From positions 12,276,001 to 12,340,000 of the forward strand of contig OX597818.1 of NCBI GenBank assembly GCA_951406725.2: DNA of 64,000 nucleotides, in the 5' to 3' direction. The position numbers were made by a program, and so were the translations under genes. Under the pieces are notes generated by a model. The model was not told the origin of the DNA, did no database searches, and saw only the letters and a list, made by a program, of their open reading frames with translations. Of this stretch, positions 1 to 64,000 are shown one piece after another. Source of the stretch: Octopus vulgaris (lineage: Eukaryota). Each line of letters begins with the position of its first letter. The stretch's first letter is position 1.

Positions 1-49
1 TAAATGCATTCAAAATATCATTACTTAGTTTGACTTCATCACCCCCCCC

Positions 50-82
<33 letters not shown>

Positions 83-85
<3 letters not shown>

Positions 86-579
86 ATAATAAAGGGTGAT
101 AATTGTATTTCTTCCCAGTAAAAAACTGTACCATCTTATTTTGGCAACACGCTGGCGGAAGGGGGAAGGTGACGTACTTTCATTCACTCTTTGAATTTGG
201 CTGTACTGGCAAGAATTACGCTCGCTCTGATACCATGAGTTGAGGTGATGTTTCTAGTGCCTTCAAATTTAATACACAATTATTAATAATTCAGACGCAA
301 TTATTTATAATTGAAGAGTCCTACGCTGAGGAGGAAAATAGTCAGGTAAGACATAATTATTTAATTTTTATGCTCTGCAATGACTTAATTCCGAAACATG
401 CGTCCGTAGGTAACTTAATATAGAATGATTTTCGTCATTTCTTTCTCTTTTGCCTGCGTCGTTTGTTTTTTAAGTGCTTTGGTTTTAAGTAGAAAGAATA
501 GCCAAAACTTTTTGACTGCTATTTCTAAATTCGGTGTGTGGTGAGGCAAATCGTTGCTGAACCCTTAATTACTTAGTAT

Positions 580-580
<1 letters not shown>
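83..580 (+). mobile_element. Short HHR-bearing element between (TA)n tracts (Penelope pLTR/retrozyme-like)
   Basis: Contains the HHR at 320-410. Its 3' part (tttgactgctatttctaaattcggtgtgtggtgaggcaaatcgttgctgaacccttaatta) matches 47532-47593, which also lies downstream of an HHR. Confidence 0.6.
320..410 (+). ncRNA. Type I hammerhead ribozyme, canonical core, long helix II
   Basis: Helix I CCTACG(320-325)/CGTAGG(405-410); CTGAGGA(326-332); helix II GGAA/TTCC extended by AGTCA/TGACT and CATAA/TTATG; GAAA(393-396); helix III AC-atgc-GT; GUC triplet with cleavage predicted after 404. Confidence 0.8.
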
Positions 581-634
<54 letters not shown>

Positions 635-750
635 CCTACGTAAATACATACACATATATATAAACACACACAGACATATACATATATAATAATAATAATA
701 ATAATTGATGAAAGAAACGGATCAGAGATTTAGCACTAGTCTTTATCCAG

Positions 751-795
751 TACGACGATCGTTTCGACCCATCCTGCAAGTGTCCATCATAGGTA
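751..795 (-). ncRNA. Degenerate minimal type I hammerhead
   Basis: Minus strand TAC-CTATGA(T)-GGAC...GTC-GAAA-CGATCG-TC-GTA. Palindromic helix III ACGATCGT; G5 of CUGAUGA is missing. Confidence 0.4.
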
Positions 796-922
796 GTATT
801 TTGTGCATCTAATAATGTTGCATCAATCTGTGCAGTTTGTGTAACATCACGTACAAGAATAAAGAAGGGGATGTCCCGCTAGATATACTGAGATATCCTA
901 GGCCTGTTGTTCGTGCTTGCTG

Positions 923-956
<34 letters not shown>

Positions 957-958
957 CA

Positions 959-992
<34 letters not shown>

Positions 993-1050
993 CATACATA
1001 CATACATACATACATACATACATACATACATACATACATACATACATACA
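923..1050. repeat. (TACA)n microsatellite
   Basis: Direct reading; it is the source of the MYVC/IHTY ORFs. Confidence 0.95.
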
Positions 1051-1055
1051 TGAAT

Positions 1056-1265
1056 ATAGTTACTCCAAACATGAACAAAAAGAAAACACAACGCGGGGAC
1101 GTGGAACAAGTATAGTGTTATTGGACGCTCAGGAAAGGAAAGAAAGACGGAGGACTTAACGTTTCGTGCGGAGCTCTTCGTCAGAAACATAGAAAAAGGA
1201 AAGTCCAAAGAAGGGAAGACGGAGAAAGAAAATCGCCAACGATATACACGCGGTCACATATTGAA

Positions 1266-1266
<1 letters not shown>
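1056..1266 (-). mobile_element. Short interspersed element with minimal HHR (Penelope pLTR-like)
   Basis: Homologous to 10882-11075; both copies sit between microsatellites. Confidence 0.65.
1154..1188 (-). ncRNA. Minimal type I hammerhead (helices I and II mismatched)
   Basis: Minus strand GTTT-CTGACGA-A-GAGC-TCC-GCAC-GAAA-CGT-T-AAGT. Confidence 0.55.
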
Positions 1267-1313
<47 letters not shown>

Positions 1314-2153
1314 CTTTTTAGTTGCTCGGTCCTCTCAAAGAAACTGGATGTTTCTTGCCATGCGTACTTCGGTCATATCTTTTGATTGGACGATCTGCCC
1401 TTCACTGGTGCGAATAGTAATTCTATCATGAAGAATGTGAGGGTTCAATATCTTAAGTTGTCAACAATAAGCTCTAAGTTTTGGAAATACCAAATACTGG
1501 TATTCTTGCCGGAATACCAGAATTACACAACTATTCCATCGCCTTCTTATTATATAACCAATCTATAAGTTTAAACAGAGTGGAATAGTATATTTATTCA
1601 AAGATAAGTCTGTAGGAGTCAATACTCTGGTGTGCCTCTAGTTCCCGATCTGCAGTCGACTAATCTTGTATAGTTTGAACCTTCTACGGACCGTCATGTG
1701 GGAAAGCCTGAGTGAGTAGACAGAAGCACAGAAATCGAGCATGAAAAAGAATAAAACTAACCAAGGGGAAAGCAAGAAGGTCGAGTAAACGGTAGCGAAA
1801 GAAAAGGGAAAGAAACTGATGTGGTAGAAGGTGTCGACATTATCGTTTTCCTTCTATGCTAAGTTTTGCTCCACTTTCATTTTCAGTTTCTGCTTGTTTA
1901 TCTTTGTCATGTTTTCCTCTACTTGGTTATGTATATCCGATAGGACACATGTAGGTTATTTGAAGTGGCAGCTGAGCGAAATCACTCAATCAAACTGTCT
2001 CACAAAGAACGGGAATGAGAAATCCGAGAAGCGACACATGTAAATTCAGCTTCTACTAAATAATGGATTTTAGAATTATCCCCGCGCACACACAGAGAGA
2101 CACACACACACATATACATGCACATACACGTGCACCTATATATATACACATGA

Positions 2154-2212
<59 letters not shown>

Positions 2213-2213
<1 letters not shown>

Positions 2214-2585
2214 CGCTCAGAGATTTAAAGCTAATTGTTTTTCTCCTTACGAGATCTGTGTCTGTGCGTTACTCGAGCAAGGCCTAATGCTGCCACCTCT
2301 AGCCAACGGTTATCCTGTGCCGATGAAGAGAAATAACAGAGAAACTATTCGTCCGCAGGTACCGTTTAAGGCTGAGTGGGAACATTAGCCCCCTTGTTCG
2401 AGGTATAAGGACACAGTTGAGCGTCGATAGCCGATAGGAAAAAATGTTTTACTGGGGCTAAAAAAAGTTGCAACATAGTTCTAAGCAGGACTGCTGCTTT
2501 ACGTTGGCAATTAGACTTTACTCTGTAGTACTGTTACTAATTATTTCTCGCTTATAGATTTTAAAATAATTGTTTTTCTCCTTAC
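2213..2585 (+). mobile_element. Retrozyme-like unit: 335-bp period, 38-bp terminal direct repeat, internal HHR
   Basis: 2213-2250 vs 2548-2585 match at 33/38; flanked by (TA)n and (CA)n; HHR at 2305-2366. Confidence 0.6.
2305..2366 (+). ncRNA. Type I hammerhead with bulged extended helix I and decayed helix II
   Basis: AACGGT-tat-CCTGTG-CCGATGA-agagaaataacaga-GAAA-C-tattc-GTC-CGCAGG-t-ACCGTT. Confidence 0.6.
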
Positions 2586-2587
2586 AC

Positions 2588-2672
<85 letters not shown>

Positions 2673-2784
2673 AATATTCTAATATATATAAATATATATA
2701 AATATTCTAGTAAAAACTTCGTCGTGTTTATTAACTTGCATAATGTTAGTATCCTGCGGACCTAAATGTAATTTCAAAAACGGG

Positions 2785-3244
2785 GCTAATTCTGTTTCGC
2801 ACCTCTACATGAAAAATGCATTTTTTTGAAAAAATGTTTCCAATTCCTACGTTTTAGATGTCAGAGACTAAGAATATGCAAAAAATAAATTTTTTTAAAT
2901 TTCAACCCCCATCCACTCCCCCCCTACCAATTTAAATTTTTGATTTTGTTTTCTTTAAAGAGATCGTAGCGAATTGACGAACATATGCAAATTGAAATTA
3001 AATACAGACAAAAACATGAAAGTGAAAAGAATTTCCGTTTTACTTGTGTTTGCCTTAAATAATCGTAAATAATAATTTAATGTAAATTAAATATACACTA
3101 TTTTATGAGAAACACAAATTTTAAGCAATGTTTTTGCATATTCGTAATATGCAACATCTAAAACGTAGGAACCCGAAAAAAGTTTTTTAAAAAAAATGCA
3201 TTTTTCAAGGAGAGGTGCGAAACTGTATTAGCTTTGCCCTTTAA
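2785..3244. mobile_element. MITE with ~100-bp imperfect TIRs; right end CCCT-TTAA (piggyBac/Kolobok-like end)
   Basis: gctaattctgtttcgcacctct...cctacgttttagatgt...gaatatgcaaaaa (2785-2885) is inverted at 3130-3232. Confidence 0.75.
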
Positions 3245-3455
3245 ATGATAATTTCTCGACTAAAGGGGTTGAATACAAGGTTAAGAGACAGAGAGATAAT
3301 ATTCCTACATACAAAACTTACAAACTGCAGTTTCAAAATGAGACTTCATTTACACAGAAATTCTTTCAAATGCTCGGGAAAAAGGCCTGCAACGAGTTTC
3401 GCAAAAATGTATAGCAAAAAAACAAAAAAAGCTGGTTTCAACCCAACTCTAATAC

Positions 3456-3872
3456 AAGTAGGATAAGGAGGCAAACCGAACAGTAATTGAATGCTGGATT
3501 AGGAGTGAACCCAGTAGAAGGGGATTCCGGCAACGAATGAAAGCAAAATGGAATAAAATAGGACTTCGAAATAAGTGAGCAACGGTTAGCCGACCAGGCA
3601 AGAGCAATAAGAACAAAAGGGTAGTTAACAATTATGGAAAGTAAAGAAGTCATCAAGGGGAATATAAAGTAAATTGGAATAGAGTGCCCAGTAGAACTGT
3701 TACAAAAGGTTTGCTTCCTTGGCACGGCCAGAATAATTAGGGAAGTATTAGGTAACTGAAAAGAATGGCTAGGATAGTACCGTAGGCTGCAGGTTGTAAG
3801 ACTGCTACGCATATAAGGCTCCAGGAGCTCCAACAAAACCTGCAAAAAAGAGAAATAATAATAATTATTAAT
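3456..3872 (+). mobile_element. Internally deleted R4/Dong-clade non-LTR retrotransposon relic ending in a (TAA)n tract
   Basis: Translates (with a frameshift and stops) to EANRTVIECWIRSEPSRRGFRQRMKAKW..FEISEQRLADQARAIRTKG (N-terminal region), joined to ELLQKVCFLGTARIIREVLGN* (C-terminus, stop 3757-3759), then 3' UTR and aataataataattattaataa. Confidence 0.75.
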
Positions 3873-3875
3873 AAG

Positions 3876-4077
3876 ATGGCGAGATGGTAGAATCATTAGC
3901 ATGCTGCGCACAATGCTTAGCGGCATTTCGTCCGTTGAATTCAAATTCAGCCCAGGCCGTTTTTGCCTTTTATTCTTTCGGAGTCTATAAAAAAAGTACC
4001 AGTTGAGCACTGGGGTCGCTGTAATCGACTACCCCGCCCCCCGAAATAGCTGATCTTGTGCCAAAATGTGAAACTAT
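3876..4077 (+). mobile_element. SINE family B (Meta-domain-like core), diverged
   Basis: ggcgagatggtagaatcattagc...gccttttattctttcggagtctataaaaaaagtaccagtt, homologous to 14759 and 39048. Confidence 0.75.
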
Positions 4078-4186
4078 TATTATTTATTGGATATATTTGC
4101 TTAATTTTTACTTCATTTCATCAGTAACGCATTATATGTGTACATGTATGTATATATTCGTCTCTATGTAAGTCTGTATGCTTTTG

Positions 4187-4228
<42 letters not shown>

Positions 4229-4657
4229 TTTTCTAGTGTATACGTGCAAATGTATGTATATGGTCGTGCGGCTCTGGTGTTCGTATGGGTATGTATAAAT
4301 ATTTGTATGAATATGCTTAGATATATTGTGCTGTTGATAGCAGGATGTTTTTCATAGCATTTAGCTTGAAATCGTTCGAAGCACAATTAACCTAAACATT
4401 TTATTTATTCTTCTTCTTTGGCCTGTTTTCACCCTGTGCTGAAAGAGTAGTAAGGTGTTTTTTTAGAGCCAATTGACATCTATATTGAACGTGTGAGAGT
4501 GGGTAATCCGTTCTCTTTAATATAATTATGTATATAATTATAAATTTAGTATATAATATTACCTACAAGGTTTTTATTTCACGCTGACCACTTGATAAAA
4601 TCATTAAAGTAATTTTTTCCATAATTCTCTGTCTGTCTGACTGTCTGTCTGTCTGTC

Positions 4658-4742
<85 letters not shown>

Positions 4743-4849
4743 ACGTAGGCGTATATTTATACACGTGATAATATAAATGATATATGAATATATGCATATA
4801 TACATACATATATGTACATACTTACATATATATGTATATATATATACGC

Positions 4850-5068
4850 GTATATGGGTACAGGAGATAAAAAAAAAACGTTGAACACAAAGAGAAACGA
4901 AAACATAAAAACAAAAACACAGAAACGTACTTTTTTCGGACAAAGAAAAAACAAACAAACAGAGAAACATACGACATAAAGAATATTTCCCTTCTTCAGT
5001 TGTCCCTGTTTCATCTACTCAACGTTCGAAGGCAAGGACAAGACGCGACTTCGTTGAAACAGTCCTTT
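4850..5068 (-). mobile_element. Short element carrying a permuted HHR (same family as 55915-56280)
   Basis: Shares tcctgtaccc(a/g)tat, gttttcgtttctc and agtagatgaaaca blocks with 55915-56180. Confidence 0.7.
4988..5048 (-). ncRNA. Non-circularly permuted hammerhead-like motif (damaged GAAA strand)
   Basis: Minus strand TCGCGT-C-TTGTCC-ttgc-CTTC-GAA-cgttg-agtagatgaaacag-GGACAA-CTGAAGA-A-GGGA. Confidence 0.55.
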
Positions 5069-5094
5069 GTATGAGTGTGTATGTGTATATAGAT

Positions 5095-5257
5095 AGGCGC
5101 AGGAGTGGCTGTGTGGTAGGTAGCTTGCTTACCAAGCACATGGTTCTGGGATCAGTCCCATTGCATGGCACCTTGGGCAAGTGTCTTCTACTATAGCCTC
5201 GGGCCGACCAAAGCCTTGTCAGTGGATTTGGTAGACGGGAACTGAAAGAAGCCCGTC

Positions 5258-5303
<46 letters not shown>

Positions 5304-5520
5304 GTGTGTGTGTGTGTATGTATGTATATGTTTGTGTGTCTGTTTGTCCCTCCCAACATCGTTTGACAACCGATGCTGGTGTGTTTACTTCCCCATAACT
5401 TAGCGGTTCGGCAAAAGAGACCGATAGAATACGTTCTGGGGTCGATTTGCTCGATCAAAGGCGGTGCTCCAGCGTGGCTGCAGTCAAATGACTGAAACAA
5501 ATAAAAGAAAAAAAAAGAAG
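5095..5520 (+). mobile_element. SINE family A (tRNA-like head, internal TA/TG microsatellite, CR1-like 3' tail)
   Basis: ggcgcaggagtggctgtgtggt...ggcaccttgggcaagtgtcttctactatagcc...ggcggtgctccagc...tgactgaaacaa; more than 10 copies in the window. Confidence 0.9.
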
Positions 5521-6046
5521 ATACATTTTCCTCTACACAAGTATATTTAGCAATTGAACCCAGCCTGTCTTATTTCGAATGATTTCTCACTACGTTTTTA
5601 CTGTATATATTTTCCTTTATACACTTTTGGATGCACATTTGTTCCTATTCACATTGTTTTCTCTGAACATCTCTGAACATCATTTTTTTTGTACTAATTT
5701 TATGCACCCATGATATTGGATAAATTGAGTTAAGTCATTCTTTATTTCGATCAGACTGATTTTTTTTTACTGTGTCTGTGTATTCAGGCTTTGTTCTTTT
5801 CTCTTTCTCATTTCCCTATCTCAAGAGAGTGGTCTGTGCTTAAGAATGTGTTGCGTAACCACTTGGAACGTACGAAGTAAATGCATTCGAAACTTCAGTA
5901 ATTGCTTTTGTGAATATTCTAATATCATACGACTCATAGTAATAAAAATCTTGCCTATTCCTGCTTGGATAATATGGTTATAACGTTTCAAGAGTATATA
6001 GAAGTGGATTATTGATCTGGTCACAGAGTCCAAAATATCTGGTAAA

Positions 6047-6144
<98 letters not shown>

Positions 6145-7635
6145 GTGCGCGTGTGTGTGTGTAAAAATATATATAATGCACACATACTTATAAAGTTTAA
6201 GTGTACGTTGAAAAGTGTAGAAGCAAACATAGTATAGGTAGTCTCAAAGTAGTGCTCAGATAAATCCGAAACTTAAACTCCAGCTCCTTCATGCAGCGCA
6301 GCTAGCTTCAGTGTAACAAGACGGTCATAAGGACGATATTCGTTGAGTGGATACTGAAAGAAAAGAGGCAGATAGACAAAAGTAGGTGTTAGGATTGTAT
6401 TACATGGAAATTTGTGTATACGAATACATAAATACATGAATGATGTAATCAATCCTCATGTTTATAAGTGTTTTACAAAAAGACTGACTTGTGCCATAAC
6501 CATTGATATGTTATAAGGACCAACAATACTGAGCGTGTAATAAAGGTTCAGTAAAATTGTGTAGATTTTGAGAAATCTGTGAAACGAAATCATGTTACCC
6601 TTTTCAGAACACTCTGGCAGATAGAGTAATATAGAACAGTGTTTATAGCATAAAAATGCGGAAGAGGAGGAAGACAAACTGTCCAAAGCACATAGTCCAT
6701 TGCTACTAATTAGGAAATTGTGCTGAAATAAAAAATTTAAAGACATGTGTAAAATATCTATAGGATCCATATACACTGGTATCCGTTCGAAATGGAAATG
6801 TAAAGGAGGCCGATTCTGCACCACTGGACGTCATGCAGTCCGTAATGGCATATAACTAGTTTGTAAGCGCAGGATTTCGTTGCGATAATAAAATTGCAGT
6901 GTATAAAATGCGGGGGCCTCAAGTTACACATATATTGGTTGATGGCCATCATTTGTAACATATTGTACGCTATAAGCTACATATCTTTCTCAGTTTGTTT
7001 CTTTATAAATTTAACAAAAGAATGAATTAGTCGGTAAAAGAGAAATTGAGGTCTCAATTTTTCTTAAAATGGGATTATTGTCAAAATGTTTATATCGGAC
7101 ATGGCGGTCTGTTAGAGGACTATAAGAAAAGGAAGTTAAATTTTGTAAAGAGATGTTCTTGTCGATTGGTCCGAGTGCTATATGTGATAGACAAGTGTAG
7201 TCAATTTAATCTAAATACTTAAAATTTGTGAATGTGAATATATGAAAGAGGGAGAAAGAGAGGCCTAGGAAGGAACAAAGTGCATCATTCACTACCGTGT
7301 TTTAGATTTATTTTAGTTGCAGCTCAGACTGTTTGTGCCACAGAATCTCATTGTCAAAACAGCAGCTGTTATCGAACAGCCACGAGCGTGAACACTCAAC
7401 TGCAAGCGTTTGTTTTATCTTCAATTGGACTTCTGCTTTGACAAAAATTTGCATTCAAGTTCACAGAACTGTAGTCAGAAAACTTGATCGTACAGGTTAA
7501 TGATGACAGCATTAAATGATTATATGTGCGTTTGAAAAACCTTAAAGGTCAGCCTTCGTAGATGTCAGCCAATTTGCTCCCAATTTACCAAAAGTTTCCA
7601 GTTTATCGAAAATATCAAGCCTCGGTTTCACTTTT

Positions 7636-7850
7636 TGCAGTTACTGACAGAATTGTTTGCACGCCGGACAAACAGCTTAGCGGCATTTCTACCGGCTCTT
7701 TACTCTCTGAGTTCAAATTCCACCGAGGTTGATTTTGCATTTCACTACTACTGCTTCGATAAAATAAGTACCAGTCAAACAATGGCGTCGATGTAATGGA
7801 CTGTCTCTTTCCCACAGGATCGCTGGACTTGAGACAAAATTAGAAAGCAT
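7636..7850 (+). mobile_element. SINE family B, diverged
   Basis: gcttagcggcatttc...ctgagttcaaattccaccgaggttgattttgc...taagtaccagtc. Confidence 0.75.
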
Positions 7851-8119
7851 TGTAGAAGCGACATGCTATACATTCTTACACATACACATACACACACGCG
7901 CACACACACGAGCGCGCACACACACGAGCGCGCACACACATACGTACACATCCACATTCACACACATATAGTTTGTACACACATATATAATATTCATGTG
8001 TATATATGCTATGTATATTTCTCGTTTTCTCTCTCTGGTTCTCCCTCCCTCCCCCTCTCTCTCTATATATATACATACATACATATATATATATCTATAA
8101 AAAAAATATATATATAAAT

Positions 8120-8150
<31 letters not shown>

Positions 8151-8160
8151 ATATATATAA

Positions 8161-8204
<44 letters not shown>

Positions 8205-10394
8205 TATATATAAATATATATATAAATCCTTAACACTTACTATATTTTAGCGTCTCTTAGCTTATCTGATATTATCGATTATTTCTATAAATAGAATAAT
8301 AAAAATGCTCCCATATATCTTCAGAGTGCAAAAGTAGACACCTGTTCACTTTATTTTTTCAATTATTTTCCATAGTCATACAATATTTTGCCATCATGGC
8401 AACTCTGTTGTCAATCTTTTTCTCCTAACGTGTATTAATTTCTCCCACATTTAAATTTAACCTTAATTGGTATGGCCGTTATAACCGTTTTTCAAAAATC
8501 CCTTACCTGGCAATAAAAACATTTTTATATATTACCTAGAGCCACACTTTACCGGATACATATCTCCAATCCTGTTGATTTGATCGCTACAATTATCGTG
8601 CAAATAATTATTCTCATTTTTTCCTCTTTTTAAACGTTTACTTTTACCTTTAGACAAATTTTTGTTTAAATTACAAGTGTATTAATTTGGTACATTTATA
8701 GTCCATCTTCGTCACTCCAATTCCCATTTTAAGGTTTAAACAAAGTAGACTTTTAAAACTTAATAGTTAAGACATGATGAGAATGTAAAAGTATTGTATT
8801 GTTTTTGTTTCAGAGTCCACCCTGTTACAGTTTCGGTTACTACTGTGAAACTTCTAAATCAATATTTCCAACATCAAAGCGGATCGAAAATGCTGTAATG
8901 AGCTTCCTAAATTATAATAAATAAACTTTGTTGTAACGTGGTATATACATGTGTGTGTATTCGTATGTGTGATGTTTTGTATATATAAGCAAGCCTTTCA
9001 AAATTTGTGTATCTAGCAAACAATACCTTGTATTCAGTTTCTTATACACCCATCACACCCAGATCAAATTTACGGGTATATTTTATGAAATAGGCAAAAT
9101 AAGTATCAACTGGGGTCGATATGACTGAGTAAAATTCTTGAAATCAGTACTCCAGTATGGATCTGTAAAAGAATAAAAGAATATAGATCTATGGAAATTT
9201 TAAAAGTAAATGGAGCCACTAAGCGATAAATAGCTGAGCTATTTCGATAAAAAAAGTGTCTATTGAATGAAAATTTCATGAAAATCAAACAAAATTAGCA
9301 TAAATAAATACTAAAAGGCTGCACCAGCCACTAAATTGAGACAGAAAAAAATTATTTAAAACTTATTTTTATAGTCGTTCAAAACCGCCATAGATTTACC
9401 AACGTTTTGACTTTGAGTTTTATTATATTAAAGATGTTAACGACTTTCTGAATAATTTATGAAACGTAACAGGAAAAGCATCAGTTTTAGTCTCTTTTAT
9501 GTCACCCATCTATATTCCAACATTACTATAGTCTATGATAAGAAGCAATTGGACAGATATATTTTCTAACTAATCTAAAAGTAAATGAAGCACAAACTCG
9601 ATAATCGTACAGATCAATAGATATTTTGGTCAACAGCTATTTCTGACTCTTGAAGAAATTTCACAACCAAATGTGACAAAATATTTGATAGAATTTTCGA
9701 GCCATACTGAATAATACTTGGAAATATTTTTGGGTGATTGACGTGTTCTTTGGATTAAATCAACAGAAAGAGTGAAAATGTTTTAGTTCTTCTTCCTTAA
9801 GACATCGACCACTGGCATTCCCACTATAGTTATCAACTTAACTTTAGCTACATCGATCTCACAGAATACGGAGTACCTACAAAAGCATGAGATTTACTTA
9901 GCGTAGGACAAACCAATTAAACAACTTCACATTCACTTGCGCTAATATTTAAATTGTTTAAATCAAGAGCATATGTTTTAATTCAAATATGGCAAACATT
10001 AAACAGATCTCATCACGATATATATAGAATAGACTGTAGAATCTATGCTTAAAAAATTCCAATCTGCATATATCTTCCAATTTTAGAGTCCATGTTTACG
10101 AGGCATAATTTGCGATACTAACAACATGCTGTATTAAATCCGAGTGAAATAGAGTTCATTTAATGAGATACCTCTTATTACGTCACCTGACTTGACACTT
10201 CTGAACCGAGGGATGCACTACAGCTAGTTATAGAGTTTTCCTCCCACGATGGATCGATACAGTATGTGTCATGTGTCGAATCAATCGTTATGAGTAATAA
10301 AATTTCCCGTGTATTCCATTTTCCGTTTCTATAATTTGTTATCTCTATCTCTCTCTCTCTCTCTTTTATATATATATATATATATATATACATA

Positions 10395-10543
10395 CAGAAA
10401 TCCCTCGACTATCGTGGGTGTTACGTTCCAAAACCTCCTACAGAAATAACTAAAATCTAAAAAAATATAAATACCTATCGGCCGCAGAAACCCGCGATGT
10501 ACTGAATGCACAGTAGATGAACCGCGATATGGCGAGGGATTAC

Positions 10544-10545
<2 letters not shown>
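10395..10545. mobile_element. Tigger/pogo-like MITE
   Basis: TIRs cagaaatccctcgactatcgtgg / ccgcgatatggcgagggattact; TA on the left side. Confidence 0.7.
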
Positions 10546-10601
<56 letters not shown>

Positions 10602-10830
10602 TGTGTGTTTGTGCTTGTGTGCGTGCGTGTGTGTGTGTGTGTATATGACAAGGTATAAATAATGGTCATTACTACATATTTTTCTTTATTGCAGTAAAAT
10701 TTGACTCACAGATGTTTCCAGTAATAATTATAGGTTCGTTATTGATAAGTTTATTCAGTCGATTAATTGACCGGTTGACAAAAATTGAACGATCTAAAAG
10801 TTAATGCTACCTTCGTCAGACTAATTTCTG

Positions 10831-10881
<51 letters not shown>

Positions 10882-10886
<5 letters not shown>

Positions 10887-11075
10887 ATCCAAACAAGAAA
10901 ACACAGAAAAAAGAGAAAAAAACACAGCAACGCAGGACGTGGAACAATTAAAGTATTATTTGACGCTCAGGAAAGAAGGGAAGGAGGGTTTAACGTTTCG
11001 AGCGGAGCTCTTCGTCGGAAACAAGGAGAAGGAAAGATCCCAAGAAGGGAAGACAGAGGAAAAAATATTTTTGCT
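10882..11075 (-). mobile_element. Second copy of the 1056-1266 element
   Basis: agttaatccaaaca...ggacgtggaacaa...gacgctcaggaaag...ccaagaagggaagac shared with 1056-1266. Confidence 0.7.
10988..11022 (-). ncRNA. Minimal type I hammerhead (U4C core, palindromic ACGU helix III)
   Basis: Minus strand GTTT-CCGACGA-A-GAGC-TCC-GCTC-GAAA-CGT-T-AAAC; helices I and II pair perfectly. Confidence 0.65.
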
Positions 11076-11088
11076 GGTGGTGCTCTAT

Positions 11089-11135
<47 letters not shown>

Positions 11136-11136
11136 G

Positions 11137-11172
<36 letters not shown>

Positions 11173-11173
11173 C

Positions 11174-11244
<71 letters not shown>

Positions 11245-12126
11245 GATGTTTCTGTACTGAACCGGGGTACTCATTTCAGTTGATTCATCTTGATCAACGT
11301 GAAACAAGGAATAAAAAATATAACGTGATAATATTTTCACACAGAAAATGATGGACGAAGATTACCTGTTTATAACTTGAATGATTTTTATCAGATTCAT
11401 AAAAATGCAATTATCAAGTTTAAATTGAACAGCGCAGGAAGTAGGAAAAATATACAACCTTACAAACACATTTCTATAATAAAGACGATAGACAAATGAG
11501 AAATAAAGGAGTTACTTTCAAAAGCCAACAGTAGACATAACTTTTCAGTGTTGAACAATTAAACATCCCAGGAAGTATAATATTTGATGGATAGAAAGAA
11601 ATTCATTTAACTGTCGAAGATACAAGCCATAAAAAAAGAAATATGTAAAATAAATATATGAAGAGTGCTCTAAGCAGTTCCTACTGTCAGACATTTTAAC
11701 TGTTGGTAAATCAAATATGACATACGCTGGTTTACCGTAAAGAAAGATAATACGTAATATCTCAGATTCAGACATTTCTGAGAAAATTAAATGTTATATA
11801 ACTTTTAACGACTAGACATGAATATTATTTACAAATTGAAAAGTTTAGAGACTATCTTTATCATCTTAATTACTCTGAAGCTGGAAATATATTTTTGATA
11901 AATACAAATTGAAACTTGTTAGATATGGATAAATGAAATTATTTTAGTTCCAAAGCTATTTCAGCATTAATTTCCTTTAGGTATAAAACTAATTCTCCTC
12001 CTCTCACTCTTTCGCTCGCTCTCTGTTGCCCACGCAAAACCCCACAATTCCTTTTCTGTCTACGTCTCTCCCTCTCACTTACACACACACATATTCTCTC
12101 TCTTTCTCTTTCATATCTGTGTATGT

Positions 12127-12167
<41 letters not shown>

Positions 12168-12303
12168 CACACCATATTATAAGTATATAAGCACAGTATA
12201 ATACATGATATACATATTTTATATATATAATATATAAATTATATATTTACATATATATTATATATTTATATACATATTGTGTTATATGTATATATTTATA
12301 ACG

Positions 12304-12682
12304 TGGTACTCCGTAGGTTACGACGATGAGGGTCCAAGTTGATCAGATCAACGGAACAGTCTGCTCGTGAAATTAACGTGCAAGTGGTTGAGCACTCCAC
12401 AGACATGTGTACCATTAACGTAGTTCCCGGGGAGAATCAGCGTGACACAGAGTGTGACAGGACTGGCCCTTTGAAATACAGGTACAGCAGAAACAGGAAG
12501 AAAGACTGAGAGAAATTGTGGTGAAAGAGTACAGCAGGGTTCGCCCCCACTCTCCTGCCGGAGCCTCGTGGAGCTTTAGGTGTTTTCACTCAACAAACAA
12601 CGACAACGCCCGGACTAGGAATCGAAACTGCGATCCTACAACCGCGTGTCCGCTGCCCTAACCACTGGGCCATTGCACCTCC
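12304..12682 (-). mobile_element. SINE family C (tRNA-derived)
   Basis: Minus-strand head ggaggtgcaatggcccagtggttagggcagcggac...gtttcgattcc (A and B boxes); near-identical to 28261-28617. Confidence 0.9.
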
Positions 12683-12754
12683 ACACACACACACACACAC
12701 ACACACACGCATATATATATATGTGTGTGTGTGTGTACCTGTGATATAATATAT

Positions 12755-13139
12755 ATTCTTTTATTCTTTTACTTGTTTCAGTCATTTGCTTGCGGCCATG
12801 CTGGAGCACCACCTTTAGTCGAACACTTCGACCCCAAGACTGATTCTTTTATAAACCTAGTACTTATTCTGTTGATTTCTTTTGCCGAACTGCTAAGTTA
12901 CGGGGACGTAAACACACCAATATCGGTTGTCAAGTGATGGTGGGGTCAAACACAGTCACACAAATACACACACACGCATACACGACGGGCTTCTTTCAGT
13001 TTCCGTCTACCAAATCGACGCACAAGGCTTTGGTCGGCCCGAGGCTATAGTAGAAGACGCTTGCCCTAGGTGTCACACAGTGGGACTGAACCGGGAACCA
13101 TGTGATTGGGAAGCAAACTTCTTACCACACAGCCACTCC
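12755..13139 (-). mobile_element. SINE family A
   Basis: Reverse-complement match to 5095-5520 and 52733-53147. Confidence 0.9.
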
Positions 13140-13147
13140 TTTATATA

Positions 13148-14294
13148 CAGGGTGCTAAGATATTTGAAGACAGATTTATGTTTATAAAAAAAAAAAACAC
13201 ATATATAATAACAGATAATAACTTTATTTATCAAAAATGCTATGAGGATAAAAATAAACCTTCTTTTCTATAATGTTATCCAATAAAGCCACTTTAGCTT
13301 CAGCAACTGCTTCTATATGAGATCTAAATCATCTATATGCTCGAATCAAGTGGTTCATTTTGGACATTACTCTGACTATGGCAGCTTTCAAAGAATCTTT
13401 GGTGTTTATGGGCGCGTTCATTTACCTCTCTTTCAACAATGCTCCACATGTAATAGATTGAGACCTGGGGAATGTTAGGGGTTATGTGATCATGAAATTT
13501 TCAGCCATCCATTCCTGTGTTACTAGAACCATGTGTGATAATACAGAGTCTTACTGAAACACATATAGCCTTCCATTGCATACACTGCTTATCCAGGGCT
13601 TAACAATTATTTCCGGGACCTCAATATAGGCGGCAGTTAATTCTAAGGCTTTGTGGAAAGAAGTAAGGAGGCATCACATGTTCTTCATTGCTGACAACCC
13701 ATAAAACCATGACAGTTGCAGGAAATTTTGTATGCATAACACTTGAAACTTCAGAAGGGTCTGGACATAACCATCTGTCATCTCTTCTGTTAAGTCTTTG
13801 ATCTTAGCCGAAGCTTTTCTCGTTTGAGAAAAACCAAATCAAATCTTCTGTTGGATTTTTCAGTTCGTTTAAGAGCCTTTTAGATCTGATGTAGTGATTT
13901 TCTTTTGCTTTCTCCGACAAATTGACCTTTCCTCATGATATAAGACTTATATCTGATGTATTCATGGACAACGTTTCTCACTGTCCCTTCTGACACATGG
14001 AGGTCTTTTGCAATTGATCTCATGGATTTTCTCGGATTGTAATTAATGGTCTGTTGAACTTGCTGGATAAATTATTTGATACTGGTGATACGTTTCCAGG
14101 CAACTTCTAAAAGTCGAGATATTCTAAATTGCTATGCTCAGCCTTTATAACCACAATGACAGCATGCCTCTTGATTTCTTGAGTAAGCTAAGGGTCTGCC
14201 ATTATTATTTTCTGAAACAAAGATTATACAGAGTTAGCAAAAAATGCAGCAATGACCCAAAAAAGGTAAGTCCTCAAAAACATTACGCACCCTG
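13148..14294 (-). mobile_element. Tc1/mariner (maT, DD37D-type) DNA transposon, decayed
   Basis: TA-CAGGGTGC...GCACCCTG-TA with imperfect ~25-bp TIRs and an internal transposase relic. Confidence 0.9.
13276..14202 (-). pseudogene. maT-like transposase pseudogene
   Basis: IWFFSNEKSF..RRDDRWLCPDPSEVSSVMHTKFPATVMVL..VKPWISSVCNGRLYVFQ*DS..TQEWMAENFHDHITPN; stops, frameshifts and deletions. Confidence 0.85.
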
Positions 14295-14758
14295 TATATA
14301 TATCTTGGTTGTAAAAGTTATATGTATGACTACTACTGTATTAAAGCTCCGAGTAGAGTATCATTACCCAGTCAGCTTAAAGTGTAATGATTTGTCTACC
14401 CCTGTACGTAGTATTATTGCTAGTTATGATATACAAACTATTGCGTAGTGGAAAATTAAGATAAACTCAAGTAACAGAGCGCAACGAAGTGTTTCTCTGG
14501 CGATCCATTGCAGCTAGGCATCCTTATGAACTTTGAACTTCCGATGCTGAATTCGAAATAACGTATATATGTGTTTGTGTGTGCATGTTTGTGTGTGCAT
14601 GTTTGTGCGCGCGCGCACAAGCGCAACATTCACACACAAGCACACACACTGAGTCGCACACAGGCACACATACACACATGCACATACAAGCGCATACACA
14701 TGCATGCACATATATTTTGTATGTATTATAGTTTTCCATGTAATATATGTGTTTCTGA

Positions 14759-15365
14759 GAGCGGCGAGCTGGCAGAATCTTTAGCACGCCGGGCGAAATG
14801 CTTAGCGGTATAACGTCTGCCGCTACGTTCTGAGTTCAAATTCCGCCGAGGTCAACTTTGCCTTTCATCCGTTCGGGGTCAATTAAATAAGTACCAGTTA
14901 CGCACTGGAGTCGATATAATCGGCTTAATCCATTTGTCTGTTCTTGTTTGTCCTCTCTGTGTTTAGCCCTTTGTGGGTAGTAAAGAAATAGGTATTTCGT
15001 CTGCCGTTACGCTCTGAGTTCAAATTCCATCGAGGTCGACTTTGCCTTTCATCCTTTCGGGGTCGATTAAATAAGTACCATTTACGCACTGGCGTCGATA
15101 TAATCTACTGAATCCGTTGTCTGTCCTTGCTTGTCCCTTCTGTGTTTAGCCCCTTGTGGGTAGTAAAGAAATTGAAATAGGTATTTCGTCTGCCGTTACG
15201 CTCTGAGTTCAAATTCCGCCGAGGTCGTCTTTGCCGTTTATCATTTCGGGGTTGATTAAATCTGTACCAGTTACGCACTGCGGTTGATATAATCGACTTA
15301 ATCCCTCTCTGTCTGTCCTTGCTTGTCCCCTCTATGGTTAGCCCCCTGTGCGCAATAAAGAGCTA
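14759..15365 (+). mobile_element. SINE family B with a tandemly triplicated ~185-bp body
   Basis: One head (gcggcgagctggcagaatc), then units starting at ~14807, 14991 and 15180, each with gttcaaattcc..gactttgcctttcatcctttcggggtcgat..aagtacca. Confidence 0.9.
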
Positions 15366-16194
15366 AATATATGTGTCTGTGTGTTTGTGTCGGGCGGGGA
15401 GGATTGAAACTGCTGAAACCTCTCACACTGCTTTGAAACGTCAGCATTAAAAACGGTTTTCCCATTATATAATGCTTAACTACAAATGAGAGGATATCAC
15501 TGGGAAGTTATAAAAGAATTAACATTGAATGACAGCACTGCTTAGTTTAACAAGAAGTATAATGATGATTAAACGTTAATTGTTTCCGTTTATTTAAGCA
15601 CTTATGACAAACTAAAAAGAGATTTTTGAAAATATTTGTTTCAATGATGTAAATATAAACAATAAAAATTCAAATTTATTTTATGGAATCATTAACTATC
15701 CATTACAGCATAAAAATAAATGTCAGTTTTAAAAACATTTAAAAGCATAAATATATCTTTAATAAAATGGAATGTGTTCTTTGAAGATGTAGAACAAAAA
15801 CAAAAAAAAAAAAACAAAAAACAAAACAAAAAAAACGTCATTTGACTGGATACATCTCGAGTACATGAAGTTTCCCAAATAGGAATCACATAGAGGAAAC
15901 ATTTAGTCTATACGTTTAATAAATTATTTAATTTTTACAGTCCATTTCGGTTTGTATAGTTGTGTAATAGATTAAAGATCATAAATGAAATAGTTATATA
16001 TGCGCGTCATATATATTAATATATATATGTGTGTGTGTGTTTGTGTATGTTTGAGTGTATTCATGTGTATGTATGATTTTGTATTTAGTGTGTATGTTTT
16101 CATAATTTTATTCATTTGTAAAGGAAATCTGCATTATATTCACGCACATTTGTGTGTATATATATATATGCGAGTTTCCCCCTCTCTCTCTCTC

Positions 16195-16225
<31 letters not shown>

Positions 16226-16524
16226 TTGTGTTTGTGTGTGTTTGTGTATGTATGTATGTATGCATATATAGCGCTTGCCTAGTAAGGAGGGTGGCTTTCG
16301 TTGGGTACCTGCAGGACGAAAAACAAAACCTGTTCAAGGGCGGATGAAATCAGTAGAGTCAACGATCATTCAGCTATATGAGTCGTTGATATGTCAGTTC
16401 TCTCTTAGTGTTGACAACATGTAATCCAGTACAACAGGCTTCATGGTCGCACCGTCGGCGATTAAACCGGCAACCTGACCAAGCACTTTCTTTGTTAGGA
16501 GGGTTGACCCTGTAGGACGAAAAA

Positions 16525-17420
16525 AGAACTGTGTTGATTCAGAAGGACTCGGCTAAGGGAGCCGTGGTCAGTAACTATCGTCCGATTGCCTGTTTATCTA
16601 TGATGTGGAAGCTTAGAACTAGGATAATGGGAAAGATACTATACGGCCATCATGAAAGCAATGAACTGCTAGCGAATGAACAGGAATAGAAGATAGTGTT
16701 GTGAAGATCAAGTCCTTGTTTGTCTTCCTATCTGAGGAATAAAGATGAAAGAATGTCACACGCTGTACTAAGAAGGTGATAAGTAACAATGGTTAAATCC
16801 ACCAGCAGTACAATATGAGGAACATTCATCAACTGGAAAGAGAAAATCCTATACGGAGAGTTGAAGCTGATGAAGAATTCTAGAGATGGATTTTAAAGAG
16901 GGATACGGAAGGACTGATTCTTGTTGCTCAAGATCAAGCTTTACGGACCAACTCAATTAAGTGCAGCATTGCTGAAACTGCAGAATTACTTTGGTGTAGA
17001 CTGTGTAAAAAATCATCTGAGGCAGACATATAATTTGTGGATGCTCAACACTCGCCCAAAAGGAGTACAAAAAACGCAATAACAAAATGGCAATGCGAAT
17101 ACACTGAACGTTGTGCCAGAAGTATGGACTAGAATGTTCCATCAAGTAGTATATGCACCGACCTTTGCTAGTACAAAGAATGATTAGGTGAAACTCACAT
17201 GGGGTATGCCAATATACACAGACAAAAAATACTGCAAAATAACCGACCATACATCACTCTTCTAATGAAGGAGTTCAAAGAAATGACCTTCATCGACATA
17301 GTTGACCTTCACAGACATCTGCAGACTAGAATATTGTTAAGACAGAGGACGGAAAAGTCTGGAAGTTGCAAGACCTAGAACTGGAAGTGAAATGAATCCA
17401 TAGATAATCAAAGTAGATTT
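16525..17420 (+). mobile_element. R4/Dong-clade non-LTR relic (RT start, CCHC knuckle, restriction-like endonuclease), internally deleted
   Basis: RTVLIQKDSAKGAVVSNYRPIACLSMMWKL..NELLANEQ (16525-16686); LKRDTEGLILVAQDQALRTNSIK..CRLC..HIICGCSTLAQKEYKKR..NRPYITL..FIDI; many stops and frameshifts. Confidence 0.85.
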
Positions 17421-17818
17421 GCTTTTCAAGTTATGATAAAGTTTATGTATCTCATAATCTAACTGTATGAAATAAAAATTTTAATTACTGATGCAGCACT
17501 CAATTGACGCTGTGTTCTGAAGCATATATACATTGAGTTCCAACACCAAGATATTAATATCGCTATGACTAAGCGAAATAAAACACACACACACACACAC
17601 ACACACAGATGTATGTATGTATGTATGTATGTATGTATGTATGTATATATGTATGTATGTATGTATGTATATATGTATATATATATATATACACACATAC
17701 ATATGCATATACGGGTACAGGACGTCACCAACAGTAAACAACATGAAATACGAAAAAAAGTTCAATACGCAAACAACAAGAGAAGCAAATGGAAAACAGG
17801 ACAAGTAACATAAAGAAT

Positions 17819-17881
17819 GGCCTTCATCAGTTGTCGGCTGTCTATCTACTCCTCATTTCGTGCATTGAGCGATAATATGAG
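17819..17881 (-). ncRNA. Non-circularly permuted hammerhead-like motif
   Basis: Minus strand CTCAT-A-TTATCG-ctcaat-GCAC-GAA-ATGAG-gagtagatagacagc-CGACAA-CTGATGA-A-GGCC; helix III CTCAT/ATGAG is perfect. Confidence 0.65.
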
Positions 17882-18371
17882 TCTTCGAAGACAGATGCTG
17901 CCGAAAGTACCAAGACAAAATTTGGGATTTATGGGGGGTGGGGTGGGGTCAAAGTTGGGAACAAAAACAGGACAGTGGAGACATACAAGGAAACCGAAGG
18001 AAAACAAACATGGAGAGTCGTTAGAACAGAACAAGGGTAAAATAGCGAACGCCGGAGAAATATTTTCTTTAACAAAGGAAAAATAGAAGAGAGAGATAGT
18101 TTACGTCCAGTCCTTGGGACAGTCTTGAAAGAAAAGAAAGGTGACCATGTGAGGTAAAGATAGATGGACGATGGTCACGTGTGAGGAATGAGAGAGAGTA
18201 AAAGAGAAGGAGGGAGAGAAAGAGAGACAGATAGAAAACAGTGAAGGGAGAAAAAAAGGAATTAGAGAAAGGATGAGAGAGAAAACGATGGGGAGAAAAC
18301 AGTACAGAATAGAGTCGCATCAAAAAGATGAAGATAAACTTACTTGGAAATGGACGCGTGCGTACAATCAT

Positions 18372-18446
<75 letters not shown>

Positions 18447-18815
18447 TACATATGCATATATGGGTACAGGACGTCACCAACAGTAAACAACAGGAAACAC
18501 GAAAACAAATGAGTTCAATACACAAACAACGAGAGAAACAAATGGAAAACAGGACAAGTAATATAAAGAACAACCCTTCATCAGTTGTCGGCTGCCTATC
18601 TATTCCTCATTTGGACACTCCCTGTTTGTTTTCGTTCGGTTTCCTTGTATGTCTCTACTGTCGTGCTTTTGTTCCCAGCTTTGACCCTCCATAAATCCCA
18701 TATTTTATTTCGATACTTACGGGAGCGATAATATGAGTCTTCGAAGACAGATGCTGTCGAAAGTACCAAGACAAAATTTGGGATTTATGGGGTGGGTGGG
18801 GGTGGGTGGGGTGGT

Positions 18816-18872
18816 TTGTCGTTCAATGCTCGAAATGAGGAGTAGATAGACAGCTGACAACTGATGAAGGGT
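18816..18872 (+). ncRNA. Permuted hammerhead-like motif truncated at the predicted cleavage site
   Basis: TTGTCG-ttcaat-GCTC-GAA-ATGAG-gagtagatagacagc-TGACAA-CTGATGA-A-GGGT; the upstream CTCAT-A strand is absent. Confidence 0.6.
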
Positions 18873-19394
18873 CGTTCTTTATGTTTCTTGTCCTGTTTTC
18901 CATTTGTTTCTCTCGTTGTTTGCGCATTGAGCTCATTTGTTTTCGTATTTCACGTTGTTTATTATTGGTGACGTCCTGTATCCATATATGCATATGTATG
19001 TATGTATGTATGTATGTATATATATATATATCATATATATATATGCATATATATATCATTTATATTATTATTTGATTGAACGCCACGTATCTATTTCCAT
19101 GTGTTCTCTCTCTCTCTCACACCACACACACATACACACATTGAAAAATTTGATTCTGATGAAGAGTCTCCAAACTCAGATGATAGAACAAATGACAACA
19201 GCAGAGGTGTAAGAAGGAGTCATGATCGAGTGTCTCTAAACTGTCTTGCCATTTCTGATTTAATTATAAATTACAATTATATCAGCATCTACCGTATTGT
19301 TATATAAGGACATGTTGTCAGCCATATTTAATTATTTGTGCCTAGGAACTGGGAATTTTGTCTTCCAAGTTTCGATAAAGTTTATGTATGGTAC

Positions 19395-19602
19395 AATCCT
19401 TTCTACTGTATACACAAGGCCTGAAATTTTGGGGGACGGATAGTCGACTTCATCGATCCCATTGCTTGAATGGCACTTAATTTATCGACCCCGAAAGGAT
19501 GAAATGTAAATTCGACCTCGGCGGAATTTGAACGTAAAGACGGAAAAAGCGCTTGTAAACACTTCGTCCTGCGTGCTAACGGTTCTGCCAGCTCTCCACC
19601 TT
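19395..19602 (-). mobile_element. SINE family B
   Basis: ttatcgaccccgaaaggatgaaa...gacctcggcggaatttgaac...tgctaacggttctgccagctc. Confidence 0.8.
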
Positions 19603-20592
19603 TATGTATGTTATAGTAATAATGATTTATAATGTCGCAAACCTAGATATTTTTGTACCATCATGCATTCCATTAAATTGACGTAAGTGCTCGACTGATC
19701 CTTATAACACAAACGAAAGCAAAATAGTCCCCCGTGGCAATTGAACTCAGAATGTAAAGAAGCATAAGTAAATTTGCACGGGATTTTCACTGCTACTCTA
19801 TATTCTAATAAAAATATTAATTTAACACTTTGGACGAAAGTACACAAAATTACGATCGATCCCAATTTTGACTCTCAGAAGAAAGAAAGGCAAGTCATCT
19901 CCAGTAGGATTTGAGCTCAAAGCGAAAACAGTCATAATTAGTTTCGTTTTTGGATTTGGTTTGCCAGATTCTTTATATGAGTTCGTGTGTTGAAGCATAT
20001 TCTGTTGTTTCTGGGGAGAGGCATTCTCTTTTTGTGCCTTACAATGTAACACACTCACCGGTAAAATTTCCACTTATTTCTTATTTTTATTTCAATTAGA
20101 TATCGTTTCGTAATGTGATGGACGCTTTAGTGATTCTGCCAACAATTTTGAGGTGTAACAGGTGCATGGGTAGAAATTTTAAGAGATAGATTGGTCGGTT
20201 TATGTACTTGATTGATAGTAGCTTTATCAATCCTAGGAAATCGCAAAGCAATATCGACTCTGAATATGAAATTAAAATACTCTAAGACTCTCCTAACATT
20301 GATTTCTTGAGAAGGGAACATTCACTTATATCAACCCGATTACCTGTATGCTACATTATTTCATATTATATGCTACTTTATCTAGCACTTTTTTTTTATC
20401 GATCCGCACCATAAATAATTTTATTGACTGTTACGTTATTAATTGATCATGAATGGATGAAAGAGAGAATTAACTTTGGTATGATTTGAACTGACAACGT
20501 TAAGCCCCAGAAGATATTTCTCTAGGTATTTTGTCCGACACTGTAATGATTTTTTAATTACCAGTTCAGTGCTTTTAAATTCTGCTAATAAT

Positions 20593-21300
20593 ATTGGTTT
20601 CACATTTCGGCACAAGACCAGTAATTTCGGTGTTAAGGCAAAGTCGACCTCGGCAGAATTTGAACTCAGAACATAAAGACGGACGTAATGCCGCTACGCA
20701 TTTTACCTGGAGTGCTAACGATTTTGCCAGCTCACCGCCTTAATTCTGCTAATAATATTGGTTTGAACACCTCAACGAGGTGGCAGAAACGCTGGCACGC
20801 CGGGCAAAATGCGTAGTCGTATTTCGTATGCCGTTACGTTCAGAGTTCAAATTCCACCGAGGCCGACTTTGCCTTTCATCCTTTCGGAGTCGATAAATTA
20901 AGTACCAGTTACGCACTGGGGTCGATATAATCGACTTAATCCGTCTGTTTGTCCTTGTTTGCCCTCTCTGTGTTTAGCCCCTTGTGGGTAGTAAAGAAAT
21001 AGGTATTTCGTCTGTCTTTATGTTCTGAGTTCAAATTCCGCCGAGGCCGACTTTGCCTTTCGTCCTTTCGGGTCGATAAATTAAGTACCAGTTACGTGCT
21101 GAGTCGATCTAATCGACTGGCCCCCTCCCCCCAAACTTCGGGTTTTGTTCCTAGATTAGAAATGAATATTGGTTTGAACTGTTGGCACAAGGCCAACAAG
21201 TTCGAGGGAGAGTCGAGTCGATTACATCTCACCCCAGCGCCCGACTGGTACTTATTTTATCGACCTCGTAACGATGAAAGGCACAGTCGGCCTCGGCGGA
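20593..21300. mobile_element. Cluster of SINE family B copies: minus 20593-20742, plus 20775-21170 with duplicated body, minus 21165-21300
   Basis: Family B motifs in both orientations; body unit repeated at 20819 and 21003. Confidence 0.85.
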
Positions 21301-21679
21301 ATAATTCTGCTAATAATATTAGCAACATAAATTATGCAAAATGTTGATTACAGAATGTTATATTATGCCGTTTATACCTGTTAATAGTTCTTTTTATGAA
21401 ATATCAATTGTTTTAAGTTCTAAATAGGCAGTGCGTTAGATTTTGATTGGAGACAGCGAAAGGAAATTGAATCGTGATACTCATTATATGGATTTTATTT
21501 GGATAAAAGCGATTTTGACTCACAACCAAAGAGAACGGAACTACATACTGAAAGATTCATTTTGCACACCGGAAGCTTAAGTTAGAATTATCTTCAACAA
21601 TAGAATATAACTACTCGAATATTTAGTGCAAAAATACATCTTGTCGGAACCAACAGAAGAATCTCATCAGAGTCATTCT

Positions 21680-21870
21680 ACAGACTGGAAATAGCAGCCA
21701 ATTTCCCCACAAATCACAAACTAACTTCTTTCAATGAGAAGGATGCATTGAATTATCTGATCATGGGTTATCTGAAGATGGGTTATCTGAAGATGGGTTG
21801 GTCTCGGTTGGAACATCTATGCTCATGACTCTATTCAGTTACGAGTTATTTGGGAATAAACTTCAACAGT
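21680..21870 (+). mobile_element. Old SINE-like relic (family E); related pieces at 56395-56467 and 57395-57595
   Basis: Shared gaaatagc(a/g)(g/a)cc...gaagg...tatctgaaga...tggtct..g(c/t)t(g/a)gaac...ttggg..taaac blocks. Confidence 0.45.
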
Positions 21871-22884
21871 TGAACAGAACCTTTTATTTGCTCTTTATAA
21901 AATGCAATGAACCACTGGTTGAGATACTGACTCTTGAGATCAAAATATCTCATATCTAAGATTTAAATATTATTTATGAATGGCTGTTTATTAAAACTAT
22001 GTAATTCGTCTGAATCTCTATTATCTTAGCTCACTTCATTGACCTTATTTTCTTAGATAATTATCAAAAGGAGTCTTTAAAATTAAATATGAAATAAAAT
22101 ATAATTGAATATTCGCTTCATTATTTCCAACAGCAGTTGTTCATCTTTTTTTATTAAATGCATGATTGTATCTGTAAACAATAACAGATTGAAAATATTC
22201 CCGACATAATAAAACATCAACGATGTGGAAAGTATGAAATGGTCCATGGTAACACTTAAGAGTGATAATTTCTGTGATAATTCATAATAGTTATAAAAAA
22301 ACTCATTAGTATTTGGTATGTGTATCAGACGAAATGGCTGTAAATATTGATTTAAAGAGAAAATTTATACGAGTTGAACATATTCTAAAATCATTTTAAA
22401 CCAACAATCTACTTCATATCAATCGACTTCATATCAATCACGACAACATTTTTTTCAGTCAGTTTCTTTTTTATTTTTAGTCGGATTTTTATCAACGCTG
22501 ACGATCACTAATTTTCCTTTAATGGCTGAAGTCAAACGAAGAAAACCAGCGCTCATAACCCTTTCCCCGACCTCTAAATCTTGTTCAAATACTTTTAACA
22601 AATGGGACTCGGTTAAATGCTCTCAACAGTCAGATGGTGGTGTTAAACCGATCGACTGATTGTGTCTACCATCCAAAAACAAGAACAATTCCACCAACAG
22701 GCTTCTCTGTAGTTTTCGATTTCTAAATTTACCCACGAAGCATTGGTCAACTCAGAGATATAGTAGAGGAGACGTTCTTTAAGATACTGAATGGCAGGAT
22801 CAGACACAAAACCATGTTGTTTTGAAGTGAACTTCTTAATCACACATCTATGTTGGCCCCTGAAATAATTCATAACAACAATAA

Positions 22885-23092
22885 TCCTTTCTGGTATAGG
22901 GACAAGGCCTGAAATTTAGGGGGAGCAGACAAGTCGTTTACGTCGACTACAGTGCTTGTATTTGTTTTGTCGACGACGAAACGATGAAAGGCAAAGTCGA
23001 TCTTTGTGAAATTTGAACTCAAAACGTAAAGTCGGACGAAATGCTGCTAGATATTTTTCCGGCGCGGTAACAAATCTGCCAGTTCGCCGTCC
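22885..23092 (-). mobile_element. SINE family B, diverged
   Basis: gatgaaaggcaaagtcga...atttgaactcaaaacgtaa...tctgccagttcgccg. Confidence 0.75.
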
Positions 23093-24564
23093 TCATAGCA
23101 GCAACAATAATAAAAACTGCACCAATGGCAACATTGATAGTTTCGTATTCTTTTTCTTCTTCTTTTTCTGTTATTCATCATCTTATTTTTCTCCCCCAAC
23201 ATTCTTTGAATCATTAGATTCACTTACGCAATAATCCTTGTCAATTTCTCCCAACTAAGATTAATCTTCGGAAGATTAAAACATGATAAAAAGAAAGTTA
23301 TTTTAATTCGTATATGCCATATATTAGGAAAGATAGTAGTGACTTGACGGAATCATTAAGTTCAGTCTTACTGCATTAAGTCACGCCGATTCGGCCTGAG
23401 AAATACATTAAGGATAGACTTATCTGAGGAATACTCAACCACTACACAGTAAGTATTTATTTGGTCAAGTAACTGTATGCTCATCATCGAGACCAACGGA
23501 GAATCCACATTTGAGAAACATATTACAAGTGAGAAACGCCAACCATCTCAAAAAAAAAAGAAGAAAAAAGAAAAGGAAAGGAATCAATCAACCGAAATGC
23601 TTAATTTAAAAATTATTAATCTTAGGTTTAATTTCAATTCTTAAATCTTCACGATAATGCTCTAGCCATTTGAACTGAAATTAATTTTGGTTGTTAAACC
23701 AACTACAAACACATTCATCCGAAGTTATTTGTTCTGAAAACACATTAGAGTTTCTGCTAATATTTGTAGTTTCCCCCCCTCAAGGATGCTATTGGAAGCT
23801 ACTGAAGTGATATTGTGATATTTATGAAATAAAGATGGCCACTATTTCTCACTGGTATAGAGGAATTTAAATTTTAACCATAAAAACGCAAGCTTTACCG
23901 GACGATGTGAATGCAATTTTAGACTTTTGAAAGATATGGACAGTATTCATTTTCAGGAACATTGCACACGTTAATCCCCAAATCCAGGAATATTGCACAA
24001 GTAAATCCTCAAATCCAAAGAAATCTTTGATAACATTGCAATGTTTATAATAGTTTTCAACCTAGGTCTACAGGTTGAGGGAAGGATGTTCGCCGATTAC
24101 ATTGACCCCTGTTATGGGCCCTGAAGGGATGAAACGGATGAAAATATTACGTCGGCAGGATCTAAACTTAGAACGTAAGGGGTGGGAGATTTTTTCCAAC
24201 GCTCTAATGATTTAGCAAATTTACTACTCCCTAGTATTAATAACATTTTCATTAACCACTGCTGATTTCTATAATTGAAAGTAATATGTAAATGAATAAT
24301 GCAGTGGTTGCCTTGCTGTTTGCTATATTTATTTAGAGTAGGAATATATTGGGGTTAATTAATGCAACAAGCATAAAAACATGATTAAAAATAATTATGC
24401 AGCGAGAAAAATACATTACTTCGAAAATTATTGTTTTAATAGTGTAGGAGACAACAGGCGCCTCTGGACATATTTCGCAGTTATCAGACTTCGTCAGCGA
24501 AGCATAGCCTTTATCATACATGCCAAAGTAGTTACACACATATCCAAACACATACGCACAATTG

Positions 24565-24607
<43 letters not shown>

Positions 24608-25034
24608 GAGAGAGAGATTCATTAAATTGATGTACAATATTGAAAAGGAATAGATATGAACAATTAACATATAAAAAAAGCAAAAACCACCTTGTAGTTA
24701 GCGACCATCTACAAAAAAGCAAATGCATAAACACATTTGATGAGAGTTTGTAGCTAATTCAATAATATTCAAAGTGATTCGAAGTACGGTCACAAAGAGT
24801 GTCAACCATGATGAATCATTTATTTTTCAAATATTTTCAAGACTATATTGTGCAATGTATGTTTGCTTTCTATGAAATGGTCAAGTGTAGCTTGAGGGAA
24901 AATTATCTGCTACCTCTAGCAGGTTGAGCGATTACTAAATGTTCCCTTGTATTGTTTATAGTTTTCATGTGTTTCTACGGTCAGTCATATTTTATTCATT
25001 GTTATGTTACTCTTGCCGGTGATCACGACGAGGA

Positions 25035-25180
25035 CCACCAACACAACGACCACCACCATCACTACCACCACCACCACCACCACCACCACCACCACCACCA
25101 CCACCACCAACACCACCGCCACCACCATCACCACCACCGCCGCCGCCACCACCACCACCACCACCACCACCACCACCACC

Positions 25181-25245
<65 letters not shown>
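25035..25245. repeat. (CAC)n then (TAC)n triplet microsatellite
   Basis: Direct reading; gives spurious poly-His/Thr/Val/Gly ORFs. Confidence 0.95.
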
Positions 25246-25247
<2 letters not shown>

Positions 25248-26059
25248 TCTTTCCTTCCTTCCTTCCTTCCTTTTTCTAATCTGTTCTGTTGCAAACTATA
25301 ATCACGATTGCAGATACATCGAACACTCTTCGAAACTTAATAGCTGTCCAAAAGTTCAATTAATACCAGTGTTTTGATATCTACTGAAATTTCAATATTT
25401 ATTTACGACGTACAGAAACTTCATTAACCTCTGAAATCGATTAAATTCTTGGCAAATTATTTTAGATCTTTAATCTGTCATTTATATTAAAGTTTTAGCA
25501 ATCTTATTAAAAAAATTAAGTGTTATTGATGCTTCTATGACAACTTTGACTAGAAAAGAAGTTTCAAGCCGGTTGTTTGCAATAATTTTAATTCTATTAG
25601 ACCATCATTAGATGTTATTCTATATTTGTCTTAGTCTCAAACATTTGCGAGGCAAATTAACAGAGTCGTCAGAGCGCGTTATATAGAAACCCGTGCACAA
25701 TAAAAGTGTATCAATCTAGAGCGGTAGATTAGTGGATTTTCCTGAGCGTCTGACGAGAAGCTTTGCAGGGTCTGTTCCATCATGCTGTCTACGACAAAAC
25801 TGATGTCTGACTGTCTTCGCCACAACGCAGCAGCAGTTTTCTTGGACGCAAAATCAGTGACGTGGATAGAAGAGACTTGCACGTATGGAAATGTGCCAGT
25901 TCACGTCACACACGCACAGACAAGAAGAATCAAAAGAAAAATATTTACCCAGGAGGGCGCCAACAGATGCAGATACATAGTCAATCCTAACCAACGGAAG
26001 CTACCTAGTCTCAGAAGGAGCAGTAGGTGGTGGATGCGAAAAAAACAAACAAAAAAACA

Positions 26060-26214
26060 GAAGTGACTGTGTGGTAAGTAGCTTGCTTACCAACCACATG
26101 GTTCCGGGTTCAGTCCCACTGCATGGCGCCTTGGGCAAGTGTCTTCTACTATAGCCTCGTGCCGACCAAAGCCTTGTCAGTAGATTTGGTAACGGAAACT
26201 GAAAGAAGCCCGTC

Positions 26215-26280
<66 letters not shown>

Positions 26281-26500
26281 ATATGTTTGTCTGTCTGTGT
26301 TTGTTTCCCCCACATCGCTTGACAACCGTTGCTGGTGTGTTTACGTCCCCGTAGCTTAGCGGTTCGGCATAAGGAACCGTTAGAATAAATAATAGGCCTA
26401 CAAAAAATAAGCCCTGGTGTCGATTTGTTCGACTAAAAAGGTGATGCTCCAGCATGACCGCAGTCAAATGACTGAAACAAGTAAAAGAGTAAAAGACTAA
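26060..26500 (+). mobile_element. SINE family A
   Basis: Full family A body with internal (TA)n and tail tgactgaaacaagtaaaagagtaaaaga. Confidence 0.9.
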
Positions 26501-26894
26501 ACGAAAGACATTTTCTAAACTATTAAAAAAGAAATAATTTAGTGAGTTTGGGCAAGATTAATGTATATACTAACTCTTGGAAAGGAATTGTTATGATGGT
26601 ACTTATTTAGGAATGGTGAAGTTAACGTGAATGAACGGTGACTAAGATGAATCGTGTGATCTCTAAATTACAGTAGGAATGATGTAAGGGCAGCAGTCAC
26701 AAATAAGTGTATTTCAGTAAGGATAAAATAGAGTTAGCACTTTAAGAGGAGGAAATAGCATTATAATTGAAGCAGAATATACATTTAATTTTAAAAGTCT
26801 ACTCCTAATCTATTTCTCCACGAAATCCACATGTTTAACTACAGATGAAAATAAAAACTTAAAATCATGTACCTTTGGACGTATACGGAGATAA

Positions 26895-26988
<94 letters not shown>

Positions 26989-27005
26989 ATCTATCTATCT
27001 GTCTG

Positions 27006-27087
<82 letters not shown>
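26895..27087. repeat. (TATC)n microsatellite
   Basis: Direct reading. Confidence 0.95.
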
Positions 27088-27092
<5 letters not shown>

Positions 27093-27280
27093 ATACCGAT
27101 ACACACACACATACATGCATAATACATACATACATACATACATACATACATACATACATACATGCCTTACTGTTTTTGTTAAAGAATGCTAAATTTGTAC
27201 TCTACAAAATGGATTGAGTAATCATTCAGCTTTATGTAAAACTGTTCTTATTGTAATAAAACTAAACATTTATATATATA

Positions 27281-27682
27281 CTAGCAGCATCGCCCGGCGT
27301 TGCTCGGGTTTGTAAGGGAAATAACTATATAAGCATTTTTAGAGATGTAAAGTATAATAGCCATCTCAATTTGTTAACCACAAGTGGGGTGGGGGGTGTT
27401 ACTGTAGCTTCTTACGTTGTGAGATTTAATAATACATTTTTAGAGAGTTACTTCCCTTATATAAACTGAGCGAAAATGCATTAAAAATGTGAAAAATTGA
27501 TGGTAAATTTTTTAAAAATTTGTAGACTCATCGTAGACGCGCGCTAATACCCAGAAGGGCTCGATATAAATCACGACTATAAGATACCCACTTTTGGTTA
27601 CACTGCACCGCAAAATGTGGGAGTAGTTAGGAATCTAAAATCGTAGTAGACAGACACACAACTTCACTTTTATATATAAAGA
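27281..27682 (-). mobile_element. Non-autonomous Helitron
   Basis: Minus strand starts A|TCTTTATATATAAAAGTG and ends with hairpin cccgagcaacgccggg then CTAG|T; a related fragment lies at ~32395-32470. Confidence 0.8.
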
Positions 27683-27684
27683 TA

Positions 27685-28052
27685 TTCTTTTATTCTTTTA
27701 CTTGTTTCAGTCATTTGACTGCGGACATGCTGCAGCATAACCTTAAGAGGTTTTCGTCGAGCAATTCGACGCCAGGACTTATTCTCTTACAAGCCTAGTA
27801 CTTATTCTCTCGGTTTCTTTTGCCGAACCGTTAAGTTACGGGGACATAAACACACTAACGTCGGTTATCAAGCGATAGTGGTGGTGGGACAAACAGACAC
27901 AAACACACAAATAAATACATATTTCAGTTTCCGTCTACCAAATCCACTCACAAGGCTTTGGTCGGCCCGAAGCTATAGAAAAAGACACATGCCCAAGGTT
28001 CCACACAGTGGAACTGAACCCGGTGACATGTGGTTGGGAATCAAGCTTCATA
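27685..28052 (-). mobile_element. SINE family A
   Basis: Reverse-complement match to family A. Confidence 0.85.
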
Positions 28053-28197
28053 CCAAAAGGGGAACGAAGTTCTTATCTAAACAATCACATGGATGTAAGA
28101 TAATGATTGCACATATCATCTGTACTACAGGTATAAGAATGTGTCGAAACTAATGTAGTGGTTTTAATAAAGAATGTCATTAATTCCCTTTTCTTTC

Positions 28198-28237
<40 letters not shown>

Positions 28238-28260
28238 ATATATATATATATATATATATA

Positions 28261-28615
28261 TGAGGGTTCCGGTTGATCCGATCAACGGAACAGCCTGCTC
28301 GTGAAATTAACGTGTAAGTGGCTGAGCACTCCACAGACACGTGTACCCTTAACGTAGTTCTCGGGGATATTCAGCATGACACAGAGAGTGATAAGGCCAG
28401 CCCTTTGAAATACAGGTACAACAGAAACAGAAAGTAAGAGTGAGAGAAAGTTGTGGTGAAAGAGTACAGCAGGGATTACCACCATCCCCTGCCGGAGCCT
28501 CGTGGAGGTTTTAGGTGTTTTCGCTCAATAAACACTCACAACGCCCGGTCTGGGAATCGAAACCGCGATCCTACGACCGCGAGTCCGCTGCCCTAACCAC
28601 AGGGCCATTGCGCCT

Positions 28616-28617
<2 letters not shown>
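28261..28617 (-). mobile_element. SINE family C (tRNA-derived)
   Basis: Head ggaggcgcaatggccctgtggttagggcagcggactcgcggtcgtaggatcgcggtttcgattccc. Confidence 0.9.
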
Positions 28618-28700
<83 letters not shown>

Positions 28701-28727
28701 CATATATATATACATACATATATATAT

Positions 28728-28818
<91 letters not shown>

Positions 28819-28844
28819 CTTATATATATATATATATATATATA

Positions 28845-29360
28845 ATAGCCGAAAAGACATTTTCTGTTTGTATTGTATTGTTTAGTACTCTATACGTATA
28901 ATAATCCTCTTTGCTTATTGTACAACTGTAAGGCATTTTTTTGTATATGTACCATTCCTTGTCACCCCGTTTGTTTACTTTACTCTAAAAAATATTCCGT
29001 GAATATTTGTAGTGCGACTCTGACCTCTGTCTTCCTCTCTTCTTTCTTCTATTCCTTTTTTTCTTTTCCCTCCCCTTCTTAATCGCCTCCCTTGGACCCT
29101 GTCATCTCTCTTCTTCACTCTCTTTTACTCTTCTGCCTGTTTCTTTGCCTCTCTCATTTCTTAGTCCTCCCACCACACTTCCTTTCTCCTACCATGTGAC
29201 TGCGCGTCGTTCTTTTTCGGCCTGATGCTGACTTTTTCCATTTCTTTGCGTTACATCACTACGTCTTGATAGCCGGAAAGGCTTTTTCTATTTGTATTGT
29301 ATTGTTTTAGTACTGTATAGGTATAGTTATTCCTTTTGCCCTTTGCATAACCGTAAGACA
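28845..29360. repeat. Element with ~90-bp direct repeats ~424 bp apart
   Basis: atagccg(a/g)aaag..ttttct.tttgtattgtattgttt(t)agtact.tata.gtata at 28845 and 29269. Confidence 0.65.
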
Positions 29361-29449
29361 CCACTCTTTGTTGTCATTATTTCTTATTGTACAAACAATG
29401 TTATTTTGTCCTCTCCTTGCACACACTCGTCAACCTTTCCCTGTAGCTC

Positions 29450-30120
29450 TATGATCTGGCGTTCCTGTTAGATAACAGTGGTCTTGGTTTTAAATAGCGT
29501 GAAACGAATAAAATGTTTCGGAAACCGACAGTTGAGAAAATCAGCTGCAAATGTTCCTTGTATCGTGTTTTTGTCTCCCTTTCTGTCCCTTCCGTTTTCC
29601 GTAGGAAAGCCCAAGTGGTCGACGTCATCCTTGATGGGTGTGGGCATCTACCTGAGTACAGACCTGAACAAGAGCGCTGCAAATACAAGGACTGTCTTGC
29701 ACGTAATCAAGTGAAGTGCTGCGAATGTAACCTGTGGCTTTACTAGAACAAAGAGAGAAATTATTTCATGAAATTCCCTGTTTTCAAGTGACATCCAGCG
29801 AATCAACTCGGTTTGACTGACATTGTGTTAAATAATTTGTAAATAACAGTTTTGTTGTTTTATTAATAATGCTAGATGAAATTAGTACTCTTTGAAATGT
29901 TTACTGAGATGCAAAGTCCTATGTGCCAAATTTGGACCATTTGCTGAGCGTTCCTTTACAGCCTGTGGTGTCAAATTTGGTTCATGTCATATTTCATGAC
30001 CTACTTATGATTTCGAAAGGAATCACCTTTATTTTGTTTTTTGTATCAATTTGAATATCAAATTTATACTGAAAATAATTTTTGTGTTGCTAGATGTATG
30101 AGCAGGTTCTGGAAGTTTAA
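29450..30120 (+). mobile_element. piggyBac 3' fragment (C-terminal cysteine-rich domain and right end)
   Basis: DVILDGCGHLPEYRPEQERCKYKDCLARNQVKCCECNLWLY*NKERNYF; repeated subterminal gtg(c/t)caaatttgg; ends in TTAA at 30117-30120. Confidence 0.7.
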
Positions 30121-30186
30121 CATGTTGATTGAAACCAACAGAGATAGGAAAACGAATATGAACACACACACACATACACACACATA

Positions 30187-31120
30187 TCTTTAAATAAATT
30201 TGAGTAATGTTTCTCTGTCCGTTACGTTTTTATGTTCGTTAACTCCTCCTAGACCATTGGTGCATAGACAACAAAACTCAAACCAGCAACTCCCCTAATC
30301 CCAGGGAACGCTCTAAGGCAGTCTATTTTTTTTAAGGGCCGCTTAATTGGGGTGCCACTAACCCCACTATTTTTACTGCAGTTTAAACTAAATACATGGC
30401 ATTGGCAACCAAATCGGAGCAACGACAATGAATTTCATACCATGAACTCCCAGGGATTATCGTAAGGAAGTTCAATTTCTGAAGGTCCACATAAATGGAA
30501 CCCTACTACTACCCTCTTATTTTTACTACATTTACATCGCTCCTACGTTTATTGATTAAACTATGATCAGCTTCAGTGCTTAGTACATTTACAGAAATAA
30601 GTTTGGGTATTCTAAATACCTTCACGTACATTCAAATCGAGATTAAATGTTATAATAGATACGTTTCAAGTGTGGTACTCTGGATATTTATATTTTGTAG
30701 CTTATGAAACTTATGTCTAGGTGGCAAACTAATCTTCTTGTTCCGGTTAAAGTATCCCCTCTAAAGAATTGTAATAGAAGATAAAATAAGATTGAGATGA
30801 AATTGATCCTATTCATTTTATCTCAATCTCATTTTAATATATTTTCGGCAATGGTGAAGTGATGGAAAAATTATGATAGCTATGATAGTCATACATTTCA
30901 CTTGCTTAGTACGAATGGAGGTTTAAGCTTAAAAATATGAAGTGAATTAATTACTACAGTGAATTTGGAAGCATATATAACTCTGTGAAAGTGTCGCAAA
31001 TTTTCATCTTCAAATAAAATGGAAAAAAAAAAGAAACATGGAAAATGGATCCCCAAGGCTTCAAAGGTACCCTCCGCAGGAGCTTGCTTGAATGCCGCTC
31101 GAAAGCCGCTTCAAGGCTAG
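30187..31120 (+). mobile_element. Putative non-autonomous Helitron
   Basis: Starts A|TCTTTAAATAAAT; ends with hairpin cttgaa-tgccgctcgaaagccgc-ttcaag and CTAG (31117-31120), though followed by A rather than T. Confidence 0.5.
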
Positions 31121-31294
31121 ATTATATAAATATGAGTAGGTCGTGACTTTACATGGAACAGACGTCCAAAGGTAAATTTGTGTAATTTAAACACATCTAT
31201 TTTTAGGTAGTAAAACAGAAATCCATATAAACAGACAAATCACGTGCTAGTGTGTAAATAAGTATAGATACACACACAAACAATATATACATAT

Positions 31295-31640
31295 CTTCCT
31301 TTTATATGTTTCAGTCAAAGGTTCGTGGGCATGCGGAGTCATCACCTTAAAGAATTTAGTCGAACAAATCAACTGCCAGACTTGGTTTTTAAAACTTGCT
31401 ACTTTTTCTATCGGTTTTCTTTTGCCGAACCGCAAGCTTACGGAGATATAAGCATTTGTGGTTGGTCAAGCGGTAGAGGGAGAGAAAAACATACACACCG
31501 ATACACACATATACATCTATTCAGTTTCCGTCTACCAAGTCCATTCACAAAACTTTGGTCGGGCCGGGGTTATAGTAGAAGATGCTGTCCCAAGGTGCTA
31601 CGCTGTGTGACTGAACCTAGAACAATGTGGTGGAAAGCAA
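31295..31640 (-). mobile_element. SINE family A, diverged
   Basis: ttcagtttccgtctaccaa...tatagtagaaga...cccaaggtgc. Confidence 0.8.
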
Positions 31641-32553
31641 ACATCGGATCTAGTCTTTCTCATTCGCAAAATGAGCACCCCCTCCATTAATTTTGCTCAG
31701 ATTGATTTCACTTTTGGTGTGTCGATGCAACTCTGAATTTTGATTACGAACAACTAATTACTTTATCTCGTAAATTAAAGAATCTGACGTTAGTTGGAAT
31801 TAAATTTGGGAAATTTGGGTAATTTTAGCCAATCAACAGACTGCGTGGCATTAGCAGCTTATTACCAAGACAACCGCACTCTGTGTTGCGGTTCACTGCT
31901 GCCTATGTTGATTTCACTAGATGTTTTAATTTTTCCTTTGTGTTACTATATTACATATTTTTCTGTGCTTCTGTGTGTTAGTATTTTCCCGTGCTTTTTC
32001 AGTGTGTTAGTATTTTTACATATTTTTCATTTCATATATTTTTGGGACTCATTGTCTCAGATAGCTGGATTTATGATTTCACTAGGTTAATTCTATTCAT
32101 AAAAATTTAAATCATGCGTATTTCTTAAACCGTTAGCTTCGCATTTCAACAGCTTAACTGAAATTTAGCCCACAGGAACTGAGAGGGATATCGTGGAATA
32201 GAGAAACTGTGGATGATACAGATAATTTGACATTATTTTTGAATTTTGCTGGCAAAAACATATAAGATACAGGTATTCTTTTCCTTGGGATAAATTCTTT
32301 GCTAACCAGTGTTATTCTTATCAATAATAAATATCTGAACGAGGTACCCCATAAGGGCACAGAAAGTGTGCCTAAAGCCAGCTGGAGACGATGTTCTCAT
32401 GGGGCTACAAGCTACAGTAACACCCACCCTTAGTGGTTAGCCATATTGAGATGGCAAGTATACTTCACATTGTTATTCTTATCGTAGTTTACTAATCAAA
32501 GCATGAAAACGTTACTCAACTTTGGAGTTTTGGATACAGAAGCTCCCTTTTCT

Positions 32554-32613
<60 letters not shown>

Positions 32614-33201
32614 TGCACTTATATATTAATGATGTACATAAATACATGGCAGATATACATAATACTGAAATACGCATAAAAACATGCGGACACATATATT
32701 AATATAACAATTTAAAAAAATATGATAAAAACATACAATCAATGAAGTGACAAAAGAGACAGTAAGATGATGTATGGTGAGTTTATGAGGTATTTCTGTT
32801 TATTTAGAAACCTACAATGAACAGGTCAGATGCAAAACAATAAATTTCACAGGGTACAGCCTTAAAGTTGACACCGCTCCGCTAAACGCAGAAAATTTCT
32901 GTCTCGCTATTGGCTAAAAATACCCAGTTTTTTCGACTTTTAAACTTCTGTAACTTTTTCTCCATTTTTTTTTCTCCACAACACCATATCTTCAAAGCAG
33001 TGAAACTGAAAGGCTACATTATTATAGCCGATTTTCAGATATTTTACTTCCCTTTACAAAATGTCATGTTTTGCGAATAAAAAAAAAAACTAGATCCAAA
33101 ACATCTTACCACACACCTACGCATACATACATACATACATACATACATACATACATACATACATACATACATACATACATACTTATATATTCATACACAT
33201 G

Positions 33202-33256
<55 letters not shown>

Positions 33257-34236
33257 ATATATATATATGTGTATATATACGTTAGTAGACACACACAAAT
33301 ATACATACATACATACGTATGTACAAACATGCATTCATACATACATATAGGTTTGCATACAAACACATACGCAAAGAAATTAGGGGAGGAGAATTTGGGA
33401 ATTTATATATACACAAAATTTCTCACACACATGCATACACACACACACACACATATATACATATATAGTACATACATACATAGATATACGTATATGTATA
33501 CCAAAATCCATCTCCTTTTGTGCGTAACTCTCACCTCGTTTTCTACTGTCAGTCCTTTGCTGAGCCGCTTCTTTATTATTATTCTCCTTTCCTGCTTCCC
33601 ATCGAAAACTTTGTCACTTCCCGGTTTTCTCCTTCTTTTCTATCTCGCCTTCTCTGCCTGTCGCTTATTATTTCTCTTTAGTAAAGTAACTATTAGCAGA
33701 ACATTTGATTAACGTAACCCGCTGGTGATTATACAGGCATGCGATCCAGTTACTGATATTGACATATCAACCGATTTTAATTAATTTAAGTGGAAAGTTC
33801 AAATTACGATCACGATCACGATCACGAGCAAATGCAGTCTTCCTTTTTATACTATTGTCTCTCTGAAATTGTTTCCATCATTTATGCCTCCAAAAGAAAA
33901 GGCTTGCCACATGCATACATTTTGCATGCATGCATTGTACATGCATCTCATTCTGCCACAGATAAATTGGTTTGCTACATGCATACATTCTGATCTGGTT
34001 AAAAGACAAGATGCACATCAATCAAATTGACTTTATCATATACTTTTCGTGGTGTAGCATCACAGTCGCAATGAATTTATTCAATTTCAGAAAGAACAAT
34101 TCTTGTACAGCAATGAGGCTGGTTTGCGTTTCTTTTCATAAAGATATTCCAGCATTAAATAATTTGCTGCTTTCTTAAAAATTGCTCCAAGGAACGGCTG
34201 CACAACAATCACATTATCCAAATGGTATAACGATTT

Positions 34237-34464
34237 TCAATCAGTGCTAATATCATCCATATACAGATGCACTGTCGTATCATCAGAGTCTGTTCTACCA
34301 TAGAGAGGATAACCAGAAATAGAGACGAAGGAAACAAGGTACTTTTGTTGAAGGCCGAATCTGGTATAAGTTTTGCTAGCGCCATTAGAAGAGAGTATGC
34401 TATACATACCAGTCAGCCTAGATATTCTTTCTACAACTTCTTTTCCGCCAAGTAGGAGGTTCAA
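34237..34464 (-). pseudogene. Possible highly decayed non-LTR reverse transcriptase fragment
   Basis: SRLTG..NGAS..GLQQ..VHLYMDDI spacing resembles the GVPQG..LYADD region; weak. Confidence 0.3.
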
Positions 34465-34521
34465 GTTAATTTTAAGATCTTCACATCGTCGATGGCGAAG
34501 TTTACCACATATAGAGAGATA

Positions 34522-34892
34522 TGCGCAGGTGTGGCTGTGTGATAAGTAGCTTGCTTAACAACCACATGGTTCCGGGTTCAGCCCCACTGCGTGGCACCTT
34601 GGGTAAGTGTCTTCTACATTATTTATATTATTTACATTATTTACATTTGACGGATATTTGTCCTCATCTTGTTTGTTGTTAACACAAGGTTTCGGCTGAT
34701 ATACCCTCCAGCCTTCATCAGATGTCTTGAGGAAATTTCGAACCTGGGTTCTCCTTCCTAACGAATAATGTAAATAATGTACATAATTCTTCATCTCTTA
34801 AATATAGAACTGGAAATGTCTTCTGCTATAGCCTCGGGCTGACCAAAGCCTTGTGAGTGGATTTGGTGGATGGAAACTGAAAGAAGCCTGTC

Positions 34893-34946
<54 letters not shown>

Positions 34947-35095
34947 ATGTGTGTGTGTGTGTGTGTGTGTGTATGTTTGTGTGTTTTCCACCATCGCTTG
35001 ACAACCAATGCTGGTTCTTTTACGTCCCAGTAACCCAGCGGTTCGGCAAAAGATACCGATAAGATAAATACTAGGCTTACAAAGAATAAGTTCTT
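34522..35095 (+). mobile_element. SINE family A interrupted by an insertion at 34618-34813
   Basis: The SINE resumes after the insertion; flanking duplication aagtgtcttctac / aaatgtcttctgc. Confidence 0.85.
34681..34726 (-). ncRNA. Minimal type I hammerhead inside the nested insertion
   Basis: Minus strand GACAT-CTGATGA-A-GGCTG-gagggtatat-CAGCC-GAAA-CCT-T-GTGTT; the helix III palindrome is broken (ACCT). Confidence 0.6.
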
Positions 35096-35352
35096 TTCCT
35101 AGAACATCTAAGCTCTTTCGTTTCAATCAATAGATCTCAAGGGCAAACATTGACAATTGATGGACTGCATCTTGAGGAATATTACTCTGTTAAAGGCCAA
35201 TTTTATGTATGATACTCACAAGTTAAGTGCTCCACAATCTTTCTACTTATGCACTTGTTGAAAAAAAACCCCGAGAACATTGTATATCCTGAGGTACTAG
35301 CATTCATTTATTCTTTTATTCTTTTACTTATTTCAGTCATTTGACTGCAGCC

Positions 35353-35447
35353 ATGTTGGAGCATTGCCTTATTACTGGAGCACCTCCTTAATGCTGGAGC
35401 ACCCCTTCAATACTGGAACACCCCCTTAATGCTGGAGCACCGCCTTA
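35353..35447. repeat. Five 19-bp tandem units derived from the SINE A tail
   Basis: atgctggagcaccgcctta-like units at 35353, 35372, 35391, 35410 and 35429, adjoining a tail-only SINE copy (35305-35371). Confidence 0.85.
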
Positions 35448-35493
35448 AATGATAATATTTAAAATTGTCAAATCTATGATGGGTACAAATCTG

Positions 35494-35708
35494 CGAGGTG
35501 GGCCCGAAAATTTCCTGGCTTTGGGTAAAAGAAGATACAGGGGGACTATTCAATTATGATTTTATTCAACATAACCCTCTCAGATTCACACACTTATTGA
35601 AGCGGTCCTTCAGTTTTTCTAAGTACTATAAAAGAATTCGGAGGGTTGGGCCTCCAATAAGGCCTTTCGATATACCCTTAAATCCAGGAACTTTTCAGCA
35701 TATCCTCC
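35494..35708. mobile_element. mariner-like MITE
   Basis: Imperfect TIRs cgaggtgggcccgaaaatttcctggcttt / aaatccaggaacttttcagcatatcctcc-TA. Confidence 0.65.
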
Positions 35709-36603
35709 TAATATTATATAAACTAGGACTCATCGCACTCTAAATATATTTTTTTTTATCACTGCATGTATTGCACTTCCAATATTTGGATATGTAGGTT
35801 TCTTTTGCGCACTCCGTTTTGTACACAGTATATACCTCCTGACATTCTGGTTTATACCCATTCTTCAAATTACTTTGAGAAATAAGAATTAGAGAAGTTC
35901 AATAATGAAAGAAAAACGATATATTACGTGATATAAAATGCTATTCACATTCACTTAACCCTCTGCTCTTATTTAATATGCTTGCATTATATATCCTTTG
36001 CACAATTAAACTGCGAAATATACTATCAAGATTTAGTGCGTATATGAGACACTGCATTAGAGACGGCTATAAACGTATCTGAAAACGCATTCATTTCTTA
36101 CATAAAAGAGAACTTTTCGAGAAAAATAAACAAGTATTCCATTAGACCGAATGTACCTTCATTCAGAAGAATTCTGGCCCATCTATAGATGCTACAAAAG
36201 CCTGGGTAACATTGACTATAAATGCAATTTCGATTCCCTCAAATATTTCATTCTCTGACGACCACAGGCCTTTTCACTAAAATTACTTAAGGAACTTATA
36301 TGTAATCAAGATATATTGTTAGCTTTAAAAAGAATTGGAGAACGATGTAACCCTATACGTAGAGTATATAAAATGGACAATTCAGTTTCGTAGGTATTGT
36401 GCAATAAAATATTAGAAATGAACTTCTATTAAAGTAATTTATATATGCAATTCTAAAGCTTTTTGCTAGTTATTTAAAAATTGCATTTGAATATTTCTCT
36501 AGTTCTCTAATGGTTTGCAATTCGGCATTTAGGAGGAAAATGTCGTGTGTGTATGTGTATACGTGCATACATACATACATACATACATACATACATACAT
36601 ACA

Positions 36604-36639
<36 letters not shown>

Positions 36640-36882
36640 TACACATACATACATACAAACATATATATATATATATATATATCAATATTTACATCTCTCT
36701 CTCTCTCTCTATATATATATATACATACATGTATGCATATTTCTGTATATATATGTATATGTGTATATATATATATATATATACATACATATATGTGTGT
36801 GTGTGTGTGTGTATGTGTGCGCCGCGCGCGCGACCTGTGCATGTGTGTGAATGCCTGTAAATGCGTACATAATATATACATG

Positions 36883-36922
<40 letters not shown>

Positions 36923-37553
36923 TATATATATATATATATATATATATACAAATGCATCATACATATATTCTCACACTCTTATATCTATTTATATGTACGT
37001 ATAAATCAACAAATTTAGAGTTGCGTGCTTATGAATATGCAGATTATAGCATTACAAAAATGAATACAAAAATTCAATTTTTCATTTGTAATACGAAAAA
37101 ATATCGAAATTTTCTTCTCCGCAGGAACGAAAGACATTGAAAATTTAATTTTTAAAAACACAGATACTTTATAATTTTATTATGATTCTCAGATGTTTTG
37201 TTAAGTAAATAAGCTTAGAAATAATTCTCTAAGAAGTGAAAATATTCATCTGTTCAAAGAAGGAATCAAGAATAAACTCAAAGTTTCTCACAATATACTG
37301 CCGTACATAGATGACCTTTGGGTATCACAACTTTTAGACTCATAAATATAGTTTATTCTGGGTAGGGAAAATTGTATATGTGTATTTTCTAAAATGCGTT
37401 GGTGTATACGCTGTTCAATGAAAGCGAATGAGATTATCTGTCAGTGCATACAAGTATGTAAGTAAAACATATTCAGAATGAAAGACTGCGTTCTTTGCTT
37501 TATGATTATGATATAAAGAATTGTGTATCTATGTTTGTATGTTTGCATGTGTG

Positions 37554-37589
<36 letters not shown>

Positions 37590-37590
<1 letters not shown>

Positions 37591-37977
37591 TCTTTTACTC
37601 TTAACTCTTTTACTTGTTTCAGTCATTTGACTGCGGCCATGCTGGAGCACCGCCTTTAGTCGACCCCAGGACTTATTCTTTGTAAGCCTAGTACTTATTC
37701 TATCGGTCTCTTTTGCCGAACCGCTAAGTGACGGGGACGTAAACACACTAGTATCTGTTGTCAAGCAATGCTAGGGGGACAAACACACACACATACACAC
37801 ATATATATATACATATATACGACAGGCTTCTTTCAGTTTCCGTCTACCAAATCCACTCACAATGCATTGGTCGGCCCGGGGCTATAGTAGAAGACACTTG
37901 CCCAAGATGCCTCGCAGTGGGACTGAACCCGGAACCATGTGGCTGGTTAGCAAGCTACTTACCACACAGCCACTCCA
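37590..37977 (-). mobile_element. SINE family A
   Basis: Reverse-complement match to family A. Confidence 0.9.
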
Positions 37978-38010
37978 GTATATATATTATATATTATATA
38001 TATTATATAT

Positions 38011-38312
38011 ATCTTTTATCTCTTACTGGTTTCAGCACCGGACTGAGGTCATGCTGGTGCACCACCTGTAGTTACTCGGTTTTGTTTCCGGTATTGCTTT
38101 TGGTGAAGTAGTGAGGTGGACAGAGCTGCTCTTCTTTGCGTCTCCTGCCGCGATGTGGGTTCATTTGGTATCTCAGACAGAAACCCGCCCAGACTTTCCT
38201 TAAAAACTTCTACATCAACACCATGTAGATCTCTAAGGTTGCCTGGCAGGATGTTGAACAATTGCGGACCCTTGAAACCCAGACTATTGCAGTACTGTGT
38301 CCTTATTTTAGA
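38011..38312 (-). mobile_element. 5'-truncated CR1-like LINE 3' end
   Basis: KIRTQYCNSLGFKGPQLFNILPGNLRDLHGVDVEVFKESLGGFLSEIPNEP..., homologous to 39830-40047; stem-loop tail. Confidence 0.85.
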
Positions 38313-39047
38313 TATATATATGTGGTGAAAAAGTTCGATAAAAAAATTCCACGTGGTAAATTGTAGTGCAAAATATAAAAGGAAGGAAACCGCAATGAAA
38401 TTTTTTGTTGGATAATACACACATTGGTGTATTATAAGTGCTTCAGATGATTCCTGTTTTTAAAGGTTAAAAAAAACATATGGCTGTGTTTTTTTTAACC
38501 CCGCCAAGGAGGTTATATTTTTGCCGGCCTTGGTTTGAGAAATTGGGCAATTTTCAGCATGCGTGTATATGGGTGGAAATGGCGGAGGTTTGCACTCTCC
38601 GAGTGCTTTTCTAGTTCTCGTTGAAATGAAAGCAGTCCCTCGTTTAGCTGCACAAGGGAAAGTAGTTGTTGAAATCATGAGTAGTTGGTATATAAATTGA
38701 TCAGGAACGGACAACAGAACAAAGTGGTCATTGTCTATATCAACGGAAACAGTAATTAAGAAATTTTGTGGAATTTTACCCTGATAGAGAAAAAACAGAT
38801 TCAGCTCATTGACAGTATGTTAAACTACTTCCTCATAAAGTTGTTTCCTTAGTCGATTTCTATATAGCATCCACACATGAAATTAACTGCTACATATTGT
38901 CTACCCAAATGAGTAACTGTGTTAGGACAAGAGGGGCTGGTGAAATGACTATTCACCAACACACCTAGATTTCCCCTGAATAACTTGTATTTTCTTTGTA
39001 TGTTGTATTTGAGGTTCATTCTTCTCGCAGATTCAACTTGGCGGGAA

Positions 39048-39245
39048 AGCGGCGAGCGGGCAGAAACGTTAGCACGCAGGGCGATATGCTTAACGGTATT
39101 TCGTCTGTTTTTACGAAATTCCGCCGAGGTTGACTTTGTCTTTCATCCTTTCGGGGTCGATAAATTAAGTACCAGCTGCGTACTGGGGTCGATCTAATCG
39201 ACTGACTCCCTCCCTAAAAATTTCGGTCCTTGTGCCTAGAGTAGA
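39048..39245 (+). mobile_element. SINE family B
   Basis: gcggcgagcgggcagaaacgttagcacgc...ctttcatcctttcggggtcgataaattaagtaccag. Confidence 0.85.
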
Positions 39246-39339
39246 AAAGTACCTATCTGGCGGGATGTTGAAAGGATTAAATAAGCCTCATAGATGATAT
39301 ATTGACATTGAAATTGTGGTGTGAGTATATATAGCATTT

Positions 39340-39477
39340 GCAGCTTGCTCCACAACCACATGATTCCAGGTCTAGTACCACTGCGTGGAACCTTGCGCAG
39401 GTGTCTTCTACTATAGACTCGGGTCGACCAAAGCCTTGTGAGTGGATTTGGTAGACGGAAACTGAAAGAAACCCGTC

Positions 39478-39514
<37 letters not shown>

Positions 39515-39733
39515 TATATGTATGTATTTGTGTGTCTGTGTTTGTCCCCCCACCATCGCTTGACAACCAATGTTGGTGTGTTCACGTCCCCATAACTTAA
39601 AGTTTCGGGAAAAGGGATTTGATAGAATAAGTAGTAGGCTTACAAAGAATAAGTCGATTTGTTCGACTAGAGGTGGCGCTCCAGCATGGCCGCAGTCAAA
39701 TGACTGAAACAAGTAAAAGAAAAATAAAAGAAA
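39340..39733 (+). mobile_element. SINE family A
   Basis: Family A body and tail. Confidence 0.9.
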
Positions 39734-39754
39734 TATATATATATATATAAATTT

Positions 39755-41960
39755 TATTTTAATTTAATTTTTTATCCGTTTCATCTCAAAGCTGCGGCCA
39801 TGCTAGGGCACCACCGTTTTGCTACTCTGTTAATATTGAGAGCCTCCTCTAATATGTGGCATTTGGTGAATAAGGGCGTTTGATGTCGCTTCCCACATTT
39901 GCCCCTTCTGCTGTGAGGTAGGTTCATTTGAGACTTTCGACAGGAAGAGTTTTGATTTGAAAACACCTACATCCACTTTGTGTAGGTTCCTCAGGCTCTT
40001 TGGGAGAATACTAAAAAGCTGAGGGCCTCTGAAACCCAGACTGTTGCGATTAGTTTCGCTCTGACTTTCCGTTCCATGACTTTGCTGATGTGTGAAGTCA
40101 GAGAGATAGGCCTATAATTTTGGTATCTGCTCTGCTGCCTTTAATGATTGGGCATACTATTCCCTCCTTCAGTTTGCTTGGCAGTCTGTCATTTGCAAGA
40201 AAGCTCTGGACAAGAATCTTTAGTGGTTTCACCATGGAACGCTTACACGATTTGAGGAGGATTGCTGGAAAACCATCAGGGCCAGCAGTTGAGTTTGCGT
40301 CCACCCCATCTATGGCCAGTAGTATATCTTCTTCACTAATGTCAATGTAATCCATCGTAACTGCCTCGCTGGTTATAGATGAGGCGGCAAAGAAATCCAG
40401 TGGTTCGATCACTTGTTTGTGTTCGAAAGTGGTGGTAAAGATACTTTTGAACTGGTCATTCAGTACCTCACAAGATCCTGGTTAGACTATCTGTGCGGGA
40501 GCCATCTTTTTGGAAGAGGGGGTCCTGTTTCGTACCGTACTGAGGCTGTTTCTTTGGCATAATGGAAGAAGGCCTTTGGGTTTGACTTAATGTTTTTTTT
40601 ATAAAACAAGCTTCTGGCATATGGAAATATTCTAGTTTCATACCAATGTCTGGTATGGAGAGACATTTCGGCCAGTCCTGTCTGAAGATCTCTTTTTGGA
40701 TCGATTTCCAGTCTGCTTTCTGGAAGTTCAGATTGGAGAGATTTTGAGTGCTTCCTTTAGGCTGTATGTCTCTGGCTACTTTTGTTCCATACATAGACAG
40801 CTCTATTATGTTGTGATCCGAAACTAATGTCAGCGCCACTTTCACATCATGAACGATGTACATATTGTTTGTGAAGCAGAGATCCAAAATATTATTCGCC
40901 CTAGTTGGTCTGCGCATAACTTGCTCCATAAATAGAGCATTGGTGAGGTTGAGCAGGTACTCCATCTGTGCTTGTTTGCAATGAGTCATTCCTGAGAGCA
41001 TGAGGTCTTCAGCCCATTTGACATTAGAGAAGTTGAAATCACCCATAAAAAATACGTGATGTTCCAGTTTCATGAGGATTTATTTAATTCTTGTGAGGCA
41101 ATCTTCAAACTTGCCTATGTGGTTTGGACATCCGGTGGGCGATATGTATTGCATATGATTATATTGTGTTATCTTATGTATACAATTAGAGTGTCACATA
41201 CAGAGTTTGAGTATGACAGTAGGAATTGGGGAGTGAGGTCTTCACGGATGTATACAGCAACTCCACCATGGCTCCTTTCCCTTTTGTCTGTTCGCAGTAT
41301 GATATATTTTGGTACGTGTAATTCTGCATCCTCTATGTCAAGGCTCAGGTGAGTTTCCACGTGTGCTATGCATAGGGCTTGATTGCATACAACAAGGTCT
41401 CTCAGGAAAAAAATTGCTTTTACTTTTGTGATGCAGCAGATCTCGAATATTTAGTAAAAATATTGGCGTGACGACTGTTCAGGCGTTAGGGGAAGCCATC
41501 CCCTGTCTGTTGATTGTCGTGGTCTTGCGCAGTGGTAGGCAAGGTTCATTGTTTGCGCTTGATGAGGCCAGGTCAGCTGCTGCACAATACTTTGCGCCAT
41601 GCACGAAAACGACTGTTTCTCAGCTACTGCCTTGTATATAAAATCTGAAGAGCGTACTGCATTTGTGTACTTTTTCTTTGGAGACGATTGGTGCCTTTCC
41701 TCAGGGAAGTATTTCTCCTTAAGGTGCCTGTAATTTTGGCGGGGTCTAGGGTGAACAAACCGTATTCCCCATGCCAACCTTTGCCTTACACTCTAAATTT
41801 CTCCTCTCCTCTAGGGTTTCGGATTCCATTAGAGCCTCCATATTTGAGTTTACTGTTTTTTTATTTGGTAGTTTGGGGTTTTGGTTTTAGTTGTCTCATC
41901 TTTTCCTATTTCTTTTTCTTTTTCTCCCCTTCCTTCTTTAAGTTTTTGCTCGTGTTCTTT
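39755..41960 (-). mobile_element. CR1-like LINE relic: ORF1 remnant, AP endonuclease, RT start, large RT deletion, 3' end
   Basis: ETHL..RTDKRERSHGGVAVYI..YRPP..MGDFN..PTRANNILDLCFTN..SDHN (APE); AGPDGFPAILLK..GIVCPIIKG..TSHISKVMER (RT start) fused at ~40045-40047 to NSLGFRGPQLF. Confidence 0.9.
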
Positions 41961-42169
41961 CCATTGGCAACATATAAAGACATCTGTATGAAAACAACAC
42001 TTACAGTTTCTATTTATGCGTGCAATTACTGCCTTCTGTGGGAACCTTAATTGGAATTAAGATGCCTGGACTGTGGCATAGTAAAACGTTGTGGAGTTTA
42101 CTCAGCTTCCTTCTAAGTGAGAGTAAAATTACTACTAGAAGTTAGCATCAATGTATGCATGAATGCGTC

Positions 42170-42234
42170 CATCCATTTATTCATCTGTGTGTCTGTCTGT
42201 CTGCCTGTATGTCTATCTATCTTCATACATACCC

Positions 42235-42307
<73 letters not shown>

Positions 42308-42383
42308 CCTTTCTATCTCTCTGTCTGTCTCTCCGTCTCTCTATCTATCCATCTATTCATCTACCTGTCTATTCATATATCTG

Positions 42384-42461
<78 letters not shown>

Positions 42462-42570
42462 AATCTATCTATCTACCTATCTGTCTATCTGTCTATCTGT
42501 CTCTCCGTCTATCTATCCATCTATTCATCTACCTGTCTATTCATCTATCTGTCTGTCTATCTGTCTATCT
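42170..42570. repeat. Compound (TATC/TGTC)n array with a ~172-bp internal duplication
   Basis: ctccgtct..ctatccatctattcatctacctgtctattcat at ~42331 and ~42503. Confidence 0.85.
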
Positions 42571-42914
42571 AACATACATATATACATACATGGATACTTG
42601 GCTGTGTGGTAAGTAGCTTGCTTACCAACCACATAGTTCATATGATGGGGCATCATCACCATAAGTCAAGGTCATATGATGGGGCATCATCACCATAAGT
42701 TACTTTCATTTCATCAAGGGTGCCAATGTATGGTCTAATAAGGGCATAGGATCGGGTGAATTCCTTTTCTTCCGCTCTATCTGCTCAATAGTTCTACAGA
42801 AGCCATTGATCTTCAGTGCAGCTGTGATGATGTTGTTTGGAGGACCGCCGGTAGCAATCGTCCATGTTTGCAACAGAAGATTCAATTCTTTCCCCTTACG
42901 TATATATGTGTATG

Positions 42915-43955
<1,041 letters not shown>

Positions 43956-44349
43956 ACATACATACATACATACATACATACATACATACATACATACATA
44001 CATACATACATACATACATCTTATTTTCTCTTGTACTTGTTTCAGTCATTTGACTGCAACCATGGTGGAGCACCGCCTTTAGTCGAACAAATCGATTATT
44101 CTTTGTAAGCCTAGTACATATTCTGCCCAATCCCTTTTGGGACAAACACAGACACACAAATACATACATACATACATACATACATACATACATAAATTCA
44201 TACATACATACACACACATATATATATATATATAGTTAATTAAATATGCCCTTTGAAAACAAGATGTACTGGATGTCAATTATGTGCTCTAATGTGAAAT
44301 ATGTCTAAGATCTTAAAAGATATTTAGTGATTCATGAGAACGATTATAT

Positions 44350-44560
44350 ATTAGAGACTAAAACAGTAGAATAGTTATATTAATCATAATAAAGATAAGT
44401 ATATAATATTAGCAATATTGTATTAATAAATAAATAAATAAAGTACAGCTGTGATTATTAGAAAGTTTTAAAATATTTATTTATTAATACAATATTGCTA
44501 ATATATGCTTATCTTTATTATGATTTTTAAACCATTACTCTACCACCATTTTACTCTCTA
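44350..44560. repeat. AT-rich inverted repeat
   Basis: atcataataaagataag..tattagcaatattgtattaataaataaata / tatttatttattaatacaatattgctaata..cttatctttattatgat. Confidence 0.8.
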
Positions 44561-44706
44561 ACAATCCTCTTCCAGTTTCCGTCTACCAAATCCACTCACA
44601 AAGCTTTGGTCTGCCCGAGGCCAGACATTTGTCCTAGGTGCCATGCAGTGGGACTGAACCCTGAGCCATGTGGATGGGAAGCAAGCTTCTTACCGTCACT
44701 CCTGCG

Positions 44707-44758
<52 letters not shown>

Positions 44759-44919
44759 TATACATACACTCGCACACACATCTATGTATGTGTATGTGGG
44801 CTAAAGTTGACGATTTGATTTATGTCCACTTTCGTTTGAGGAACATGATGTTTTGGTGCACACTCAACAGTGTAGTAGAGCGTAAAGATAAAAGTTGTAG
44901 TTAGAAAAAGTTAGGAGAT

Positions 44920-45523
44920 ATGGAGGACTGGAAACCATCTGTAAATAGAAGAAAAATTACATGTATCATGATGATTCGCACAGGCTATCAAAATGTCGAT
45001 ATCAAGTCTGCTGCTCAGTGCTCAGCGAACACTGTATGACGTGACTGGACAGCTGCAACCGAAACTACGAAGCCGTAGCCAGCAGGAAGAGACAGAGCAC
45101 ACAGGATGTGTTCTGTGTCTGCACACTGGAATTCCTTCCTGTATCGGTCGGATATGTGAAGCTGTTGGCGACTGTGGTCAATCCCTGGCTGGAGAGAGTT
45201 GCTACTTGAAGGCCATTTGTGTGGCTGTAGGATTCGACTCCTTGCTATACCCCCGGAAAGTGTCATAAATGGTTGTCAGAGAATTTCTACGACTTTTCCA
45301 ATTCCTATTTCTGGCTTCTTAATTCTCTCGATTCTAATCCCATATATTACTACGTGTGGGATGCATTTGAGAAAGACTTTAGCTGCTCTGCCTATTACAC
45401 TAAGGTCGAGCTGGTAGCCAAGATCACGATGTTTGAGGATCTTCCCAAGGTCACATCGAGGAAGTTCCAAAATCGAACCGTATTGATGTCGTAGTGGTAG
45501 CTGAGGATGGCTACTTTGAGTAA
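44920..45523 (+). pseudogene. Internally deleted maT (DD37D-type) transposase relic
   Basis: MEDWKPS.. joined to YVKLLATVVNPWLERVA..VWL*DSTP..KWLSENFYDF..WLLNSLDSNPIYYYVWD..AEDGYFE*. Confidence 0.75.
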
Positions 45524-45627
45524 ACTGCTATCACTATCTCCAATTAAACTGCTTGGGGCTGAAAATAGTTTACTTTGATGCAATAATTGAAATACCCAAT
45601 TTGTAAAGCTTGCGTCTTATTTTTTTC

Positions 45628-45838
45628 TTTTCTACTCTAGGCACAAGGCCCGAAATTTTGGGTGAGGGGGCCAGTCGATTAGATTGACCCCAGTACACAA
45701 TTGGTACTTAATTTATCGACCCCGAAAGGATGAAAACCAAAGTCGACCTCGGCGGAATTTGAACTCAGAACGTAACGGCAGACGAAATACGGCTACGCAT
45801 TTCGCCCGGCGTGCTAACGTTTCTGCCAGCTCGCAGCC
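45628..45838 (-). mobile_element. SINE family B
   Basis: Clean reverse-complement copy. Confidence 0.9.
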
Positions 45839-45867
45839 TTACCTTGTGTCTTATTATGCAGTAAATA

Positions 45868-46167
45868 GTGAAGGTTCATGGCTCAGTGGTTATAATGTCG
45901 GGCTCAAAATCATGAGGTAGTGAGTTCGATTTCCGAACCGGGCTGTGAGTTGTGTTCTTGAGTAAAACACTTTATTTCACGTTGCTCCTGTTCACTCAGC
46001 TGCAAAAATGATTTGCAATGTCACTGAACAACATCGGTGGTGTGGAGAGGGGAGACTTATATGTATGGGTGTTATTATGGTCTTCCATAAACAACCTTGC
46101 TCGGACTTGTGCCTCGGAGGGTAACCTTCTAGGTGTAATCCCATAGTCATTCATGACCGAAGAGGTT
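45868..46167 (+). mobile_element. SINE family D (tRNA-derived)
   Basis: tggctcagtggtta (A box)...gagttcgatttcc (B box), then gttgtgttcttgagtaaaacactttatttcacgttgctcc. Confidence 0.75.
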
Positions 46168-47188
46168 TAATATGATAGAGTAGAAAGCACACGACTTAGA
46201 GAAGAATGAATGTTTGCTTCATTCTGGTTTGAACTGTACTACCGGTTCCCTTTGATATAATTGAAATGTGGTGGAATGGGTTTCAGGGTTTAGAAGATAA
46301 AAGCACGCGGTGTGGAGTGAGAAAGGAAGGATATCGTTCTTTTTATCACTCACACTAAAACACTGTAATTTATTAAAAGAATAATAATTTATACAGAATA
46401 AATCTTTGACATTCCTTTCTTTTCAGTAGTACACAAGCATATCCACACCAATCCACGAAGCACATAGGGGCATCTAAATCGTTTTGATTATATATTTTGT
46501 TTGTCTTGAATGAAATAGATTTATGAGGCTAGAAGCTGTGATACGTAAATGTCGTCTGCTCTATAGCGCATTATATTATAAGTGAAATTCAGTTTTCTAG
46601 TACATGTGCACATTTTCCCGTTTTAGTGAAATATTTCAAAGCTTCTTTACTTAGCAAAACAACTGAGAATCATAACAGAATTAGAAAGTAACTAAGTTTT
46701 GGTAAATTAAATTTTCAGTGTCTTTTATTCCCGCAGAGAAGTGAATTTCGAATTGTTCTTTATTTTGGTGGGTGGGGAGTGGAGAGGAACGAAAGATCGA
46801 ATCTTTATGTTCTTGAATTTTTGAATGATATAATCTATATGTTCATGCACGTGTACGCGTACATGAATATCTGTGTGTCTGTACACACATACATATCTGT
46901 GTGTATGTATGTGGATGTCTGTATATATATATTGAGAATGCAAAATTTGTATGCATATACACATGAATACATGTATTAAACCTCCCTCACACAAACACAC
47001 ACATATATATATGCGTTTGTGTATAAAATATGCATATATATAAATATGTATATGCATAAATATATATACTTATATACGTATATATGTTCATATACACATA
47101 AATGTTTACATATGTATAACAATACGTATATTTTACATATGAGAAATACACACATGCATACACATCGACGCATATACACTGTATATGC

Positions 47189-47335
47189 AGGCGTGGCTGT
47201 GTAGTAAGAAACTTTCTTCCAAACCACATGGCACTTGGTTCAGTCCCACTATCTGGAACCTTGGGCAAATGTCTTATTCTAAAGCCTCGGACCGACCAAA
47301 GCGTTGAGAGTGGATTTGGTAGACGGAAACTGAAA
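47189..47335 (+). mobile_element. SINE family A, 5' half
   Basis: ggcgtggctgtgtagtaag...gtggatttggtagacggaaactgaaa. Confidence 0.85.
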
Positions 47336-47368
47336 TACACACACACATAGACACGGACACATACATAT

Positions 47369-47426
47369 ATTATGCTGATGAAGGAAGTGAATTTGTGTAA
47401 TTCTAATCCAGAAACGCGTCCATAAT
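47369..47426 (+). ncRNA. Type I hammerhead with palindromic helix III (same element family as 320-410)
   Basis: ATTATG-CTGATGA-a-GGA..GAATT-tgtgt-AATTC..TCC-a-GAAA-CGCG-TC-CATAAT; A.A mismatch at the base of helix II. Confidence 0.7.
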
Positions 47427-47741
47427 TAATCGAAGACTGTTTGATTTCGTTAGTTTTAATTCTTTTTGCCTGTGAATTACAAATATTGTTGTCTGTGGTG
47501 TCATATTTGTAGTGAAAATAATTAGCTGTCTTTTGGTTGCTATTTCTAAATTTTCGGTATGTGGTGAAGCAACTTGTTGCAAAACCCTTAATTAGATTTA
47601 TAATCATATATAAAAAAAACTTTTTGTACAAGTTTTTACCGATAATGTTTTTTTTTCATACTGAAACTACTTGGTAAAATTTAGTAATTATTAAATTAAT
47701 AATTCTTTACCCTATATCTGTAATGTATATATACATCTGTA

Positions 47742-47794
<53 letters not shown>

Positions 47795-48073
47795 TATATA
47801 TATTGTGTATGTGTGTATTGTAAATTTAGCTTAAGTAATATTCTATTTGAAGCATTACGGCAAAATATGAACGTATTTAAAGCCAAACTATGCGTTTGAT
47901 AAAAACATAGTTTTTATGACAAGTAGGCCTCGGCGAGGCTTTGTCATATACAACGTGGAAGGTATTAAATAAGATTGTAGCAGAACAGTTAATTTTAATC
48001 TTGTTTTCTAAAAGTTCCTTTTCAAAAAGAAATCAGTTGTATAAAGACAAATAGAAAAGAACAAAGTGAAGTA

Positions 48074-48122
<49 letters not shown>

Positions 48123-48149
48123 AGGCATATTTCTCGATCAGTCTTTTTC

Positions 48150-48400
48150 AAACTCGAACGATGGCTATACGGCAATCAAAAAGTTACGGTGACAGAAATA
48201 TCATTCAGAAATTCCCCTCGGATCAGATGGAGGAACACCTCAACGGCAGGAGTTTGCTTCTGTCTCGGACGCGTCAGAAGCATTCGATTAACTAGAAAAT
48301 ACAGAAGATATGTAAGAATATCTGGAATTCTTGCTGGATGTTGGCGTATTTCAAGTAATTTTATTTCGAGCTGGTATTGTGATATTTGAGTCATTATTAT
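48150..48400 (+). pseudogene. Possible decayed CR1-type RT fragment
   Basis: Across frames: RQSKS..TE..QMEEH..DASEAFD..RYVRISGILAG.W.ISSNFISS; heavily frameshifted. Confidence 0.35.
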
Positions 48401-49049
48401 AGGTTAAATTTCAATGCAGAAAGTAAGTGAAAAGATGTGTATATCACAAAAATACTCTACTGACGGGAGCGGTCGAGATTTCTGTCCGTTTGTCTGCTTT
48501 TCCCTTTGCTGGTTGTGTTCATCTTCATTCTTTTATGTACTGATGATTTCTCTCTGAAAAAAGATCTTTTGATGAAAAATTCAGGAAACAGCAATAAAAT
48601 GCTTTTATTAAACGCAATGCATAGCTTTTAAATTCGTTCGAATTTTACTTAATCTTGTTTGCAAAAGAGCTTGAAAGCAATGTTCGTCTCCGGAAAGTGA
48701 ATAATACACTTTTTGATGGAATTTAACTACCTCATCCAAAAGAAATAGATTGTATCAACAATTTCATATTGACACAATAGCTACTAATAAATCACAATGC
48801 TTCAAATGTCACTGAAAAAATATTCGAAATATATCAAGAGAACTCAACTCGATACATTCAGAGTATACTTTTGTATTCTATGTATTATTCTCTATTGCGT
48901 CGTATACATTTGCCATGTTGGAAAAAAAAAAAGAAAAAGAAACATCAGATGTTGATTTTTCCCATTTATCTGAATGAGGGGGTACTCGTGAATACTGCTG
49001 CTGCTGCCGCTGACGCCGATGTCTTTGCCGCTGCATCTGCCAATGCTTA

Positions 49050-49087
<38 letters not shown>

Positions 49088-49194
49088 TTTTTGTCTTAGT
49101 CGGTTTTCATGCTTTGACGTGAGCGGTCAAAATATCCGAACCTTCGTCTACTTCACCTTTATTTTTTCTTTCATCTCTCCAAATCAATAATATA

Positions 49195-49292
<98 letters not shown>

Positions 49293-49350
49293 TATATATC
49301 ACAATACATATATATCACAATACAACCAATAAATAAATAAATAAATATAT

Positions 49351-49393
<43 letters not shown>

Positions 49394-49394
<1 letters not shown>

Positions 49395-49505
49395 GTGGAG
49401 GCGCAATGGTCCGGTGTTTAGGGTAGTGGACTTGCGGTCGTAGGATCGCGGTTTCGATTGTGTGTGTTTATTGAGCGAAAACACCTAAAGCTCCTCCAAG
49501 CTCCC
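49394..49505 (+). mobile_element. SINE family C, 5' fragment
   Basis: gtggaggcgcaatgg...ggtcgtaggatcgcggtttcgatt...gagcgaaaacacctaaagctcc. Confidence 0.8.
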
Positions 49506-50199
49506 GCACACATATAGACATACACATATACAAATATATTTAAACACATGCATACACACACACATATATATAAACCCGTATGTATACACACACATATATA
49601 CACACATACATACCTACGTACACATACACATGTATACATACACACATACAAACACACTCACACCCACACCCACACATAAGCACCCCTCCAGCTCACATGC
49701 ACCACCACCACCACCACTACCACCAACATCGCTTCCCAATGTCTACGTTCCATGTGGACGCTAAACGACGACGACGACGATGATGATGGATGCATGCGCA
49801 AATATATGGGCACATATAAAGCAGAAAAAGTACACACGCATGGGCATATGTGTGCATATACATATTTATACACACATATATGCATATCCACACACATATA
49901 TACGCACATGTATGCACACATGCGCATGCGTATGTATCACAAACGTATATTTACATATACCTACATACGTATGCATACGTTCACATACACTCATGTATAC
50001 GTATCTATATACTACTCAAGTATTTAAGTTCACATGTACATTGTAGGGAGAGGGGTTAGTAAAATAGTAGTTTACCACTGAGGGTTGTTCTTCTCTTCAA
50101 TGATCGAATAATTGAGAGTGTGGGTGTCATACACTTCTATTTGGATATATATTTTTTTATATAAAAAAGGAGAGGATTTCGTTATATGTTGGAGGGTTG

Positions 50200-50901
50200 C
50201 AATATCATTTTTGTTTGTGTTCAGTAATGGTTTGAACCTCCTGATGAAGAATTCTTCTTTATATTTCTGGAGATGTTCGTTTTCCGACCGTAACGTATAG
50301 AAGAGGAAGATTGTGAAATTTCCCTTTCCGCCTGATGCGAAGTGTTCACTGCAAGTAGTGTTTCTGACAGTGTCTTTATTTTGTTGTTTGTGTACACAAA
50401 CTCTGTCATGTAGTGCTGATCCGGTTTCACCAATGTAGTACTCTTTACATTGTGGGCAAGGTGCACGGTCAATTGAGGTTTTCGCTTTGCATTGACTTTG
50501 AAAACGTCATTGTTTTCAAAGGAGATTTGCCCACCCTCTTCAATGTATTCATAGTTTCCCAGTAGAGGGTCCCCGAATTTTTAAACTAGCATTGTTTCAA
50601 TGTTAGATGTAAATTTCGCCTTGGTGAGCAGCTTTTTAAGTTTGGTGTTTGGTGTCTGCTATATATTATTTGTAAGTCCTTTATGAGTGCATTCATTTTG
50701 GGGGATTGCTGGAGAATTGGGAGATATTGTTTGACGGCTTTCACAATGCTGCAATTCCTTGGGTTGTGAGTTGAGTGACGACCAAAGAAATAACTGTATT
50801 AATCTTCTAATTGTTTTGGGTTTGTTTTTCTCAGTGTTGTCACTGGGATGTTCTGGGCCTTGGAAATAGCTGTATTGATAAGGTTAATCGGATATTCTTG
50901 T

Positions 50902-50902
<1 letters not shown>
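50200..50902 (-). mobile_element. Penelope-like element relic: RT-EN linker and GIY-YIG endonuclease
   Basis: RQEYPINLINTAISKAQNIP..THNPRN..PNLKKLLTKAKF..CPQCKEYYIGETGSALHDRVCVHKQQ..CSEHF..KEEFFIRRFKPLLN (not shown in the ORF track in this frame). Confidence 0.85.
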
Positions 50903-50967
<65 letters not shown>

Positions 50968-51478
50968 TGTATACGTATATATATGTATTTATGTAAATAT
51001 ATGCATATATGTGTATGTATAATTGTATAAAACACACATACACACACCATACACACATCATATACACATACACACACATATATATGCTCTCACCCAGATA
51101 CACATAAACATGAAAAACTAAGAGAAAGAAGCACTTGTAAGTAAAAAGTGGATAATAGATTCTTCAATGGAATTTATGTTAAAAAAGGGGATCAGTGGTT
51201 TTATATTGACTTCATACTTCATAAATTTTTAACCTGAAATATATTTGACTGGTACTCTGCCCAAATGAATGGAGCGAGATCTCAGATGAGATGAGTTTCT
51301 GACATCATCGATTAATTTAGAAGAGGCTTGCACGTTGCAATAGTATTTTTAGTGAAAGAGAGTTAATCCTTCTATGATGTTCTATAGGTGTTACAACTTT
51401 TATTTAGACTCAGTACAACGCAGTTAAAATTGCATTTAACAGTTTCATTGCTAAGCGATTAAAATGAACTAATTATCA

Positions 51479-52198
51479 CTGAATGTACTCGCACATGAAT
51501 AGTTAGTTAATTAACAATAACTATAATTGTGTATGTACACAATTGTATCTATTCTTCATGAACGATTAACTCCATACACATGTTTACACATAATCTGTAC
51601 CTGATTAATTACATTTGCACGCAAATTTGGGTACAGTTACATTCCCACACATTTTCCAGCACGTCTGCACCCAAGCATACACGTATATGAAAGCATTGGC
51701 ATTTACGTTTCTCAGTCTCTTCTCTAGCTTGGGTTTGTACCCGGAGTAAATACACCGCAAAGGAAGTCATTAAATAATACCGCCATCAGCTTAATTTTTT
51801 CAACAATGACGAACAACTGGTTACAGCCGGTAGTCAAGATTGTTATAGATGTGATTAGTTTGTAACTGCTTATTGGATTAAATTACTCCAGTCATTGAGT
51901 AAAATATTAATTGGTTGGCAATAGCCTGTCAATTACTATTTTAGCTTAGTTTCTTTATTAACCGAGTATATGCTAGGGATACAACTTTATCAATTTCTAT
52001 GTTGGTATCAGTGGTAGCAATTTTAAAAATATTTCTCTATGTAGCTAAGACAGTTTAGGGATACTGTTTCGAGAAGCTACTTTTCCGTATGGATAGGAGT
52101 ACAGTATGTAAATGGATAGGTGTACAGTATGTACAGACGTGTGTATATACATAATCGTAATTATTGTTAATTAACTATTCACAAGCGAATACATTCAG
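51479..52198. mobile_element. MITE-like element with ~60-bp inverted termini
   Basis: ctgaatgtactcgc..tgaatagtt..aattaacaataa..tgtatgtacac (51479-51540) is inverted at 52141-52198. Confidence 0.6.
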
Positions 52199-52732
52199 GC
52201 TGTAGTTGAGAAATTTTAACCGGTAGGTACTCAAATTGTAATTAGTGAAATTTGATCGATTTCTACTAGATTTTAATTAGAGAGATGTTCTCGTTGTATA
52301 TCCTCGCAAGCCATTTTGGCAGGCTTGTCGTCAAATATATTTCTGTATAAACAGTATTAGGTATTAAGTCGAACGGTACTAACTTTGTTTTGTTACTGGA
52401 ATCTCATTATACACTCTTTTTCTATTAAGCTCATTGGATACGTAACTGTAAGCTCAATAAAGTTATCATTTCGAGCATTACCAGTTGCTTTGTTGAAAGT
52501 TGTACTTGTGTGAATAGAAATTTCTTATCCATTTAAGTACTTTTGTATATCATCTGTTAAACATACTTTACTATGAAATCCACACGCCCTTACTAAGCTG
52601 TAACATACGAAATGTATTTTAGCAGTGAATCTCTTTATCTTTCATTTACTCTCAATAACGCAATAGATTCACTCTCTGATTATAATTTTCTCTTTCAAAA
52701 TTGACATATAAAATTTACATCTGAAAATTAAT

Positions 52733-53147
52733 AGGCGTAGGAGTGGCTGTGTGGCAAGTAGCTTGCTTACCAACCACATGGTTCCGAGTTCAGTCCCACT
52801 GCGTGGCACCTTGGGCAAGTGTCTTCTACTATAGCCCCGCGCGACCAAAGCCTTGTGAGTGGATTTAGTAGACGGAAACTGAAAGAAGTCCGTTGTATAT
52901 ATGTATATATATATATATATGTATGTGTGTGTATATGTTTGTTTATCTGTGTTTGTCCCCCCAACATCACTTGACAACCGATGCTTATGTGTTTACGTCC
53001 CCGTAACTTAGCGGTTCGGCAAAAGAGACCGATAGAATAAGTACTAGGTTTACAAAGAATAAGTTCTGGGGTAGATTTGCTCGACTAGAGGCGGTGCTCC
53101 AGCATGGCCACAGTCAAATGACTGAAACAAGTAAAAGAGTAAAGAGT
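52733..53147 (+). mobile_element. SINE family A, full length
   Basis: ggcgtaggagtggctgtgtgg..ggttccgagttcagtccc..ggcggtgctccagcatggccacagtcaaatgactgaaacaagtaaaagag. Confidence 0.92.
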
Positions 53148-53373
53148 ATTAATCAAACCGCATCTTCTACACAAACCGTTTTAGAGGAAATACTGACAGG
53201 CCCCTTTTTATTTTTTTTACTAAAATCCCCATAGTTAAAAACAAAGCGCTTCTGGAAATCTGTCTGTTTCACACGAACACTTAGTAGTTAAACCATTTTA
53301 TTTTACATCTTCAGACGTGCGACAACTGTCAGGGGAGAAAAACCAAGAGGCAGATATGTCCTCTTGGCTCTAT

Positions 53374-53750
53374 AGAATACAAGCCGTCGAAATGTAGTTC
53401 CTCTGAATGGTCTCTGGAGTAATGTTACTCGACAGTATCGAACCACTACTTCTTCGCATTGATAAGTCACAGCTTCAGTGCTACGGACACGTGATTAGAA
53501 AAATAGAAAAGAAAGGTCGCAGGAGAGAATGGTAAGGCGGTTTCTTCAAACCAAGCCAACTGGCTGGAGATCAAGGGATAGATCAAGACGGAGATGGTTG
53601 CATGAACAGTCTGAGTTGGTCACGCTTAGGAAATCAGCCGGGAAATCTAATGACAGTTGCTTCCTAGAAGATCCTATGGAGGAAGTGGCTGAGAGACCAC
53701 GACCCCCACAAGAATAATGGGTGGAGAAGAAGACTAAATGGATAGATAAC
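53374..53750 (+). mobile_element. RTE-clade (Rex3/Expander-like) LINE 3' relic
   Basis: RIQAVEM*FL..IEPLLLRIDKSQLQCYGHVIR..TKPTGWRSRDRSRRRW..LSWSRLG..PRPPQE*; tail atggatagata. Confidence 0.75.
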
Positions 53751-54936
53751 TACTTCACTGCCATTTCTTTAAATTTCCTGTGGTTTTCTTAGCAATATAA
53801 AGGGTAATTTATGAATATCTGACATCCCAGTCTTATAACTGAAGCTGGAATTTAATTTTTACAATATTAATTTTTTTTTCTCTAGATACGTAGATAAAAA
53901 CAACACTTGGTTTACATGTGAAACTAGAAGTATTTCCTATGTTTGTAATTCGATTGTATAATACCAAAATATAATACCAAAATCAAATGCTTGAACAAAA
54001 TTCGGATTAAGTAGTGTGTATTATCTCATACTCTGTCATTTATTGCACTGTAGTTAAGTCTATAGATAAAAAAAAAACGTCAATAACAGATAAAAACTGG
54101 GCGAAACTTCATTTTAGCATTAGGATACTCTACTAATGTGTCCAAGAAGAGTACACATTTTAAAAGAATTTTGCTTTTTATCTTTTATATCCAAATATCA
54201 GAGAGGAGAAACATTGAGACCATCTGATATCTATATTAATAGCTAGAGAAAATGTAAACAACGCTGATTCACGTAAAGTGATTATATGGTACTGGTAAAT
54301 TGCATAATAGTTTTGTTTACATAAGAATGCAGGCAATAACTCTCTACTAATCTTAGGTAATAAATCTTTACCGAAGAAAAGACAGGAAAGTTATTATTCT
54401 GATGAAAAAATTAGATACAAAATTCCTGTAGCTAATGTAAAGTTCTAACTATATTTATAATGTAAATTTTAATATCAAGTTTCTTACGTTATGGTTGCAA
54501 TTGTTTACTCTTTCTGCCATTTAAAAAAAATTGTTGGTTATTTCTTTTAATGTACAAGATGTTATTTTTTAGTAGAGAAAATTTTTGTTATAAGAATTTA
54601 TGAGAATTCGTTAGCTATCAATATTTGAAATCATGCTCTCATATATTTGGAAAAAATGAAAATAAAACGCAACATAATGGATGGCTAGTGAAGGCGGTTA
54701 TTTTTGAGTTATGGCCATTTTTCAGCTGAGATCATTTCCATTATAAAAATAAAAATTAGCTGGTTGTATTACAAAAGACAAGTCCGAAACTGGGCAGAAG
54801 TGTTTGCTCTACAGCCATGTACTGCTGGGTTTGAGTCACTGCATGTTGTTTTTTGCTTATTTTAAACGATGATTCGGGTTGGACAATACCTTGGGAATAA
54901 AATTTCATAGGCAAAAACTCTGTGGAATCGTGTCAC

Positions 54937-54937
<1 letters not shown>

Positions 54938-55026
<89 letters not shown>

Positions 55027-55158
55027 TTATCTATCTGTCTGTCTGTCTGTCTGTTTGTCTGTTTGTCTGTCTGCCTGCCTGTCTGCATGTCTGCCTGCCT
55101 GCCTGTCTGTCTGTCTGCCTGTCTGTCTGTCTATCTATCTATCTACCTACCTACCTAC

Positions 55159-55228
<70 letters not shown>

Positions 55229-55342
55229 GTCTGTCTGTCTGTTTGTCTGTTTGTCTGTCTGCCTGCCTGTCTGCATGTCTGCCTGCCTGCCTGCCTGTCT
55301 GTCTGCCTGTCTGTCTGTCTATCTATCTATCTACCTACCTAC

Positions 55343-55404
<62 letters not shown>

Positions 55405-55526
55405 GTCTGTCTGTCTGTCTGTTTGTCTGTTTGTCTGTCTGCCTGCCTGTCTGCATGTCTGCCTGACTGCCTGTCTATCTATCTATCTACCTACCTACCT
55501 ACCTATCTATCTACCTACCTACCTAC

Positions 55527-55576
<50 letters not shown>

Positions 55577-55702
55577 GTCTGTCTGTCTGTCTGTCTGTTT
55601 GTATGTTTGTCTGTCTGCCTGCCTGTCTGCATGTCTGCCTGACTGCCTGTCTGTCTGTCTGCCTGTCTGTCTGTCTATCTATCTATCTACCTACCTACCT
55701 AC

Positions 55703-55748
<46 letters not shown>

Positions 55749-55829
55749 GTCTGTCTGTTTGTCTGTTTGTTTGTCTGCCTGCCTGTCTGCATGTCTGCCT
55801 GCCTGCCTGTCTGTCTGTCTGCCTGTCTG

Positions 55830-55900
<71 letters not shown>
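54938..55900. repeat. Higher-order tetranucleotide satellite (TATC/TGTC/TGCC/TACC)
   Basis: Marker gcatg at 55085, 55273, 55453, 55629 and 55789 (spacing 188, 180, 176, 160). Confidence 0.9.
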
Positions 55901-55914
55901 GCAAACAAATCTCA

Positions 55915-56278
55915 AATTTTGTTTAATTTGCTTTTTGCGGGAAGGAATGTTTCAACGAAGTTGTATCAATCACCTTAACCTTCGAAACGCGGAGTAGATG
56001 AAACAAAGGTGACTGAAGAAGGGGAATTTTCCTTGTGTTCTATGTCCTGTACTCTATTTTTTCGTTGTTTAAGAAAAATGTCCATTTCCTTGGTTTTGTG
56101 TTTATGTTTTCGTTTCTCATTGTATTCGACGTTTTTTTGATGTCCTGTACCCGTATATGCATGTATATATACATGTAGATGTAGGTACGTACATATATGT
56201 ATGTATATATGCATATGTTTTATTTATTATTTTGTTATTATATGACGGAACGCACGCATCCATTTCTAAGTAAGTTTG

Positions 56279-56280
<2 letters not shown>
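55915..56280 (+). mobile_element. Short element carrying a permuted HHR
   Basis: Homologous to 4850-5068; the block acgcacgc(a/g)tccatttc(t/c)aagtaagttt is shared with 18337-18363. Confidence 0.7.
55961..56024 (+). ncRNA. Non-circularly permuted hammerhead-like motif (cleavage strand decayed)
   Basis: ttgtatc-aa-TCACCTT-aac-CTTC-GAA-ACGCG-gagtagatgaaaca-AAGGTGA-CTGAAGA-A-GGGG; helix I is a perfect 7 bp. Confidence 0.55.
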
Positions 56281-56326
<46 letters not shown>

Positions 56327-59300
56327 ATGTATGTATGTATAAACAAGGACATATAAGCGAATGTATTCTTAAATATACTGTTGCTGGATAAAAGACTAAA
56401 TGGTCTTAGCTAGAACGTTTTGAATCATAGGCATGCTTAATGAGGCTTAACTTGGGGTTAAACAACGTCATAATAATCAATATTTTTTTTATCGCCATGA
56501 AGTATCTGAAGTTTTAATGTAACTCTGTTTTCTCTGTCATGCAGGATAGTTATAGAAAGTTGTATTCAAGCACAAAGGAAAGCAACTACTTTTTCTGAAT
56601 AAGTAAACTTTTTAAGGAGAATGGAAATTGCTATACAACTATTTCCAGTTTTGTGTTCACAGTTTAAACTGGATTTTAAAACCACACATTGTCTACTTGA
56701 AGATGCAATATAACTGCTTTAATGGAAAGTGCTTTTAGACAGATTGAACAAGTACGAGAATAAAAACGGCACGTTATTAGATACATCTAAATTAGCAAAG
56801 AATTTAACGAGAATGGAAATAGTTATCCCATGGTTACTAATCTTGTAACCACTTCTCGTTTTGAATAGATTGAACAAACATGAGTATAAAAATTATTACT
56901 CTGGATGCCTCCTATCCAAAGAGATTCTACATCGAAGAAACTATATAAAGCAACGAATAAAGAAGAGCGAGAAGTCTGATTTATATGGAAGAAGATGAGA
57001 AAGAAAACAAGAACCTGGTGAGTTACTGGAAAATAACCCAAAACAAAGTTAGAGTACAGACATGTTTCACTAAAATATTTATATCTAATAAGTTTTAAGA
57101 ATGCCAGTAAATGCTTTAATTCTATAAGTAGCAACTGTTATATGATTAGCTATAAATAACGTCCGGCTGATATTGGTTTCTAATTGGATGCAGGACAATG
57201 AACGAAACCTTTTCACAGAAAAAGAAAACGTAGAAACCCCAACGAAATTATATATATTTTATGTTGTTATTCATAAAGTAGGAACATAGAATAGACATAA
57301 AAACATATAGACGCGCGTACACATGCACACTGTACGTATAATGTACTATGTATAATATATATGTAGGTCTTCTTAAATTCTGTGCACACAAGCACAAATG
57401 AGCAGCGAGGAAGTCTGCACTAGGTTGCTTGACCTGTTAGAAATAGCGACCGAATCCTTAGCCGTTTTAAAAAGGAAGGCCCACTTTAGGTATTATAGTT
57501 TTGGATGCGCTATATCTGAAGAAGAAAGATAAACATTACTTCAACATTTGTTTATATGTCAACTCAGTCAGATGAGACTTGGGTATTAAACAATAATTGT
57601 ACGCACATACGCACACACACGCATATATATATATAAATGCAATTCAGTTTGTCCTTACGTATTATTTCTACGTATTATCCTTATACTATCCTCAAATTAT
57701 ATTTTATAAATCCAAACAGAAAAAAAAACTTTAACATAATGTGTAAATCACATAGCAACTATGAGAGTAGCAGAAGTCACACCACACAATTCACACACAG
57801 ATATTATTAGCAACTTGACACTCAGCAAATCAAAGATTAGACAATATTGATTTTATTGAAAATTTTTAATTAAAATTATTGATTTTTTACTTAGACATAA
57901 GGTCTCAAGTTTGGCAGACTATATTAACATCAGTTGCTTGCCTGATACCTATTTTTATCAATTCCAAGATGATGAAGGTCAATGTTAACTTAGACGAGAT
58001 TCGAAATCCGAGAGTAAGGAGTTGCATCTGAATACTGCAAGACATATAATTGATATCATTGACGTCAATTGGCATTAGTTTAAATCTGTTTTAACATGCT
58101 AACATATGTTAGGATCAGCAGTCAGCTTTACGTGTTATTTCGCCGTAAGCTGTTTCTAGAGAGTTTTGTTTTGTAAATATTTTTTCTAGAATCACTTCTA
58201 ATCATGTGTGAAGAGAATGAGCAGCGAAAATAAATAGAGATGTGTATAGCGGTAGACTTTCAATATTTCATCTATATTGGCAACTGATCTTATTTACTTT
58301 CGCTAAAATACGAGGTGAAATTAAAAGTTTTAGCTGACATTGCTGTTTATTTTATTGAAAATGTCACGAAATTACTTAATGTTTCAATTTAATGCCAGTA
58401 TAACATTGCCTAAAATATATGCTATTAATTTATATTTGCTAGCTGATTTAAAAGTATTTATTTAAAGTTATTTTAACTACAACCGACACACTGCATAATC
58501 TCCAACGCATACATATGCATTTAAATGCTTGTAAACATCGTTAAAAACTCAAATTATTTCATGTATTATAAAATTCACTTAAAAATCTTATTTATATGAT
58601 TTATTTTATCTTTTGTAAGACGGAGAAGTAGCTACTATTCTTGCATGGAATTGCAAAATAAGAAAGATTTAATCTTCAACAAATTGTTCTTACACAATAA
58701 ATGTTTCAATTCAAACTGAACTCATAGAAATGAGATAGCAACATAAATTTCGATATCAAATAAATATTATATTTATAGTTATATCATTTTTTTAAACATT
58801 TAGAATTTATTTTCTTGAAAATGTTGATGTGTTATTATCAGGAATATGACATAATAAATTGAAAGACGATGTGGCAAAGTAAACAATAATAATAATATTG
58901 ATTTCTAATTTAGACACAAAGCTGTACATTTGGGGTGAAGCATTGTAGTCGTTATAATTGAGCCATATTGATATCTTGTTTATCGATCCGGAAAGGATTA
59001 AAGTAAAATTGACTTCGGAAGATTTCAAGTCCGAGATTTAAAGGATGCAACGAAATCACGTATGAAATTCATTGACTCTCGTCTTCAAAAGAAGGTGATA
59101 AATTGACACAATCACGAGAGCATAGGACAAAATATTTCGCAGTACTTGTTCTGCCTCTTTAAGGTCAGTGTTTTAATTCCGTGAGGTTATCTTTGCCAGT
59201 TGCCCTTTTAGAGTCGATAAAATAAAAGTAGTAATCTTGAGCGGTGAATTAGTGCGATATTGGGGCGTAGACCAAAATACTATGTAATATTTGTCCCAGT

Positions 59301-59499
59301 TCTTTACGTTCTGTGAGTCCAAACAGATGTAGCAAACTTGTATGTATCTAGCCGACTGTGTCTTGTGGGATTTAACCGAGTAAACTGTTCAAGTCAATTG
59401 GTACTCAATGATTTTAGCTTTAGACTACGGGCATAAATAATTTTCAAGGGATGTGAATAGTCCTACTACACAAAAGAAAGTGCCACTAATTTACTGCAT

Positions 59500-60037
59500 A
59501 AGGTTTAATGGAACAAAAGACGGCAATTTTAAATATTTGGGAACCAATATTACATCAGATGGGAAAAACAAGGAAATAAATGCCGGACTAGAGAGGTCCT
59601 GCCTGCTTTGATGAGATCAAACAAATTATCAAATAGTTGGCTATGAATAAGCGTGAGGAAAAGAGTCCTGAGGGTATACATATTCAGAACCAGCACTTGC
59701 TAAAGCTTGTCAGAACTTGAGAGATGTGGGTGCTTAGACAACCATGGAGTTATCCTATACTGATAGAATAATAAACGTTGAAGTTCGTAGACGAGTATAC
59801 ACACTCGGGAAATTTCTTATCCGCATAAGGATGCAACATGCTATATTGGAATCATACGAGAAGATAAATTTTTGACGATTTAGTGACAAATGGAGAACTA
59901 AAAGGGATCAACTGAGGAAGATGGGCTACAGGCAGATGGGTACAATTAAATGATAAGATTTGTGTGCATGTGACAAACTGTAGGGATGTCTGCAATCGCC
60001 GACGCTTATAGGCATAATACACGAAGAATAAGAAGGA
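59500..60037 (+). mobile_element. RTE-like LINE 3' relic
   Basis: FKYLGTNITSDGKNKEINA..MELSYTDRIINVEVRRRV..LVTNGELKG..IADAYRH; gaagaataagaagg tail. Confidence 0.7.
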
Positions 60038-60449
60038 ATAGTCGATTTGACCAAATCCGTTAGTACTTTGTATATTTTGTACTTGTTTTGTACAAAACAA
60101 AAGGAAGAAAAGTGAAGTGGGTTCTGTTAAGATGTTCAGTCCGAAACATTGATAGGCAGAAACATGTACTGAAAAATATTTACAGTTGCTGCCACCCAAA
60201 TAAACTGCAATAAAGATTATTTCTCTCATTGCTACGAGAACACACATTCATTAAAGGATGTATTAAATATGCATATTACATGGCTGATGCTTCTTCTGCA
60301 GATCCTGAAGGAAATCTTTTAACACTGTGACACTTATAATACTACATATCTTGTGGTTAAGTGTATTGTCGATTTCATTGGAAGTAAAACAGACAGCAGC
60401 GAGAATTGAACTCAAAACATAAAGGTAGGTAAGCTAAATACTATCAAGT

Positions 60450-60639
60450 ATTTGGTTTTAAATTTTTGCATGAGGCGAGTAATTTCATGGAAGTGAGTAA
60501 GTCGATTACATCAACTCCAGTGATCAGCTGATTCTTATTTTATCGACTTCAAACGATGAAAGGCAAAGTGGATGTCAGTAGTATTTGAACTCAGAATGTA
60601 AAGTTGGAGGAAAAGACGCTAAGCAGTTTGCTCAGCGTG

Positions 60640-60640
<1 letters not shown>
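60450..60640 (-). mobile_element. SINE family B, diverged (further relics at ~57895-58045 and 58900-59230)
   Basis: gatgaaaggcaaagt..atttgaactcagaatgtaaag..gctaagca..gcgtgcta. Confidence 0.7.
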
Positions 60641-60679
<39 letters not shown>

Positions 60680-60787
60680 TTTACTAGTTCAAATCGTCCA
60701 TCTCTCAGCAAAGACGCACAAAACAAAGGTAAATGTGCAGCATGCTTCAGAGTAGTCACATGATCAACTACGTTATTTCTCCTTCGT

Positions 60788-60835
<48 letters not shown>

Positions 60836-60836
<1 letters not shown>

Positions 60837-60992
60837 TTTATTTAAAGCAGCAGAAAATTCAACAAAACCTGTTACTCTGAATTTCCCGTTGCCGTTCATC
60901 GGACAGTTTTTCTAGCAAAAACTGTCCGATGAACGGCAACGGGAAACTCAGAGTAACAGGTTTTGTTGAATTTTCTTCTGCTTTAAATAAAG
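60836..60992. repeat. Near-perfect 76-bp inverted repeat (74/76, 5-nt loop), each arm with an HHR-like motif
   Basis: 60836-60911 / 60917-60992; the element continues to ~61063 and is flanked by (TA)n on both sides. Confidence 0.92.
60922..60959 (+). ncRNA. Small type I hammerhead-like motif (U4C, weak helix II); mirror copy on minus at ~60869-60906
   Basis: CTGT-CCGATGA-aCG-gcaa-CGg-GAA-ACT-cag-AGT-A-ACAG; GUA triplet. Confidence 0.55.
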
Positions 60993-61061
60993 CATATTAC
61001 TCTACCACTGGTATTTGAGTACTCTTTCTTCCACCTTGTTTCACATTTATGTGTTTACTCC

Positions 61062-61094
<33 letters not shown>

Positions 61095-61187
61095 AAAATA
61101 AAATACAAAATGGGACAAGAACGAAAAACAGGACAACAAAACATCCAGATAGACGATACAATAAAAAAACACGGACGGGTCATTCGA

Positions 61188-61254
61188 AGCCTTTTATCTT
61201 CAGTTAAGGACCGGATCATCCTAGCAATTTTGGCTGATTAATCTTGAGATTGCT
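61188..61254 (-). ncRNA. Permuted hammerhead-like motif, copy 1 (G12A, helix I mismatches)
   Basis: Minus strand AGCAAT-C-TCAAGA-ttaatc-AGCC-AAA-ATTGCT-aggatgatccggt-CCTTAA-CTGAAGA-taaaa-GGCT; helix III is a perfect 6 bp. Confidence 0.55.
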
Positions 61255-61556
61255 CCAATCTGGCCAGCCCCAAGGGAAAACTAAGCTAAGAGCACTATAT
61301 TCCTTGGAAAAAAGCAACGAATGTATACGAAACAAGGACAGAAAAACAGACGATGTTACACGATTATAAATACAAAATACAATAAAAAACAATAATAATA
61401 ATAATAATAACAGTACATAACAACAAGCGTCTTTCGACTAATAACGAATTGAATTCAGCTGGCGTGTATGGAAATTAAGCCTTACGACAGAGGAAGAATA
61501 TCGACGTGGCAGTGACCACAGTCAAGCGCGAAAGAGCTAGCAGTCGGGTCATTCGA

Positions 61557-61623
61557 AGCCTTTTATCTTCAGTCAAGAACCGGATCATCCTGGTAATTTC
61601 GGCTGATTAATCTTGAGATTGCT
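61557..61623 (-). ncRNA. Permuted hammerhead-like motif, copy 2
   Basis: Minus strand AGCAAT-C-TCAAGA-ttaatc-AGCC-GAA-ATTACC-aggatgatccggt-TCTTGA-CTGAAGA-taaaa-GGCT; helices I and II are perfect. Confidence 0.65.
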
Positions 61624-61676
61624 CCAATCTGGCCAGCCCCATGGAAAATCTAAGCTAAGGGCATTAGATTCCTTGG

Positions 61677-61747
<71 letters not shown>

Positions 61748-63590
61748 TGCTGACTGTTTTAATTTATAGAGGCTTCAATGAAACGTTGATTTACAGTCAG
61801 TTACTATGGTCTAAACATGTCACCAAGGAAACAGCTCTTAAATATGTGCTTTTTAATTGACTTTACTTACACACACTCATGCGCACACACGCATATGCTT
61901 TGTTAAGATGTACACGAAATCACATCTGTAGATTTAATAATGATATTTTGTCTCGCTATGGAAATCGGTTCTGTTGTTAAACGACATAGCTCTTAGCAGC
62001 TTGCAATGGAGGAGTGACATGTATAATTTACTTTTGTGACATATTCATCAGAGATCGTTTATCACTGTCTTTTCAAGCTTTCTGAAGAAAGCGGGCAAAT
62101 AGTTACAAAGTGATCCAAGGATTAGAGCAGGGTATAATCTTGGTTACATTTTTGCAGGTAGTTACACAATAATTTCTATCAGCAGTTAAGAAAATATAGG
62201 TGGGAAATCCTTATTGAATCTTTAGTGCGAAACGAAACGAACCATTTCGATTTCCATTCCAATCCGCTGATAACTTTCTTGTTTAGACACGAGTTCTACC
62301 CTCACAGCGATGCTAAATAAATATTTATTAAACATTTTGTATAACGACTCTGTATAGATATTTATTCAAATACTTCAAACAGTAGAAGAAATTTTATGCC
62401 ACGATGAGGGAGAATAAGGTTTCCGGAAGAACCCTCCGTCGGGAAGAGATGATATGTCAACTGTTGCTGAAAGATAAATATACTGGGATTAGAGAAACAG
62501 AATTGGTAGGGGTGGAGAAGAAGGAGGTGAAGAAGAGGAGAGAAGTCGGAAATGTAAACGGAGGGGGAAATCAGAGCAAAATGGAAGGAGAAACTGTCAG
62601 ATCGGTAAGAAACTAAAAAGACACCAACAGACTCGAAAAATAAATTTTGAAGTAAGGAAGTAATGACATGGGAAAAACACTATACAAACACACAGATACG
62701 CAGACATACATACATACACATACGCGCGCTCAGTGACGTATATATATGTGGTGTGTGTATGTGTATGCTATTATGCTATTATACATAAATGCATACACTT
62801 ACATACACTTATACACATGTATAAATACACATGCATACACATGTATAAATACTGCACAGATATAAGCAAATGACTAGGAAAAAAATATTTTTGGCCGTAT
62901 GATTGTGCTTGCATTGTTTATACGTATATGTATACACTTTTATTACAAATGTGTCTGTCTAAGTATGTATGAACCTTCCACCATCTCTCTCTCCCCCTCT
63001 ACCCCTCTTCCCCTCTCTCCCCTCTCTCACTCTCTCTCTCTATATATATTTATATATATAAACACACACACAAATATATACATATATTTGCACAGACAGA
63101 TACACGCACATATATCTGTGTGCGTGTGTGTGTATATGTGTGTGTATTTATAATGTCTATTTACCTTTCATCTGACATTATTTTCTCAGCTACTGTCGGC
63201 GTTTTTTCAAATCTCTTGGTATTCCTTTTATTTTTATATTCAGACGGTGACTCCTTCTTCTACAATTACATCCCCTTTCTCCTGCTTTACCTTCCTTCTC
63301 CATTACCTTCCTGCTCTGTTATATCTATCCTTCAACACCATTTGACATTTCATCTGTCTCTGACAAAAACTCCTCCTTAGAATGTTTTGGCTTCTTTTCC
63401 TCCCGGCATAAAAATTTTGAATTGTTTGTGTTAATCTTCACCGACGTAAAACATCAGTAGTTACCTCAAATTGTAGTTTTTTGGTATATTCTTTTCATAG
63501 TTATTTCCACCGACATATTATCATGTACTAGCAGTATATATATATATATATAGATGTGTGTATATGTATATATATGTATATATATGTATA

Positions 63591-63638
<48 letters not shown>

Positions 63639-64000
63639 TATAATATAAACTAGAGTACCGATAGTTATATATATATATATATATATATATATGAATGTAT
63701 ATGGTTATAAATATATATGAATGTATGTGTATGAATCTGTGTGTCCACATCTTTATTATACACACGCATATATACGTATTTATTTGCATCTAGGTATAAA
63801 TATATGCATGTGTGCGTGCGTGTGTGTATGTGCATGCGTCTGCGCGCATCCGTGAGTGTTTCGATATGTATATATGTGTATTCATATATATGCATATATA
63901 GTTATATATTTATAAGTATATTCGTAGATGACTGCTTATGTGTGTGTGTGTGTGTGTATGTGTGTGTGTGTGCGTGTAAGTACTCTTCTCATTGCCAGTA

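Follow-up and report, generated by a model that had tools for sequence, protein, structure and literature searches.

Type-SGC hammerhead ribozymes (HRIMA-1 and variants) carry their blocks in S-G-C order, have a linker of about 3 nt between helices I and II, and possess an extra helix that joins the far sides of these two helices (Eckert et al. 2023, PMC10085705). The RNAs described in the available part of that paper come from metatranscriptomes, none from the genome of a known organism, and a split of block C was assumed not to occur. Metazoan non-LTR retrozymes are non-coding head-to-tail units with one type I hammerhead each, give RNAs of 170-400 nt, and have been proposed to depend on Penelope elements and to move as circular RNA (PMC7229834; bioRxiv 10.64898/2026.07.22.740005). 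Naiads are tandem-forming elements with (TA)n targets, 5' truncation and partial tandems; they were reported to possess no canonical hammerhead, and unexplained half cores were flagged in them (Craig et al. 2021, PMC8557442). In the pseudoknot (PK) hammerhead, a helix II strand is supplied via a pseudoknot and the added helix is named IV (Zhan et al. 2024, PMC11300833).

We analyzed a 64,000-nt stretch of Octopus vulgaris DNA (contig OX597818.1, positions 12,276,001 to 12,340,000; the window), near the end of which two permuted hammerhead motifs stand in direct repeats. The locus is best read (probability about 0.68) as a rearranged, decayed insertion of a ~740-bp non-coding (TA)n repeat with one predicted hammerhead per unit, the likely mobile form being a circular RNA of unit length from which a Naiad-type Penelope-like reverse transcriptase (RT) copies. 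The octopus motifs share with type SGC the block order, the core bases, the short linker (4 nt) and the extra helix. They differ in their predicted fold, which breaks block C in two: the strand for helix II comes from the 5' side of the cut, and A9 is separated from G10.1 by one or two helices. Furthermore, they are genomic and present in thousands of copies. Compared with metazoan retrozymes, the octopus unit is longer (640-860 nt), and its hammerhead is non-circularly permuted and core-opened. Helix IV of the PK hammerhead is the stem of a pseudoknot loop with pistol-like connectivity, unlike the octopus helix between A9 and G10.1. By analogy, the octopus element would work like a retrozyme or Penelope pLTR hammerhead and be wired like type SGC, failing one defining feature of each.

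The window locus and the family A repeat

Two 135-bp direct repeats, 124/135 identical and spaced by 369 nt, lie at 61176-61310 (copy 1) and 61545-61679 (copy 2), flanked by two (TA)n runs. On the minus strand, each presents the cleavage block, then the GAAA block, then the CUGAAGA block. The original prediction had described this arrangement as two permuted hammerheads in direct repeats with complementary defects, and re-analysis bears this out, down to the predicted cuts at 61617/61616 and 61248/61247. In kind, it is a non-circularly permuted hammerhead in a Penelope-like repeat that probably moves through an RNA running from cut to cut. Copy 1 retains an intact helix III but carries A in place of G12 and mismatches at two helix I pairs; in copy 2, GAAA and a helix I of 6 bp are preserved and the 15.4 pair of helix III is broken. 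The features of the locus are as follows.

61064..61092, no strand: target microsatellite, (TA)n, abutting the 3' end of the element; a TA run stands at the tail of 32/36 other loci
61093..61547, minus: 3' 455 bp of a family A repeat, non-coding and 5'-truncated; matches to 29 other loci begin at query position 133-189 and run to the tail
61181..61323, minus: copy 1, with every part of the core-opened hammerhead fold present but predicted to be inactive (A for G12 at 61231; two mismatches in helix I)
61192..61203, minus: CUGAAGA core of copy 1 (61203-61197), then TAAAA (61196-61192), read as the start of helix IV
61247..61248, minus: predicted cleavage site of copy 1 (AUC, cut after 61248), by structural analogy
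Within 61257..61269, minus: upstream helix II strand of copy 1 (61269-61264; partner 61237-61232), pair probability 0.96
Within 61257..61269, minus: linking-helix strand of copy 1 (61263-61257; partner 61217-61211), 4/7 pairs changing on both sides
61270..61307, minus: hairpin V of copy 1, between helix IV and G10.1, from the fold and pair counts
61309..61323, minus: helix IV 5' strand of copy 1 (partner 61181-61195, the bases after A9), from the minimum-energy fold and pair counts
61545..61547, minus: CCG, a 3-nt microhomology joining fragment to body; private junction, found in 0/36 other loci
61545..61679, minus: 135-bp piece from a second unit, on the upstream side (copy 2); the element tail and most of the helix IV 5' strand are absent
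61550..61676, minus: copy 2, the same fold lacking helix IV and with a weakened helix III; GAAA (61600-61597), helix I and CUGAAGA (61572-61566) are preserved
61616..61617, minus: predicted cleavage site of copy 2, by structural analogy
61680..61745, no strand: (TA)n microsatellite on the 5' side of the insertion

A motif scan scored copy 2 at 14, and 100 shuffled windows gave two hits, none at 14 or above; the motif is more than chance. An Rfam scan of the window showed no hammerhead family among the best 150 of 167 rows. A separate 229-bp repeat lies next to the element at 60836-61064, between TA runs, with an 81-bp near-perfect foldback (arms 60831-60911 and 60917-60997); 40/40 scored candidates match it from end to end at 95-100%.

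A DNA search of the 2.8-Gb genome retrieved family A copies that match the query only from position 133 onward. These copies continue upstream into common sequence, which makes family A a non-coding repeat whose units measure 703-789 bp (about 740 bp) and each hold a single hammerhead motif near the tail. A family A 22-mer has 310 exact matches in the genome, and the full 5' end is present in 11/36 other loci. Copies 1 and 2 differ from the family majority at 7/135 and 5/135 places, respectively. An intact ancestor need not be reconstructed from them, as had been suggested, because 19/39 scored family A copies are intact (the 39 include the window's two copies and three loci fetched twice); about half are broken. 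Six family A loci hold two same-strand motifs, spaced by 722-833 nt. The 369-nt repeat and hammerhead spacing, originally taken as a family feature, was sought in 36 other loci and its junction found in none; no 369-nt monomer family is present among these loci. The spacing is a private, one-off accident of the window locus, and a family A monomer would be about 740 nt. The upstream piece extends 72 nt beyond its predicted cut and is fused there, at CCG, to the middle of the unit that follows. With this mid-unit join and no junction shared among the 36 loci, the window locus is read as a partial tandem with a deletion or template jump. It is a broken, decayed copy and a poor test substrate; because copy 1 lacks G12, by analogy neither double cleavage nor monomer release would be expected here.

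Sister families, young arrays and a probable Naiad link

Three sister families were retrieved with up to one mismatch: B (2551 genome matches), C (504) and D (797). Unit lengths are 807 nt in family B (one pair), 637-652 nt in family C (two pairs) and 843-860 nt in family D. Family B has no GGC after the core. Family C has the same fold without hairpin V (L183-L202, L220, L221), as determined on a real copy because the majority string is spoiled by truncated copies. Ends of truncated family C copies cluster 9-18 nt after the predicted cut, in TA-like bases, and truncation points in the families scored show no enrichment at the predicted cut. A metagenome scan found no relative.

Family D (L203-L240) consists of very young head-to-tail arrays with units up to 99.9% identical and a ribozyme motif intact in each unit. 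We fetched 23 arrays, all picked for being arrays; 22 open with a 5'-truncated unit cut at scattered points, and whole units end at one common 3' end. One of them, L240, has lost its unit junction, similar to the window locus. The longest, L218 (G000:C1:108237200-108243600), holds six ribozymes. A set of 8 A-to-G changes recurs in all six of its units (in one unit, 7 of the 8 were scored); the changes lie 2-54 nt after the predicted cut and destroy GAAA. None of them occurs in 5 comparison units, and the chance probability of so tight a cluster among the 127 As of the unit is ~3e-8. The cluster looks like the product of ADAR editing. It fits one edited RNA template copied repeatedly, for example from a circular RNA, and DNA-level duplication after insertion could possibly have produced the same pattern.

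These arrays sustain the general idea of a circular or monomeric RNA intermediate in the original prediction, at unit length rather than 369 nt. It is also conceivable, but in our judgment unlikely, that an active ribozyme merely trims linear tandem transcripts and that arrays arise with no circle, via linear read-through RNA or DNA duplication. Partial tandems are general to Penelope-like elements (PMC8557442), and a shared A-to-G cluster was seen in just one array of 23 from a sample chosen as arrays, both of which suit such an origin. Against it, the truncated first units begin at scattered positions whereas the 3' ends do not vary, and identical edits extend across the truncated first unit and five whole units of L218, for which the simplest explanation is one template copied repeatedly. 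Contigs of seven sequencing runs (six guessed to be RNA) cover the window locus and a family D tandem, and contigs by nature cannot show ends or back-junctions.

Family A displays the traits of a non-autonomous Naiad: a (TA)n target, 5' truncation, tandems and inversions. Inverted 5' pieces of the same element adjoin family A copies in five loci (L004, L007, L008, L018 and L022), as is known of Penelope-like insertions, Naiads included (PMC8557442). Unlike Naiads, family A has no ORF; loci of families A and B contain no RT motif in six frames and no autonomous-Naiad ORF (N-terminal GIY-YIG plus RT). The octopus Naiad end given in the supplement of PMC8557442 has 301 exact 20-mer matches in the genome. 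A hammerhead motif lies 1.1-1.7 kb downstream on the same strand in 8/15 loci with a Naiad RT motif, where the RT gives RVT_1 matches below the curated cut-off. This Naiad-type family has different letters in all core helices (II GACACC/GGTGTC, I CTGCCC/GGGCAG, III ATGG/CCAT) in unchanged order, with a helix IV of about 3 bp, and it shares with family A both the ribozyme layout and a GCCRGATTG linker.

To map RT remnants, 15 unnamed proteins from a homologue search were used. The RT protein search gave 152 matches, of which the best 30, together with 40 chosen stretches, made up the 70 RT loci examined. None ended in a family A tail, so the dependence of family A on Naiad is inferred; a single one contained an A-like tail, which belongs to a family C copy lying upstream of the RT. 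A degenerate codon pattern for the RT had 0 hits in the genome and missed the known family as well. Beside one Naiad remnant lies a PIF1-like helicase fragment (L105:717-1262; Pfam PF05970, E 1.8e-23), probably a Helitron piece.

Beyond octopus, the layout with upstream helix II and helices IV/V was discerned by eye at the ends of at least 10 of the 54 published Naiad entries (PMC8557442), some flagged there as 'HHR_half_core'; the core-opened fold is not parsed in the available part of that paper. Besides two entries placed by file order that are probably Naiad_Plae and Naiad_EuTe, they come from cnidarians and cephalopods: three near-identical Acropora sequences, Naiad-2_Movir, two Octopus, Euprymna (one mismatch in helix II) and one unnamed entry from part 9. 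The reading covered core matches 21-50 of 62 for CTGATGA, 1-39 of 43 for CTGAAGA, 1-15 of 25 for CTGAGGA and 1-15 of 23 for CTGACGA. Among these matches, the layout was absent by eye from several other Naiad ends, and spider and ostracod contexts were left unparsed. By eye, nematode Naiad ends (supplement S5, parts 13-16) resemble type I hammerheads whose loop II is long, a form that the 7-17 nt spacer used in PMC8557442 would miss.

A probable hammerhead fold opened between A9 and G10.1

Modeling of the octopus motifs places the partner of helix II upstream of the cut site, where a GGCUG strand kept in all families pairs with the bases before GAAA. The strand right behind it pairs with the bases before the helix I 3' strand, corresponding to the linking helix of the SGC design. 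From 5' to 3', the order is helix IV, hairpin V, helix II strand, linking helix, 16.x UH / 1.x, 11.x GAAA 15.x, linking helix, 2.x CUGANGA, helix IV. By this order the chain would enter and leave between A9 and G10.1, and TAAAA would begin helix IV. TAAAA does follow CUGAAGA in both copies, as first noted, and more likely starts this extra helix than forms an insert before helix II. The accompanying remark that other families have a single A at this point did not hold up: the window contains no other such family, and four genome families have AAGAA, ATGAA, CTGAG or TGGA. Overall, the motif more likely keeps the SGC order and has its hammerhead core opened by one or two extra helices inserted between A9 and G10.1.

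When window copy 1 and the family A majority were folded without constraints, AAAAGGCUUCGAAUG paired with the 5' flank as helix IV, hairpin V fell between helix IV and G10.1, and the upstream helix II formed. In both sequences, C11.1 pairs upstream with a probability of 0.96-0.98 and downstream never above 0.02. Across 13 selected real copies of families A-D, 91.9% of cells pair under the six-helix model, compared with 30-50% in slid controls. Two-sided changes occur in 10/46 pairs of these copies (four in helix I, four in the linking helix, and one each in helices III and IV), a number reached by 19/500 shuffles; the proportions are 4/6 in helix I, 1/5 in helix III and 4/7 in the linking helix (with the upstream helix II strand). 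The upstream helix II has two-sided change in 0/6 pairs within families A-D. Its letters differ between these families and the Naiad-type family, and its covariation rests on the latter and on the by-eye reading of published ends. Median upstream helix II probability is low in old copies (0.09 in family B, 0.02 in the Naiad-type family), where nested folding favors the upstream helix weakly. Folding z-scores (-1.43, -0.01, -0.85) are not significant. The core elements CUGANGA, GAAA and UH are intact in family copies and window copy 2; G12 is missing from copy 1.

We consider it quite unlikely that the motif is a plain type-SGC hammerhead with a 5-nt bulge, its helix II formed by the downstream GGCU, or that it acts as a switch whose downstream strand takes the place of the upstream one in truncated or cleaved RNA. 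A GG(C/U)U does stand exactly 5 nt after A9 in families A, C and D, and one extra base after A9 is common in Penelope hammerheads (PMC4209133). By sequence, a 4-bp downstream helix II is possible in four of five families (25/29 copies of A, 9/10 of C, 6/6 of D and, with wobbles, 18/20 of the Naiad-type family), and GGCU would be free in window copy 2, as its helix IV partner is missing. However, the helix forms in 0/13 scored family B copies, its median pairing probability is 0.0 in all five families, and it is 80.8% paired with no two-sided change. By eye, eight of ten published Naiad ends lack the downstream partner, and the two octopus entries have a wobble-rich one. No helix II partner occurs within 2 nt of CUGANGA; the nearest is 4-5 nt downstream or missing, and no insert longer than 2 nt is known at this position in the available text of Eckert et al. 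(PMC10085705). Conservation of the downstream GGCU is explained by its pairing in helix IV, and the linking helix begins right after the upstream strand, as the SGC design requires.

Slightly less probable still is that the fold binds RT and is conserved without cleaving, or that it survives as a relic through descent. The many broken A copies and the many Naiad ends with no such fold would accord with this idea, but CUGANGA, GAAA and UH are kept across phyla though every helix changes letters.

Implications for Penelope-like transposition

The core-opened hammerhead is a real and conserved variant, apparently undescribed, and predicted from its sequence to cut. Among the main texts and passages searched, no account of this layout turned up, nor any tested precedent for a break at A9/G10.1; the main text of Forgia 2023 and a 2019 review contain no passage on an extra core helix. 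PMC13725137 cites Weinberg et al. 2015 (PMC4509812) in a list of works on hammerheads that have extra helices or are permuted in other ways.

We propose that a tandem transcript would be cut once per unit and that helices IV, II, III and the linking helix would hold the new ends together after the cut, which would favor their ligation into a circle. With a (TA)n nick as primer, RT would start at the element tail and run round the circle, leaving a 5'-truncated unit followed by whole units. The window locus would be such a partial tandem, its unit junction lost by deletion or template jump at CCG. A retrozyme-like 369-nt monomer freed by two ribozymes in terminal repeats, suggested by the two motifs in 135-bp direct repeats and by a size within the 170-400 nt range of animal retrozymes (PMC7229834), is a very improbable and largely refuted mobile form, given that its junction and spacing recur in 0/36 other loci, copy 1 lacks G12, copy 2 has no helix IV and a weak helix III, and the body starts mid-unit at a microhomology.

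Returning to the unit-length circle, we lean slightly toward the broader view that many Naiads and their non-coding passengers carry an active core-opened hammerhead, that clamped ends yield unit-length circles reverse-transcribed round into (TA)n, and that the putative ADAR edits of L218 record such a circle. If true, this would answer why Naiads seemed to be without the hammerhead of other Penelope-like elements. It would provide, as far as literature searches reach, the first non-circularly permuted hammerheads in animal genomes, and would overturn the assumption that the CUGANGA block and helix II cannot be separated. The core-opened layout is a new pattern for search descriptors, and family D arrays are the best substrate for bench tests. 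The circular-RNA route of Penelope-like transposition, long proposed, thereby becomes testable on young, near-identical copies.
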